Virus record (IMG/VR): IMGVR_UViG_2703718784_000020
Length of the DNA: 36,587 nucleotides
From: a virus
Taxonomy: Duplodnaviria; Heunggongvirae; Uroviricota; Caudoviricetes
Reading direction: 5' to 3' (one strand)
Shown: positions 1 to 36,587 of the stretch, one piece after another
How the letters are laid out: every line of letters begins with the position of its first letter
How positions within the stretch are numbered: the stretch's first letter is position 1
The notes under the pieces: model-generated
Database searches by the model: none
What the model was told of the DNA's origin: nothing
What the model saw: the letters and a program-made list of their open reading frames with translations, nothing else
Position numbers and translations under genes: made by a program

Positions 1-549
1 ATGCAATTTAATATCCCTACGTTGCTTACACTGTTCCGTGTCATCCTTATCCCATTCTTTGTATTGGTCTTTTATCTGCCTGTCACCTGGTCGCCGTTTG
101 CCGCCGCGCTCATTTTCTGCGTCGCGGCGGTGACTGACTGGTTCGATGGTTTTCTGGCACGCCGCTGGAACCAGAGTACCCGGTTTGGTGCTTTCCTTGA
201 CCCTGTCGCAGATAAAGTTCTCGTGGCTATCGCCATGGTGCTGGTAACCGAGCATTATCACAGCTGGTGGGTGACCTTACCGGCGGCAACGATGATCGCC
301 CGTGAAATTATTATTTCTGCGCTACGCGAATGGATGGCGGAGTTGGGTAAACGCAGTAGCGTGGCTGTCTCCTGGATTGGGAAAGTGAAAACCACTGCCC
401 AGATGGTGGCGTTGGCCTGGCTGCTGTGGCGTCCGAACATTTGGGTTGAGTACGCCGGTATTGCACTTTTCTTTGTGGCTGCGGTACTGACTCTGTGGTC
501 AATGTTGCAATATTTGAGCGCTGCGCGTGCAGATTTGCTTGAACAGTGA
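1..549 (+). CDS. pgsA: CDP-diacylglycerol--glycerol-3-phosphate 3-phosphatidyltransferase (phosphatidylglycerophosphate synthase)
   Basis: 182-aa ORF with CDP-alcohol phosphotransferase signature DGFLARR...G..LD...D (residues around [28 protein letters not shown]), several hydrophobic segments; followed by the glyW-cysT-leuZ tRNA cluster as in enterobacterial chromosomes. Confidence 0.9.
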
Positions 550-700
550 TCGTTTCGGCGTAATTTTCAGCAAACAATCAAAAGTGGTGAAAAATATCGT
601 TGACTCATCGCGCCAGGTAAGTAGAATGCAACGCATCGAACGGCGGCACTGATTGCCAGACGATAATAAAATCAAGTGATTAACTGATTGCTTGATGAAT

Positions 701-776
<76 letters not shown>

Positions 777-829
777 GTTTAAAAGACATAGGCGTCAGCG
801 GATGTCTGGCTGAAAGGCCTGAAGAATTT

Positions 830-903
830 GGCGCGTTAACAAAGCGGTTATGTAGCGGATTGCAAATCCGTCTAGTCCGGTTCGACTCCGGAACGCGCCT
901 CCA
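830..903 (+). tRNA. cysT: tRNA-Cys (anticodon GCA)
   Basis: 74-nt sequence GGCGCGTTAACAAAGCGG...GGAACGCGCCTCCA with anticodon loop TTGCAAA and encoded CCA. Confidence 0.9.
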
Positions 904-915
904 CTTTCTTCCCGA

Positions 916-1002
916 GCCCGGATGGTGGAATCGGTAGACACAAGGGATTTAAAATCCCTCGGCGTTCGCGCTGTGCGGGTTCAAGTCCCGCTCCGGGTAC
1001 CA
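916..1002 (+). tRNA. leuZ: tRNA-Leu (anticodon UAA), long variable arm
   Basis: 87-nt sequence GCCCGGATGGTGGAATCGGTAGACACAAGGGATTTAAAATCCC...CCGGGTACCA; class II tRNA with extra arm, anticodon TAA. Confidence 0.9.
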
Positions 1003-1043
1003 TGGGAAAGATAAGAATAAAATCAAAGCAATAAGCAGTGTCG

Positions 1044-1069
1044 TGAAACCACCTTCGGGTGGTTTTTTT
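1044..1069 (+). terminator. Rho-independent terminator after tRNA operon
   Basis: Hairpin GAAACCACCTTCGGGTGGTTT followed by T-run (ACCACC/GGTGGT stem, TTCG loop, TTTTTTTG). Confidence 0.6.
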
Positions 1070-1204
1070 GTATTTGTATTTTGTTAAATGGCGGTAAAGT
1101 GGCGATGGTGTGGCGATATGCAGAAATAATGATAGTACACGTCTGTTTAAACTCTAAGGGTGAAGCAAAACTCTCCTGCAACTCATCTGCATTTCGCATA
1201 TTGA

Positions 1205-1345
1205 ACTAGGGCCTTGGTTAAACCAAAGTTTTTTTCTGGGATCTTCCCACTCAACTTCATTTTTCCTCCTACCATCCACCAAAAGGTGTCTGCGCTACTC
1301 TATCTTTTTTAATCTGACAACATCCTGAGAAAAAGACAAATTCGT
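1205..1345. repeat. Diverged direct repeat, copy 1 (homologous to 2206-2370)
   Basis: Alignable by eye with 2206-2370, roughly 70 percent identity: shared blocks TAGGGCCTYGGTTAAAC, CCTCCKACCATC, CTATC-TTTTTT, CTGAG-AAAGRCAAA. Confidence 0.5.
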
Positions 1346-1543
1346 TAGATTTACTGTCTTTCTGCTGCCTCGAATGCTGATGTCTGCAGCACTGATAATA
1401 ACTCTATCTCTTTGATATAGATCTTTTTTTTGATGAATTGCACGGCATATTATCGTGATGGCACCTTCTTGTTAAAGGTGTTGTACTCCTCATCTCGATT
1501 TTATGATGTGGGCTATGATTGGTTAGTAATAGAGTGTATCGGT

Positions 1544-1825
1544 ATGCGATGTGGTTTATTAATGGCAATCTGCCTTTGTTTGGTATCTTTTAGTGGGTAT
1601 GCAGCAACAGGAAAGTCAGATGCTCAGATCAAGAAAGAAATAATTAAAGAATCCATTGAATCTTATCCAGGCAATTGTGCGTGTCCGTATAATCATGCAA
1701 GGAATGGTAGTAGATGTGGTGGACGCAGTGCATATAGCCGTACTGGAGGGTATGACGTGGTATGTTATGAAAGTGATGTTACCGATGAAATGATCCGGCA
1801 ATGGAAGCAGGAGAATGCTGAGTAA
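1544..1825 (+). CDS. Small secreted cysteine-containing protein of unknown function
   Basis: ORF track 1430-1825; the likely start is the internal ATG at 1544 giving an N-terminal signal peptide (MRCGLLMAICLCLVSFSGYAATG) and a ~70-aa mature part with motif GNCACPYNHARNGSRCGGRSAYSR; AT-rich; family not recognised. Confidence 0.45.
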   Translation: MRCGLLMAICLCLVSFSGYAATGKSDAQIKKEIIKESIESYPGNCACPYNHARNGSRCGGRSAYSRTGGYDVVCYESDVTDEMIRQWKQENAE

Positions 1826-1871
1826 TCTCTTTTAACTGATTTGTTGTGCGAGCATTATGTGCAGTTAACGG

Positions 1872-1935
1872 CTCACTAGCTAGTGAGAGTTCCAAAAAGA
1901 AACCCCCGCAGTTTTTACGCTGCGGGGTTGTTATT
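1872..1935. terminator. Perfect 16-bp palindrome plus GC-rich hairpin; probable bidirectional terminator between convergent genes
   Basis: CTCACTAGCTAGTGAG (1872-1887) is a perfect palindrome; CCCCGCAG/CTGCGGGG stem at 1904-1927 is flanked by A-run on one side and T-rich run on the other, so it can terminate the minus-strand hok transcript and the plus-strand ORF. Confidence 0.5.
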
Positions 1936-2015
1936 CATGCCTATGAGATAGGGTGCCTTATCGGCCTTACCCTAGCAACCGATTGACGGGGAGTTGCCTC
2001 CCCGTCGCGGTTTCC

Positions 2016-2156
2016 TTACTGCTTACACTGTAAGAACGCCGCAAACTCCGCTCCCCAGAAGCTCATCCGTATTTCACACAGCGAACCGTGCAGCATCCAG
2101 ATGATGAGGATTACCGTCACGCAGAACGTGATGGCCGTAAGCGATTTTTGCGACAT
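2016..2156 (-). CDS. Hok/Gef family type I toxin (small membrane-active peptide)
   Basis: 46-codon ORF below the ORF-track size cutoff: MSQKSLTAITFCVTVILIIWMLHGSLCEIRMSFWGAEFAAFLQCKQ; hydrophobic N-terminal helix followed by the family signature SLCEIR and a C-terminal AAFL-C motif as in HokA; RBS AAAGGAG 8 nt upstream of the ATG at 2156. Confidence 0.7.
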   Translation of the reverse strand: MSQKSLTAITFCVTVILIIWMLHGSLCEIRMSFWGAEFAAFLQCKQ

Positions 2157-2205
2157 AGCGCTTGCTCCTTTGTTGGAGAGGCGCTAACCTATCACTTGCT
2201 AGGTT

Positions 2206-2370
2206 GACGGGTTAGGGCCTCGGTTAAACAGAAATGTTTTCCGGGGCCTTTCCACATCCGGCCTTCGGGTATTCCCTCCGACCATCAGCCGAAAGGCACC
2301 CGCACGTAATCTATCGCTTTTTTGTTACTCCGGCAATTCTGCCTGTTAATTCTGAGGTAAAGGCAAACTC
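2206..2370. repeat. Diverged direct repeat, copy 2; covers the hok 5' leader region and the last codons of ogr
   Basis: Homologous to 1205-1345 (see copy 1); located 50-190 nt upstream of the hok start codon on the minus strand, where mok/Sok-type control elements are expected. Confidence 0.5.
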
Positions 2371-2606
2371 ATCTGATTGTTTCCCCTGTGTGAAGCTGGC
2401 AGCTCATGCCACGGGATACCTTCTGATGAGTGAACGCCGGAGGCGTGTTTCGATGTGAATTTATGGAAAGCTTCCAGTGTTGAGAAGCATACGCCGCATT
2501 CCAGGTTGTTACACTGGTAATACTTTTGCCGCACGGTGTTTGAATCATTTTCCGGACGACTGGTGCGGATACGGGCAGATGCGCCACAAAGCGGACAACG
2601 GAACAT
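2346..2606 (-). CDS. ogr: Ogr/Delta family zinc-finger late transcription activator
   Basis: MFRCPLCGASARIRTSR...YYQCNNLECGVCF matches the C-x2-C...C-x4-C zinc finger and N-terminal MFxCPLC of P2 Ogr; strong RBS GGAGG before the ATG at 2606; the C-terminus is longer than P2 Ogr and reads into the repeat. Confidence 0.85.
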   Translation of the reverse strand: MFRCPLCGASARIRTSRPENDSNTVRQKYYQCNNLECGVCFSTLEAFHKFTSKHASGVHSSEGIPWHELPASHRGNNQMSLPLPQN

Positions 2607-2648
2607 AGCGACCTCCTTTAACGTGGTGCTGCCGCTATTCTAAGTTGC

Positions 2649-3758
2649 TCACTCTGTTTCCGCTATCCATTCCGGGATTTTTGCTTCAAGCTCAAGCTGC
2701 GTGGTAAAGCCGCTGTTATCAATGGTGTGCTCGGCTTTTGCAATAATCCAGTCCTGATTGTCGATGTCATTTTTGAAGCCTGTCACCGTGCCATGCATTT
2801 CGGGATAGAGTTCTGCACGTCCACGCGCCAGCGTGATGGAAAATGATGCGGCTCCGCGTTGTAGTTGCTGCCACTTTGCCGCCGCTGCGCGTCTTGCTGC
2901 CTGCTCGTTCTGATAAGTCTTGCGTAACACAAACACATTGCCTTCCGCGCCTTCCATATAATCACCTTCACGGCTGCTGCTTTTCTCCTTTTTGGGTTTT
3001 GGCGGTTTACGGCGTTTCACGCTGACTTTTTTCTTTTTCCCGTAATTAAGATCAAGCCAGTAGGCGCGCACCCCCGTATACGCCTCGCGGTCAGCAATAC
3101 GGAACTGATGGCGATCGCCGCTGCTGCGTGTAATGGCGAACGAGGGCAACGGCTGGCCCTGTGCGTTCACGCCACCACCTGGCATGATGAATAACAGATT
3201 GCCGCTTTTTACCGTGGTGATTGCGCCCAGCATTTCCGCCATGCGCGTAAGGAAGGACATGTCGCTTTCTTCGGTCTGGTCGGCGTGGTCGATTTCGATA
3301 TCCATCAGCATTTCGCTGATTTGCGGTTTCAGACCATACCGATGAGCGATGGCGGATACCACACGCTCAACGGTCACATCATGCCAGGACACCTCACGTT
3401 TAACGTTAAATTCATCCCGAAAATCTGCGCTTCTGGCTGAAACAGTCAGCCTGTCCGGCGGTCCTTCGTGAGCGATTTCATCAACAATGTAAGTGCCTTT
3501 TTCTGTCAGCGGTTCTCCTTTCCAGCCAATGAGAACCGTCAGGCGCGCGCCCCGTGGCGGTAGCTGCAACTGACCATCCGCATCATCCAGCGTGATGGTG
3601 AGCTGGTCCGCCTCAAATCCCCGGTTGTCGGTCAGTGACAGGCTCATCAGGCGCTCTGCCACGCCTGACAGCGTTTTACCCTCCGCGAGAATATCAAAAT
3701 CCGGCATTTTCACGGGGTCTGTGCCCTGACTGAGCAATTGCATGGTGGTATCGGTCAT
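2649..3758 (-). CDS. D: Tail/baseplate hub protein gpD (late control gene D family)
   Basis: ORF track 2649-3890; the likely start is the ATG at 3758 (MTDTTMQLL...) preceded by GGAGGG; C-terminal region ...ELYPEMHGTVTGFKNDIDNQDWIIAKAEHTIDNSGFTTQLELE typical of phage GPD proteins. Confidence 0.85.
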   Translation of the reverse strand: MTDTTMQLLSQGTDPVKMPDFDILAEGKTLSGVAERLMSLSLTDNRGFEADQLTITLDDADGQLQLPPRGARLTVLIGWKGEPLTEKGTYIVDEIAHEGPPDRLTVSARSADFRDEFNVKREVSWHDVTVERVVSAIAHRYGLKPQISEMLMDIEIDHADQTEESDMSFLTRMAEMLGAITTVKSGNLLFIMPGGGVNAQGQPLPSFAITRSSGDRHQFRIADREAYTGVRAYWLDLNYGKKKKVSVKRRKPPKPKKEKSSSREGDYMEGAEGNVFVLRKTYQNEQAARRAAAAKWQQLQRGAASFSITLARGRAELYPEMHGTVTGFKNDIDNQDWIIAKAEHTIDNSGFTTQLELEAKIPEWIAETE

Positions 3759-3915
3759 CTGTTCCCTCCCTGTGCGGCATGGTCGCATGTGCGTGCGGAG
3801 GGGGGTACTGCTTTTTGTTGTCGCCGTGGCGGGAGAACGGCGCAGGGGTGAGATTACGCGCGTGGTGGGTGATGATTGTTGCCGAATCATTTAACGGATA
3901 CAAGGGGCTGAAGCT
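3759..3915. promoter_or_regulatory. Divergent intergenic region between D (minus) and FI (plus); presumed late promoters
   Basis: 157-bp noncoding gap between two divergently oriented late genes; no exact TGT-N12-ACA Ogr box found by eye, so the promoter positions are unresolved. Confidence 0.35.
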
Positions 3916-5100
3916 ATGAGTGAAACTCGTTTTCATGGTGCCCGTGTTACGGAAAATACCGACCTGGTAACAGCGATTAACGATGTTGATTCCAGCGTTA
4001 TCGGTATCGTGGCAACGGCGGATGATGCGGACGCGAAGCTGTTCCCGCTGAACAAGCCTACACTGCTGACCCGCGTCAATGACGTGCTGGGAAAATGCGG
4101 GACAACGGGGACGCTTTATCGTGCGCTTAAGGCCATCGCAGACCAGGTGAGCACAAAGGTGATCGTCGTTCGCGTGGCTGAACACAAAGAAGAAGACGGA
4201 AAGACGCAGGATCAACTGGTTATCGGTGGTTCTGAGGATGACGGCAGCTATACGGGGATGTATGCGCTGCTTGTTGCAGAGCAGGATGAAAGCATCGGAT
4301 ACCGTCCGCGTATTCTGGCCGCGCCGGAGCTGGACACGGAGGCTGTAACAAAATCCCTGTGCGTGATTGCAGGTAAACTGCGCGCGTTTGTGTATGCCTC
4401 ATGTCACGGCTGTAACACGATGGCTGAGGCGATTACCTACCGCCAGAAATTCAACGAACGTGAGGTGATGCTCTTATGGCCGGACTTCATCGCCTACAAC
4501 CCGAAAAGTGGCAAAAACGAAACGTTCCCCGCGCCTGCCTATGCGTGCGGCCTTCGTGCGTACATTGACCATGAGCAGGGATGGCACAAATCACTGTCCA
4601 ACGTTCCGGTTAAAAATGTGCTGGGGATGTCGAGGCATGTGTTCTGGTCGTTGCAGGCCGAAGACAGCGATGCCAACAGCCTCAACAACAAAGAAATCAC
4701 GACCATTATTCGTCGCAATGGGTTCCGCTTCTGGGGCAACCGCACACCGGAAACGAACGCCTACATCTTTGAGGTGTATACCCGAACCGCACAGGTGCTG
4801 GCTGATTCAATTGCGGAAGCGCAGTTTGAAACCATCGACAGTCCACTGACGCCTGCGAACGTGAAGGATGTTATCAGTGCCATCAGGGCAAAACTGGATT
4901 CACTGGTTACTGCCGGGAAACTGATTGGCGCGGAGTGCTGGTATGACGTGGTGGATAACAGCACCACGGATTTACGTCAGGGGCGTGTGCGTATTCGCTA
5001 CAAATATACGCCCGTTCCGCCACTGGAAGACATGGAGCTTTACCAGACGTTTACTGATGAATACTTTGAACCCGCATTTGCGGTGCTGGGAGGTGCCTGA
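3916..5100 (+). CDS. FI: Contractile tail sheath protein gpFI
   Basis: 394-aa product, size and sequence character of P2 FI sheath protein; stop overlaps the FII start (TGATG). Confidence 0.9.
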   Translation: MSETRFHGARVTENTDLVTAINDVDSSVIGIVATADDADAKLFPLNKPTLLTRVNDVLGKCGTTGTLYRALKAIADQVSTKVIVVRVAEHKEEDGKTQDQLVIGGSEDDGSYTGMYALLVAEQDESIGYRPRILAAPELDTEAVTKSLCVIAGKLRAFVYASCHGCNTMAEAITYRQKFNEREVMLLWPDFIAYNPKSGKNETFPAPAYACGLRAYIDHEQGWHKSLSNVPVKNVLGMSRHVFWSLQAEDSDANSLNNKEITTIIRRNGFRFWGNRTPETNAYIFEVYTRTAQVLADSIAEAQFETIDSPLTPANVKDVISAIRAKLDSLVTAGKLIGAECWYDVVDNSTTDLRQGRVRIRYKYTPVPPLEDMELYQTFTDEYFEPAFAVLGGA

Positions 5101-5612
5101 TGGCTGTGCCAAAACATCTTCGCTTTTTTACGCTGTTTGTGGATGGTGAAAACGAAGTGGGTAAGGTGACGTCCGTCACTCTGCCCAAACTGACGCGCAA
5201 AACCGACAGCTACCGGGGTGGTGGCATGATGGGGGCGGTAAGTATTGATCTCGGTCTGGACGACTCTGCGCTTGATGCGAGCTTTGTCATGGGGGGCGCA
5301 GTTCGTGAGCTGTTCCTTAAGTATGGCGGCACGATTGACGGCACGCTGCTGCGTTTTGCGGGTGAATACTACACCGATGCAGAAAGCGACCTGTATGAAG
5401 TCGAAATGCGCGGACGTGTGACGGAAATTGATATGGGGGAAGCCAAACAGGGCGAAGCCACATCACACACTTACGCCATTAAAAACACCTATTACAAGCT
5501 GAGTGTTAACGATCGCCCGTTGTGGGAGATTGACCTGCTGAACTTCATTTACCGGAAGGACGGCAAGGACATTGTGCCCGATCGCATCCGTTCCGCGCTC
5601 GGGCTTGGCTGA
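5100..5612 (+). CDS. FII: Tail tube protein gpFII
   Basis: 170-aa product MAVPKHLRFFTLFVDGENEVGKVTSVTLPKL... immediately after the sheath gene, as in P2. Confidence 0.9.
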   Translation: MAVPKHLRFFTLFVDGENEVGKVTSVTLPKLTRKTDSYRGGGMMGAVSIDLGLDDSALDASFVMGGAVRELFLKYGGTIDGTLLRFAGEYYTDAESDLYEVEMRGRVTEIDMGEAKQGEATSHTYAIKNTYYKLSVNDRPLWEIDLLNFIYRKDGKDIVPDRIRSALGLG

Positions 5613-5666
5613 TAAGTAATATGCAGGCGGCGCAGTGCGTCGCCTCTGACTGAAAGGAGTTTCCTG

Positions 5667-6032
5667 ATGAAAGAGACGAAAAACATCGATACCGAAAACA
5701 CGGTCGTTGCTGACACTGTGAAAGAAACCAGTGAGCGTGGCGTAAAACTTACCCAACCAATTGAGCGAGGCGGCGAAAAAATCACGTATGTGGAGATCAC
5801 CGGGGCTATTGAGCAGGCTGGATCTCTGCGAGATTTGTCGCTGTCTGATGTGCTGAATCTGAAAGTGGAATCCATGTTTACGCTGCTGTCACGCGTGACA
5901 TCACCGCGACTGGATGAAGTGACGATCAAAAAAATGGCATCCCGTGACTTTATTCAGTTATGTGTGGTTGCCGTAAATTTTTTGAGCGGTGCGGACTCTG
6001 GCGGGAAGAACGAACAGGCGACGGAAGCCTGA
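5667..6032 (+). CDS. E: Tail assembly chaperone gpE
   Basis: 121-aa ORF in the E position between FII and the tape measure gene; contains the slippery run T-TTT-TTG at 5978-5984. Confidence 0.8.
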   Translation: MKETKNIDTENTVVADTVKETSERGVKLTQPIERGGEKITYVEITGAIEQAGSLRDLSLSDVLNLKVESMFTLLSRVTSPRLDEVTIKKMASRDFIQLCVVAVNFLSGADSGGKNEQATEA

Positions 6033-6196
6033 TCACGGTTGTGTGCTTTGAGCACATAGAAGACTTTGTGGCGGATATTGCCGCCATTTTTAACTGGTCG
6101 CCCGCCGAAATCTTCATGATGACGCCCGGCGAAGTGGTTAGCTGGCGTGAGCGGGCGGCACTTCGCAGCGGGAATGCAGACAATGAAGACTCTTGA
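5667..6196 (+). CDS. gpE+E' fusion produced by programmed -1 ribosomal frameshift
   Basis: Slippery heptamer TTTTTTG at 5978-5984; the -1 frame stays open to 6196 (ORF track 5960-6196) and ends just inside the start of T, the arrangement known for P2 E/E' and lambda G/GT. Confidence 0.65.
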
Positions 6197-8990
6197 TATC
6201 CGGGTCGCTTTCAGCGCCGTTGACAGGCTGACCCGGCCTGCCGAAAACGCCCGCCGCCTGATAGGGCAGTTTGGTGACTCCATCCAGCGAACGCAGGGGG
6301 CGATCAAAAATCTCGAGCGTCAGGCGCGATCATTTGAGCGCGCCCGCGACGCTGTCAGTAAAGCGGATGCGGGTATCGTGAAAGCACGACGCCAGCTTAA
6401 CGCCCTTAATCAGTTACAACGCACGGGTACAGTGCTCAGCGAAAAACAACAAAAGCTGATGCAGCAGTTAAGCACCCGGCTTGAACGCCTGAATGAATCG
6501 CGCACACGGGAAATTCAGAAAATGCGGGAGCTTGGTGGAGAGCTGAAACGCCACGGCATTTCCCTGACAGGCAGCGATAACACCATCCAGCAGGCCATCA
6601 GACGCACCGAACAGTACAACAACCAGCTTGAACGCGAACGGCAGGCGCTTGCGCGTGTAACGCGGGCGCGTGAGCGGTATTCGCGCGCGCAGGAAACCGC
6701 GGGAAAACTGAAAACAGGTGGTGCGCTGGCAACTGGTACGGCAGCGGCTGGCGGCTATGCTGCCGGGCGTTTTTTGCAGCCTGCGATCGGGTTCGGGAAA
6801 GAGATGTCCCGCGTTCAGGCGCTGACGCGAATCGACCAGAACAGCCCACAGTTTAAGGCGCTGCGTGAGCAGGCGTTAAAACTTGGCTCTGAAACGCAGT
6901 TCACCGCTGGAGATGCCGCCAGTGGACAGGCATTTCTTGCAATGGCTGGCTTCACACCACAGGCCATTCAGGCTGCGCTTCCCGGTGTGCTGAGCATGGC
7001 AACGGCTGGCGGTATGGATCTCGGCGAGACGGCGGATATTGGCTCAAACATCCTGACGCAGTTCGGCCTTTCTGCCGACCAGATGGACCGGGTCGGTGAC
7101 ACGCTCACCGCAGCGTTTACCCGTACCAACACTGACCTTCGCGCACTGGGCGAAACCATGAAATATGCAGGTCCGGTGGCGGGCAAGCTGGGAATATCGC
7201 TGGAGCAGGCCGCAGCGATGGCGGGCGTGCTGGCGAATATGGGGATCAGGGGAAGTGATGCCGGGACGGCAATGCGTGCCAGCCTGGCTCGTCTGGCATC
7301 ACCGCCAAAGGCGGCAGCAGAGGCGCTGAAAGAGCTTGGTGTGGCAGTCTCTGACGCGAACGGCAAAATGCGCCCGATGGAGGATGTGCTGGCCGACCTT
7401 TATAAAGCCACCCGCAAATACGGGGAAGTTGACCGGGTATCGTTCTTTAAGGACATTGCCGGAGAAGAGGCTTTCACATCGTTTATGGCGCTCGTTGATG
7501 CAGCGGGTGACGGTTCCTTACCTAAACTGAGAAAAGAACTTGAAGGCGCGCGCGGTGAGGCTGAACGCACAGCAAAGGTTATGGCCAACAACCTTGACGG
7601 CGATCTGAAATCACTCGGCAGTGCATGGGAAGGGTTGCGCATCCGCATTGCAGATCTGATTGACGGTCCGCTGCGTTCTGTCACGCAGTGGCTCACACGG
7701 GTGGTATCAAGGGTGACGGCGCTGGCGCAGGCCCATCCGACACTGACGCGCCAGCTACTGATAGCAGGCGGTGCGTTGCTGGCAATGACTGCAACGGTTG
7801 GCTCGTTGTCGCTGGCTATTGGTGTGCTTGCTGGCCCGCTGGCAAAACTGCGTCTTGGTTTTTCTCTCCTGACCGGATCAATGAATGCTGTCAGGGTCCT
7901 GCCAGCACTATGGGGAATGGTGACGGGTTCCGTTTCTTTGCTGGGAGGTGCTATCGGGGCGCTGTTCAGTCCGGTTGGTCTTATCGTGGCTGCGCTTGCC
8001 GGAGCTGCCGTTCTTATCTGGAAATACTGGGATCCCATCAGGGCATTTTTTGCCGGGGTGTTCAGCGGGATTATGGAAAGGCTGATCCCGTTGCGCGAAA
8101 CCTTTGAACAGTTTGGTCCTGTTTTTGACGCAATCGGAAGCGGGATCAGCCAGGTGTTTAACTGGTTTAAATCGCTGCTGTCACCGATGGAGTCCAGCAA
8201 GGAAACGCTGGATAAATGTACCAGTGCTGGCGAGATATTCGGTAACGTTCTTGGTGGCGCGTTACAGCTTGTTCTGACGCCTGCAAAAATGTTGCTGGAT
8301 ACGCTGGCGTGGATACTTGAAAAACTCGGTGTTCTTCCGGATGAAGCGGAAAGGGCGAGAAAGAAAATCGAAGACGCACAGCGTGCGGCCATTCTTCAGG
8401 ACAAGGTTGCCTTGCTTCAGGGGGACCTGGGGAAAATCAATCCGCCGAAGCCTGTGGAAAATGGCAATGGCACCGGAGGTGATAAACCCAAAGACAATAA
8501 ACCGCTCACAGACAGCAATACCGGTACACTGCGCAGACTCAGCAAAATTGCTGATAACACAGGTAAGCTGGTTGATGAGACGAAAAAACGCATTGGCCCC
8601 GGCGATATTGTTTTTAAGAACCTGCCCCGCGCACTTGCTGTTCGTGGGGAGTGGCAGGAGCGGAAGATTGCGCAGGCCAGTAAGCCTGCCCCCGCAATTA
8701 ATATCACACCCGTGGTCCCGGCTCCGCTGCCTCCGGCGCTGGTCCCTGTTGTTGCGGCCAACTCCCGCCCGGTGGCGGAGGCCATACGATCGCCAGTGGC
8801 ATCAGTTCCTGCAACTTCCCGTAACCGGGAGCCTGTTGCCTCCGGATTTGGTGGTGAAATTCATGTCCATCTGCATAACGTTGTTACGCAGAATCCCCGC
8901 GAACTGGCGAAACTGGTCGGTGAAATGGTCAGGGCAGAAATAGAACGGCGCGCCCGTGCCGGGCGTGGCAGTTTTTACGATAAAGATTGA
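6183..8990 (+). CDS. T: Tail tape measure protein gpT
   Basis: About 935 aa, alanine/glycine rich with a central hydrophobic segment and coiled-coil N-terminal region; ORF track start is 6147, the ATG at 6183 has better spacing to GGGA and overlaps the E' stop. Confidence 0.85.
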   Translation: MKTLDIRVAFSAVDRLTRPAENARRLIGQFGDSIQRTQGAIKNLERQARSFERARDAVSKADAGIVKARRQLNALNQLQRTGTVLSEKQQKLMQQLSTRLERLNESRTREIQKMRELGGELKRHGISLTGSDNTIQQAIRRTEQYNNQLERERQALARVTRARERYSRAQETAGKLKTGGALATGTAAAGGYAAGRFLQPAIGFGKEMSRVQALTRIDQNSPQFKALREQALKLGSETQFTAGDAASGQAFLAMAGFTPQAIQAALPGVLSMATAGGMDLGETADIGSNILTQFGLSADQMDRVGDTLTAAFTRTNTDLRALGETMKYAGPVAGKLGISLEQAAAMAGVLANMGIRGSDAGTAMRASLARLASPPKAAAEALKELGVAVSDANGKMRPMEDVLADLYKATRKYGEVDRVSFFKDIAGEEAFTSFMALVDAAGDGSLPKLRKELEGARGEAERTAKVMANNLDGDLKSLGSAWEGLRIRIADLIDGPLRSVTQWLTRVVSRVTALAQAHPTLTRQLLIAGGALLAMTATVGSLSLAIGVLAGPLAKLRLGFSLLTGSMNAVRVLPALWGMVTGSVSLLGGAIGALFSPVGLIVAALAGAAVLIWKYWDPIRAFFAGVFSGIMERLIPLRETFEQFGPVFDAIGSGISQVFNWFKSLLSPMESSKETLDKCTSAGEIFGNVLGGALQLVLTPAKMLLDTLAWILEKLGVLPDEAERARKKIEDAQRAAILQDKVALLQGDLGKINPPKPVENGNGTGGDKPKDNKPLTDSNTGTLRRLSKIADNTGKLVDETKKRIGPGDIVFKNLPRALAVRGEWQERKIAQASKPAPAINITPVVPAPLPPALVPVVAANSRPVAEAIRSPVASVPATSRNREPVASGFGGEIHVHLHNVVTQNPRELAKLVGEMVRAEIERRARAGRGSFYDKD

Positions 8991-8996
8991 GGAGTC

Positions 8997-9491
8997 ATGG
9001 CCATGATGATGATCTACGGCATGTTTGTTTTTGAGCTGCGCACGTTGCCGCATCAGCAGTTACAGCAAAGCAAAAACTGGCGGCATGTGAAAAATGAACG
9101 CGTTAACCGTTCAGCAAGCTGGCAGTATATCGGTGCAGGCGATGATCGCATCGTTCTTTCTGGTGTGCTTTATCCTGAAATTACAGGTGGCGAAGTGTCG
9201 CTGTCGCTGCTGACCACGCAGGCGTATACAGGACGCCCCTGGCCTCTTATTGATGGCGTCGGGCAGATTTACGGCATGTATGTCTTGACCGAAACGAATA
9301 CGACCCGTTCCGAGTTTGATCGCTACGGTAAGGCGAAAAAGATAGAATTTTCACTGACCCTTGAACGCTGTGATGAGGATTTGCGGGAGCGCCTGCAATC
9401 CTCATCGTTAAGCGATATGCTGTCCGGCTTCAAAGATAAGGTGACATCATCTCTTAACAGCGCGGCCAGTTCAGTTAAAGGGCTGCTCTGA
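8997..9491 (+). CDS. U: Tail protein gpU
   Basis: 164-aa product MAMMMIYGMFVFELRTLPHQQLQQ... resembling the P2 U N-terminus; RBS GAGGAG. Confidence 0.85.
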   Translation: MAMMMIYGMFVFELRTLPHQQLQQSKNWRHVKNERVNRSASWQYIGAGDDRIVLSGVLYPEITGGEVSLSLLTTQAYTGRPWPLIDGVGQIYGMYVLTETNTTRSEFDRYGKAKKIEFSLTLERCDEDLRERLQSSSLSDMLSGFKDKVTSSLNSAASSVKGLL

Positions 9492-9500
9492 TTTTACATT

Positions 9501-9550
9501 GCCGCCAATACCCTCATATTGGGTAATGGGCGGCTTGTTGTTATATAATA
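9501..9550 (+). terminator. Imperfect long hairpin followed by T-rich run after U
   Basis: GCCGCCAATACCC...GGGTAATGGGCGGC stem then TTGTTGTTATATAATAT; sits between the convergent genes U and the glycosyltransferase. Confidence 0.4.
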
Positions 9551-9587
9551 TATCGTAGGTCCTAATAAAACTGTTGAGGTTTCTACG

Positions 9588-10826
9588 TTATAAAGAATGG
9601 CTACTTTCTAATTCTGGGTTTCTGGATCTATTTTTACAACCTAAATCCGAGTGGTAATCCGGTATATCGTTTGTCAAATCTTGTTTGATAGCATTAATTA
9701 AGAGCATTATGTCGAATTTATGCATATCGTCGCCCCCTTCAGACCTTAGATGTTCGGATGTGGTGAGTTGAGTCGCTAATTTGCTGTTTGGCCCCCATAC
9801 AATATTATTTTCGAATTTTCCTTCATGCATTCTGTTATTATATATACAGTATTGTCTAATGTTTAATGCACTGGCTAAATGTACAATGGCTGTATCTACA
9901 GTTATAACAAAATCAGCATGGCGAACCAATGCAAATGAACATCCGGCATCAGAAAATGGAGATAGAGACACATTATCCAATCCATTGTGATTAATCTGTT
10001 TTCCCATATTAAAAACTATTGTGTGATATCCCTTAAGGTTATTGAGGTAAGCTAGTACTTTGTTTATCTGTTCATCAGATAAGGTTCTGCTATTCTGAGA
10101 GCCATAAGGGTTAAATATAACTAATTTTTTGTTTTTCTTCCTGAATTCATTTGCAACAATATTTGCTGGTTCATATATTTTGTTGTCAAAATTAAGCGCT
10201 GCAGCATAATTATTATTTTTTATCTTTAGTAAAGATAAAACTTTTTTCATTCTTTCAGATGTGTGAATGGAACGATTATCGATTATATTTGTATCAAAAA
10301 TAGTTACGGCAGGATGATTAAAACAGATAGAGTGTTTAGGTCTAAGTAAATGTAGTGTTTGCAATCTGGTTATCGCTGTGTTATCAAAATTTGAGAAGTC
10401 AACAACAAGATCTACATTCAGTTTTTTTATCTTTGCTTTTAGTTCGTTAAATTTATTTTTCTCGTAAGATATAAAGGCATCCACGCCAACAATATCAGTA
10501 AAGAGGAATGATACTCTTGAAGGTGCTATCACATATACCACCATACCGGATTTTTGAAGTTGTTTAATAAACCCTGAGGTAACGATGCCGTCACCAATGG
10601 CTTGCATGTGCATGAAAATGCACACTGTTTTATAACTATCCGGCTGTAATGATGTTTTCCTTCTGTATCGCATTTTTAGAAATGCCAGTCTGGCCTTCGT
10701 CTTTATCTTTTTTGTTTTAATATTTCGCTGTCTGTTAAGCTGTTTTAATGATGAAATAACATTCATAATGGTACCCTGAAATTCCAAATCACACATGTCA
10801 TCCGAAATGAGCAGGGTACTATACAA
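9588..10826 (-). CDS. Glycosyltransferase family 9 (ADP-heptose:LPS heptosyltransferase-like) cargo gene at the Z/fun position
   Basis: Visibly AT-rich ORF; N-terminal fold motif CIFMHMQAIGDGIV and C-terminal motif FVITVDTAIVHLASALNIRQYCIY...WGP resemble GT9 signatures; the ORF-track start is a TTG, the first ATG in frame is at 10766. Confidence 0.65.
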   Translation of the reverse strand: MYSTLLISDDMCDLEFQGTIMNVISSLKQLNRQRNIKTKKIKTKARLAFLKMRYRRKTSLQPDSYKTVCIFMHMQAIGDGIVTSGFIKQLQKSGMVVYVIAPSRVSFLFTDIVGVDAFISYEKNKFNELKAKIKKLNVDLVVDFSNFDNTAITRLQTLHLLRPKHSICFNHPAVTIFDTNIIDNRSIHTSERMKKVLSLLKIKNNNYAAALNFDNKIYEPANIVANEFRKKNKKLVIFNPYGSQNSRTLSDEQINKVLAYLNNLKGYHTIVFNMGKQINHNGLDNVSLSPFSDAGCSFALVRHADFVITVDTAIVHLASALNIRQYCIYNNRMHEGKFENNIVWGPNSKLATQLTTSEHLRSEGGDDMHKFDIMLLINAIKQDLTNDIPDYHSDLGCKNRSRNPELESSHSL

Positions 10827-10860
10827 AAAACTGGACTACAATGGTTTGAAATGAAAGCCT

Positions 10861-11460
10861 TTATGCTTGTTTACTCCTTGATTCCACTGGGGAAGCTGGC
10901 CACTCAATATCCGGTGCTCTTGATGTATCAACACGGTTCAGCAGCACTCGATACTTCTTCCATGCCACCAGTAACGATGTTTCTTCCTCTGTTGCAATAT
11001 TCAAATCTACGGCATCTTGAAGTGGCGAAATATGCTCACTGGCTACCTGCATGAGGCTGTTTTTTGTTTCTTCCGCCTCCCGTATCCGGAACACTTTTTC
11101 TGCTTCTGCATCTTTCACCCACGTTGTGCCGTTCCACTTCCGAAACTCCCCTTCCGGGGATAACCAAGTGACATTTTCCGGTAATGAGCCGAGTTCAGAA
11201 ATAAATAACGCGTCCCCTGATGCCACGTCATAAACTGTTTTACCCCGATGGTCTTCAACAAGATGCCACGATGCCTCATCACTGTTGAAAATAGCCACGA
11301 AGCCAGCTGGAATATCTGGCGGAGCAATATCAGTACTATTTGCAGGTAGACCTGTATGAGGTGGAATGTATGCATCACCTTCACCAATAAATTCATTGGT
11401 TCCGACCAGCAGATTATAAATTTTTATGGTTCGTGGTTGTTCACTCATTCTGAATGCCAT
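10861..11460 (-). CDS. G: Tail fiber assembly protein gpG
   Basis: 199-aa product directly downstream of the tail fiber gene with TAATG stop-start overlap. Confidence 0.8.
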
Positions 11461-13439
11461 TATGCAAGCCTCACAATATAGTTAAATGCGATGTTTTTTA
11501 CGGTGTTTTCCGCGTTGCCATAAGCGGCAATGGTAATGGTGTGTGTGTGCGAACCAATAGCGAGCGTATGTGTATGCGCACCTATTGCTACTGTGTGAGT
11601 ATGAGCTCCTGCGCTTAATACGCGATTACTTGCTGTCTTGCTTGTGTTAGTTGCATGCATTCCACCACCGGTACCGGGAGTTTCTGCGTATGCTGAAGTA
11701 TTGTTGTAAGCAAAGTTGTGTGTATGTGCTCCGGTGTTATTTGTGGATTTAGTTCCGTAATCAAACGACGATGTGGTTTTCGTCCCCAAATTCGTACTGG
11801 ATGCGCTGGCGCTGTGGGTGTGCGATTTAATGCCGTCCTGTTCCTGAGACAATACGGCTCGACCACTGGCAGGTTTGCCCTTAATCGTCCAGCCACGCAT
11901 ATCAGGGATCACGCCTGACGGATAAGCGGCTGCAAGTTTCGGGTATGCAGATTTGTCAAAAGTCTGCCCCTGCATCAGGGCATAACCAGACGGAACGGTA
12001 TCTGATGGCCAAGGGATCGGTGCGCCAACCGGATAAAGTTCATGAGGCGAAATATACAGCGAATAAACAGAACCGTCCGTTAATCCTTCCGGCTTATTAG
12101 CAGAATATGCTGGTGAAGTATGAATCGTTACGCTGGCGTTACTGGTATAATCCCACTGAATATTAACACCTGTGGCGTAATTACCTATTTTAACATAAAC
12201 ATCATAGGTATCACCGGATGTATTCACCCATGCAAAATTAGTAAATCCAACCGATGTCCGTCGCCATAACGCACCAGTAAGACCTTTTGGATTTCCATTT
12301 CCCGCACGAAGAACAAGTTCAGATATACCTGCCTGTTGAGGTGACTCCACGTTAAATCCCGCGCCACCAATCAACGTAATTGAAACAACAGAACTCGCCT
12401 GTGGCATGGTTACCGTTGCTAATTTGAACCAACCAGCACCACCGCTGAATGACATTGTTGTTGAGTTAAGCGTACCAATATCTTTCGGCGTCAGTGTTAT
12501 ATCCGCTGAAAGCGCCTTACCATTCACCTTACGGGCAGAAGGTACCCGACCATTCGCATTGTCATTAGCTGCTTTCACTGCTTTCGGTGTTGCGGCCAGC
12601 GTTTCTGAATCGCTGTTGGTGGCGCTACTGAGCTGGACTATTCCTTTTCGTGCCGTCGTGGCGTCCTGAGCGGTATATTTCCCGTTAGCAAGGTCATAGG
12701 CTGCCTTTACCGCCTTTGGTGTTGCCGCCAGCGTTTCTGAATCGCTGTTGGTGGCGCTACTGAGCTGGACAAGTCCTTTCCGCGCTGTAGTGGCGTCCTG
12801 TGCGGTATATTTCCCGTTAGCAAGGTCATAGGCTGCCTTGACCGCTTTCGGCGTTGCGGCCAGTGCTTCAGACGTGCTGTTGGTGGCGCTACTGAGTTGA
12901 ACAAAGCCTTTTGCGGTCAGCGAGGCGTCCGGGTGACGTCGTGACTGTTCATGTTCTTTCAGTTTGTCATTCACGTAATCCACTGTGGCCATAACCATGG
13001 TGTTATCCACGGTAAGCGCCACGGTGGCAGTGCTGGATACGGTCAGAATGGTGCGAAATGTTTGTGCACGTCCGGATCCTTCGGCAACGGTTGGCTTGTA
13101 ACTTTCCGCAGTATTGCCCACCGCGATCAAATCGCCGTGCTCATCAAATACACCAATTTCCCGGATCCAGAATCCGCCCGTTTCAGGAGGAATAACCAGC
13201 TCCGCAATAATGCGGTTCTGATGTGTTGCGTCCAGGATGACGCGATTAACAGTATGTCGCCACACCTCATGCACCAGACGGGTCTGCTTACTGTCTGGTG
13301 TGGGCAACGTGCCGCCACCGTCGCCCACGGCCATGTGAGTCAGGCGGACAGGATTACCATCTGGCGCGGCTGCCTGAGCTAATTTTTTGGCACCAGTATC
13401 AGTGATAATGGTTTTAAATTTTCGTGTTGTGGTACTCAT
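11460..13439 (-). CDS. H: Tail fiber protein gpH
   Basis: 659-aa product with a conserved P2 H-like N-terminus ([24 protein letters not shown]...), internal tandem repeats, and a histidine/threonine-rich C-terminal receptor-binding region. Confidence 0.85.
12570..12935. repeat. Tandem 132-bp repeat (about 2.7 copies) inside the tail fiber gene
   Basis: Protein repeat KG(F/L/I)[41 protein letters not shown] occurs three times; DNA copies begin near 12581, 12714 and 12846. Confidence 0.6.
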
Positions 13440-13441
13440 GC

Positions 13442-13972
13442 TTAATCGTCCGGATAAATGGTAATGACTTCACCGTCGTAAGTTGCTGCCGCCGCGAAAA
13501 TATCCCCCGGGATCTCCTGAATGATATTCAGCCCTGTCATGTGGCGGCTGACCGGGCGGGCATCAGCAATCAACCGCTCCATTTCCAGATACATTTCCTC
13601 CGTCACGCCACTGTCCAGCGTGCCGACTTCAACGGTAAATGTTCCCGGTTCTCCGCCGAACTCCCACCACTCAGACACACGAATGAGGTATCCCAGCGGC
13701 TCAATGGCCCGGCGCAGTGCGCTGATGGTCCCTTTGTGTCGGTGTATCAGCCATGCATCACGAATCACCTGTCGCTTTGTCTCTTCCGGCCAGTTGCGAT
13801 CCCAGCGGTCAACGGAAAATGCCCAGGCGAGATAAGGCAGCAGATGCACCGGGCAGGTGTCCGGCGACCACAGCGTGTTGAGGTCTACCGGAATGTCTGT
13901 AATGCGCGTTCCGACAGCTTCGGCACAACGCATGAAATTGCTGGCTGATGGCGGTAACAGTGAATTACTCAT
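13442..13972 (-). CDS. I: Baseplate assembly protein gpI
   Basis: ORF track 13442-14005; the likely start is the ATG at 13972 ([11 protein letters not shown]...) overlapping the J stop; position and size fit P2 I. Confidence 0.8.
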
Positions 13973-14861
13973 TACGCCCACCTTCGCTGATGGTGAATGA
14001 CTCACAGCGCGCCGCCTGTATGTCGCTGATGGCCATATTTTGTGTGGGTTCGATTATCTCCACGCGTTGCACACCGTGCACATGCAGTGCGGCAGCAATG
14101 GCGGACAACGCCACGTCCTGACCGATAAGCCCCTGCTCAGACAGCCACTTCCTGAACGACGATTCCGCCGCGGCCAGAATAGGTTCGGATTCCGGGCCGG
14201 GGTAAAAGTACAGTTTTGCATTCAGCCGCCATGTCACGATTCTGGCACTCTGTACGGTCAGGCGGTCGGCCACCGGGCGGGTATCCTCTGCATTCAGAAC
14301 GGCGCGAACGGTATTAAGCAACGCCTCCGTTGCTGTGCCGTCGCCCTCAGTGGACAGGATGGAAACCGTCACGTTGGCCGGAGACGGGCTGATGGCCCGC
14401 GCATCGCGTACCAGACCGCTGGCGCTGCGTGCAAAATACTCGTATGCACCTGACGGGCCAGCAACACTCAGACCGTCGTACGCCCGCTGCGCCCGCAGTC
14501 TCAGCGAGGTGTCGCTCTCCATTACCGCGTCGGTGGTATCCGTTGCCGGAGTGATAACCAGGCGCTTTGTGTTCATATTGCCCGCGAGGTTGTCCAGGTC
14601 TGTCCCGGCGCTGTGGCTTAACATGCAGGCGCGTGCACCCTCATTGACCCGCTGGCGTAACAGCATTTCACGAAACGCTGTTGTCTGGGCGATAACGTTC
14701 AGTGGTTCCGATTCCAGCTCCAGCGCGGCGGAGACGGCTTCACGCTGTTCGGCGGGATAAGCCGCAATCATCATGGCCTTTGTGTCAGCCAGAATTGCCT
14801 CAAAGTCAGGCTCCGCGATGATGGCGGGGTCCGGTAACTGTGAAAGGTCAACGGCGGGCAT
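13965..14861 (-). CDS. J: Baseplate assembly protein gpJ
   Basis: 298-aa product in the J position between W and I. Confidence 0.85.
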   Translation of the reverse strand: MPAVDLSQLPDPAIIAEPDFEAILADTKAMMIAAYPAEQREAVSAALELESEPLNVIAQTTAFREMLLRQRVNEGARACMLSHSAGTDLDNLAGNMNTKRLVITPATDTTDAVMESDTSLRLRAQRAYDGLSVAGPSGAYEYFARSASGLVRDARAISPSPANVTVSILSTEGDGTATEALLNTVRAVLNAEDTRPVADRLTVQSARIVTWRLNAKLYFYPGPESEPILAAAESSFRKWLSEQGLIGQDVALSAIAAALHVHGVQRVEIIEPTQNMAISDIQAARCESFTISEGGRNE

Positions 14862-14864
14862 GAT

Positions 14865-15215
14865 TTACTCCCTTAGCGTGATGGTTAATTCAACATTCTG
14901 CATGGTCTGCATGACAGTGCCCGACAGCGTCACCCCGGCGCGGCCTCCCGCTTTCCAGACAACGTCGATGGCATCCAGGGCAATGCGGGGTTCCCATCGT
15001 GTCAGCGCAATCACGGCAGCACTCATGCATTGCAGACGCGTGGTGTTATTCATGGGTTCGTCAATCAAATCAGGCACAAGGCTGCCATATTCCCGTCGCA
15101 TAACCCGGCTTGCCAGCGGGGTGGTCAGGATGTCCCTGACTGACTGTTTCAGGTGCTCCATATCGTTCAGGTTTCCCGTTCCGTCCGGGGTCATTCCTGT
15201 GTAGCGGGTTGTCAC
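14865..15215 (-). CDS. W: Baseplate protein gpW (gp25-like)
   Basis: 116-aa product with the lysozyme-like baseplate wedge character of the GPW/gp25 family; overlaps the V stop. Confidence 0.85.
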   Translation of the reverse strand: MTTRYTGMTPDGTGNLNDMEHLKQSVRDILTTPLASRVMRREYGSLVPDLIDEPMNNTTRLQCMSAAVIALTRWEPRIALDAIDVVWKAGGRAGVTLSGTVMQTMQNVELTITLRE

Positions 15216-15793
15216 TGTGGGCCTCCTGTCGAATCGCTGCCACCTTTCACGCCACCGTGTTTATGCGTATGCACGGTAATGCCGTTTGAGGTGAAATCGC
15301 CGCCGCTGTGCGTGATATTGCCGCTCATCTTTCCCCCTTTTGTGACGTCAAGCGTCGCTGTTCTCAGAAGGTTTGTGCATTCCACGACGGGCGTATCCAG
15401 TGTCACGCTGATGGATGCCTGCAGGGTGGCTGTTTTCATGCCGCTGGCGCTCAGTGCGCCAGCGTCTGCGTCGTAGCGGAACACCGCGCCATCCGGCGCG
15501 CTGACCACGATTTCTTTCAGGCTTTTGCCGGGGGCCGGACTGGCATCACTCCACAGGCTGCCAATTATCATGGCGGTTTCCGGGTTGCCGCCAATGCAGG
15601 CAATTACCACCTGTTCGCCTGGTGATGGCGGCAGCCACACATTGAAGGCCCCCGCGCGCGTGGTGTTCCAGCGCAACCAGCCTGTTTCCAGTTCGCCGCT
15701 GCGAACGCGCACGCGCCAGGACTTCTCATCAACTTCAGAGATGATCCCGGTGCGGATGATATTGCTCAGCAGTCGCATGAGTTCTGCGCTCAC
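15212..15793 (-). CDS. V: Baseplate spike protein gpV
   Basis: 193-aa product, glycine-rich C-terminus, P2 V position. Confidence 0.85.
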   Translation of the reverse strand: MSAELMRLLSNIIRTGIISEVDEKSWRVRVRSGELETGWLRWNTTRAGAFNVWLPPSPGEQVVIACIGGNPETAMIIGSLWSDASPAPGKSLKEIVVSAPDGAVFRYDADAGALSASGMKTATLQASISVTLDTPVVECTNLLRTATLDVTKGGKMSGNITHSGGDFTSNGITVHTHKHGGVKGGSDSTGGPQ

Positions 15794-16434
15794 CGTACAG
15801 CCTCCGCAATCCGGCCCAGCACCGTGTTATAAATCAGGCGCTCATCTGCCTGGCTGATACCCAGCAGCTCACGTACCGGGTAATCGGTGAAAATGCCCGG
15901 CGCAACCTGATCGCGCTCACCGAACTGATGAACGCGGGCAATACGTGCGGCTACGCCGCTGTAACCCACCGTCACACCGGAAGCATCTGCACGGGCTTTC
16001 AGGTAGCGGGCGGTGCGCAGTTTTACGAACATGGGGACGCGCCTGGTGCTGTCCTGGTTGATGCGCCGGGTGCGTATTTCCAGAAAACGGTCGATGTCAT
16101 CCCGGTAAAACGTGCGGATATTGTTTTTATCCTCATCCCACCCGGTAATGGTTCGCCCGTATTTCCCCGTGTCGTGATGCCAGTTTTTCAGCGTGCGTGC
16201 TTCGTTATTCCAGATAAAGCGAATGCGCTCCTGTATCCGGGTTACGCGGCGTCTGCGTGGTGTCCACGCGGTCCCGTCCGGCGCTTTCTGTGACCGGATA
16301 CGCGCCTGCTGGGCGCGGCGTAAATCCTGTGCCAGCTTTCTGGCGATGTTATTGATGGCCTGCTGATTCAGGCTGTCTCGGATGGCCTCAAAGGTTTCAT
16401 CCACGCGGGTGAATGCCTTATCCATCGCTTTCAC
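15790..16434 (-). CDS. S: Tail completion / virion morphogenesis protein (gpS-like)
   Basis: Located in the S position between R and V; arginine-rich 214-aa product; the start may be a few codons internal. Confidence 0.6.
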   Translation of the reverse strand: MKAMDKAFTRVDETFEAIRDSLNQQAINNIARKLAQDLRRAQQARIRSQKAPDGTAWTPRRRRVTRIQERIRFIWNNEARTLKNWHHDTGKYGRTITGWDEDKNNIRTFYRDDIDRFLEIRTRRINQDSTRRVPMFVKLRTARYLKARADASGVTVGYSGVAARIARVHQFGERDQVAPGIFTDYPVRELLGISQADERLIYNTVLGRIAEAVR

Positions 16435-16885
16435 CCCACGTCACATCCTGGAATACATGCGACCAGTCGCCTTCGGGAGATGGCAGGCGGGGTTTTGGCT
16501 CCGGCAGGTGTTCTGCCTGCGGTGTCCCCTGACTGCTGCGCGTGATGCGAACGCGTTCCCGCAGGGGGAGCGTAAACAGGAGATCGGCGCTGTCATCGTC
16601 ATTGATAACGGCGGAGAATTTGATGTCCTGATTACGCTCAGAGTTGAGCAACAACTGTGGCTGATTTTCGGATAACCACGCCAGCAGCGGCAGCGTGAGG
16701 TCGTCCAGCTCCCCAGCGTAATCCATGACAAACATCACCATCTGATAGCGGTAAACAAACGAGGGCGTTTCTCCGGTCGTTTCAATGTTGCCGCTCTCCA
16801 CGAAAATGGTGAATTTTTCCGGGTTGGCCTGACACCATCGGCATGAACGGGTCATGGCTTCACGCAGGGAATCAGTTTTCAGCAT
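16418..16885 (-). CDS. R: Tail completion protein gpR
   Basis: 155-aa product beginning MLKTDSLREA..., similar in length and N-terminus to P2 R. Confidence 0.8.
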   Translation of the reverse strand: MLKTDSLREAMTRSCRWCQANPEKFTIFVESGNIETTGETPSFVYRYQMVMFVMDYAGELDDLTLPLLAWLSENQPQLLLNSERNQDIKFSAVINDDDSADLLFTLPLRERVRITRSSQGTPQAEHLPEPKPRLPSPEGDWSHVFQDVTWGESDG

Positions 16886-26166: not shown

Positions 26167-26454
26167 ATTTCTGGCCATCTGACTGGTTATCTGTGCGGTT
26201 GGTACTGGCTGTGACAGGGGGTGTTCTGTCCTGGTTTGTGTCACTGATAACGCCTCATCATCAGCCCATGCAGCCAGTCGGTAAGCCTCTGCCGGATTCA
26301 TTTTCAGAAGTGCCAGCCCGGCCAGAAAAGCCACGCGTTGGCCGCTTTTGCGGGCTTCTGGTGTAAGGCTGTCCAGCCAGGCGCATGCTTCGCCTTCGTT
26401 CTTGACGGCGGCGGGCTTCAGATAGAAACTTATCCGTCTGGTTGGTGTCGTCAT
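26143..26454 (-). CDS. parR: ParR-like ribbon-helix-helix centromere-binding protein
   Basis: ORF track 26143-26583; from the ATG at 26454 the 103-aa product RRISFYLKP...LDSLTPEARKSGQRVAFLAGLALL...ALFP aligns by eye with plasmid R1 ParR (RRTIAFKLNP...LDSIPQGERSRLNRAALTAGLALY...SLFP); RBS GGAG 9 nt upstream. Confidence 0.7.
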   Translation of the reverse strand: MTTPTRRISFYLKPAAVKNEGEACAWLDSLTPEARKSGQRVAFLAGLALLKMNPAEAYRLAAWADDEALSVTQTRTEHPLSQPVPTAQITSQMARNIRALFPE

Positions 26455-26458
26455 TGGT

Positions 26459-27418
26459 TTACTCCTTGTCCATTGCGTACAGCCCATTAACCAGAGCAAA
26501 CTGTGGCACCCCGTCCGCGATGAAAGTCGCATTAACTCCGCAGGCTTCGCGGATAGCGGGTGCCACAATCTCCGCTCCTCCACCTACAACCATCACCCGC
26601 CCGTAACCCGAAAAACCCGCCAGCGCGCGGATCACGCGTTGTTTCAGTGTTTCTTCCTTTTCACGAATAACCGCCATCAGGCTGGCGTAATGTGCGTCAT
26701 TGTGGATGTGCTGGCGCAGCCAGGCTTCATCGTGGCGATGTTCGATAATGGTATTGGCGATGTGGTGACTGGTACGCATACCGTTAGTGGCCATCACCGA
26801 CAGTACGGCATCGGCCATCAGAGAAACGCCTACGTGTGGATCGCAAAATACCTGGCTGATACCTGCCAGCTGCCCCTGAACCTTTGCCACATCCAGCGTG
26901 GTTCCGCCTAAATCCACAATCAGCAGGGATTCAAACGGACTCATGTCAGCCAGTGCCTTAAAGCCAGCCGGAATGGATTCAGGCATAACCCGCACGTTAC
27001 GGATAGTGAATGCTTCGCCGTTCTGGTACTCCACCGGGCGCATAACGTTCGCTTTTTTGCGGTTGATGTTGGCCATGTCCGGCTGTGCGTTTGTGTCGAA
27101 ATACTCGCTCAGTGGCAGGGTGACAACCACATCCACTTCCTGTGGTGTGATGCCTGATTTGACCAGCGCGTGATGAATGGCAATTACATTCACATCGCTG
27201 TACTGGTATTGCGTGTCGGTCGTCTGGACAAAGCGATCGCTGACCGGATCAAAACCATAGCGCACGCCATCAAGCATGTAGTTCGCGGGCTGCGTGCCAC
27301 CGAACGGCGCAGACCATTCCGACTTGAAGCTGTTCGGGCTGATGGCGTTGCGGCGTTCGCCGTTCTCAGTCCATGCCAGCTTGATGTTGGTGGAGCCGTC
27401 GTCGATACAAATTTTCAT
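26459..27418 (-). CDS. parM: ParM/StbA-like actin-type segregation ATPase
   Basis: 319-aa product MKICIDDGSTNIKLAW...ISPNSF...YSDVNVIAIHHAL...VMPESIPAGF...SLLIVDLGGTTLDV...GVSL...MVVGGGAEI closely parallels my recollection of plasmid R1 ParM along its whole length. Confidence 0.85.
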   Translation of the reverse strand: MKICIDDGSTNIKLAWTENGERRNAISPNSFKSEWSAPFGGTQPANYMLDGVRYGFDPVSDRFVQTTDTQYQYSDVNVIAIHHALVKSGITPQEVDVVVTLPLSEYFDTNAQPDMANINRKKANVMRPVEYQNGEAFTIRNVRVMPESIPAGFKALADMSPFESLLIVDLGGTTLDVAKVQGQLAGISQVFCDPHVGVSLMADAVLSVMATNGMRTSHHIANTIIEHRHDEAWLRQHIHNDAHYASLMAVIREKEETLKQRVIRALAGFSGYGRVMVVGGGAEIVAPAIREACGVNATFIADGVPQFALVNGLYAMDKE

Positions 27419-27454
27419 GTCGTTTTTCCTTATGTTGATTAATTAATCGGTTAC

Positions 27455-27544
27455 AGGATTTTTAAATCCCGCTTTTGCCTGTTTTGTGCGCGCTTCATAT
27501 ATCGCGGCACGTTTTTTGCTCATTTACGGGATTTGTGAATCCCG
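27455..27544. promoter_or_regulatory. parC-like site: two copies of an imperfect palindrome flanking a promoter-like AT-rich core
   Basis: CAGGATTTTTAAATCCCGC (27455-27473) and CGGGATTTGTGAATCCCG (27527-27544) lie either side of GCGCGCTTCATATATCGCGG, directly upstream of parM. Confidence 0.5.
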
Positions 27545-28172
27545 TTTCTGTCTGTTTTTTGTTTCCACTGGTCAGGCTACCCCGCAGCAGGTCTGCTTTG
27601 CGGCTGGCGCGTTCAGTGGTTTCAGTGATTCTCTGTGCGTGCTCTGCGTCGCGGATGGCGCGCAGCATGTCAGAAAGCACGGTAACGGGTGTTTTCATGG
27701 TGTTCTGGTCCTGCTGAAGTGTGGATGCCAGGCGTGCGGCGGCTTCAGGGTCTGATGCCCCCAGCTGTGCCAGATAGCTGGCGACCGGGTTATGGCGGAT
27801 CTCCGTGCTGCTTACGCCATGATTACGGCTCAGGCGCTGCCAGAGCTGCGTGATTCGGCTGTCCGGGCGGGTATCCGGTTTGCGTACAATTTCAAATCCC
27901 TGCGGTGCAATGATGCTGCCGTCAACGTACAGACTGCCGCCCCGTAACAGGTGCTGCATCTGTTGTTCACCGATATGCAGGCCGAGAGATTCAGCAGACT
28001 CCCGCCATTCTTTAGCGAGTAATTCGTGGTTATCAGGCAAAGGCCGCTGCTGTTTGCGGCTCTGTGTCCAGCTCTGCATTTCATCACTGCTGTTTTTTGC
28101 CTGTTTGTCACGAAGCGAACGCATCAGCGCCCGGCGTTCGTGCCGTTTCAGTGAGCGCATCCATTCGTTCAC
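27495..28172 (-). CDS. Hypothetical protein; reading frame continuous with gene A across a single TAA
   Basis: 225-aa ORF (track start is a GTG); the 89 codons between the gene A stop at 28440-28442 and this start are also open in the same frame. Confidence 0.4.
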   Translation of the reverse strand: MNEWMRSLKRHERRALMRSLRDKQAKNSSDEMQSWTQSRKQQRPLPDNHELLAKEWRESAESLGLHIGEQQMQHLLRGGSLYVDGSIIAPQGFEIVRKPDTRPDSRITQLWQRLSRNHGVSSTEIRHNPVASYLAQLGASDPEAAARLASTLQQDQNTMKTPVTVLSDMLRAIRDAEHAQRITETTERASRKADLLRGSLTSGNKKQTETGFTNPVNEQKTCRDI

Positions 28173-28439
28173 TTCAACGCCGTCAGGGAGCTGCGGCCAC
28201 GGTGCTGGCCGTTCTTCCGGCTGTTCTGTCCCGTTGTTGTCCGTTTCCTGTACACGGGGACAGTTATTGCCACGAGTCCAAGGGGCGGCAGGGCCGCCCT
28301 GAAGGTCAAAACCATTTTCGCGGGCGCTGTCTTCCGCTTCCGGTTTGCGTCTTACCAGCTTCCAGTTGTCCGGATGCGTGCATACGCGGGAAGACTCCCC
28401 GATGAGCGGTGACCAGATCCCGTAAATCTGTACGCTCTG

Positions 28440-30317
28440 TTAACCGTAATCGTTCAGCTCATCTGCGAGGTCGTAGGCGGTGCGAATCAGGTAGTCCTTG
28501 CGTGGAACAAGTACGCCGCCCTGTTTCTCTATGTAGGTGGCAAAACATCCGGCATCAGCGGCAGCAAGAACCGCGTCCATTGCGTCATCCTTCAGCCGTT
28601 GCGGTCCTTCCGGGTTGCGAGCCATCTGGCTGGCAAGGCGGCGCAGTTCACGCCACACCTGACGGGAGGGGATACCAAAGAACTGGAACTGGCGGACCCG
28701 GTGAAGGCGCGCCCAGCCGATGGCGCGTTCCACGCTCTCGGCCATTGATTTTCCGGTTTCGTGGTCAACGCGTGGCTTGCCCGTTTTCGGGTCGATGCCA
28801 TCCACGGCACGGCTGTCCAGGTTTTTCCCGATGTAGGTGGCGATGTAGCTGGTCGGTGTGCCTTTTGAGCCGTCGACGTACTCCGCCTTAAAGCGTGGGG
28901 TAATATCATCACCCAGCTCGTGACGATCTTCCTGAATGGCAATATCGCGGGTGTGGGACACAATGGTGTCGATTTCTTCCGGATGAGCAAAGACCATCAT
29001 ATGCCAGTGCACGGTGCCGTCATGGTGAGGCTCCACCGTGCGGATGCCATACCAGCGCAGGCCGTCGCGGTTCAGTTTCTTGCGGACCGCCGCAAAAAAC
29101 GTGTTAACCAGGTAATCGCTGGAGTCGCGCATGGTGGCCCCGTTCCATTTGGGATTCGGATGACCGTTCTCTGTTGTGGCGTGGTATTTTGACGGGCAGG
29201 TGACAGTCAGAAACACCGCTTTGTCGCCACGGGCTTCGGCCAGAAGTTCCAGCCCCTTCATGGTGGCCATCATTTCTGCCTTACGATGAACCGGGTTACT
29301 TACTCCCGCGTAATACACCGTCTCGAGATCAATCGTGAACCCGTCTTCGTTTTCCAGCATGAAACTTTTCAGGAAATCGCGTGTTTTCTCGCGCTGTGCG
29401 CGAAACTCGCTTAACGCGTCCTGGCTCAGATAGGGCGATGTTTTTCTGGAAACCAGACAGGCGGCGCGGAGTTGTTCTTCCCGCCACTCGCAACGTAACA
29501 GCCACAGTTTGCGTTTCCACCATTCCGCACAGGTCAGGCGAAGGATTGCGCCCGGCAGCAACTCCGTGTCCGGTTCGTTCCTCCGGTCTTTGTCTGTTGT
29601 CAGTGCGTCATAATGCGGAGGCATGGCGTGCAGGTGTAACGCCATGCGGGCCAGCATCTGATACGCCTTCAGCGTTACATCCATGGTCAGCTCGCCATCA
29701 GTCGCGCCAAAGCCATCGCAGAGTTTTTCGAAGGTGCTGCTGAACATCGCCGCCGTCATGGTGGCCAGCGTCTGTATCTGGTGCTTGTTGAGCTGCGGCA
29801 GGTAAAGCAAATCGTCCAGGCGTTCGCGTCCGGCAAGGGAGCGATAACCCGGTGTCAGCCAGCGGTGGTCGGTGCGGTCCAGACGTTCGAATATTTTGCG
29901 CAGGGTTCCGCGCGCGTAGCGTTCAGCCTGCCAGCTCTTTTTGCCTTTCCGGCGATCGGCTTCCTGTTTTTTGCGCAGGAAGGAGAGGTGGCGAATAAGC
30001 GGATCGCGTAGATAGGACGGCAGCAGGCGCAGCGAGGCCATGGCTTCATCCACCGCACCGCGTACCTGTTTTCTGGCGTCTCCTGCCAGTGTGATGGTTT
30101 TGTCCTGTTTTTCCTGTGCGTCCAGGCTTTTATTAATCAGGTTGCCCAGCGGCGTGGCGGAGAACGCCGCATCAGCCATTTCCTGGCGGCGCTCGTTCTC
30201 TGCCCGGTAGGCATCCAGCCAGGAGGAAAGCGCGGATTCAGGAGCGGGGATCCCCGTTCCTTCACGCCCCACTGCGTGGCGCGGTTGCTGCCAGTCCCTG
30301 ATGTACTCTGCCGTCAT
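28440..30317 (-). CDS. A: Replication initiation endonuclease gpA (rolling-circle, HUH family)
   Basis: 625-aa product with the HUH metal-binding motif VHWHMMVF and the tyrosine pair SYIATYIGK typical of P2/186 A proteins. Confidence 0.85.
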   Translation of the reverse strand: MTAEYIRDWQQPRHAVGREGTGIPAPESALSSWLDAYRAENERRQEMADAAFSATPLGNLINKSLDAQEKQDKTITLAGDARKQVRGAVDEAMASLRLLPSYLRDPLIRHLSFLRKKQEADRRKGKKSWQAERYARGTLRKIFERLDRTDHRWLTPGYRSLAGRERLDDLLYLPQLNKHQIQTLATMTAAMFSSTFEKLCDGFGATDGELTMDVTLKAYQMLARMALHLHAMPPHYDALTTDKDRRNEPDTELLPGAILRLTCAEWWKRKLWLLRCEWREEQLRAACLVSRKTSPYLSQDALSEFRAQREKTRDFLKSFMLENEDGFTIDLETVYYAGVSNPVHRKAEMMATMKGLELLAEARGDKAVFLTVTCPSKYHATTENGHPNPKWNGATMRDSSDYLVNTFFAAVRKKLNRDGLRWYGIRTVEPHHDGTVHWHMMVFAHPEEIDTIVSHTRDIAIQEDRHELGDDITPRFKAEYVDGSKGTPTSYIATYIGKNLDSRAVDGIDPKTGKPRVDHETGKSMAESVERAIGWARLHRVRQFQFFGIPSRQVWRELRRLASQMARNPEGPQRLKDDAMDAVLAAADAGCFATYIEKQGGVLVPRKDYLIRTAYDLADELNDYG

Positions 30318-30323
30318 AGTGAT

Positions 30324-30689
30324 TTACTTCGTCATGCCATTCAGGGGGTCACGGCAAACGGCAGCCAGCCGCTGAATTTCCAGCACGGTGTCTTCTGTGT
30401 CGGCATGGCGATGTGTGATGCGGATGCTGTCGGCAATCACATCGACGATCGCAGAGGATGGGCGCTGGTAAATGCCAATAACGGACGGGGTGCCGCCTTC
30501 AATGCGGTAAAGCCTGTAATTCCCCTCGTGGCTGTCAATCATGTAGCGGCCATCAATAACAATCTTTCCGTCAGTGAGCTGCGGTACAGGCAGGGATTTC
30601 AGATACATGTCATAACGATCACGTACGCGAGCGGCAAGATCACGCTCTGTGTTGAGCAGGTATTCAAGAAAGTCGTTGGCGAGAATCAT
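30324..30689 (-). CDS. Hypothetical early protein
   Basis: 121-aa ORF immediately upstream of gene A in the early operon. Confidence 0.5.
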   Translation of the reverse strand: MILANDFLEYLLNTERDLAARVRDRYDMYLKSLPVPQLTDGKIVIDGRYMIDSHEGNYRLYRIEGGTPSVIGIYQRPSSAIVDVIADSIRITHRHADTEDTVLEIQRLAAVCRDPLNGMTK

Positions 30690-30761
30690 TGCGGCAATCC
30701 TCTTGTTACAGATGTGCGAAGGCCTCCCGCCGCAAGGTGCAGGAAAGGCCCGGAACAGGAA

Positions 30762-30992
30762 TTAATGGAGTTTGTTTTGCTGCTGGATGAGATCCTGAAG
30801 AGACAGGAGGTCTTCCGCCAGATAGCTGAATACAGCGGCGCAGTAGTCGGCTGAAATAGTGCTGTTGAGTCTGTGCAATGTGTTGGATTGCATGATAAAG
30901 GCGATGTGTGCAGCGCGGGTGAGTCTGCGGTCGATTTCAGTCTGGATGTGACGACGCTCCGCGATAGCGCGGTGCTGTTTGCGATTTGCCAT
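30762..30992 (-). CDS. Hypothetical early protein
   Basis: 76-aa ORF with AAAGAGG RBS. Confidence 0.5.
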   Translation of the reverse strand: MANRKQHRAIAERRHIQTEIDRRLTRAAHIAFIMQSNTLHRLNSTISADYCAAVFSYLAEDLLSLQDLIQQQNKLH

Positions 30993-31002
30993 GGTGTGGC
31001 CT

Positions 31003-31223
31003 CTTTGCTAGTAAGTTTTGAAAACTCACCATCCAGAGCTGCGAAACTGTGGGTGGCGAGACGTACGAGGTTCGCAGTACCGGCTAGCAAAGAACCCGGC
31101 CCGACCGAAGTCGGCCCCGTACGCCCCGCCATAATTCGTGTGCGAAAAAGACGTGGCAATACAGTACGCACAAAAAAACCGCTGGCGCGGTTGTGCGCTT
31201 TGCTAGTCAGCAGGCTGCGAAAC
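31003..31223. repeat. Composite repeated motifs in a noncoding island of the early operon
   Basis: CTTTGCTAGT at 31003 and 31198, inverted as GCTAGCAAAG at 31083; GCTGCGAAAC at 31038 and 31214, inverted as GTTCGCAG at 31070. Confidence 0.45.
31172..31192 (-). terminator. Rho-independent terminator inside the early operon
   Basis: On the minus strand: AACCGC-GCCA-GCGGTT hairpin followed by TTTTTTT. Confidence 0.45.
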
Positions 31224-31314
31224 CCGGCACCCGTTTTATGAAGTGCAGCGGAAATGTAACCTGACTGATTGCGGCATGGCAAGCGGTTTTTTTGTGTGTG
31301 CATGTTCTGGTTTC

Positions 31315-31614
31315 TTAGTGGTTCAGAAAAAAATCAAAAACCTTGTCAATGCGTTGCAGCAGCTCTTGCTGTATTGCTTCCGGCGTTTCCGGTTCGCCTG
31401 GTGCCTCCAGCGTCGCGCAGAAATCAGCGATTTCATGATGGAGCGTCAGGCGAATGGCTGGAGCCATGGTTCTGGCGTGCTCCAGCTCATCCAGCAGTGC
31501 CAGCACAGCGGACGGCGAGAGCATTGCGCGAAATGCCAGTAATTTTTGAGGCGTTGCCATTCGTTGCAGGGCAAATGCCAGTTCGCGTAGCTTCTGGTGG
31601 TTGATGGTGCTCAT
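31315..31614 (-). CDS. Hypothetical early protein
   Basis: 99-aa ORF with 4-nt overlap to the upstream gene. Confidence 0.5.
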   Translation of the reverse strand: MSTINHQKLRELAFALQRMATPQKLLAFRAMLSPSAVLALLDELEHARTMAPAIRLTLHHEIADFCATLEAPGEPETPEAIQQELLQRIDKVFDFFLNH

Positions 31615-31877
31615 GCTCTGGCTTCCTTCAGTAGCTGGTTAAACATGTGAGTAAGTGGATTGCTACACCCGAACGGCATCGGGTTTACGTTGTAAGAAGC
31701 CCTGCCTCCTGTTTTGCGAGCGCGACCACCTGTGCTGCGGTTTGTTCTGATGACTAAGCCGCCGCGCCAAAGTCGGCGTAACTCAGCATTAATGGCTGTG
31801 GCTGGGGTATTCAGTGCTGCGGCGATCTCTCCGCCGCTACACCCCGGATGAGTAGCGATGTAGTCCAGAATGGTCAT
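31611..31877 (-). CDS. Putative winged-helix DNA-binding protein
   Basis: 88-aa product; N-terminal segment ILDYIATHPGCSGGEIAAALNTPATAINAELRRLWRGGLV resembles MarR-type winged-helix recognition regions. Confidence 0.45.
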   Translation of the reverse strand: MTILDYIATHPGCSGGEIAAALNTPATAINAELRRLWRGGLVIRTNRSTGGRARKTGGRASYNVNPMPFGCSNPLTHMFNQLLKEARA

Positions 31878-32077
31878 CTGCGTGGCTCCTGTACCTGTCG
31901 GATAAGATTTACTCGCGCCACGTTGGTGGCGCAGAAGTAAGTGCCGTCAGTGAGGTAGATGTGGTGTGCATCCTTTTCCGAACGATGTTTGTCGATAGTG
32001 GTAATCAGGCGTTCGTCGACCTCGTATTCGCGCCCTCTGGAGGTAAAGCGAACGACGGGAAAATGCTTAATTGCCAT
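31874..32077 (-). CDS. Hypothetical early protein
   Basis: 67-aa ORF overlapping the downstream gene by 4 nt. Confidence 0.45.
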   Translation of the reverse strand: MAIKHFPVVRFTSRGREYEVDERLITTIDKHRSEKDAHHIYLTDGTYFCATNVARVNLIRQVQEPRR

Positions 32078-32101
32078 TGCGCCCCCCTTTGTCCAGTAAC
32101 C

Positions 32102-32512
32102 CTATGCGTTAAATACGGTGCGCTGTGCGTCATCAATGAATGCGACTTGAGAGCGCTCTATCAGGCGGAGATTTGTCAGAATTTCTGATTCCCTTATGGG
32201 GTGAGGAGTGATCAGGTATTTATCCTGTAATCCGGCGATAATGGTGTATCGCTGTAGCTCCGAGCCAATTGTGTAAATAAGGCGTCCGGTGTTAGACAAA
32301 TCCAGTCCGGTGACTGGTTGTGTTCTGAGAACCGCCAGTTCAGCATCCTGTTTTGCGATAATTTCGGCTGCTTCTGCCGTGACTCTTGCGACTATCAGTG
32401 TGTGGGTTGCGACGTCCATATGTGCATTTGCCACGGCTTTTTTCGCTACTTCGTTTTCTGTCTTTGAAATTTCTTTCAGTGCTCTGATGATACCTTCTTC
32501 TTTTGCGTGCAT
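32102..32512 (-). CDS. Hypothetical early protein
   Basis: 136-aa ORF. Confidence 0.5.
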   Translation of the reverse strand: MHAKEEGIIRALKEISKTENEVAKKAVANAHMDVATHTLIVARVTAEAAEIIAKQDAELAVLRTQPVTGLDLSNTGRLIYTIGSELQRYTIIAGLQDKYLITPHPIRESEILTNLRLIERSQVAFIDDAQRTVFNA

Positions 32513-32605
32513 TTTTGTATCTCCGTTATTTGCGTGTGCGAATACCTCCGTTAATACGGATGGTTTTCACGTTTTCTTATTTAATTTGATGTTTTATTTG
32601 TATCG

Positions 32606-32719
32606 TTATTCACCAGTAAAAAAGCGTTCAATCTTTTTTACTGAATGAATAATTCGCATAATCCCAATGGCGCAGGCCACCGAAATAATCAGAACAAGCC
32701 ATGAGATAAATATACTCAT
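32606..32719 (-). CDS. Small hydrophobic membrane peptide (37 aa)
   Basis: MSIFISWLVLIISVACAIGIMRIIHSVKKIERFFTGE; start overlaps the stop of the upstream gene (ATGA), below the ORF-track size cutoff. Confidence 0.35.
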   Translation of the reverse strand: MSIFISWLVLIISVACAIGIMRIIHSVKKIERFFTGE

Positions 32720-32958
32720 GCGATATTCCCCAGCTTATATGGTTCAATGTGTTCCCCGCATTCTGCGGCACAGATCAGCTCGGAAAGTTCGTTAAGTGCA
32801 TCCAGATCATCAGCGTAAAAAGCAACGTCATACAAACTCCGGATTGCCCTGGTCAATGAGTCACGGGCTGCACGTTCAGCATGAGCGCCTGATGCACTTA
32901 AGCGAAAATAAAATCGTTCAAGTGCTTTGTTAATGAGAGTTTTATATTCTTTGCCCAT
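32716..32958 (-). CDS. Hypothetical early protein
   Basis: 80-aa ORF. Confidence 0.45.
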   Translation of the reverse strand: MGKEYKTLINKALERFYFRLSASGAHAERAARDSLTRAIRSLYDVAFYADDLDALNELSELICAAECGEHIEPYKLGNIA

Positions 32959-32969
32959 CGCAACGCCCT

Positions 32970-33248
32970 TTAATCTGCTTTCTGAATTTCAGCTTCTGAA
33001 TCCATACAAATAATTTCGATATAGGGTTCATCGCCATTAACCTGACGTGCCTTTTCAGCTTCGCTAATGATTTCTCGTACGGTCTGGTACGGAAGCTCCA
33101 CAGTCAGGCGCGTACCGTTCAGATAAACGTAAGTAGCTGCGTTTTTTTCGGATGGAACAACTCCGTCAATGGCTGATGCGCGTAATAACAGTTCACCGCG
33201 AAAATCAATAAAACGGATAAATACACCTTGTGCATGCTCTTTGGTCAT
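32970..33248 (-). CDS. Hypothetical early protein
   Basis: ORF track 32970-33308; the likely start is the internal ATG at 33248 (MTKEHAQGVFIRF...). Confidence 0.45.
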   Translation of the reverse strand: MTKEHAQGVFIRFIDFRGELLLRASAIDGVVPSEKNAATYVYLNGTRLTVELPYQTVREIISEAEKARQVNGDEPYIEIICMDSEAEIQKAD

Positions 33249-33258
33249 AAAGCACCTG

Positions 33259-33609
33259 TTATAAATCAGCCTGTTTAATAAAACTTTGCCCGCGAAGCAG
33301 ACGATCAACCGTGCGAAGTGCTTCGTATAATGTGAAATCCTGCCCGAAGTGATTGTCGCCGCAGTTCAATGCAAAAATGCGGTTTCCGGTAAACGGATTG
33401 CGTGGGCATTTGTGGACCACGATTCCAGCTTTCTCAATCAGCCAGGCATGCTCGCCGATTTGTTTTACAGCGTGGCCATCCGGTGTTGCGTGCGTCTCGT
33501 TCAGGTTATAGCGACTGTTACTACGTGATGCACTGGTAGCGACGTGGTGTACATGGCGTTCTACGCCATTACGAAATTTGGAGTATGGATTATTAGCGTT
33601 TTTTTTCAT
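33259..33609 (-). CDS. Hypothetical early protein with Cys/His cluster
   Basis: 116-aa ORF; segment HKCPRNPFTGNRIFALNCGDNHFG may bind metal. Confidence 0.45.
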   Translation of the reverse strand: MKKNANNPYSKFRNGVERHVHHVATSASRSNSRYNLNETHATPDGHAVKQIGEHAWLIEKAGIVVHKCPRNPFTGNRIFALNCGDNHFGQDFTLYEALRTVDRLLRGQSFIKQADL

Positions 33610-33630
33610 GATGGTGCTCTGTTCATTGTT

Positions 33631-33834
33631 TTAGCTGTTAGCCAAAGCGTCTTTTAACATCGCCACAAGGTTTACTTCAGGCTTTTCCATTTTGGCGCGT
33701 TTGGGGCGGATAATAATTCGACCGTCAGCCAACATCTTTTTGCACGTATTAAGAGGGATACCTGTTATCTCTGCATATTTCTGCAGGGATACATAGGGGG
33801 CATTCACATTGATATTGATGGTTATACCTGACAT
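33631..33834 (-). CDS. Small helix-turn-helix DNA-binding protein (Cox/excisionase-like)
   Basis: 67-aa product; segment PYVSLQKYAEITGIPLNTCKKMLADGRI resembles the HTH of P2 Cox-type proteins; second gene of the early operon. Confidence 0.5.
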   Translation of the reverse strand: MSGITININVNAPYVSLQKYAEITGIPLNTCKKMLADGRIIIRPKRAKMEKPEVNLVAMLKDALANS

Positions 33835-33850
33835 CCCACTAGCCTCCTGA

Positions 33851-34057
33851 TCAGGAAGATTTGTTTTGTTCTTTCTGGGTTAGCTCTAGGCCGCGAAGGA
33901 AGATCATGCGCGCCATGTTAGAGGATGAGCGTTGTTCTTTAGCTGCCATTTCATCAATGACGGCTCGCTCCTCGAGGGACAGCCGAAGTGCCAGTCTTGG
34001 ACCTGTGGCGGTGTTACGCGGAATGCGTGATCTGGTATCGTGAAGAACTTGTTTCAT
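33851..34057 (-). CDS. Ribbon-helix-helix DNA-binding protein, first gene of the early (lytic) operon
   Basis: 68-aa product; PRLALRLSLEERAVIDEMAAKEQRSSSNMARMIF fits the beta-strand then helix pattern of CopG/Arc proteins; divergent from the repressor gene. Confidence 0.55.
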   Translation of the reverse strand: MKQVLHDTRSRIPRNTATGPRLALRLSLEERAVIDEMAAKEQRSSSNMARMIFLRGLELTQKEQNKSS

Positions 34058-34117
34058 AGTGGTATATTGTGATCATCTAATAGCTCGTGAAATCATTTTG
34101 GTATCAAAAAAGATACC
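34034..34117. promoter_or_regulatory. Immunity switch region: repeated TGGTAT half-sites and inverted repeat GGTATC-A6-GATACC
   Basis: TGGTAT occurs at 34034, 34060 and 34100; perfect inverted repeat GGTATCAAAAAAGATACC at 34100-34117, 15 bp upstream of the repressor start; lies between divergent repressor and early genes. Confidence 0.45.
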
Positions 34118-34132
34118 TGTCAAGGTTTTTGT

Positions 34133-34537
34133 ATGAAAAATGATATTGGTCAGCGGTTGCGTGAGGAAAGGGAAAGATTGGGACTTAGTCAAGTTGCCAT
34201 GAGCGACATTGGTGGAGTCAAAAAGCTAACTCAGCTTAGATATGAGAAAGGAGATAGCTTTCCTGATGCTGCGTATTTGGCAGCGCTGTCTCGTTTTGGC
34301 CTTGATGTTCAGTATGTTGTGTTGGGAATTCACTCACCTGAAACTTATAACGATGATGAGCAGGAGTTGATTACTCGCTTTCGAGCAGCTTCGTTAGATG
34401 TGAAAAACGCGGTGATTGGGGCTTTAAAAGGTGCGATCAGTGAAAAGGAAACTCAGCCATCAGGACGTGAGTTAAATATTTCTGGTGGTAATAACCGTAT
34501 CGCTGGTCGTGACTATAACGAAACTAAGGGTAGGTGA
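34133..34537 (+). CDS. Immunity repressor, XRE-family helix-turn-helix
   Basis: 134-aa product; N-terminal IGQRLREERERLGLSQVAMSDIGGVKKLTQLRYEKG is a typical Cro/C1-type HTH; transcribed toward int as for the P2 C gene. Confidence 0.75.
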   Translation: MKNDIGQRLREERERLGLSQVAMSDIGGVKKLTQLRYEKGDSFPDAAYLAALSRFGLDVQYVVLGIHSPETYNDDEQELITRFRAASLDVKNAVIGALKGAISEKETQPSGRELNISGGNNRIAGRDYNETKGR

Positions 34538-34552
34538 TAGTAGGGAGGTGAC

Positions 34553-35203
34553 ATGGCCGTCAACTCAAACGGTTCAAACAATCGCGTTGCTGGGCGTGAT
34601 TTTCACGAAAAGAATATTCAGATAGAGCGATATGATGGTTCTCATACCGTCAATATCGCAATCCCTTCGAATAATGATGATGACGATCGCCCTTTGCTTA
34701 AGGCTCAGCGTAAGGAGCTAAATAGCTTGGTTGCTGCTATTGCAGAAGCTAGCAATACTGAAGCGTTTATTATTTGGCAAAAAGTACATGCGGAGATTGG
34801 TGTAGCTGGTATTGATGATATGACAGTAAATCAATATAAAACAGCGGAGAGTTTTCTGCATGCAATGCTTGAGCGATGTAAAGATCATGATGCCTGTAAG
34901 GCTCTTGTAAGTTTATTACTACGTAACAGTGAAGACTGTGGACTTCGACAAAAACTTCTGCGGTATTGCCATATCAATTTCGGTACAGGACGTTTAAACG
35001 ATCTTACTCGTTCTCAGTTACAGTCTGCATTGTCGTGGTTAGAGCAACAATCGGCATCAAGCCACACAGAGAGTTCGACCTTACCAGAAGTCCGACTTCG
35101 TGCTTCAGAATTAATCCGACTTTATCCAAAAGAAATAATATTCTTTATCTGCGTAGGGGTTTTGGTAGGCGGTGTCATTTCTAGGGCGTTTTTTAATTTG
35201 TAA
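34553..35203 (+). CDS. Tail-anchored membrane protein of unknown function (lysogeny-operon cargo)
   Basis: 216-aa ORF 15 bp after the repressor gene with RBS GGGAGG; single C-terminal hydrophobic helix IIFFICVGVLVGGVISRAFF; AT-rich. Confidence 0.55.
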   Translation: MAVNSNGSNNRVAGRDFHEKNIQIERYDGSHTVNIAIPSNNDDDDRPLLKAQRKELNSLVAAIAEASNTEAFIIWQKVHAEIGVAGIDDMTVNQYKTAESFLHAMLERCKDHDACKALVSLLLRNSEDCGLRQKLLRYCHINFGTGRLNDLTRSQLQSALSWLEQQSASSHTESSTLPEVRLRASELIRLYPKEIIFFICVGVLVGGVISRAFFNL

Positions 35204-35232
35204 TCTTACTTGAGCTAAATTGAGGTAATGAT

Positions 35233-35580
35233 ATGAAAGTAAAAAAGGTTCAACTATTAGTTACTTTTTTATCTATGTTTTCTTTTTCCGCCGTCGCAAT
35301 GCCTTTTAAAACTATTGAACGTGAGAGTTTCAATGGGGTATGGCCATTTAATACTGATGAGGTTCAATTACAGTGTCTTGATGGTAATCCTTATGTGATG
35401 AATTTTGACGATAATAAGTTATATGCACTTACAGGCTTGGCTCGAATAAAAGGTAAAACATTTGGTGGGTTACCGTTAGATAACAATAATCCATTTTGGC
35501 TAGATAATGATGCCGCCCCAGGGTTAAAAAAGAGTCTGGGGGATGTCACTAAGGCTGCATTTGATTTATGTGATAAGTAA
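35233..35580 (+). CDS. Small secreted/periplasmic protein of unknown function (lysogeny-operon cargo)
   Basis: 115-aa ORF with N-terminal signal peptide MKVKKVQLLVTFLSMFSFSAVA; visibly AT-rich; RBS GAGGTAA. Confidence 0.55.
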   Translation: MKVKKVQLLVTFLSMFSFSAVAMPFKTIERESFNGVWPFNTDEVQLQCLDGNPYVMNFDDNKLYALTGLARIKGKTFGGLPLDNNNPFWLDNDAAPGLKKSLGDVTKAAFDLCDK

Positions 35581-35585
35581 CTAAA

Positions 35586-36587
35586 ATGTCGGTTCGTAAG
35601 ATTCCATCAGGTAAATGGCTTTGCGAATGTTATCCCTACGGGGCATCGGGAAAACGCATTCGTAAACAGTTTGCGACAAAAAGTGAGGCGCTCTCTTATG
35701 AGCGCCGTTTAATGAATAGTAGAGTTGGAGACGAGTTTCAAGATGGTTCTGGTCCTCGTCTTTCTGAGTTGATTGCTCGTTGGTTTGAGATGTACGGTAA
35801 AACCTTGTCCTCTGGTGCAGAGCGCAAAGTCAAACTTGAGGCGATTTGTTCCAGGCTGGGAGATCCATTTGCTTCTCAGTTTGACAAAAATATGTTTGCC
35901 ACTTATCGGGAAAGAAGGCTATCAGGAGAATGGAATCCCAAGGGGAAGAAAAAACTTAGTGAAGCAACCGTTAATCGCGAGCAGTCATATCTACATGCTG
36001 TTTTTGCCGAACTGAAGCGCCTTGGGGAGTGGTCTGGTGAAAACCCCCTGACTGGTATTCGCAAGTTTCGTGAGGAAGAAAAGGAACTGGCGTTTCTGTA
36101 TGTAGATGAGATTGAACGCCTTCTGATTGCGTGTGATGAGTCACGGAATAAAGATTTGGGGGTTGTTGTCCGTATTGGGCTTGCGACTGGTGCTCGGTGG
36201 AGTGAAGCAGAAGGATTAAAGCAATCTCAAGTACTGCCCGGTCGAATCACATTTGTTAAAACTAAAGGAAAGAAGAACCGCACTGTACCGATTTCACCTC
36301 AATTGCAGGCTATGCTTCCCAAAAAACGAGGAGCGCTATTTTCACCATGTTATGAGGCTTTTGACGCTGCAATTAAGAGAGCGAAGATCGAGCTTCCTGA
36401 TGGGCAATTAACTCATGTGCTACGTCACACGTTTGCCAGTCATTTTATGATGCGGGGCGGAAATATTCTTGTGTTGCAAAAAATACTGGGGCATAGCGAT
36501 ATAAAAATGACTATGCGTTATGCGCATTTTGCTCCAGGTCATTTAGAGGCTGCTGTTGAATTGAACCCTTTTGACAATAGAGGGTAA
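35586..36587 (+). CDS. int: Tyrosine integrase (P2 Int family)
   Basis: 333-aa product with catalytic residues in ARWSEA (Arg), HVLRHTFASH (His-x-x-Arg) and MTMRYAHF (Tyr); N-terminus KWLCECYPYGASGKRIRKQF typical of P2-type integrases; the stop codon is the last triplet of the window. Confidence 0.9.
   Translation: MSVRKIPSGKWLCECYPYGASGKRIRKQFATKSEALSYERRLMNSRVGDEFQDGSGPRLSELIARWFEMYGKTLSSGAERKVKLEAICSRLGDPFASQFDKNMFATYRERRLSGEWNPKGKKKLSEATVNREQSYLHAVFAELKRLGEWSGENPLTGIRKFREEEKELAFLYVDEIERLLIACDESRNKDLGVVVRIGLATGARWSEAEGLKQSQVLPGRITFVKTKGKKNRTVPISPQLQAMLPKKRGALFSPCYEAFDAAIKRAKIELPDGQLTHVLRHTFASHFMMRGGNILVLQKILGHSDIKMTMRYAHFAPGHLEAAVELNPFDNRG

Follow-up and report, generated by a model that had tools for sequence, protein, structure and literature searches.

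A Probable hok/sok-Family Toxin-Antitoxin Locus, Seemingly Without mok, Beside ogr in a P88-Like Prophage

Introduction

Between ogr and the ORF that follows it in the window (the whole stretch of 36,587 nucleotides analysed here) lies an interval of about 450 bp, which raises the question of what it encodes and, should it hold a toxin gene, how that toxin is controlled. The original prediction placed there a Hok/Gef-family gene of 46 codons that was taken to be unannotated, with the associated mok and Sok elements left unresolved. The evidence assembled here makes it very likely that the interval carries a type I toxin-antitoxin locus of the hok/sok family, a moron (accessory cargo) borne near ogr at one end of a P2-like prophage of the P88 type (Xuanwuvirus) integrated at E. 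coli leuZ, with one structured mRNA and its antisense RNA accounting fully for the interval (Table 1). The locus is already known, through RefSeq, a PHROG family and a toxic Hok cluster, and matters little as an annotation point. It is ordinary save for one modest regulatory oddity, the apparent absence of mok, which is the sole point that a specialist might take up.

Table 1. Features of the locus and its surroundings, with positions in the window.
Feature	Position	Strand	Details
attL direct repeat (3′ part of tRNA-Leu leuZ and its terminator), prophage boundary	948–1071	+	124-bp repeat
Intrinsic terminator of hok mRNA	1895–1927	−	8-bp stem, 7 G-C pairs, then GTTTCTTTTT
Full-length hok mRNA, about 405 nt, inferred	1895–2301	−	5′ end from Rfam sok; 3′ end from the terminator
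fbi, GGCCGAUAAGGCACCC	1951–1966	−	Pairs with tac
Stable 3′ stem-loop, likely 3′ end of processed mRNA	1985–2006	−	Fold and helix 16
hok toxin CDS	2016–2156	−	46 codons/46 aa, MSQKSLTAITFCVTVILIIWMLHGSLCEIRMSFWGAEFAAFLQCKQ; RefSeq WP_000078920.1, "Hok/Gef family protein"
Sok promoter	2162–2190	+	−35 TTGCTC 2162–2167, 17-nt spacer, −10 TAACCT 2185–2190
hok Shine-Dalgarno, AAGGAG	2165–2170	−	8 nt before ATG; read from sequence
dcb/anti-Shine-Dalgarno, GGUUAGCGCCUCUCC	2175–2189	−	Hairpin over hok Shine-Dalgarno in full-length fold
Sok 5′-tail target loop	2190–2209	−	Mean majority fraction 0.81, indels
21-codon upstream ORF, MWKGPGKHFCLTEALTRQPSK	2192–2257	−	Conserved AUG
Sok antisense RNA, about 55–60 nt	2197–2257	+	Ends inferred to within a few nt
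Counterpart of R1 mok Shine-Dalgarno arm, GAGGCCCUAACC	2210–2221	−	Alignment; no start codon after
Closed leader hairpin, complementary to Sok terminator hairpin	2216–2248	−	Full-length MFE; aligned to Rfam sok
ucb, GGAAAGGCCCC	2243–2253	−	Pairs with tac in truncated fold: 10 pairs, 99.6% of cells paired
tac, 5′ end, GGGUGCCUUUCGGCU	2287–2301	−	Invariant in 49 of 49 loci
hok promoter −10, TAGATT	2308–2313	−	Ends 6 nt before inferred +1
hok promoter −35, TTGCCG	2331–2336	−	Read from sequence; 17 nt from −10; homology with other hok loci
ogr (late-gene activator), upstream neighbour	2346–2606	−	Pfam Ogr_Delta, E 5e-14; RefSeq annotation

The Toxin Gene and Its Peptide

The 46-aa peptide matches Pfam HOK_GEF (PF01848) with 30.1 bits against a gathering score of 22 (E 3.7e-7, residues 7–44) and PHROG 251 along its full length (E 2.5e-23), and aligns by BLASTP with HokA of E. 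coli K-12 at 43% identity over 47 aa (E 2e-11). Pfam, PHROG and the HokA alignment therefore agree in placing the 46-codon gene in the Hok/Gef family, as had been proposed, and the alignment covers nearly the whole peptide such that the similarity reaches past the short motif. The best match among NCBIfam models is the HokA equivalog NF007290, the cut-off of which was not reached (35.8 bits against 89), nor was that of the general Hok subfamily NF007279 (23.6 bits against 73). A single hydrophobic stretch at about residues 7–23, corresponding to the predicted N-terminal helix, is followed by the SLCEIR signature at residues 25–30 and by AAFLQC, the C-terminal AAFL-C motif, at residues 39–44. 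Seven residues that, according to a preprint, are shared by over 80% of Hok peptides (M1, C16, T18, L30, C31, E32 and E41 in the numbering of the published sequence logo) are all present in the 46-aa peptide as M1, C12, T14, L26, C27, E28 and E37. The ribosome-binding site that had been noted before hok was found as AAGGAG at 2170–2165, GGAGC being the predicted Shine-Dalgarno of the close variant 72_1621 (Table S2, bioRxiv 10.1101/2025.08.07.668861), and the expected hairpin terminator downstream was found as a G+C-rich hairpin followed by a U-run at 1927–1904 on the minus strand.

The peptide is identical to RefSeq WP_000078920.1 and to the P88 protein, and differs by one residue (V15A) from peptide 72_1621 of the high-abundance Hok cluster 72 (bioRxiv 10.1101/2025.08.07.668861). 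On arabinose-induced expression from a foreign promoter 42 of 45 Hok homologs were reported toxic, the V15A variant 72_1621 and the Stx-phage variant 72_1589 among them, with only 19_179, 60_1482 and 69_1540 non-toxic (preprint, bioRxiv 10.1101/2025.08.07.668861). The description of the gene as unannotated held for the ORF track first consulted and not for RefSeq, which annotates the exact CDS; this claim of novelty for a gene already in public records is the only overstatement in the original prediction. A length of 46 codons, in a region where small ORFs are plentiful, might suggest a chance ORF with a fortuitous SLCE motif and no gene at all, but the Hok models matched in three collections, a HokA alignment of near full length, the retention of the peptide in hundreds of genomes and 264 IMG/VR contigs and flanking RNA elements that fit a hok/sok locus leave this reading with a vanishingly small probability, and the present results already refute it.

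Prophage Location and Distribution

The hok gene lies on the same strand as ogr, 189 bp separating the end of ogr from the start of hok as originally counted. Two settings had been considered, either the prophage end or, for a chromosomal hok locus, the DNA flanking the integration site. The 124 bp at 948–1071 recur past the integrase stop in NZ_CP075697.1, and with this att repeat outside the locus hok lies inside the prophage, about 0.8–1.3 kb from its end. The free phages P88, Chuche, P884B11 and 500465-2 have the same locus adjoining ogr at 94–96% identity. The att repeat and the free phage genomes rule out a chromosomal locus beside the integration site, so that of the two settings only the prophage end stands, and the toxin module belongs to the prophage rather than the chromosome.

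Of 5426 complete E. coli genomes, 1554 contain DNA of the locus, and a 551-nt query that spans it (1850–2400) is covered to at least 80% in about 1200 of the 5426. A scan of genome contigs yielded only six loci, three of which came from outside Enterobacteriaceae and may be contaminants. The 46-aa Hok of cluster 72 is present in P88-like and some Stx2 phages, on IncI1 plasmids and in chromosomal islets.

The hok mRNA and Sok

The leader from 2301 to 2146 (minus strand) matches the Rfam sok model (RF01794) over its full length (1–157) with 47.3 bits (E 1.5e-8) against a gathering score of 59 that was not reached, which indicates that the leader is a significant sok homolog outside the curated threshold. 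The inferred 5′ end of the hok mRNA at 2301 rests on position 1 of the model and on a GGGTGCC that is invariant in 49 of 49 relatives. The aligned hok −10 hexamers of relatives read TAAATT, TAGAAT and TACATT, with TATAAT in K-12 hokC. A simple promoter scan of positions 1800–2650 flagged neither the hok nor the Sok promoter, the hok −35 matching at 8 of 12 positions and falling under the threshold of the scan, and both promoters were consequently placed by homology only.

The putative Sok promoter lines up with the sequence that precedes the annotated sokC of K-12 and is a weak match to the consensus; its −10 is invariant in all 49 loci, 46 of which have a 17-nt spacer. The annotated ends of K-12 sokC map to window positions 2200 and 2257, and the predicted Sok resembles SokC in its fold, a long hairpin with about 13 unpaired nt as a tail at the 5′ end. 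Sok, which could not be made out by eye, is now placed by homology from about 2197–2200 to about 2251–2257 on the plus strand, and a canonical mok is absent. As judged from the sequence, a cis-encoded Sok with its own promoter would thus lie inside the hok leader.

The Apparent Absence of mok

Synthesis of Hok in plasmid R1 depends on mok, which begins at nt 116, 58 nt before hok; it is abolished when the mok start codon is lost or when mok is interrupted by stop codons upstream of hok (PMC9841398). In the window no ATG, GTG or TTG in any of the three frames opens an ORF that runs into hok or reaches its Shine-Dalgarno, and a three-frame search found an ORF into hok absent likewise from 62 of 95 unique relatives. 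The site that aligns with the mokC and R1 mok start reads CCCUAAC here, with no start codon, in a region with indels. The locus seems to be without a mok leader gene. Two minus-strand ORFs were rejected as candidates for mok, one of 28 aa (2285–2199) and one of 21 aa (2257–2192), each of which ends before the hok Shine-Dalgarno and is not conserved as an ORF, and the second, the 21-codon upstream ORF, is probably not a mok equivalent. Among 92 relatives the ORF from the AUG at 2257 runs for 1–79 codons in varying frame.

This AUG bears on whether translation is coupled as in R1, through the short ORF or an unconventional start, with Sok blocking the ORF. It is conserved in nearly all of the 92 relatives, is preceded by GAAGG and opens an ORF wholly inside the Sok-complementary stretch; nine of the 92 relatives read on in the R1-type mok frame to at least +80 (61–79 codons), and Hok synthesis in R1 needs mok translation. 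The length and frame of the ORF are, however, not conserved, stops being scattered from −100 to +134, and about a third of the variants end 51 nt or more ahead of the hok AUG, which is too far to open the hok ribosome site. The IncI1 plasmid copy reads ATG TAG. Moreover, the AUG and the codons that follow it are also nucleotides of the ucb/tac stem, such that RNA pairing alone accounts for their conservation, and the nine cases of read-through fall within the chance expectation for 19 extra open codons. Coupling of the R1 type is accordingly considered unlikely here. The subfamily having no conserved mok frame, control most likely acts, as the folding models would have it, directly on hok translation, unlike in R1 hok/sok.

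Predicted Folding and Conservation

Structure prediction for the leader, which had been suggested as a check, returned tac/fbi and tac/ucb pairing and a metastable 5′ hairpin in the minimum free energy (MFE) folds. In the full-length RNA nt 1–15 are predicted to pair with nt 336–351 (tac/fbi), truncation to nt 1–320 gives tac/ucb together with a hairpin of 81–92 with 113–124, and the nascent RNA (1–100) folds into a 1–35 hairpin, such that tac would have fbi, ucb and the 5′ hairpin as partners in the full-length, truncated and nascent RNA, respectively. In the full-length fold ucb pairs with GAGGCC inside the closed hairpin, the Sok-target loop at 2190–2209 pairs with 1971–1983 in the 3′ UTR (helix 8, five compensatory pairs) and dcb forms the hairpin over the hok Shine-Dalgarno (helix 9, 93% of cells paired); in the truncated fold dcb (2189–2178) pairs instead with 2221–2210. 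The tac/fbi helix comprises 15 pairs (94.7% of cells paired), five of them with one-sided changes that keep the pairing among the 49 loci, and the 3′ stem-loop (helix 16) has nine pairs, four of them compensatory (99.8% of cells paired).

Across the 49 non-redundant loci, which are closely related and so do not provide independent tests, 90.5% of cells are paired in the full-length structure against 37–43% in slid controls and 90.4% in the truncated structure against 30–54%, figures that are inflated by the tested structure having come from the window's own sequence. Because tac is invariant there are no compensatory tac/fbi changes, and with ucb invariant as well the pairings of the two carry no covariation support; compensatory changes were found in the 3′ stem-loop and in the long-range helix joining the leader and the 3′ UTR. 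Both tac and ucb are conserved above the coding sequence, and tac, ucb, dcb and fbi are all conserved at least as well as it. Within the leader, conservation is lowest in two segments, the Sok-target loop and the 60–79 hairpin loop.

This conservation bears on a further reading of the missing mok. If the R1 rule on stops in mok applied here the locus would be translationally silent, and it might be a decayed hok relic with the toxin ORF intact and mok lost, like most chromosomal hok loci of K-12, where insertion elements disrupt hokA and hokC; the absence of mok itself and the loss of Hok synthesis in R1 on mok start loss or early stops would both fit. The absence of mok is, however, common to the whole subfamily in phages, plasmids and chromosomes, with the toxin ORF intact, and real decay takes the form of frameshifted toxin ORFs, which a few relatives show. 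With regulatory elements conserved no less than the coding sequence, compensatory changes in the helices and an invariant Sok −10, a relic is quite improbable. The pattern of conservation indicates ongoing purifying selection on what would be a working regulatory RNA.

For the hok ribosome site the predicted free energy of opening is 14.1 kcal/mol when the RNA is full-length, 8.1 kcal/mol after truncation and 14.0 kcal/mol when, in addition, the Sok target of the truncated RNA is blocked, the means over the 49 loci being 13.6, 9.0 and 13.7. The cost falls on truncation in all 49 loci, and in 47 of them it rises by more than 1 kcal/mol once the Sok target is blocked. The mean per-base unpaired probabilities barely distinguish the full-length from the truncated RNA, and the region-opening free energy is the more informative measure. 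R100 served as a control for the folding of an R1-type hok/sok, and there the cost at the hok site stays flat over the same three states (20.4, 20.0 and 20.5) while the mok site opens instead, from 11.4 to 7.7.

A Proposed Mechanism

In the proposed explanation, the minus strand from 2301 to about 1895 would give a stable mRNA of about 405 nt that encodes a 46-aa single-helix membrane toxin, and a short antisense Sok (about 2197–2257, plus strand) would be transcribed within its leader. The folding models suggest that in the full-length mRNA tac pairs with fbi and the leader stays closed, its anti-Shine-Dalgarno hairpin holding the hok ribosome-binding site. Slow 3′ trimming to the stem-loop at 1985–2006 would remove fbi, whereupon tac would pair with ucb and GAGGCCCUAACC with the anti-Shine-Dalgarno/dcb segment, and the refolded mRNA would expose the Sok target loop and loosen the hok ribosome site. 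For as long as Sok was produced it would pair with the leader, send the anti-Shine-Dalgarno segment back to the hok site and, probably, trigger cleavage by RNase III. Once Sok was no longer synthesised, because the element had been lost or the prophage induced, Hok would be made and would damage the inner membrane. Prophage retention, help with lysis at induction of the kind reported for hokW-sokW, and exclusion of other phages are candidate roles for the module.

It is conceivable, though put forward tentatively as somewhat less than probable, that the 46-aa cluster 72 subfamily as a whole has dispensed with mok, the tac/fbi/ucb/dcb switch being rewired such that 3′ processing opens the hok site directly, while Sok silences it indirectly through release of the dcb/anti-Shine-Dalgarno segment, which then refolds over the site. 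As far as the literature was searched, no description of such a coupling-free hok/sok variant was found. If this is true, a common phage-borne branch of the best-studied RNA-controlled toxin family works without translational coupling, which would be useful for predicting and engineering type I systems and to curators who use the label "MokW-like".

Comparison with Known Systems

The survey by Escalera-Maurer et al. (bioRxiv 10.1101/2025.08.07.668861), in which HokA falls in cluster 93 and the 46-aa peptide type in cluster 72, set aside Mok, Sok and mRNA structure, and the regulatory anatomy described here is absent from it. In P88, P884B11 and 500465-2 the gene carries the PHROG 251 annotation "MokW-like host killing", and in P88-like phages it adjoins ogr. 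On the P88 gene "MokW-like" is the name of the PHROG family and is no evidence for a mok gene.

The hokW-sokW locus of the Stx2 prophage Sp5/933W is likewise a prophage-borne type I system of the hok/sok family. Experiments have shown that it comprises a toxin and an RNA antitoxin and that, after mitomycin C, it increases the release of phage about two-fold (Takada et al., 2021, PMC8621323), an effect that makes for a plausible role of a prophage-borne copy. Equivalence with hokW was rejected despite the "MokW-like" label, HokW being a different, HokC/D-like peptide of 51 aa (MKQQKAM...) with 34% identity over 35 aa, encoded by a lambdoid rather than a P2-like phage. In some Stx2 phages there is a second locus, which is of the present 46-aa type and has 83% DNA identity.

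Among the chromosomal loci of K-12, hokA encodes the closest named homolog of the toxin, at the 43% identity given above, and hokC/mokC/sokC is alike in that the ends of sokC map onto the predicted Sok. The K-12 hokA and hokC loci differ in having annotated mok genes and in being disrupted by insertion elements.

The hok/sok (parB) system of R1/R100 shares with the present locus a small membrane toxin (39% identity over 31 aa) and a Sok encoded in the leader, together with tac/fbi end pairing, the ucb/dcb alternatives, a metastable 5′ hairpin and a 3′ stem-loop before fbi (PMC9841398). The R1 toxin is of 52 aa and plasmid-borne, while that of the present locus is of 46 aa and prophage-borne, with no mok ORF. 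In the folding models only the mok site of R100 responds to truncation and Sok, whereas here it is the hok ribosome site that would do so.

The toxin gene and its family

The gene beside ogr was originally predicted to be a 46-codon Hok/Gef-family toxin gene with a strong ribosome-binding site, lying 189 bp downstream of ogr and followed by a hairpin terminator. All of these descriptive elements are correct, the interpretation is right and the finding is real. The peptide scores 30.1 bits against Pfam HOK_GEF (gathering score 22) and is covered end to end by PHROG 251 ("MokW-like host killing," E 2.5e-23), its top NCBIfam match being HokA at 35.8, far under the equivalog cut-off of 89. As BLASTP alignments span 31-47 aa of K-12 HokA (43% identity/47 aa, E 2e-11), R1 Hok (39%/31 aa) and HokW (34%/35 aa), the likeness extends past the SLCE motif. 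Counterparts of 7/7 residues conserved in >80% of Hok peptides, a set taken from a recent survey, are present. By homology, and from toxicity data on a one-residue variant, the product would be an inner-membrane toxin kept in check by the antisense RNA Sok.

Features of the hok locus and its surroundings (window positions)
Feature	Position	Strand	Remarks
att direct repeat, 124 bp	948-1071		3′ part of tRNA-Leu(taa) (leuZ) + terminator; recurs in source genome
93-aa ORF	1544..1825	+	signal-peptide-like N-terminus, several cysteines; PHROG 27544 (function unknown), E 1.5e-59
G+C-rich hairpin, then U-run	1927-1904	-	3′ of hok ORF
fbi	1966-1951	-	GGCCGAUAAGGCACCC; pairs with tac in ViennaRNA fold of 2301..1895
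hok ORF, 46 codons	2016..2156	-	MSQKSLTAITFCVTVILIIWMLHGSLCEIRMSFWGAEFAAFLQCKQ
Sok promoter	-35 2162-2167; -10 2185-2190	+	TTGCTC, 17-nt spacer, TAACCT; aligns with region upstream of K-12 sokC
hok Shine-Dalgarno	2170-2165	-	AAGGAG; ahead of hok ORF
ucb	2253-2243	-	GGAAAGGCCCC; 99% conserved in A5
Upstream ORF, 21 codons	AUG at 2257	-	conserved AUG; lies under Sok
tac	2301-2287	-	GGGUGCCUUUCGGCU; 5′ end; invariant across A5
ogr	2346..2606	-	Pfam Ogr_Delta, E 5e-14; hok 189 bp downstream
gpD-like ORF, 413 aa	2649-3890	-	intact

Prophage setting and distribution

The window opens with pgsA, tRNA-Gly, tRNA-Cys and tRNA-Leu and closes exactly at the phage integrase stop codon, with a second copy of the 124-bp repeat just past the integrase in the source genome, adjoining yecA. 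This repeat marks the ends of a P88-like prophage inserted between leuZ and yecA, and because it flanks both ends the hok locus (1895-2336) lies inside the prophage, ~0.8-1.3 kb from attL. Of the two settings originally considered, the prophage end therefore stands and a chromosomal hok locus does not; free phage genomes carry the same locus, confirming it as phage cargo. Between att and hok, the 93-aa secreted-looking ORF fell into neither a Pfam nor an NCBIfam family and appears to be additional prophage cargo. Elsewhere in the prophage, the RefSeq record of the identical genome (L001 3800-4600) has only a 266-aa "VgrG/Pvc8 family" CDS and a small pseudogene fragment where the window carries the intact gpD-like ORF, pointing to an annotation inconsistency.

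The locus is not new: it belongs to the Hok family, is widespread, has been annotated before and was characterised recently. The sequence of 1850-2400 (551 nt) occurs at 100% identity in E. coli STEC2018-607 (NZ_CP075697.1), where RefSeq labels the CDS "Hok/Gef family protein" (WP_000078920.1), and has a match in 1554/5426 complete E. coli genomes, covering at least 80% of the stretch in 1205. In P88, Chuche, P884B11, Shae_phiSM, PhiR44_2 and 500465-2 the locus adjoins ogr at 94-96% identity, and RefSeq phage records name the gene "MokW-like host killing." Further copies (73-87% identity) occur in Stx2a phages, on IncI1 plasmids and beside serS and ykgO, the last two deposited as plasmids but apparently chromosomal by gene content and in one case also by size (1.2 Mb); relatives are encoded on 264 IMG/VR contigs. 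The peptide type falls in the high-abundance "cluster 72" of the Hok survey, whose cloned peptides include 72_1589 (Stx-phage type) and 72_1621, which differs from the window peptide by V15A. The survey reported 42/45 homologs tested to be toxic, the three exceptions being other peptides, and hok to be enriched in prophages (bioRxiv 10.1101/2025.08.07.668861).

Beside serS in STEC1012 two subfamily hok loci lie in tandem (L005 521-661 and 995-1135, ~470 nt apart), as on several IMG/VR contigs (L100, L102, L103), with unlike toxins (MSQKSL... and MPQKTIIV... types) and differing Sok-target loops. Another, divergent 45-aa Hok-like ORF (MSSNNIFILI... or MSYSNIFILI...WILYGSLCEL...) lies ~410 nt upstream of the main hok in L025 and at 765-902 in L009; its AT-rich leader lacks the tac/ucb sequences of the window's subfamily, and the window holds no such copy. 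In a few Stx-phage-type copies (L157, L159, L155 and two more IMG/VR loci) the hok G-run is frameshifted from GGGGAG to GGGGGAG or GGGGGGG with altered or extended C-termini, reflecting either real decay or homopolymer sequencing errors.

Three roles in a P2-like prophage are candidates: the locus may kill cells from which the element has been lost, aid lysis and release at induction, as shown for hokW-sokW of Sp5 (PMC8621323), or hinder superinfection by other phages, an effect cited in PMC8621323 for R1 hok/sok on T4.

Architecture of the hok mRNA and Sok

Rfam RF01794, named sok but built on the hok leader in sense orientation, aligns full length to 2301..2146 (E 1.5e-8) at 47.3 bits, below the gathering score of 59. 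In A5, an alignment of 49 non-redundant subfamily loci from tac through fbi, the pairing elements tac and ucb exceed the coding sequence (87%) in conservation. In the full-length ViennaRNA fold (2301..1895) the leader hairpin 2248-2216 is closed and the hok Shine-Dalgarno is buried in a hairpin with GCGCCUCUCC. Truncation to nt 1-320, after the stable 3′ stem-loop, switches the MFE structure such that tac pairs with ucb and a new hairpin pairs GAGGCCCUAACC (2221-2210) to GGUUAGCGCCUC (2189-2178) around a 20-nt loop (2209-2190), while the nascent RNA folds into a 5′ hairpin sequestering tac. Together these folds reproduce the tac/fbi, tac/ucb, Shine-Dalgarno-arm/dcb and metastable-hairpin states described for R1 hok mRNA (summarised in PMC9841398). 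On A5, 90.5% of cells are paired in the full-length structure (37-43% in slid controls) and 90.4% in the truncated leader (30-54%), the structures coming from the window sequence itself and the loci being close relatives. Compensatory changes occur in 4/9 pairs of the 3′ stem-loop and 5/12 pairs of the long-range helix joining target loop to 3′ UTR; the tac and ucb pairings give no covariation because these elements never vary.

Sok, which had escaped identification by eye, was placed by homology. Its -10 box is invariant in 49/49 loci and the 17-nt spacer kept in 46/49, with the annotated K-12 sokC ends mapping onto 2200 and 2257, and the predicted RNA folds like SokC into a ~13-nt single-stranded 5′ tail and a long hairpin. 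The tail is complementary to the target loop (2190-2209 (-), majority fraction 0.81), which with the apical loop of the Sok hairpin (2222-2241 (-), 0.73) is the least conserved part of the leader in A5; both loops carry indels, tac and ucb being invariant. This variability would fit selection against cross-talk, or diversified Sok/hok specificity, among copies sharing a cell; three sites in the source genome match the hok locus.

Apparent absence of mok and a proposed direct control of hok

In R1 the mok start codon lies at nt 116, 58 nt ahead of hok, and Hok is made only if this codon is present and translation proceeds as far as the hok Shine-Dalgarno (PMC9841398). The annotation of K-12 mokC puts it at the corresponding position. 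At this site the window reads CCCUAAC, explained by pairing with GGUUAG (on the other strand the Sok -10 box) and not by mok. No ATG, GTG or TTG start gives an ORF reaching the hok Shine-Dalgarno in the window locus, and 62/95 unique loci of relatives, with indels in the region, likewise have none. In the window a canonical mok, which could not be resolved by eye in the original prediction, appears to be absent. The upstream ORF from AUG2257 has a conserved start and 21 codons that sit under Sok; in 92 relatives it varies from 1 to 79 codons in differing frames and only 9/92 run on into the R1-type mok frame. Since its nucleotides belong to the ucb/tac stem, conservation of this AUG is read as acting at the RNA level, a translational coupling role being less probable. 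An apparent loss of mok, combined with a rewired RNA switch, is the one point beyond existing annotation, the Hok survey having explicitly left this question aside (bioRxiv 10.1101/2025.08.07.668861).

The free-energy cost of opening the ribosome-binding sites was computed for three RNA states, with R100 RNAs of literature coordinates (398 and 361 nt) as control. The hok-site cost drops on truncation in 49/49 loci and rises by >1 kcal/mol on constraining the Sok target unpaired in 47/49.

Cost of opening ribosome-binding sites (kcal/mol)
Site	Full-length	Truncated	Truncated, Sok target blocked
hok (nt 129-150), window	14.1	8.1	14.0
hok, mean of 49 loci	13.6	9.0	13.7
hok, R100	20.4	20.0	20.5
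mok, R100 (two states computed)	11.4	7.7	

These computed costs support, short of proof, mok-independent translation of hok under direct structural control, in which 3′ truncation would open the hok ribosome site and Sok-target occupancy would close it. In R100 the mok site opens on truncation while the hok site stays at ~20, whereas in the window subfamily the hok site itself opens, in silico acting like the mok site of R1.

Follow-up and report, generated by a model that had tools for sequence, protein, structure and literature searches.

The window analyzed here is a 36,587-nucleotide stretch of viral DNA (Caudoviricetes; IMG/VR record IMGVR_UViG_2703718784_000020) containing a P88-like prophage. 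As originally predicted, a lone, AT-rich gene, whose product is a predicted family 9 glycosyltransferase (GT9), is flanked by tail genes, namely, a convergent gpU-like gene on one side and a co-directional tail-fibre assembly (chaperone) gene, tfa, on the other (Table 1). The gpU-like protein is 97% identical to gpU of P88 and 46% identical to U of P2, and is encoded by the last gene of an inverted FI-FII-E-T-U operon, as in P88; it is because of this inversion that the GT9 gene is flanked by gpU. The tail-fibre protein H, encoded upstream of Tfa, is 93% identical to P88 H in residues 1-300, and the DNA encoding its C-terminal part is about 90% identical to stfR/stfQ, the tip thus being Stf-like and not P2-like. 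The tfa DNA is similarly about 90% identical to tfaR/tfaQ, and Tfa is of the Rac/Qin/lambda type and not of the P2 G type, with the exception of the C-terminal 65 aa.

Comparison with P88 on the gpU side and with tfa genes of the Rac/Qin type on the other side delineates a segment of cassette-specific DNA that encompasses the GT9 gene with its 5' leader and the hairpin region at its 3' end, as well as the final 11 codons of tfa. The homology to P88 stops 6 nt past the gpU stop codon, and the homology to tfaR/tfaQ stops at about position 10895, where the Tfa C-terminus (...DIEWPALP, followed by the stop) is replaced by different residues. The stable hairpin that separates the converging ends of gpU and the GT9 gene is likely a two-way terminator; its U-rich tail is present on the + strand only. 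We also considered the fibre tip, Tfa and the GT9 gene as one mobile unit and rejected this possibility: the tip/Tfa module also occurs in 3,221 E. coli genomes from which the GT9 gene is missing, so that the coupling is positional, not obligatory.

The predicted gene is real. The coordinates originally assigned to it are those of the maximal open reading frame (ORF), which is free of stop codons on the - strand, and for the gene's own base composition, 392 codons without a stop would occur by chance with a probability of about 3e-14. Translation most likely starts at the ATG at 10766, giving a 392-aa protein; the RefSeq model of the same gene (WP_062851135.1) starts at this codon, and the N-terminus from this Met (MNVISSLKQLNRQRNIKTKKIK...) is kept in 30 homologues that start at the same place. 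The in-frame extension upstream of the ATG is probably an untranslated leader rather than coding sequence. A hairpin covering an SD-like AGGG could form in this leader, at about 10772-10820 (z -2.1, weak). The strong AT-richness was also borne out, the GC content being 0.333 in the gene, compared to 0.537 in the prophage as a whole and 0.457-0.50 in the fibre genes next to it. This low value (0.33) matches those of waaU of E. coli K-12 (0.31) and of every homologue.

Table 1. Features of the GT9 locus, with positions and strands in the window
Feature	Position	Strand	Basis or remark
gpU-like tail protein gene, convergent neighbour of the GT9 gene	8997..9491	+	annotation and identity
Cassette-specific DNA	9498..10894	.	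not common to P88 (gpU side) nor to Rac/Qin-type tfa (other side)
Hairpin between the convergent gpU and GT9 genes	9501..9535	.	-21.3 (+) and -20.3 (-) kcal/mol; z -2.8 and -4.0
Maximal ORF, 412 aa from TTG	9588-10826	-	uninterrupted, ORF call
Predicted GT9 glycosyltransferase CDS, 392 aa, ATG start, TAA stop	9588..10766	-	ORF, RefSeq, Pfam, AlphaFold, Foldseek
Codon of D291	9894-9896	-	within the GT9 CDS
Codon of the predicted catalytic Asp, D59	10590-10592	-	within the GT9 CDS
In-frame upstream extension of the maximal ORF (TTG)	10767..10826	-	homologues and RefSeq model start at the Met of 10766
Tail-fibre assembly (chaperone) gene, immediately upstream, co-directional	10861..11460	-	annotation
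Tail-fibre gene H, P88/P2-like N-terminal part and Stf-like C-terminal tip	11460..13439	-	identity

The assignment of the product to glycosyltransferase family 9, claimed in the original prediction, is supported by profile and fold comparisons. The profile search suggested there for Glyco_transf_9 (Pfam PF01075) yielded 26.7 bits, above the gathering cut-off of 22 (E 4e-6), with a match spanning residues 228-332 as numbered on the 412-aa ORF, and precomputed PF01075 matches are present in many homologues. PDB searches by sequence alone gave marginal matches (E about 0.07 to WaaC), and a fold search was therefore needed. The AlphaFold model of the protein (pLDDT 89.8, pTM 0.85) retrieved GT9 structures as the best matches: the Foldseek top ten from the PDB included 3tov, WaaC (6dfe, 2h1h, 2gt1 and 2h1f) and WaaF (1psw), with E-values of 6e-14 to 1e-10, and the only top-ten match outside the named GT9 structures was a chain of the chloroplast NDH complex (9grx_1) at rank 4. 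Other GT-B families begin at E about 1e-6, so that GT9 structures match better by five to six orders of magnitude.

The N- and C-terminal signatures of the family, also part of the original claim, are both present. The residues G58-D59, H168..R172, R227 and V290-D291-T292..H296 are invariant in 31 sequences of the family. In the alignment with WaaC, G58-D59 corresponds to G12-D13, H168..R172 to the H..ER motif, and V290-D291-T292...H296 to V260-D261-T262...H266, the C-terminal VDTxxxH; D13, D261, T262 and H266 of WaaC are functionally important residues. The phosphate-binding Lys of WaaC, K192, aligns with the invariant R227, in a region where the alignment is of low identity.

Within family 9, the closest E. 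coli relative of the prophage protein is, by profile comparison, the outer-core enzyme WaaU (RfaK; ADP-heptose:LPS heptosyltransferase IV) and not the inner-core enzymes WaaC, WaaF and WaaQ. The family profile matches K-12 WaaU with 117.7 bits over the full length, including a shared basic N-terminal helix, but WaaQ, WaaC and WaaF with only 23.3, 15.0 and 9.4 bits, respectively; with the NCBIfam models HepI and RfaQ, the score is about 22 bits, the cut-offs being 185 and 467. The prophage protein and WaaU belong to the same length class and share the GD and VDTxxVH motifs, the very low GC content of their genes and the extra basic N-terminal helix, which WaaC, WaaF and WaaQ lack; the difference is that WaaU is encoded in the waa locus and the GT9 protein in a prophage. 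With WaaC, WaaF and WaaQ, the prophage protein has in common the GT-B fold (Foldseek E 1e-12 to 1e-10, TM about 0.7 on the target), the equivalent predicted catalytic Asp and the C-terminal D-T-x-x-x-H nucleotide-sugar motif, but the sequence similarity to these enzymes is confined to the C-terminal motif (9-23 bits), and the prophage protein has an Arg aligned with Lys192 and an added basic N-terminal helix of 45 aa.

The WaaU-like branch of the family is small, given that the family profile at E<=1e-30 retrieves only 116 representative proteins among 1.84 billion. In the outer core of K-12, the third glucose receives heptose IV from WaaU (PMC13293308); in annotation, WaaU itself is labelled "putative". 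In a blastp comparison, the GT9 protein is 23% identical to WaaU over 334 aa (E 4e-16), and at this level of identity, donor and acceptor are not transferable with confidence. Orthology to WaaU, with O-6 of GlcIII in the K-12 core as the acceptor, does not agree with the 23% identity and the R3 core type of the host examined; the prophage protein is a homologue of WaaU and not an orthologue. The R3 core, as typed in one near-identical host strain, has neither a WaaU-type enzyme nor a heptose IV step, so that the GT9 gene would add a new activity there. WaaK was considered as a GT9 relative of WaaU that would point to GlcNAc as the donor, and was rejected: it shows no similarity to WaaU or to the query, and the R2 protein shares 57% identity with R3 WaaD and is a relative of WaaG (GT4-like).

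The genomic context of the homologues strengthens the predicted connection to the lipopolysaccharide (LPS) core, to which the kinship with WaaU already points. Homologues with 38-55% identity reside in chromosomal LPS core clusters, and chromosomal family members come last in the outer-core operon, after a waaJ-like gene. In waa operons of the Serratia marcescens type, the family member is located between the waaJ-like gene and waaA; in Gilliamella, it lies among GT8 outer-core genes, adjoining a second WaaU-like paralogue; and in Vibrio plantisponsor, it is inside the waa cluster. The Orbus gene is found beside GT2, GT9 and two sulfatase-family genes, and the one in Citrobacter between asmA and the O-antigen cluster.

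In prophages, the family members directly follow a fibre/Tfa gene. This placement is seen in the P2/P88-like prophage of E. coli, in prophages of Providencia stuartii, P. alcalifaciens and Providencia sp. with an E217-like baseplate, and in a P. rettgeri prophage with a Mu-like baseplate, where the gene is paired with a GT2 gene, that is, in at least three unrelated myovirus backbones in two bacterial families. The Tfa of our prophage is 45% identical, over its full length, to the Tfa preceding the homologue in the P. stuartii prophage, and the fibre tips are 33% identical. Among complete E. coli genomes, 49 of 5,426 carry the GT9 gene, intact and with 98.5-99.9% identity, and the 90% cluster of the protein comprises 536 sequences. 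DNA and protein searches of deposited phage genomes identified no close homologue, only two 23%-identical matches in Campylobacter phage records; the PADLOC defence models gave 0 families at E<=10 for the GT9 protein; and nothing relevant was found in the literature on prophage-borne GT9 enzymes or heptosyltransferases or, with respect to glycosyltransferases, in papers on the P2 hotspots.

The original prediction placed the gene at the Z/fun position of P2. What stood of this claim is the variable slot downstream of the tail-fibre assembly gene. In P2, fun(Z) is situated between G and FI, antisense to both late operons, whereas the GT9 gene has the orientation of the fibre genes and has Tfa and gpU as its neighbours, so that the correspondence is one of analogy only: in both cases, the tail-fibre assembly gene of a P2-family phage is directly followed by a single gene that is non-essential and looks foreign. 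The GT9 protein shows no sequence similarity to Fun(Z), which blocks T5 by a mechanism unrelated to a GT9 enzyme. The content of the slot varies while its flanks are shared with P88 and with Rac-type modules, which carry an invertase cassette where our prophage carries the GT9 gene. Invertases with their invertible fibre cassettes (the P88 invertase, Rac pinR and Mu gin) thus occupy the same slot downstream of the tail-fibre assembly gene, but serve host-range switching, not a change of the host surface.

In the predicted effect on LPS, the closer parallel is to the prophage cargo genes gtrABC of P22 and SfV and oac of D3 and Sf6. Alteration of LPS by prophage cargo, and hence of phage adsorption, is an established form of superinfection exclusion (PMC11436027). 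These systems differ from the GT9 enzyme in that they target the O-antigen in the periplasm, via a three-gene bactoprenol-linked pathway or an acetylase, whereas the GT9 protein would be a single cytoplasmic GT-B enzyme, not of the GT2 or GT-C type, with the core as the predicted target. The prophage annotation includes no gtrA (flippase), gtrB (bactoprenol glucosyltransferase) or gtrC-like genes.

We propose, with a probability of about 0.6, that the gene is a captured WaaU-like GT9 cassette placed after the fibre operon, which adds a sugar to the outer core of LPS and has a lysogenic-conversion or adsorption-blocking function. Under this scenario, the gene would derive from the LPS core gene cluster of a bacterium and would now travel with temperate myoviruses as a one-gene cassette placed last in their tail-fibre operon. 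Its product would be an active, cytoplasmic, membrane-associated GT-B enzyme of CAZy family 9, from the small WaaU-like outer-core branch. In an E. coli host, the donor would most likely be ADP-heptose, and since this is already made by the host, no other gene would be needed. The enzyme would attach a single sugar as a side branch on an outer-core hexose of the lipid A-core before export, altering the core epitope for core-binding phages and possibly also for the O-antigen ligase, with lysogenic conversion or blocked adsorption as the outcome. The donor sugar, the acceptor, expression in the lysogen and the effect on phage adsorption, and with them the LPS remodelling and altered phage receptors envisaged originally, are what we infer from these comparisons. 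A more specific version, which we consider rather doubtful, is that of a mobile LPS-core conversion cassette, in which a WaaU-like heptosyltransferase caps the outer core of the lysogen and blocks core-binding phages, possibly including the carrier. Such a cassette would move between unrelated temperate myoviruses via recombination in the conserved 3' end of the chaperone genes, and O-antigen ligation might shift as well.

The enzyme class and the LPS target could be the same with a different chemistry or timing, a possibility that we consider unlikely. The product might act on another sugar or glycolipid (O-unit, ECA or capsule primer), in agreement with the low identity to WaaU, the location of one homologue beside an O-antigen cluster and not a core cluster, and the pairing of the P. 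rettgeri prophage copy with a GT2 gene; yet most of the chromosomal homologues belong to core (waa-type) clusters, and to our knowledge, all characterised GT9 enzymes closest in fold, WaaC and WaaF, use ADP-heptose. As for timing, the GT9 gene may be transcribed only with the late tail operon and not in the lysogen, in which case it could, for example, render lysing cells and debris non-adsorbing for the progeny instead of mediating lysogenic conversion. The gene is co-directional with H and Tfa and starts 94 bp downstream of tfa, and scans of the interval between tfa and the GT9 gene detected no sigma-70 promoter above chance and no terminator. In the window and three Providencia loci, promoter and terminator counts were no higher than in shuffled sequences, and no full promoter was found upstream. 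Visual inspection of six prophage copies showed hexamers resembling a -10 box (TATAAT/TATAGT) in every one of them, 35-55 nt before the start, and these leave room for a promoter of the gene's own; because none is convincing, expression during lysogeny is itself presumed.

Two further explanations depart from LPS modification. It is quite improbable that the gene is a functionless hitch-hiker, that is, a fragment of an LPS locus that recombined into the variable fibre region and is silent (e.g., repressed by H-NS owing to the AT-richness) and unselected. Its rarity (49 of 5,426 genomes), AT-richness, the lack of a clear promoter in the scans and the interruption of one copy (H36) by an IS5-family element would fit, but neither the reading frame nor any catalytic motif is disrupted, and the gene is 98.5-99.9% conserved across diverse strains. 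Moreover, the family is fixed at the same place in multiple unrelated prophage backbones and in both bacterial families, a recurrence that is hard to explain without selection. Even less probable is a protein glycosyltransferase that, like the autotransporter heptosyltransferases TibC/Aah of the GT9 type, would attach heptose to the phage's own tail fibre or to another virion or host protein. GT9 includes protein heptosyltransferases, TibC is among the fold matches, and in prophages the gene always adjoins tail-fibre and chaperone genes. However, TibC (4rap) matches with E about 7e-6 and TM 0.42-0.45, compared to 1e-12 to 6e-14 and 0.6-0.7 for the LPS enzymes, and the PDB sequence searches gave no match to TibC. 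The homologues with 38-55% identity are regular constituents of LPS core operons on the chromosome, away from any phage, WaaU is the nearest enzyme in E. coli, and thousands of prophages use the same fibre/Tfa module while lacking the gene.

The LPS core is required by many coliphages, among them therapeutic candidates and phages of the P2, P1 and T-even types, for adsorption or as the trigger of injection. If the proposed conversion of the core is correct, a mobile outer-core sugar gene would change the phage host range while the serotype and the chromosomal core type stay unchanged; O-antigen attachment and the binding of core-directed antibodies could change as well, and in silico core typing that relies only on the waa locus would give a wrong picture of the carriers' surface. 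The product would then also be the first prophage-borne enzyme known to us in Enterobacterales with the core, and not the O-antigen, as the target of LPS remodelling. In practical terms, the value is moderate, with about 1% of complete E. coli genomes carrying the gene and the effect being hypothetical. The GT9 label is already known from databases, the RefSeq name of the gene being that of a GT9 protein, and in this respect the gene is only moderately unusual. In PHROGs, the family is phrog_36326, listed with no function given and with a start that is 51 residues too short.

The window begins in the E. coli chromosome (pgsA, tRNA-Gly, tRNA-Cys and tRNA-Leu) and continues into a complete P2-family prophage, with the integrase gene last; it differs from strain STEC2018-607 at 10 of the 31,000 compared positions. 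The ORF at 9588-10826 (-), 412 stop-free codons counted from TTG, likely starts at ATG 10766 and encodes 392 aa, because the RefSeq model of the same gene (WP_062851135.1, 'glycosyltransferase family 9 protein') and 30 aligned homologues begin at the same Met. The N-terminus of the protein is conserved and very basic (14 K+R vs 1 D+E in residues 1-45). The uninterrupted ORF, the conserved start, the low GC (0.333 vs 0.537 for the prophage) and the probability of 392 stop-free codons at the gene's own composition (about 3e-14) confirm that the gene is real. The original prediction of a strongly AT-rich single gene between tail genes thus holds, the flanks being the tail-fibre chaperone gene tfa and a gpU-like gene.

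By sequence and predicted structure, the product is a family 9 glycosyltransferase (GT9). The Pfam Glyco_transf_9 profile scores 26.7 bits (gathering cut-off, 22), whereas each of the two NCBIfam equivalog models, heptosyltransferase I and RfaQ, reaches only about 22 bits, far under the cut-offs of 185 and 467, so that orthology with the inner-core enzymes is ruled out. Searching the PDB by sequence gave marginal matches. A confident AlphaFold2 model built from the family alignment (pLDDT 89.8, pTM 0.85) was compared with the PDB using Foldseek, and the best ten matches (E 6e-14 to 1e-10) were 3tov, a GT9 protein of Veillonella, WaaC of E. coli (four crystal forms), WaaF and one chloroplast NDH-complex chain (9grx); the next GT-B families followed from about 1e-6. 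The N- and C-terminal GT9 signatures noticed originally are present: G58-D59 and V290-D291-T292...H296 do not vary among the 31 family sequences and align with G12-D13 and V260-D261-T262...H266 of WaaC, which hold the catalytic Asp and the motif for the sugar nucleotide, respectively. An invariant Arg aligns with WaaC K192.

Within GT9, the protein is closest to WaaU. When the four GT9 genes of the K-12 waa locus were translated and scored with the family profile, WaaU reached 117.7 bits over its full length, compared with 23 for WaaQ, 15 for WaaC and 9 for WaaF. WaaU shares the extra basic N-terminal helix, which is absent from the inner-core enzymes, and its gene has a similarly low GC (0.31). 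WaaU adds the fourth heptose onto the third outer-core glucose, and this heptose is the O-antigen attachment site in K-12 (PMC13293308). By sequence searches the WaaU-like branch is small: the family profile matched 3,129 of 1.84 billion representative proteins at E<=1e-3 and 116 at E<=1e-30, and a word-indexed search over 5.8 billion clusters yielded 34. The R2-core enzyme WaaK was considered as a GT9 relative with a GlcNAc donor and ruled out: it is 57% identical to R3 WaaD and WaaG-related, and comparison with WaaU and with the prophage protein revealed no relationship. ADP-heptose therefore stays the most economical donor; as the host already makes it, this would explain why a single gene suffices.

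Chromosomal relatives lie in LPS loci. In one waa operon (waaL, waaQ, waaG, waaP, waaB-like, waaO-like, waaJ-like, GT9 homologue, waaA, coaD), a 55% identical homologue comes last among the outer-core genes; this operon matches a Serratia marcescens contig at 99-100% identity. In Gilliamella species the homologue has another WaaU-like paralogue as a neighbour, along with four or five outer-core genes of the GT8 family, and in Orbus it adjoins GT2, GT9 and two sulfatase-family genes; in Vibrio plantisponsor the homologue is inside the waa cluster, and in a Citrobacter it is flanked by asmA and the O-antigen cluster. Prophage copies lie directly 3' of the tail fibre gene or its chaperone gene, in the same direction: in the P2/P88-like prophage of the window, in Providencia stuartii, P. 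alcalifaciens and Providencia sp. prophages whose baseplate is E217-like, and in a Mu-like prophage of P. rettgeri, in which the next genes are a GT2 gene, dinI and integrase. Another phage copy is 3' of a gene that resembles a portal gene and encodes a C-terminal domain like that of a fibre; in P. rettgeri, one copy stands as an orphan on the chromosome. In every host, the GC of the homologues (0.26-0.41) is below that of the flanks. Together, the LPS-locus members, the post-fibre prophage copies and the low GC indicate that temperate phages have repeatedly captured an LPS core enzyme. The predicted action of the family on the LPS core is thereby strengthened.

GT2 genes are paired with the homologue in the P. 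rettgeri prophage (locus L068, 7144-8118, -) and on the Orbus chromosome (L003, 11134-12111, +), which suggests that some carriers add two sugars one after the other; the E. coli cassette holds the GT9 gene without a GT2 partner. In Symbiopectobacterium purcellii, an insect or nematode symbiont, a 50% identical homologue (L013, 10001-11085) lies amid a 299-aa ORF present three times, which probably encodes an IS transposase; since no ORF of the homologue is longer than 319 aa, the gene may be decaying.

The whole gene, flanks included, is present in 49 of 5,426 complete E. coli genomes (98.5-99.9% identity), with a constant GT9 annotation between 'tail fiber assembly protein' and 'phage tail protein'; one copy is broken by an IS5-family element. 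No close homologue was found in deposited phage genomes, and PHROGs gives the function of the family (phrog_36326) as unknown. The stfR-tfaR/tfaQ-type module of fibre tip and chaperone that adjoins the gene in the window occurs without the GT9 gene in 3,221 of the 5,426 genomes, so the gene is not tied to one receptor-binding module. The fibre of the window prophage combines a P2-type shaft with a lambdoid side-fibre tip; hence the P2 receptor cannot be assumed for it.

In P2, H and G are followed by a terminator, antisense fun(Z) and then FI-FII-E-T-U-D. In the window, the tail operon from FI to U is inverted relative to P2 and opposite to the remaining late genes (-), with D and ogr oriented as in P2, so that the slot falls between convergent tfa and gpU genes. 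Phage P88 (Xuanwuvirus) shares this inversion, which is thus a lineage trait rather than a local rearrangement; its slot contains a DNA invertase and an alternative fibre cassette, and the K-12 Rac prophage has pinR directly after tfaR. The match to P88 ends 6 nt past the gpU stop codon, and that to Rac/Qin-type tfa ends within the last 11 codons of tfa (~10895), where the Tfa C-terminus switches from ...DIEWPALP to a different 16-residue ending; the loss of homology on both sides delimits the cassette. Assignment to the Z/fun position of P2 is therefore a fair functional analogy, a variable slot past the fibre chaperone, but not the same locus, given the flanks, the inversion and the absence of detectable similarity between the GT9 protein and Fun(Z). 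The window and the P. stuartii locus are identical over 17 nt where tfa ends (3'), which suggests that the conserved end of the chaperone gene could serve as a recombination anchor.

Coordinates of the cassette and of other features in the window
Feature	Position	Strand	Basis or remark
AT-rich stretch	1001-2000		
Hok/Gef family toxin gene	2016-2156	-	
FI-FII-E-E'-T-U tail operon	3916-9491	+	
Cassette-specific DNA	9498-10894		junction mapping against P88 and Rac/Qin-type tfa
Stable hairpin between convergent gpU and GT9 genes	9501-9535	both	-21 and -20 kcal/mol, z -2.8 and -4.0
Leader pairing	10772-10820	-	weak statistical support (z -2.1; 5 of 200 shuffles as stable)
Fibre tip and chaperone	10895-12100	-	~90% DNA identity to stfR-tfaR / stfQ-tfaQ of lambdoid cryptic prophages Rac and Qin
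Rfam 'IS009' sRNA match	10919-11117	-	full-length, 187.7 bits (cut-off 117)
ParM plasmid-segregation and partition/stability genes	26143-27418	-	
C4 antisense RNA	31049-31136	-	82.8 bits; prophage early region
isrK Hfq-binding RNA	31172-31246	-	62.6 bits; adjoins C4 antisense RNA
216-aa hypothetical and DUF2511 genes	34553-35580	+	GC 0.37-0.42

The prophage encodes an intact enzyme that retains the catalytic motifs, is nearest to WaaU and has outer-core genes as chromosomal homologues. As an annotation, the GT9 label already exists; the central interpretation holds and can be defined more sharply. An LPS-modifying role is plausible: the enzyme would sit at the inner face of the cytoplasmic membrane via its basic helix and attach heptose, as a side branch, to an outer-core hexose while the lipid A-core is nascent, and the changed core would make core-dependent phages adsorb less. 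P2 fibres, for example, depend on the K-12 core (PMC8594841), and superinfection exclusion by O-antigen-modifying prophage enzymes is established (PMC11436027). A near-identical host strain has an R3 core operon that lacks any gene of the WaaU type, and the enzyme would therefore bring that cell a new activity.

That the enzyme uses another donor or acceptor, or acts at another time, is unlikely. That the gene is a silent hitch-hiker is improbable, its conservation and recurrent capture at the same place arguing against this. Heptosylation of the fibre or another protein, as by TibC, is very improbable, as the structural match is much weaker and homologues are found in LPS operons.

Consensus scans between tfa and the GT9 gene detected no promoter above chance and no terminator, yet by eye a TATAAT/TATAGT hexamer lies 35-55 nt 5' of the start in each of the six prophage copies inspected; the gene may accordingly be expressed late, in the lysogen, or both. 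In the 94-nt leader, GUACCCUG can pair with CAGGGUAC, burying AGGG, the only Shine-Dalgarno-like site ahead of the ATG. Because the 5' arm and the TATAGT hexamer overlap, translation might conceivably differ between read-through transcripts and those that start locally. The 'IS009' match sits wholly in the conserved C-terminal coding part of tfa, about 150 nt 5' of the GT9 start; either what the Rfam family describes is coding sequence conserved in tfa, or a transcript that arises here could read into the GT9 gene.

Elsewhere in the prophage, the C4 and isrK matches form what is, by sequence, an antisense immunity element of the P1/P7 style, here within a P2-family phage. The ParM and partition genes lie between replication gene A and the portal gene, the old/tin hotspot, in agreement with the remark that a putative partition system is present at this site in about one in four P2-like phages (PMC9122126). 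The Hok/Gef gene, which belongs to the AT-rich stretch, adjoins ogr at the tRNA-Leu end of the prophage, and P88 has the same gene in the same place. The stretch between the integrase gene and the HTH repressor gene, with the DUF2511 gene, may be a further cargo site.

What the first reader, a model, noticed from the sequence alone, without database searches (positions are those of the whole stretch)
27495..28442. Replication gene A ends at a single in-frame TAA followed by about 314 further open codons
The A reading frame stops at TAA (28440-28442), but the same frame stays open for 89 codons before the first candidate start (a GTG at 28172) and then for another 225 codons. The stretch between stop and first start encodes a proline/glutamate/glycine-rich linker-like sequence. 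An 89-codon open run by chance is unlikely, so this is either a nonsense mutation splitting a longer gene (prophage decay), stop-codon readthrough, or a downstream gene with an unusual start.
Basis: seen in the sequence. Interest (0 to 1): 0.45.

Follow-up and report, generated by a model that had tools for sequence, protein, structure and literature searches.

The report
Nonsense mutation in prophage replication gene
A single base change has put a stop codon in the middle of the replication-initiator gene of an otherwise intact P2-family (P88-like) prophage of E. coli, so the long "open" stretch after the stop is simply the rest of the same gene; this is an ordinary case of a prophage being crippled.

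Summary
On the minus strand, gene A (start 30317) stops at TAA 28442-28440. The same frame then stays open for 89 codons with no start codon, followed by 225 more codons to TGA 27497-27495.

It is not readthrough and not a separate gene. In phage P88, in the nearest E. coli prophage (STEC2018-607, 11 SNPs and no gaps over all 36,587 bases) and in other relatives, the two pieces form one 940-codon "replication endonuclease" ORF. Codon 626 is GAA (Glu) there. The window differs by one G>T change, at window position 28442.

The TAA allele was found nowhere else:
- 0 of 1,425 places in 1,284 complete E. coli genomes;
- 0 hits in IMG/VR, GTDB genomes and JGI metagenomes, whereas the GAA allele gave at least 120 IMG/VR hits.

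P2, 186 and Fels-2 gpA all run through this position. The stretch after the stop also holds the P2-type replication origin (nick-site homologue at 28289-28260).

The truncated 625-aa product keeps the HUH motif and the catalytic tyrosines but loses 314 residues. All other phage genes are intact. The most likely reading is a recent inactivating nonsense mutation; a base-calling error cannot be excluded without reads. Ordinary, low interest.

The parts
28443..30317 (-). Gene A (P2-type rolling-circle replication initiator, 'replication endonuclease'), codons 1-625, up to the premature stop.
   Evidence: ORF list and translation. Pfam Phage_GPA PF05840 covers residues 179-503 at 439 bits against a cutoff of 31.4. 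PHROG 91 'nicking at origin of replication' profile positions 30-588. 98% identical to P88 gpA.
28809..29783 (-). Phage_GPA catalytic domain (residues 179-503).
   Evidence: coordinates checked.
29001..29009 (-). HUH motif (His437-Trp-His439).
   Evidence: Invariant in the alignment with Fels-2, P2 and 186 gpA. Translation checked.
28833..28847 (-). YIATY: the two tyrosines Tyr491 and Tyr495.
   Evidence: Y491 and Y495 are invariant columns. Translation checked.
28440..28442 (-). Premature ochre stop TAA at codon 626. It is GAA (Glu) in relatives. The single differing base is window 28442 (T on the gene strand, G in relatives).
   Evidence: No identical 61-mer in 1,425 places of complete E. 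coli genomes. The TAA 29-mer is absent from IMG/VR, GTDB genomes and JGI metagenomes, while the GAA version gave at least 120 IMG/VR loci. Glu or Asp at this column in all homologues that cover it.
27495..28439 (-). Remainder of gene A: codons 627-940 plus the native TGA stop (27495-27497). In this sequence it is no longer translated as part of A.
   Evidence: Gap-free and in frame with the N-terminal part. PHROG 91 profile positions 592-852 and PHROG 6857 positions 547-855. In 95 phage records tblastn matches lie under (where annotated) the replication gene, with one unannotated Salmonella genome contig as the exception. 75 of 106 IMG/VR relatives have exactly 315 codons from GAA to the stop.
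28260..28289 (-). Predicted origin of replication (homologue of the P2 and 186 nick site): GCCGCCCCTTGGACTCGTGGCAATAACTGT, encoding AAPWTRGNNC. By alignment with P2, the nick is predicted near window position 28279.
   Evidence: The P2 and 186 records annotate rep_origin nick sites inside gene A, with sequences shown. The motif lies at the equivalent codon in all five genes. Against Fels-2 this is the joint most conserved 11-codon stretch at nucleotide level (32/33), while the genes are 54% identical overall; all 9 degenerate codons in the block use the same codon against a 48% background. PMC8537503 states that the nick site lies within the gpA ORF and is conserved among Peduovirinae.
28170..28172 (-). 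GTG, the first start-type codon after the stop. There is no evidence that it is used.
   Evidence: No promoter-like site between 27300 and 28600. It is an internal Val codon of the 940-codon ORF in relatives.

Best explanation
The window is a P88-like (Xuanwuvirus, P2 family) prophage of E. coli. Its gene A normally encodes one 940-residue rolling-circle replication initiator. That protein nicks the phage origin, which lies inside its own coding sequence.

In this copy a single G>T transversion has changed codon 626 from GAA (Glu) to TAA. The 314 'open' codons after the stop are the rest of the same gene and have had no time to accumulate further damage. Translation should now end after 625 residues. 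The truncated product keeps the Phage_GPA domain, the HUH motif and the two tyrosines, but lacks the C-terminal third.

Inferred, not shown: the prophage can no longer start its own replication after induction. In P2, A works preferentially in cis, so a co-resident helper would probably rescue it poorly. The element remains a stably inherited, otherwise complete prophage.

Whether the base change is a real mutation or a consensus base-calling error cannot be settled from the sequence. A real, recent mutation is more likely.
For: 1. Nearest relative: E. coli STEC2018-607 is colinear over all 36,587 bases with 11 mismatches and no gaps. Its gene A is one 2,823-bp CDS and differs from the window's at two bases, one of which turns GAA into TAA.
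2. P88, GPT24-02 and MIN10 also carry a single 2,823-bp CDS with GAA. P88 is a mitomycin-inducible, plaque-forming phage (PMC5285337).
3. The allele is derived and private: 0 of 1,425 places in 1,284 complete E. coli genomes match the 61-mer exactly. There are no exact 29-mer hits in IMG/VR, GTDB genomes or JGI metagenomes, against at least 120 IMG/VR hits for the GAA version. The 90%-identity protein cluster has 16,881 members, and most of the 15 listed are 940-946 aa.
4. Distant homologues span the site. P2 (761 aa), 186 (694 aa) and Fels-2 (809 aa) gpA align through it with Glu or Asp, and have invariant residues on both sides. The same holds in 22 further homologues.
5. PHROG 91 and PHROG 6857 profiles match the two pieces contiguously.
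6. In 120 IMG/VR relatives the frame is open for at least 622 codons upstream in 86 of 91, and 75 of 106 end exactly 315 codons downstream.
7. No other gene is broken. All 55 CDS annotated in the nearest relative are intact in the window except A. All P88 head, tail and lysis proteins match full length without stops.
8. Cis action and covalent attachment of P2 A to its own template are stated in PMC11719329. The origin within the gpA ORF is stated in PMC8537503.
Against: - No reads are available, so a sequencing or consensus error at one base is not excluded.
- The window's differences from its nearest relative have an odd spectrum: 9 of 11 are transversions and 8 of 10 coding changes are non-synonymous. 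The two other window-derived changes I tested are also private. This fits either very recent unselected mutation or imperfect base calls.
- The loss of function is inferred. The catalytic core and the origin are intact, no data were found on whether the C-terminal third of gpA is essential, and the structure model of that region was too poor to use (pLDDT 50.8).
- The far C-terminus is variable in length and sequence among homologues, and its dN/dS is higher than that of the N-terminal part, on small counts.
Confidence: 0.85

Rival explanations
1. Sequencing, assembly or consensus error: the strain really has GAA, and the T at 28442 (gene strand) is a wrong base call.
For: The allele is unique among all collections searched. 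The window-versus-relative differences are transversion-rich and mostly non-synonymous. Two other window-derived SNPs are also private.
Against: There is not a single indel over 36.6 kb against the nearest relative, which argues for a well-polished sequence. About half of the 11 differences are derived in the public relative rather than in the window, so the unusual spectrum is not specific to the window. Private SNPs at about 2e-4 per site are normal between non-clonal isolates.
Confidence: 0.12
2. Functional stop-codon readthrough or suppression. The TAA is decoded at some frequency (by a host ochre suppressor or by leaky termination at UAA-C), giving both a 625-aa and a 940-aa A protein.
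For: The downstream frame is perfectly intact. UAA followed by C is a comparatively weak termination context in E. coli (general knowledge, not tested here).
Against: The stop is absent from every relative examined, so there is no conservation, which is the hallmark of programmed recoding. The tRNAs in the window are ordinary: Gly-GCC, Cys-GCA and Leu-UAA anticodons. The intact downstream frame is fully explained by the mutation being recent.
Confidence: 0.02
3. The downstream 225-codon (GTG 28172) or 314-codon ORF is an independent gene with its own start.
For: A GTG exists at 28172, and gene callers would list a 225-aa ORF there. Some public assemblies contain C-terminal fragments called as separate proteins.
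Against: In relatives the GTG is an internal Val codon of one 940-codon CDS. In all 95 phage records the homologous sequence lies, wherever the record is annotated, inside the replication gene; one unannotated Salmonella genome contig is the exception. There is no promoter-like site in 27300-28600. The separate fragments are mostly labelled 'partial' at contig ends, or come from other broken copies. Conservation is continuous across the stop and across the 89 start-less codons.
Confidence: 0.01

Closest known systems
Replication endonuclease (gpA) of Escherichia phage P88 (NC_026014, SF19_gp16, 940 aa) and the same gene in E. coli STEC2018-607 (WP_198777243.1)
   Same: Same gene at the same place in the same genome organisation: hypothetical 121-aa ORF, then A, parM and the parR-like gene. 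98% protein identity to P88 and two nucleotide differences from STEC2018-607.
   Different: The window has TAA instead of GAA at codon 626. The relatives encode the full 940 residues.
Gene A of phages P2 (NP_046795, 761 aa) and 186 (NP_052289, 694 aa): rolling-circle initiator with the origin inside its own coding sequence
   Same: Phage_GPA domain, HUH motif, tyrosine pair, and a nick-site sequence ending in CAATAACTGT that encodes ..NNC.. at the equivalent position.
   Different: Only 33-34% protein identity. The P88-type protein has a longer and different C-terminal tail, and the window copy is truncated upstream of the origin.
Classical nonsense (amber) mutants of P2 gene A, used to show that A acts in cis
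   Same: A premature stop in gene A of a P2-family phage, with the expected phenotype of no phage DNA replication and poor complementation in trans.
   Different: Those were selected laboratory mutants. This is an ochre codon found in a sequenced prophage, and its phenotype is untested.
Point-mutation pseudogenes in otherwise intact prophages (early prophage domestication or decay)
   Same: One disabling substitution in an essential phage gene while the rest of the element is intact. Other public genomes also carry broken copies of this gene (fragments on long contigs).
   Different: Nothing distinctive. It has a single lesion, so it is at the very start of any decay.

Membership tests
Phage_GPA (PF05840) / P2 gpA rolling-circle replication initiators (HUH endonuclease superfamily) | Significant match to the family profile | tested here: met
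   PF05840 at 439 bits against a cutoff of 31.4, residues 179-503. PHROG 91 'nicking at origin of replication', E = 2e-220.
Phage_GPA (PF05840) / P2 gpA rolling-circle replication initiators (HUH endonuclease superfamily) | HUH metal-binding motif | tested here: met
   H437-W-H439 are invariant with P2, 186 and Fels-2; window 29001-29009.
Phage_GPA (PF05840) / P2 gpA rolling-circle replication initiators (HUH endonuclease superfamily) | Pair of active-site tyrosines (Y-x-x-x-Y) | tested here: met
   Y491 and Y495 are invariant columns; YIATY at window 28833-28847. Their catalytic role in P2 is recalled from memory.
Phage_GPA (PF05840) / P2 gpA rolling-circle replication initiators (HUH endonuclease superfamily) | Origin or nick site located within the gene's own coding sequence | tested here: met
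   By homology only. A 30-nt block at 28289-28260 aligns with the annotated P2 and 186 nick sites and shows nucleotide-level conservation beyond what the protein requires.
Phage_GPA (PF05840) / P2 gpA rolling-circle replication initiators (HUH endonuclease superfamily) | Complete, uninterrupted reading frame as in functional members | tested here: not met
   TAA at codon 626 of 940. The locus is a member by descent, but a disrupted copy.
Phage_GPA (PF05840) / P2 gpA rolling-circle replication initiators (HUH endonuclease superfamily) | Site-specific nicking and covalent attachment activity | not testable with these tools
   Needs biochemistry with the 625-aa and 940-aa proteins.
Programmed stop-codon readthrough | The stop codon is conserved at the same position among relatives that keep the downstream frame | tested here: not met
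   0 of 1,425 E. coli places. 0 hits in three public collections against at least 120 for GAA. Glu or Asp in all homologues.
Programmed stop-codon readthrough | Detectable extended product | not testable with these tools
   Needs proteomics or reporter assays.
Independent downstream gene | Own start codon and expression signals, and presence as a separate gene in relatives | tested here: not met
   No start-type codon for 89 codons. No promoter-like site. Relatives have one CDS.
Recent nonsense pseudogene | An intact orthologue in close relatives, and one substitution that accounts for the split | tested here: met
Recent nonsense pseudogene | The change is real in the organism (not a base-calling error) | not testable with these tools
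   No reads available.

The most novel reading that the evidence does not exclude
The most novel reading not excluded is that the truncated A(1-625) is still active. It retains the complete Phage_GPA domain, the HUH motif and both tyrosines, and the origin 160 nt downstream is untouched. The prophage might then still replicate. Alternatively, the truncated protein might act as a free nickase or a dominant-negative initiator against incoming P88-like phages (a superinfection-exclusion by-product). Either outcome would show that the C-terminal third of P2-type initiators is dispensable or regulatory.
Probability: 0.06. Interest if true: 0.4.

Novelty: already known. Interest (0 to 1): 0.1.

Why it matters
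It matters little beyond annotation. The two ORFs should be annotated as one disrupted gene A (a pseudogene), not as a short replication protein plus a hypothetical protein. The prophage should be predicted to be replication-defective despite a complete set of structural, lysis and regulatory genes. It also illustrates that a long open frame after a stop most often marks a very recent nonsense mutation. As a by-product, the work places the probable origin of replication of P88-like phages at window 28289-28260, inside gene A.

Tried and rejected
- Structure of the region around and after the stop: AlphaFold2 on P0016 (residues 482-940) with 25 aligned homologues gave mean pLDDT 50.8 and pTM 0.22. 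That is too poor for fold searches, so none were run. The predicted beta-hairpin straddling the stop is noted but not relied on.
- Solved structures: no PDB sequence match for the 940-aa protein at E <= 1.
- Family libraries: Pfam and NCBIfam have no family for the C-terminal 314 residues.
- The search for homologous proteins with the C-terminal piece returned mainly 'partial' fragments of 550 aa or less, rather than full-length proteins. It was useful for the alignment but not as a census of architectures. The census came instead from 120 IMG/VR loci and the cluster listing.
- Exact-protein look-up of the 625-aa product found one Logan contig (SRR14130607_87). That contig simply ends at '...GGC GA' within codon 626, so the match is an artefact of a contig end and not a second carrier of the stop.
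- Suspected second lesion in gpD, because relatives annotate only 267 aa: rejected. A full 369-codon gpD ORF is intact at window 3758-2652.
- dN/dS of the post-stop part among close relatives rests on too few substitutions to be informative.
- Literature on the role of the gpA C-terminal region or on mapped A nonsense mutants: nothing found in the held library. The Reiersen 2005 paper is not held.
Full report
**Observation.** The feature is on the minus strand. Gene A starts with ATG at 30317 and reaches TAA at 28442-28440 after 625 codons. The same frame continues for 89 codons (28439-28173) that contain no ATG, GTG or TTG. GTG follows at 28172, and then 225 codons run to TGA at 27497-27495. 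With the window's base composition, the chance of 314 consecutive open codons is about 9e-7, and of 89 about 0.02.

**What the locus is.** The window is a P2-family prophage of the P88 type (genus Xuanwuvirus, Peduoviridae). It sits next to pgsA and the tRNA-Gly, tRNA-Cys and tRNA-Leu genes of E. coli. It is colinear over all 36,587 bases with a prophage of E. coli STEC2018-607 (NZ_CP075697.1), with 11 mismatches and no gaps. A 3-kb query across the gene finds near-full-length matches in about 1,300 of 5,426 complete E. coli genomes.

**The stop is a single private substitution.**
- In P88 (NC_026014, 5957-8779), STEC2018-607, GPT24-02 and MIN10 the region is annotated as one 2,823-bp 'replication endonuclease' CDS of 940 codons.
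- Base by base, the window's gene differs from the STEC2018-607 gene at two positions. One changes codon 626 from GAA (Glu) to TAA. The differing base is window 28442.
- Three outgroups have the G, so the window allele is the derived one.
- A 61-mer centred on the stop has no perfect match among 1,425 places in 1,284 complete E. coli genomes.
- A 29-mer with TAA has no exact match in IMG/VR, the GTDB species genomes or the JGI metagenomes.
- In those 120 loci, the frame is open for at least 622 codons upstream of the site in 86 of the 91 that reach that far. 75 of the 106 with a downstream end have exactly 315 codons from GAA to the stop, as the window would have.
- The 90%-identity protein cluster of the intact protein has 16,881 members, and most of the 15 listed are 940-946 aa.

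**Distant homologues span the site.** An alignment of the intact protein with gpA of Fels-2 (45% identity), P2 (33%) and 186 (34%) runs straight through codon 626. Those proteins have Asp, Glu and Glu there, and there are invariant residues on both sides: Y624, G633, T647, W652, V655, N684, N685 and C686. Twenty-two further homologues that cover the column have Glu or Asp. The PHROG 91 profile ('nicking at origin of replication', 852 positions) matches the upstream piece at positions 30-588 and the downstream piece at 592-852. PHROG 6857 matches at 181-545 and 547-855. In 95 phage records, sequence homologous to the downstream piece lies, wherever the record is annotated, under the replication gene; one unannotated Salmonella genome contig is the exception. 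The two pieces are one gene.

**What lies after the stop.** The 89 start-less codons are not just a linker. Their first 60 residues hold the nearly invariant positions of the whole C-terminal part: IYGI, P, CT, W and APWTRGNNC. The P2 and 186 records annotate the replication origin (the A-protein nick site) inside gene A. Those sequences are ...GCGCCTCGGAGTCCTGTCAATAACTGT... in P2 and ...CTCGGAGTTCTGTCAATAACTGT... in 186. They align with window 28289-28260, GCCGCCCCTTGGACTCGTGGCAATAACTGT, at the equivalent codons. Against Fels-2 this block is identical at 32 of 33 bases, while the genes are 54% identical overall. It ties with the HUH motif region as the most conserved stretch, and all nine degenerate codons in the block use the same codon against a 48% background. 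I therefore predict the origin of this phage at 28289-28260, with the nick near 28279, about 160 nt downstream of the premature stop. PMC8537503 states that gpA nicks an origin located within its own ORF and that the nick site is conserved among Peduovirinae.

**Consequences (inferred).**
- The truncated product of about 71 kDa keeps the Phage_GPA domain (residues 179-503), the HUH motif (29001-29009) and the tyrosine pair YIATY (28833-28847).
- It loses 314 residues, including conserved positions directly after the stop.
- P88, which carries the full-length gene, is a mitomycin-inducible, plaque-forming phage (PMC5285337).
- P2 A attaches covalently to the very DNA that encoded it (PMC11719329). 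It is classically cis-acting (Lindahl 1970, from memory).
- The most likely outcome is therefore a prophage that cannot initiate its own replication and is hard to rescue in trans.
- This is the only visible lesion. All other CDS annotated in the nearest relative are intact. Every P88 head, tail and lysis protein matches full length without a stop. The event is thus recent, which is why the downstream frame is still open.

**Rivals.**
- A base-calling error cannot be excluded without reads. The 11 differences from the nearest relative are unusual: 9 are transversions and 8 of 10 coding changes are non-synonymous. Two other window-derived changes are private as well. On the other hand, there are no indels over 36.6 kb, and about half of the differences are derived in the public genome rather than in the window.
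- Programmed readthrough fails its defining test, because the stop is not conserved. No suppressor tRNA is encoded in the window.
- An independent downstream gene is not supported. Relatives have one CDS, there is no start codon for 89 codons, and there is no promoter-like site.

**What led nowhere.**
- The AlphaFold2 model of residues 482-940 was poor (pLDDT 50.8).
- There were no PDB, Pfam or NCBIfam matches for the C-terminal part.
- The single exact match to the 625-aa product is a Logan contig that merely ends within codon 626, where it reads GA.
- A suspected truncation of gpD turned out to be an annotation choice in relatives; the 369-codon ORF is intact at 3758-2652.

**Verdict.** This is an ordinary, probably very recent nonsense mutation (GAA>TAA, Glu626) in the replication-initiator gene of a common E. 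coli prophage, or less likely a single wrong base call. It belongs to a well-known family and a well-known kind of event, so interest is low.

Noticed in passing
window 28260-28289 (- strand): Probable origin of replication of P88-like phages, inside gene A. The 30-nt block is homologous to the annotated P2 and 186 nick sites and nearly identical in DNA to Fels-2 (32/33 bases), although the genes are only 54% identical at nucleotide level.
   Followed up: yes
window 27451-27488 and 27524-27561: A 38-nt direct repeat (82% alike, 73 nt apart). Each copy holds a palindrome GGGATTnnnnAATCC. One copy is in the last codons of gene A and one is in the spacer just upstream of parM. This is a candidate parC-like centromere or operator of the ParM/ParR-like module.
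   Followed up: no
window 26146-27418 (- strand): An integrated P2-family prophage carries a plasmid-type actin-like partition module directly downstream of gene A: ParM (319 aa, 100% identical to P88) plus a ParR-like protein of about 103 aa. It is conserved in P88, phiSM and over a thousand E. coli prophages. Its role in an integrating phage was not examined.
   Followed up: no
window 790, 7180, 7244, 9798, 15190, 17455, 22748, 28442, 29474, 30349, 31691: The 11 differences from the nearest public relative are 9 transversions and 2 transitions, and 8 of 10 coding changes alter the protein. By outgroup comparison about half are derived in the window and half in STEC2018-607. The three clearly window-derived changes (15190, 28442, 31691) were each tested and each is private. 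The spectrum resembles unselected or transversion-biased mutation, or imperfect base calls.
   Followed up: partly
window 28439-28444: The G>T change that makes the stop also creates an HpaI site (GTTAAC), giving a simple diagnostic digest.
   Followed up: no
window 2652-3758 (- strand): Tail gene D is an intact 369-codon ORF here, 98.6% identical to P88 gpD. RefSeq annotation of the near-identical prophages in STEC2018-607 and GPT24-02 calls only the last 267 codons plus a small 'pseudogene', which looks like an annotation start-site problem.
   Followed up: yes
window 9588-10766 (- strand): By coordinate transfer from the STEC2018-607 annotation, a glycosyltransferase family 9 gene sits between the tail-fibre assembly gene and gpU, where P88 has its invertible tail-fibre segment and DNA invertase. 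It is a likely lysogenic-conversion (LPS-modifying) cargo gene.
   Followed up: no
window 916-1071: The prophage abuts tRNA-Leu (anticodon taa, 916-1002). A 124-nt segment (948-1071) is repeated exactly at the far end of the prophage in STEC2018-607, beyond the window's right edge. This is the likely att repeat, which regenerates the tRNA 3' end.
   Followed up: partly
L012 (Logan SRR14130607_87), 267-2141: A public contig ends within codon 626 of gene A (reading ...GGC GA). It therefore yields a 'protein' identical to the window's truncated product without containing any stop. Exact-sequence look-ups can mislead in this way.
   Followed up: yes
gene A codons ~716-940 (window 27495-28172) and relatives P0037-P0049: The far C-terminal tail of P88-type A proteins is modular. 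Several unrelated tail variants of different length follow the conserved origin-encoding segment in different E. coli prophages. IMG/VR relatives show tails of 290-332 codons and a recurrent 199-codon form.
   Followed up: no

Follow-up and report, generated by a model that had tools for sequence, protein, structure and literature searches.

A peptide motif shared, pair by pair, between the tail of a putative phage immunity repressor and the N-terminus of a predicted membrane-anchored partner

A peptide motif of 17 residues is carried both at the C-terminus of a putative Xre-type repressor and at the N-terminus of the membrane protein encoded directly downstream of it in the DNA analysed here, a 36,587-nucleotide stretch from a virus of the Caudoviricetes (the window). 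The match recurs in homologous gene pairs of P2-like and Mu-like prophages, it varies from locus to locus in a pair-specific manner, and it is exchanged together with the downstream gene. By analogy with amyloid-signalling proteins, the repeat may be a pair-specific motif for homotypic beta-pairing, through which the repressor would be coupled to its membrane-anchored partner, a reading that is considered to have a slightly better than even prospect of being correct. A full-text search of the literature for amyloid signalling in combination with repressor, HTH, Xre or prophage, with subscription journals outside its scope, found no prior description, and the motif pair of a repressor and a membrane partner is apparently undescribed.

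The window closes with the part of a P2-like prophage that serves immunity and integration. Positions 33800 to 35650, the region searched, share 97.9% identity with Escherichia phage 520873 (Peduoviridae, Xuanwuvirus) and were found in 525 of 5426 complete E. coli genomes (~10%). Its minus strand encodes a Cox-like excisionase/repressor (33631-33834; phrog_575, E=1.2e-27) and an Arc-like small regulator (33851-34057; phrog_3431, E=1e-28), which is the first gene of the divergent lytic-side operon. On the plus strand lie the 134-residue Xre-type HTH repressor gene (34133-34537; phrog_8, E=2.5e-14), the partner gene, which encodes a predicted tail-anchored membrane protein of 216 residues with an Flk_N domain (34553-35203; phrog_5825, E=4e-103), a gene for a DUF2511/YebY-like secreted protein in a variable cargo slot (35233-35580; Pfam DUF2511, E=5e-6) and the P2-type tyrosine integrase gene at the prophage end (35586-36587; Pfam Int_N and Phage_integrase). 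The repressor and partner genes of the window share one frame across a 15-nt gap, and the plus-strand intergenic spacer (34535-34552) holds the in-frame stops TGA TAG TAG, followed by GGAGG (34544-34548) and by the ATG at 34553. No terminator-like site was found from the repressor gene to the integrase gene, and repressor and partner appear to be co-transcribed from the lysogenic promoter.

The repressor copy of the motif, LNISGGNNRIAGRDYNE (residues 114-130; 34472-34522, plus strand), and the partner copy, VNSNGSNNRVAGRDFHE (residues 3-19; 34559-34609, plus strand), were located by BLASTP and by a DNA pattern, and they share 10/17 identities and 15/17 positives (E=2e-5 for a single comparison). 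A peptide repeat common to the repressor tail and the downstream N-terminus had been reported in the initial annotation at 34483-34620, which covers most of both copies, and it is confirmed here; the longer strings quoted there are identical at 10 of 20 positions. When N-R-x-A-G-R-D-[YF] was searched as a degenerate DNA pattern, the window matched at 34493 and 34580 only, with no match in 100 shuffles. The accompanying remark that the DNA has diverged more than the protein holds in one respect, as different codons are used at six of the 10 identical residues, but not in another, as the nucleotide identity of the two copies (34/60, 57%) is close to their amino-acid identity. The repressor ends after its copy with the short charged sequence TKGR (34523-34534, plus strand), and K/R-rich ends are found in homologues as well. 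In the partner, the motif is followed by a second conserved N-terminal element recognised in the partner alignment, KNIQIERYDGSHTVNIAIPS (residues 20-39; 34610-34669, plus strand), which is absent from the tail of the window repressor and, in the broad partner alignment, is an insert relative to other partner subfamilies.

The upstream product is assigned as a putative Xre-type phage immunity repressor by its HTH and by its position opposite cox/arc or ner genes; in the window, its gene is divergent from the Arc-like and Cox-like genes. Its Pfam matches, HTH_31 and HTH_3, both fall below the cut-off, and the nearest NCBIfam models are those of the RstR and DicA repressors. The AF2 monomer model shows an HTH fold with helices over residues 5-106 and a pLDDT below 50 for residues 105-134, and the protein can be described as an HTH and helices to approximately residue 106, followed by a flexible linker, the motif and the charged end. 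It is without a peptidase (RecA-cleavable) domain. Close homologues carry the tail INVSG.GNR[VI]AGRDY[NH]E.KK, while distant homologues retain the HTH and the following helix and have different tails, which are G/N/Q-rich and then basic at the end (QIFNGDISGQFAGNQIINN and GEGQIAGGNIY are examples). Positions 3-19 of the partner-family HMM match repressor tails.

An organization resembling that of toxin-antitoxin systems, in which a toxin in the membrane would be capped and neutralised by the repressor tail and set free once the repressor is lost, is suggested by the placement of an Xre HTH gene upstream of a gene for a small membrane protein in one operon, as in type II layouts, by a weak similarity of the repressor HTH to the MqsA and HipB antitoxin families, and by the disordered C-terminal tail, which is typical of antitoxins. 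However, toxin-antitoxin interfaces are complementary rather than self-similar, complete phages encode the HTH protein where an immunity repressor is expected, across from cox/arc or ner, and the partners matched no toxin family of this kind in Pfam, PADLOC or NCBIfam, so that this explanation is held to be very unlikely.

The body of the window partner is a helical, Flk_N-like and presumptively cytoplasmic domain (residues 47-173; 34691-35071, plus strand), and the protein ends in a predicted C-terminal transmembrane anchor, which is a helix in the AF2 model (residues 192-215; 35126-35197, plus strand). In the AF2 monomer, the helical domain is confidently modelled (pLDDT ~94-98 in blocks covering residues 51-170), as distinct from residues 1-45, where the pLDDT is 51-58 and secondary structure is absent. 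Both the close and the broad partner alignment retain hydrophobic C-termini. Among the 120 closest partner homologues listed, the N-termini fit M.VNS.G..NR.AGRDF.E with occasional substitutions, and the motif is conserved in the alignments of both proteins; precomputed matches to PF27202 (Flk_N) are present on 119 of these 120 and on the partners of loci L001, L003 and L005.

The Flk_N domain and the C-terminal tail-anchor architecture are common to the partner and flagellar Flk (Fluke/RflH), a cytoplasm-facing membrane-anchored inhibitor (PMC13344023). Against the NCBIfam Flk model PRK10715, the window partner scored 58 bits (E=8.6e-16, residues 37-166); because the equivalog cut-off is 353 bits and the partner has 216 residues, it is not Flk itself. 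Genuine Flk is approximately 330 residues long, starts with MQP.SGP, lacks the N-terminal motif, and is encoded on the chromosome, where its gene is not paired with an HTH gene. Partners at other loci belong to different families, including Flk_N with a transmembrane segment and Zn-ribbon with a transmembrane segment. Of the 22 inspected, 20 are predicted to be membrane proteins, each with one or two transmembrane helices, and several have a small two-cysteine domain on the periplasmic side. Disruption of the partner gene in prophage L004 and in phage 520873 means that lysogeny can be maintained without it.

The gene pair is found in P2-like and Mu-like prophages of Gamma- and Betaproteobacteria. 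In the P2-like setting, cox/arc genes are divergent from a repressor gene and partner gene that precede the integrase gene, and in the Mu-like setting, genes for MuA, DUF3102 and ner are divergent from repressor and partner. Context look-ups placed the pair in Mu-like transposable prophages of Pectobacterium and Gilliamella, and another 160 loci, in Gamma- and Betaproteobacteria or in IMG/VR, came from scans based on the repressor alignment. Among cultured phages, ORF18 of B3 ends with GGISVTGDGNRTAGRDFHERKE and its ORF20 starts with VNIEVTGSNNIVAGRDFIENH, the pair of BcepMu is gp17/gp18, and KS10 (gp13) and Ps59 have repressor homologues; BcepMu gp17 and KS10 gp13 have been named lysogenic repressors (PMC2628397). 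The gene after the partner differs by locus, often encoding a lipoprotein or secreted protein, and no conserved third gene followed the pair in the loci compared. The cargo slot starts at that gene. Thus, the label of cargo that had been attached to the downstream gene is withdrawn, as this gene is a conserved partner of the Xre-type repressor and not cargo or a moron, and its annotation is corrected to that of a module partner.

Gaps between the paired genes are mostly from -4 to +34 nt, with a 4-nt overlap in 12 of 48 pairs. The genes share a frame in 16 of these 48 pairs, as chance predicts, and neither the common frame nor the triple stop of the window is conserved. The idea that the two genes are read through or fused was rejected on the basis of the three intervening stops and the small share of pairs in one frame. 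In a search for fused (Rosetta-stone) relatives, no HTH was found in 137 partner-family representatives and no Flk_N body in 120 repressor homologues.

Pair specificity was assessed by comparing, at each locus, the C-terminal 40 residues of the HTH protein with the N-terminal 60 of the next product, and by evaluating cognate against permuted combinations (20000 permutations). Cognate similarity was far higher in 83 non-redundant pairs (z=14.9, 0/20000 permutations), in the 48 non-redundant pairs with G/N/Q/S/T-rich, basic-ended tails (z=10.8, 0/20000) and in the 27 pairs outside type A, the motif type of the window (z=8.7, 0/20000); it was also higher when type-A pairs were compared among themselves (21 pairs, z=2.9, 52/20000). 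Only background scores were obtained for HTH homologues lacking such a tail, for example Pseudomonas chromosomal copies that apparently lie beside a response regulator. Scores in the 48 pairs were 47.0 in the forward orientation, 20.9 for reversed and 19.5 for shuffled sequences, with forward exceeding reversed in 46 of 48. As these controls stay near 20 against 47, the order of the residues rather than their composition underlies the similarity, and a compositional artefact was rejected. The motifs contain 14.6% G, 11.8% N, 9.9% V and 7.2% Q, with 1.3% P.

The aligned cores of 30 pairs have a nucleotide identity of 59%, and at identical residues the identity of third codon positions is 126/274 (46%), so that synonymous sites look near randomised; this value rules out recent gene conversion or duplication. 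A neutral relic of a local duplication, the scar of a recombination event, or a chance match would be in keeping with the location of the two copies 87 nt apart and in the same frame. Yet, the BLASTP value of the window copies and the lack of a conserved frame speak against such an origin, as do conservation and co-variation across two phage lifestyles and two proteobacterial classes at apparently near-randomised synonymous sites, and it can be given almost no credence; the recombination scar that the initial annotation had offered as one possible origin is discounted on the same third-position identity and on the persistence of the peptide match across Gamma- and Betaproteobacteria. Its proposal of selection on the peptide fares better. 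Conservation in both families, co-variation within pairs and the state of the synonymous sites support the view that the motif peptide is under selection, as judged from sequence comparisons.

Natural exchanges offer a further view of the motif. The repressors of loci L001 and L130 are 98% identical to approximately residue 100 and then have wholly different tails. The L001 repressor ends with IFNGDISGQFAGNQIINN and its partner (Flk_N with a transmembrane segment, 194 residues) starts with EFNGTAQGQFSSRDIINI, while the L130 repressor ends with VSGDNNRVAGRDYKGK and its partner (Zn-ribbon with two transmembrane segments, 118 residues) starts with NVGGNNNRVAGRDYHEH; at both loci the tail matches the partner encoded beside it, although these partners come from unrelated families. 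Tail and partner are likewise swapped between L003 and L121, whose repressor bodies are 89% identical. Tail and partner gene are therefore exchanged together as one cassette, and in function the tail would seem to belong to the partner rather than to the repressor body. Co-variation within pairs and exchange with the partner gene are also consistent with the earlier suggestion that the motif is a determinant linking the two proteins. Linkage and cassette exchange account for the co-inheritance of the two copies, and contact between the proteins is not proven by these alone.

The motif is strictly terminal in position. An exact scan of 2.9 million viral contigs (IMG/VR) for the type-A pattern recovered 100 distinct ORFs. 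The motif is no more than 25 residues from the N-terminus in 75 of them and no more than 30 from the C-terminus in 19; the remaining six are start-codon artefacts or chance matches. In 13 of 15 inspected loci with an N-terminal motif only, a repressor-homologous ORF ending in the motif, written in other codons, lies directly upstream.

Proteins that recognise each other normally have complementary rather than similar surfaces. An order-specific similarity of two disordered termini has two natural readings, parallel stacking of like on like, as in the rungs of a beta-solenoid or amyloid, or competition for one site. In the second of these, both peptides would bind a single pocket, either on a third component (for instance, a host or phage protease, adaptor or chaperone) or on a folded domain of one of the two proteins, and the partner N-terminus would compete with the repressor tail. 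Competition predicts similarity and not complementarity, both copies are disordered, as short linear motifs are, and the Flk_N domain has a weak resemblance to helical bundles that bind peptides, the Red-beta C-terminal domain being one example. However, the motif match persists between loci whose partners have unrelated globular parts, and the pocket cannot be on the repressor body because bodies that are 98% identical bear different motif types. Furthermore, no conserved third gene accompanies the pair, and one host genus or species may hold several motif types, each matched in its own pair where the partner was read: Pectobacterium colocasium has type B' in L017 and a type-A tail in P0174, and in Pseudomonas the type-A pair of B3 can be set against the type-B pairs of L028 and L069, P. 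aeruginosa P0223 also having a type-B tail. Mimicry of this kind is considered unlikely.

The occurrence of several pair-matched types in one host species or genus also disfavours a shared cleavage site, one of the two roles that the initial annotation had envisaged for a common determinant of interaction or cleavage. Processing of both proteins by one protease through a common cleavage or degron site would benefit from the exposed, disordered termini, and the C-terminal tail of the phage Mu repressor controls its degradation by ClpXP. A site for a host protease, however, should require neither a match within each pair nor a switch of type between near-identical phages of one host, and a beta-prone element of 17-30 residues is long for a degron; this possibility is regarded as highly improbable.

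Homotypic beta-pairing is favoured because competition is disfavoured and because the loci have the genomic signature of amyloid signalling motifs. According to this proposal, a motif of 17-30 residues, G/N/Q/V-rich and proline-poor, would be displayed on the unstructured C-terminal tail of the repressor and on the unstructured N-terminus of the partner, and the two copies would form parallel beta strands stacked in register, as happens in amyloid-signalling motif pairs. In this way, the partner in the membrane might capture the repressor or serve as a template for its conversion into an inactive assembly. Control of repressor availability would be the most likely output, by analogy with immR-immA-int: for a repressor without a RecA-cleavable domain, the partner would be an anti-repressor or sensor that is built into the module and anchored in the membrane. 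Direct contact, a beta-stacked or amyloid-like geometry, and what the signal does and which way it runs are inferred. Two phage reports circumstantially fit control of the repressor: the early operon of BcepMu is derepressed by H2O2 through a mechanism that was not elucidated (PMC2830190), and in the B3-like phage Fc02 the repressor (RepC) and the following gene are on one lysogenic transcript (PMC9936078). A DNA search with the B3 ORF18-ORF20 region gave no match to Fc02.

A more far-reaching version of the proposal, in which the lysogeny switch is tied to the membrane by a prion-like amyloid signalling motif, is tentative and rather doubtful. A membrane-anchored sensor would template the repressor tail into an inactive cross-beta assembly, or the reverse would occur, and the result would be an all-or-none, self-propagating commitment to induction or cell death. 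Against amyloid-like pairing in any form, ten motif peptides compared with Pfam, including RHIM, HET-s and bactofilin, gave no match even at E<=10, and the type-A motif of E. coli carries more charge (R, D, E) than is usual in an amyloid core.

The signal might also run in the opposite direction, toward exclusion or abortive infection. The repressor tail would be the trigger or nucleator and the membrane protein the executioner, causing a pore or depolarisation in the manner of HET-S/NWD2, Bab/Agp or lambda RexA/RexB, and the system would fire upon a change in the state of the repressor, for example during superinfection. The partners are small, with one or two transmembrane helices, known amyloid-signalling effectors act on membranes, and the apparent co-transcription, the tiny or overlapping gaps and the absence of a terminator-like site before the integrase gene would accommodate such a role. 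On the other hand, PADLOC defence models gave no convincing match, with none for four of five partner or neighbouring proteins and one weak PbeC match (E=0.005) for the other, and no switch is evident that would turn a constitutive repressor into a nucleator. Some partners have periplasmic domains, which suggests sensing rather than killing. Signalling in this direction is likewise deemed unlikely.

Known amyloid signalling pairs include fungal HET-S/NWD2 and the bacterial BASS1-10 motifs of Bell/NLR pairs (bioRxiv 10.1101/2020.01.06.895854), as well as Bab/Agp (BASS11), which works by amyloid templating and is encoded in an E. coli prophage island (bioRxiv 10.1101/2024.11.07.622273). The repressor-partner pairs resemble these systems in that one motif is located at the upstream C-terminus and the downstream N-terminus of the products of collinear, adjacent genes with tiny gaps or overlaps, and in that a G/N/Q-rich, proline-poor, pair-specific motif of ~20-25 residues is placed on a disordered terminus and combined with varied globular domains. 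Furthermore, one partner acts at the membrane, the corresponding protein here being a predicted membrane protein. In contrast, the upstream product is a DNA-binding repressor instead of a Bell/HeLo pore-former, the downstream product is a small membrane protein and not an NLR/STAND or TPR sensor, and the context is a lysogeny switch rather than a dedicated defence island. The loci have the gene-pair architecture of amyloid signalling, but the places of the Bell and NLR proteins are taken by a transcription factor and small membrane proteins.

Many temperate phage repressors are without a RecA-cleavable domain, and how they are switched off is often obscure; a pair-specific motif provides a concrete candidate route from the envelope to the lysogeny switch. 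P2-like prophages of E. coli, B3 of Pseudomonas and BcepMu of Burkholderia are tractable systems for its study. Should the pairing be amyloid-like, amyloid signalling would extend from NLR-type immunity to viral transcriptional control, and the motif types (A, B and others) would constitute natural orthogonal pairing tags.

Parallels can also be drawn with other phage switches. ImmR/ImmA modules, reportedly described by Bose et al. in 2008 from ICEBs1 and Gram-positive phages, have the same order of repressor, co-transcribed anti-repressor and integrase, and a repressor without an autocleavage domain. ImmA is made constitutively and is activated by a signal. Unlike the window partner, it is a soluble metalloprotease that cleaves ImmR, with no shared terminal motif and no membrane anchor. 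In lambda, the cI-rexA-rexB genes co-transcribed with the repressor in lysogens include that of a membrane protein, RexB, and Qtip inactivates the cI repressor of phage VP882 by sequestration or aggregation rather than cleavage. Both the Rex and the Qtip system differ from the window pair in being without a shared motif and in consisting of unrelated protein families.

In the window, the repressor gene is closed by three consecutive in-frame stop codons (TGA TAG TAG), and this triple stop and a short spacer (34535-34552) separate the repressor end from the partner start. The partner ATG, which is preceded by GGAGG, lies 15 nt past the end of the repressor gene in the same frame, an arrangement that is not kept in related loci. 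The partner gene is disrupted in two cases: one Gilliamella prophage (L004, 4405-4985) has it in split or frameshifted form, and in phage 520873 (NC_049344, 2459-3065) it is unannotated and matches in three pieces. Both retain an intact repressor gene.

Among the loci L049/L167 (partner N-terminus), L151, and L026, some partners carry two or three motif-like repeats in tandem at the N-terminus, as in the example FNKPVGQAIQAGEANI followed by IRAGSIGSVAGRDIVNV, and a second strand element (VVFNVG, ATIQVG) is present in some tails. This is reminiscent of HET-s, which has two repeats, and NWD2, which has one. Chromosomal homologues of the HTH protein from the Pseudomonas putida group and relatives (L037-L084), which were used as a negative control set, are without the G/N/Q tail; the product of the next gene begins LIRVLVVDDHDLVRTG and is without the N-terminal motif. 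Judged by eye, this product looks like a response regulator.

Beyond the motif, several partners contain a small domain past the transmembrane helix with two conserved cysteines (C.F.G..Y.VGS......D..CV), among them BcepMu gp18 (L167, 2863-3645) and the partners at loci L023, L135, L151, L152, and L015. This domain could be a periplasmic sensor of redox state or of a ligand. In BcepMu, H2O2 induces the early operon (PMC2830190). Other phage proteins (P0348, P0371) have a segment resembling the first half of the Flk_N domain on the C-terminal side of their anti-repressor-type domains, Rha and AntA, and residues 49-108 of the window partner weakly match the PHROG 'anti-repressor Ant' (E=0.004).

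The divergent promoter region (34060-34117) contains an inverted repeat, GGTATC-AAAAAA-GATACC (34100-34117), and an additional TGGTAT (34060-34065); together with a leftward promoter-like site (34123-34095), these are candidate repressor operators. In the early operon, cox is followed by a gene for a DUF4761 protein (33259-33609, minus strand; Pfam E=2e-64).

The third gene, which follows the partner and encodes a DUF2511 protein in the window (35233-35580), differs among the loci compared (L001-L165), and this slot, with the immunity pair on one side and the integrase or holin on the other, appears to be a hot spot for morons. Many loci encode a lipoprotein or a secreted protein there, with other genes found elsewhere; a hydrophobic N-terminus was present in 18 of 46 and a lipobox-like sequence in 11.

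Follow-up and report, generated by a model that had tools for sequence, protein, structure and literature searches.

Organization of the locus

The window, by which the whole analysed stretch of 36,587 nucleotides of the Caudoviricetes record IMGVR_UViG_2703718784_000020 is meant, carries two genes, ORF216 and ORF115, between the gene of an XRE-type immunity repressor and that of a P2-type tyrosine integrase (Table 1). All four genes are located on the same strand with short gaps of 15 nt between repressor and ORF216, 29 nt between ORF216 and ORF115, and 5 nt between ORF115 and the integrase gene. The start codons of the two intervening genes are preceded by Shine-Dalgarno sequences, GGAGGT 4 nt upstream of the ATG of ORF216 and GAGG 8 nt upstream of that of ORF115. 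Both are real genes, and both match PHROG families over their full length (phrog_5825 with an E value of 4e-103 for ORF216, phrog_2950 with 4e-39 for ORF115). An initial annotation of the locus had described this layout correctly. It had also called the two genes AT-rich, which agrees with their GC contents of 0.41 (ORF216) and 0.36 (ORF115) versus 0.53 in the prophage body; the genes of the repressor (0.44) and the integrase (0.45) are AT-rich likewise.

Table 1. Features between the early promoter and the end of the integrase gene (positions of the window).
Feature	Position	Strand	Evidence and remarks
Sigma-70-like promoter, TTGACA-17-CAAAAT	34095..34123	-	10/12 matches; directed into the Arc-like/Cox-like early operon
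Immunity repressor, 134 aa	34133..34537	+	Pfam HTH_31/HTH_3, PHROG repressor families, AF2 model
Shared motif, repressor copy, LNISGGNNRIAGRDYNE	34472..34522	+	residues 114-130, ending four residues before the stop codon
15-nt junction	34538..34552	+	repressor TGA, then TAG TAG, then the GGAGGT ribosome-binding site and the ORF216 start codon
ORF216, tail-anchored, cytoplasm-facing Flk_N-domain protein, 216 aa	34553..35203	+	phrog_5825, PF27202 on homologues, NCBIfam Flk, AF2
Shared motif, ORF216 copy, VNSNGSNNRVAGRDFHE	34559..34609	+	residues 3-19, within the disordered head 1-41
Flk_N helical domain	34685..35047	+	residues 45-165; AF2 pLDDT 80-87
C-terminal transmembrane anchor	35132..35203	+	about residues 194-214
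ORF115, secreted YebY/DUF2511-family protein, 115 aa	35233..35580	+	PF10709, PDB 7n0j, phrog_2950, context
P2-type tyrosine integrase	35586..36587	+	Int_N and Phage_integrase domains, RefSeq annotation; 5 nt past the ORF115 stop

The repressor gene is divergent from a cox-like and an arc-like gene, and the sigma-70-like promoter is, judging from its position, probably the lytic promoter facing the repressor gene. No terminator-like site was found on the plus strand from position 33600 to 36587, and the GenBank record of the related Vibrio phage K139 (Peduoviridae) annotates the series cI-orf2-glo-int as one lysogenic operon. On these grounds co-transcription of ORF216 and ORF115 with the repressor, as had been assumed in the initial annotation, is likely.

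The region was found in 599 of 5426 complete E. coli genomes, that is in about one tenth of them, and in 516 of these 599 at least 80% of the query was covered. Carriers include Shiga-toxin-producing E. coli of types O145 and O103, among them O145:H28 and O103:H2 strains, and many prophages of Klebsiella, Serratia, Enterobacter, and others have the region as well. Existing annotation of the genes of the module is limited to the terms "hypothetical protein" and "DUF2511 domain-containing protein".

ORF216, a tail-anchored protein with an Flk_N domain

The earlier statement that neither protein has a recognizable motif did not hold, as both can be assigned to families, ORF216 to Flk_N and ORF115 to YebY/DUF2511. 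Nearly all listed homologues of ORF216, down to 58% identity, have a precomputed assignment to the Pfam family Flk_N (PF27202), and the NCBIfam profile of Flk (NF007987) matches residues 37–166 of ORF216 itself with an E value of 8.6e-16. Flk of Salmonella and E. coli (also named RflH or "Fluke") has the Flk_N helical domain in common with ORF216 and resides like it in the cytoplasm, attached to the membrane by one anchor at the C-terminus (PMC13344023). It differs from ORF216 by its length of 331–333 amino acids (331 in K-12), by two matching stretches in place of one Flk_N unit, and by the lack of an AGRD-type head. While Flk is a chromosomal protein, encoded between pdxB and yfcJ, with the flagellar export switch as its target, ORF216 bears a motif in its head and is located in a prophage, always 3' of a phage repressor. 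In a BLASTP comparison ORF216 and K-12 Flk were 28% identical over about 120 residues, and the score of 58 bits obtained with NF007987 stays below the equivalog cut-off of 353 bits, so that ORF216 does not qualify as a Flk orthologue. Close homologues of ORF216 are abundant in Klebsiella pneumoniae (754 contigs), a species without flagella, which argues against a role in the flagellar export switch.

The single C-terminal transmembrane helix that had been predicted for ORF216 was borne out by the present analysis. The sole hydrophobic segment of the protein is situated at its C-terminal end (about residues 187–216), where the best 19-residue Kyte-Doolittle window, starting from residue 195, reaches 2.36 and the AF2 model yields a helix from residue 192 to 214. 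Most homologues terminate 0–2 residues past this anchor. As a signal peptide is absent from ORF216, its features are those of a tail-anchored inner-membrane protein, with one C-terminal transmembrane helix and the remainder in the cytoplasm.

The first half of the Flk_N domain resembles small helical modules of phage anti-repressor, Bro, and KilA-type proteins and the C-terminal domain of Red-beta. Weak profile matches of ORF216 were obtained repeatedly, below the family thresholds, with the anti-repressor PHROGs 245, 2127, and 463 and with ORF6C, Bro-N, and KilA-N proteins. The fold and these weak matches point to phage regulator modules. Anti-repressors of the Ant, Bro, KilA, and ORF6C types are soluble and derive from a usually separate, often LexA-controlled gene, whereas ORF216 is membrane-anchored and encoded within what is likely the repressor's own operon.

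Pfam matches of ORF216 to zf-P11 and ELYS were below threshold and were taken as spurious, and inspection of its sequence by eye revealed no metalloprotease motif. Neither ORF216 nor ORF115 matched an entry of PADLOC-DB 2.0 at E values up to 1. A DNA mosaic junction with one of the related loci (L054) is located at the end of the Flk_N domain. A coupling of the anchor or linker of ORF216 to the type of cargo encoded downstream was considered and rejected, since a given linker type is shared by loci with different cargos and the relation is one of linkage only.

Pairing with the repressor and the shared peptide motif

Related loci, about 139 in number, were gathered by similarity to Flk_N. In these the Flk_N gene lies directly 3' of the XRE repressor gene, separated from it by 8–18 nt or overlapping it by 4 nt. 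The AF2 model divides the repressor of the window into an XRE helix-turn-helix (residues 1–65), two more helices (74–105), and a disordered tail (105–134). Within this collection, which was assembled through Flk_N, the Flk_N gene accompanies the tail-bearing repressor type without exception. Repressor homologues without the tail, representing two repressor families (L148–150 in E. coli and L155–156 in Klebsiella), keep the cargo slot and the integrase gene and have no Flk_N gene. Due to the way in which the loci were gathered, the presence of the motif given an Flk_N gene is well sampled, while the absence of the Flk_N gene in the absence of the tail rests on these two families. The identity of ORF216 to its relatives is 58–68% as compared to 33–53% for the repressor. 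The pair of repressor and Flk_N gene was also encountered in Mu-like prophages and in P2-like prophages without an adjacent integrase gene. It was not found in the literature on the protein accessions, on Flk_N/PF27202, and on membrane-bound anti-repressors.

The disordered C-terminal tail of the repressor proved to be paralogous to the disordered N-terminal head of ORF216 over a motif of about 17 residues, and both motif copies fall in stretches with an AF2 pLDDT below 50. For 80 non-redundant pairs the median local score of the cognate tail against the head was 59, versus 19.5 ± 4.4 against shuffled heads. Two motif types were distinguished, each of them occurring in both proteins: GxxNRxAGRD[YF]xE in Enterobacterales and GC-rich P2-like phages, and QxFxGxVGQVxxGxIxN in a second set of loci (L140–L147, L151, and L153). 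The type switches in step in the repressor and the Flk_N protein across distant P2-like and Mu-like prophages. Individual loci show the same correspondence: L107 has AGHTF in the repressor tail and AGHTY in the head encoded by the following gene, and in L012, where the Flk_N gene is frameshifted, the repressor tail is degenerate (AGNNF). A third type of protein, encoded by a 154-amino-acid reading frame in L107 and L131, carries the motif N-terminally. Shared ancestry accounts for some of the co-variation, because the two motif types sit in separate clades.

At the DNA level, 57 pairs were compared. Tail and head were identical in 67% of the amino acids, with different codons at 62% of the identical residues, and the nucleotide differences amounted to 227, 149, and 451 at the first, second, and third codon position, respectively. 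These codon differences and the excess at third positions indicate that the motif is selected as a peptide and not as DNA; a DNA-level repeat, an operator, or a recent gene conversion are thereby excluded as the source of the similarity. Read-through from the repressor into ORF216, or a fusion of both, was discarded as well. The two reading frames are in the same frame in the window and are separated by TGA TAG TAG, and in the loci L004 and L005 the frames differ. Natural fusions of a helix-turn-helix with Flk_N were absent from 136 representatives, as judged by the start of the match in each protein.

The constant presence of ORF216 with this repressor type, its higher conservation, the co-varying motif, and its absence along with tail-less repressors are what one expects of a core part of the immunity module and not of a moron. 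The two genes had been regarded as a joint insert between repressor and integrase. This description fits ORF115, which occupies a variable slot, and fails for ORF216, which is found in every relative with the same repressor type. ORF216 and ORF115 are not one insert, and the interval holds two unrelated things.

ORF115 and the cargo slot

ORF115 starts with a signal peptide of 22 residues, MKVKKVQLLVTFLSMFSFSAVA, followed by MP, in line with the envelope targeting postulated for it in the initial annotation. It was assigned to the DUF2511 family by its score of 27.2 bits with Pfam PF10709 (gathering threshold 21; profile positions 2–87 of 87), its signal peptide, a conserved tryptophan, and two cysteine positions for a disulfide. 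The solved YebY chain PDB 7n0j was matched with an E value of 0.0045. In the alignment to 7n0j, tryptophan 37, cysteine 48, and cysteine 113 occupy identically numbered positions in ORF115 and E. coli YebY (PMC8689200). The fold family is also shared with MlbQ. YebY itself is encoded in the yobA-yebZ-yebY operon and lowers the copper import by YebZ (PMC11923076). In contrast to YebY, ORF115 has no copC/copD homologues as neighbours and is related to it by low sequence similarity only. Its subfamily is small (18 clusters) and confined to the prophage slot; its homologues were never found beside yobA-yebZ, all contexts examined consisting of repressor, Flk_N gene, YebY-like gene, and integrase gene. 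It has already been noted that Enterobacteriaceae carry homologues of YebY flanked by the genes of a recombinase and of a CI-type repressor (PMC8689200).

In sister prophages at least nine alternative families of cargo were counted in the slot in front of the integrase gene, DUF2511 proteins occupying it in some lineages only. ORF115 thus shows the accessory distribution of a moron, which ORF216 does not. One of the slot cargos is 33% identical to orf2 of K139 (E value 1e-50), and other cargo nearby matches the candidate defence models PDC-S48 and BRCT-WYL. ORF115 appears as an independent and exchangeable periplasmic moron, which is possibly an exclusion factor.

Comparison with known systems

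Phage K139 has accessory genes between repressor and integrase on one strand as in the window, with the same gene order, and a homologue of its orf2 occurs in the slot of sister loci. Its Glo protein, which is periplasmic and acts in phage exclusion, has the position of the cargo slot. The cI repressor of K139, however, is of the long CI type without the motif, and an Flk_N gene is lacking there. Descent of ORF115 from the same ancestor as Glo was considered and dropped, as no sequence relation was found.

Lysogens are known to produce envelope proteins together with the repressor or from genes next to it, as in rexAB of phage lambda and gp15 of HK97. Another example is Ltp of the Streptococcus phage TP-J34, an exclusion protein of the lysogeny module which is located in the envelope and expressed in the lysogen (PMC3952083). 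No sequence relation of ORF216 or ORF115 to these proteins was found, and while rexAB, gp15, and Ltp are accessory, ORF216 is core to its repressor type.

In the NLR/Bell pairs and in Bab/Agp (BASS11), too, neighbouring genes encode products that share a short motif, which is C-terminal in one protein and N-terminal in its partner, Bab/Agp being encoded within a prophage region of E. coli (bioRxiv 10.1101/2024.11.07.622273). These pairs consist of a sensor (TPR/PIN or NLR) and a small pore-forming effector and lead to cell death, whereas here the motif links a DNA-binding repressor with a tail-anchored helical protein. NLR/STAND sensor domains and Bell/HeLo effector domains are absent from the pair.

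Interpretation

The explanation favoured here, to which about even chances are assigned, regards ORF216 as a partner protein of the repressor, tethered to the membrane and coupled by the motif, with an effect on the lysogeny switch, and ORF115 as an independent periplasmic cargo. Produced from the transcript of the repressor, ORF216 would be fixed to the inner membrane on its cytoplasmic side by the C-terminal anchor, and the shared motif would physically couple the repressor tail and the ORF216 head. This might occur by a head-to-tail, beta-type association of the motifs or by competition of both for one site of the helical domain. In either mode the membrane would become a site at which some of the repressor is retained or controlled, which would make ORF216 an anti-repressor-like or sensor-like modulator of the lysogeny switch rather than a barrier to other phages. 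ORF115 would be a lysogen-expressed periplasmic protein with the YebY fold, most likely a conversion or exclusion factor, and might act on an inner-membrane component from the periplasmic side in the way YebY acts on the copper importer YebZ. Against this explanation it counts that the AF2 single-chain models leave both copies of the motif unfolded, that constitutive production together with the repressor is odd for an anti-repressor unless it is gated, that some of the co-variation is ancestral, that the link between a missing tail and a missing Flk_N gene is known from two repressor families, and that exclusion systems have a similar layout (see below).

In the initial annotation both proteins had been taken for envelope effectors which are expressed in the lysogen and serve superinfection exclusion or abortive infection. 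On this view ORF216 would block DNA entry or kill the infected cell at the inner membrane, with the motif shared by the repressor merely silencing it or tying it to immunity in a toxin-antitoxin manner. Such a function is suggested by the position in a lysogenic operon, the envelope targeting, Glo at the equivalent place in K139, the cargo resembling candidate defence models, and weak matches of the repressor helix-turn-helix to antitoxin-type XRE models; the combination of a repressor with a co-expressed membrane protein is classical for exclusion systems such as lambda rexAB, too. It is nevertheless considered rather unlikely, since ORF216 is core, not variable, and conserved above the repressor, has no PADLOC match, and is kept with the repressor in Mu-like and GC-rich P2-like phages despite different surroundings, and since the repressor tail copies the head of ORF216 and does not complement it. 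A function in exclusion or conversion remains plausible for ORF115 with its variable slot; the reading as an inserted exclusion gene does not fit ORF216, which is conserved and linked to the repressor by the motif. Homology to a characterised protein with a housekeeping role had been named as a finding that would speak against exclusion. Such homology has formally been found, as Flk and YebY are both characterised. It is remote (28% identity and an E value of 0.0045, respectively), and in view of the fixed context of the phage subfamilies it does not refute a phage-specific role of ORF216 and ORF115. That the two are spare housekeeping-like copies, ORF216 acting like Flk on the switch of flagellar type III export, ORF115 like YebY in copper import, is the least probable of all the readings weighed. 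It has the homologies just mentioned in its favour and is contradicted by the low Flk score and the one Flk_N unit instead of two, by the many close homologues of ORF216 in Klebsiella pneumoniae, by the strict linkage of ORF216 to a phage repressor, and by the restriction of ORF115 homologues to the prophage slot, away from yobA-yebZ.

The motif itself permits two further interpretations. In amyloid-like (prion-like) signalling it would be a templating beta-motif, and activation of the ORF216 head would nucleate a co-assembly of repressor tails which removes the repressor in an all-or-none fashion. The logic of C-terminal and N-terminal motifs in adjacent products is the same (bioRxiv 10.1101/2024.11.07.622273; bioRxiv 10.1101/2020.01.06.895854), the motif of about 17–20 residues is rich in glycine and asparagine with alternating hydrophobic residues in disordered termini, and it recurs at the N-terminus of the third protein type. 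The partner domains, however, are not those of an NLR/STAND sensor and a Bell-type effector, a charged arginine-aspartate pair is conserved in the motif, and AF2 gives it no beta-structure, which makes this mechanism decidedly unlikely. Alternatively, both motif copies might be a common recognition tag read by a third factor from the host such as a protease or chaperone, and the ORF216 head, as decoy or competitor, would determine how fast the repressor is turned over. The use of the motif at either terminus and its position in disordered segments would suit a tag, and its V-A-G and V-A-A-G cores presumably resemble the sequence of a LexA-type cleavage site. As the motif type varies between clades in the same or related hosts, co-evolving partners fit better than a fixed host reader, and tail-less repressors have lost Flk_N too; a tag of this kind is therefore judged very unlikely.

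Implications

The motif shared by the repressor and ORF216 points to an undescribed wiring of the lysogeny switch to the cell membrane, in a module carried by roughly a tenth of the complete E. coli genomes. Known inputs to lysogeny switches are RecA-mediated cleavage and soluble anti-repressors. Coupling of a repressor to a membrane partner via a shared peptide, if true, would be a new route of input, and it would give the first hint of a role of Flk_N outside of flagellar assembly. If the amyloid reading were true, a signal at the inner membrane would cause an all-or-none, RecA-independent induction of the prophage, and amyloid signalling, known from cell-death effectors, would be seen to govern a transcription factor as well. 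The slot in front of the integrase gene is a compact and readily mined site for lysogen-expressed cargo, some of which resembles candidate defence genes.

The lysogeny region of the prophage

The window holds a P2-like (Peduoviridae) prophage which in E. coli is flanked by the glyW-cysT-leuZ tRNA cluster and by yecA. Across the region studied it shares 98% identity with Escherichia phage 520873 (genus Xuanwuvirus). This region was found in 599 of 5426 complete E. coli genomes, with at least 80% query coverage in 516 and a match of at least 99% identity in 481. Two AT-rich ORFs between repressor and integrase on the same strand had been proposed in the initial annotation, and this was confirmed by the coordinates (Table), by the gaps of 15, 29 and 5 nt between the four consecutive genes, by the sequences GGAGGT upstream of ORF216 and GAGG upstream of ORF115, and by GC contents of 0.41 and 0.36, respectively, versus 0.53 in the prophage body. 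The repressor (0.44) and the integrase gene (0.45) are likewise AT-rich. No terminator-like site was found on the plus strand of this four-gene stretch. As a promoter on the opposite strand is directed into the Arc-like and Cox-like genes, the helix-turn-helix gene occupies the position expected for a P2-type immunity repressor.

Table. Features of the window
Feature	Position	Strand	Remarks
Left flank	1-1002		3' part of pgsA, then tRNA-Gly(gcc), tRNA-Cys, tRNA-Leu(taa); the prophage lies between the tRNA cluster and yecA
Glycosyltransferase family 9 (heptosyltransferase) domain ORF	9588-10826	-	412 aa; domain match 26.7 bits
ParM/StbA actin-like segregation protein and adjacent 225-aa ORF	26459-28172	-	ParM/StbA full-length; 275 + 230 bits
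Good sigma-70-like promoter	34123-34095	-	directed into Arc-like and Cox-like genes
XRE helix-turn-helix protein	34133-34537	+	134 aa
ORF216	34553-35203	+	
ORF115	35233-35580	+	
Tyrosine integrase	35586-36587	+	last of the four genes at the right end of the prophage

In RefSeq the product of ORF216 is a "hypothetical protein" and that of ORF115 a "DUF2511 domain-containing protein". Of 50,697 phage genomes on deposit, phage 520873 (two records) is the only one with a close homologue, and the gene is unannotated there. In its record NC_049344.1 (locus L002, 3738-5779) the ORF216 homologue was matched as three pieces, both ORFs lack annotation and the integrase is given as two CDSs, which suggests frameshifts or sequencing errors. 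Gene calls in the switch region (33851-34057 of the window) conflict as well: RefSeq places a 45-aa hypothetical ORF on the plus strand (6107-6244 of the related locus L001), and the phage 520873 record has a 68-aa Arc-like repressor on the minus strand at the corresponding place (L002 3052-3258).

A fixed Flk_N gene and a variable cargo slot

About 139 related loci were gathered from species-representative genomes, IMG/VR viral contigs and assemblies. In all of them the Flk_N gene, represented here by ORF216, is located directly 3' of the repressor, while the stretch from this gene to the integrase ranges from 322 to 1874 nt and houses at least nine unrelated families, so that the view of ORF216 and ORF115 as one insert had to be abandoned. 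The families are DUF2511, a small acidic protein of about 100 aa, a BRCT-WYL protein, a 291-309-aa protein with a BRCT-like end region, a coiled-coil tail-anchored protein, a zinc-ribbon protein, a 244-aa membrane protein and two secreted proteins. The Flk_N protein is conserved at 58-68% identity versus 33-53% for the repressor, and a DNA mosaic junction relative to one related locus (L054) lies at the end of the Flk_N domain, not between repressor and ORF216. No link was found between the type of linker or anchor and the type of cargo.

The 291-309-aa cargo family shares 33% identity (E 1e-50) with orf2 of Vibrio phage K139. In the K139 record cI-orf2-glo-int is annotated as the lysogenic operon, and Glo is described as periplasmic and as having a part in phage exclusion (see also PMC4870250). 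The slot of ORF115 is therefore a genuine cargo position, for which K139 provides a characterised precedent; accessory genes between repressor and integrase were already known from that phage. L007, L057, L078 and their relatives carry in the slot a protein of 292-295 aa in which an N-terminal BRCT domain is combined with a WYL-like region. The PADLOC candidate PDC-S48 is weakly matched both by this BRCT/WYL cargo and by the K139-orf2-like family; PADLOC has no model for ORF216 or ORF115.

A motif common to repressor and Flk_N protein

Residues 114-130 of the repressor (LNISGGNNRIAGRDYNE), in its C-terminal tail, resemble residues 3-19 of ORF216 (VNSNGSNNRVAGRDFHE), in its N-terminal head, and this resemblance is present in essentially every locus. 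For 80 non-redundant pairs the median local-alignment score of cognate tail and head was 59, versus 19.5 +/- 4.4 for shuffled heads. In 57 distinct DNA pairs amino acid identity was 67%, 62% of the identical residues were encoded by different codons, and nucleotide differences at the three codon positions numbered 227/149/451. Judged from these comparisons, the similarity is at the peptide level and not at the DNA level. Both copies are disordered in the AF2 models, in the repressor at residues 105-134, following the helix-turn-helix and two further helices, and in ORF216 at residues 1-41.

The type GxxNRxAGRD[YF]xE occurs in Enterobacterales and in GC-rich P2-like contigs, where the repressors can otherwise hardly be aligned. 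In L140-L147, which form a more distant group, both proteins carry QxFxGxVGQVxxGxIxN, the partner being a 270-300-aa protein with a mid-chain membrane segment followed by a Cys-containing C-terminal region. The latter type is also present in L151 and L153, Mu-like prophages from Pectobacterium and Gilliamella, so that P2-like phages are not the only carriers of the module; in these two loci the pair is located at the left end of the transposable prophage (about 3001-4031), beside the transposase genes. The motif type thus changes jointly in repressor and partner. L107 and L012 are cases within a clade. In L107 the repressor tail reads AGHTF, and AGHTY appears in the product of the next gene, an extra 154-aa membrane protein starting with the motif. 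The endosymbiont locus L012 combines a frameshifted Flk_N gene with a tail degraded to AGNNF, and tail-less repressor homologues (E. coli L148-150, Klebsiella L155-156) have kept cargo slot and integrase and have no Flk_N gene. The data show that repressor tail and Flk_N protein are functionally tied and move as one module between phage types. In the literature searched no description was found of an XRE prophage repressor being obligately paired with a tail-anchored Flk_N protein, nor of a co-varying terminal motif common to both.

The pattern GxxNR[VTI]AGRD is scarce, with matches in 215 stretches of IMG/VR, 141 of them coding for Flk_N relatives. The 154-aa protein lies between repressor and Flk_N gene at 3520-3984 in both L107 and L131, two GC-rich P2-like contigs, and continues after the motif with CxxC...CxxC and hydrophobic segments. 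A Salmonella enterica subsp. salamae prophage (L157, 767-2801) has three tandem XRE repressor paralogues before the Flk_N gene; the 124-aa paralogue is probably P0295, a protein with the motif tail that is listed from a contig of equal length, and in the last paralogue (121 aa) the tail is degraded.

Family and fold of ORF216

ORF216 is matched end to end by phrog_5825 (E 4e-103), and nearly all homologues among the matches listed carry Pfam PF27202, named Flk_N in the contig tables. The NCBIfam model for Flk, a flagellar regulator, is matched by residues 37-166 with E 8.6e-16, at 58 bits far under the 353-bit cut-off of the equivalog. By BLASTP K-12 Flk is 28% identical to residues 45-165, with a second, weaker match in another stretch of Flk. 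In the AF2 model a variable linker joins a helical domain (46-174, pLDDT 80-87) to a terminal helix (192-214); in most homologues the hydrophobic segment is the end of the protein. A full scan of 1.84 billion representatives yielded only 136 relatives, some of Flk length (about 320-430 aa) and a greater number with about 185-300 aa. Klebsiella pneumoniae is not known to have flagella. As close homologues are frequent in this species (one cluster is found on 754 contigs), a flagellar role of ORF216 is unlikely.

The first half of the Flk_N domain is similar to small helical modules of phage ORF6C, Bro-N, KilA-N and RecT proteins (Foldseek E 0.008-2), and six of 13 distant family members gave weak PHROG matches to three anti-repressor families. 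These likenesses, all below family level, point to protein-binding modules of phage regulators.

Possible modes of action

The anatomy of the repressor/Flk_N pair is solid, widespread and easily testable; the mechanism by which the two proteins act together is one that we infer. Physical coupling via the motif is the most economical reading. The tail motif might pair with the head motif, or both motifs might bind to one site on the Flk_N helical domain, and the repressor would thereby be linked to the inner membrane on its cytoplasmic side, an architecture resembling that of membrane-anchored anti-sigma factors. The partner could sequester, stabilise or destroy the repressor subject to some gating signal, and in the distant group L140-L147 the region past the membrane segment could be the sensing part. 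An anti-repressor-like role of the partner would fit the fold similarities described above.

The initial annotation had favoured superinfection exclusion or abortive infection, with which the operon position agrees but the core distribution of ORF216 does not. Alternatively, a host factor might read both motifs. A further alternative would be amyloid-type templating via the motif, since the genomic logic is that by which bacterial amyloid signalling pairs are defined, in which the motif is C-terminal in one product and N-terminal in that of the neighbouring gene, as in Bab/Agp, a prophage-borne defence system of E. coli (bioRxiv 10.1101/2020.01.06.895854, 10.1101/2024.11.07.622273); the partner domains found here, however, differ from those of the known pairs.

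ORF115, a YebY-like protein

ORF115 has a signal peptide, matches Pfam DUF2511/YebY with 27.2 bits (threshold 21) and the solved E. coli YebY chain 7n0j with E 0.0045, and its Trp37, Cys48 and Cys113 are at the exact positions of the conserved tryptophan and disulfide of YebY (PMC8689200). YebY is periplasmic, its fold matches the lantibiotic-binding protein MlbQ (PMC8689200), and its co-expression with YebZ, a copper importer of the inner membrane, lowers copper accumulation (PMC11923076). The phage proteins form a small subfamily of 18 clusters at 90% identity, with the order repressor, Flk_N, YebY-like gene, integrase in all contexts examined. The authors of the YebY structure had already pointed out that in Enterobacteriaceae YebY homologues lie between genes for a recombinase and a CI-type repressor (PMC8689200). 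This context is therefore not new, and with ORF115 a known family gains a further member in a setting already in print. Because of the cargo slot, the example of K139 Glo and the action of YebY on an inner-membrane transporter, our best guess for ORF115 is a periplasmic conversion or exclusion factor.

Other genes in the window

The glycosyltransferase ORF is located beside the tail-fibre genes in a P2 cargo position and is a candidate LPS-modifying conversion gene; a PADLOC search with it gave no match. The ParM/StbA gene lies in the early region near the replication gene, adjoined by a 225-aa ORF without family, and is unexpected in an integrating P2-like prophage.
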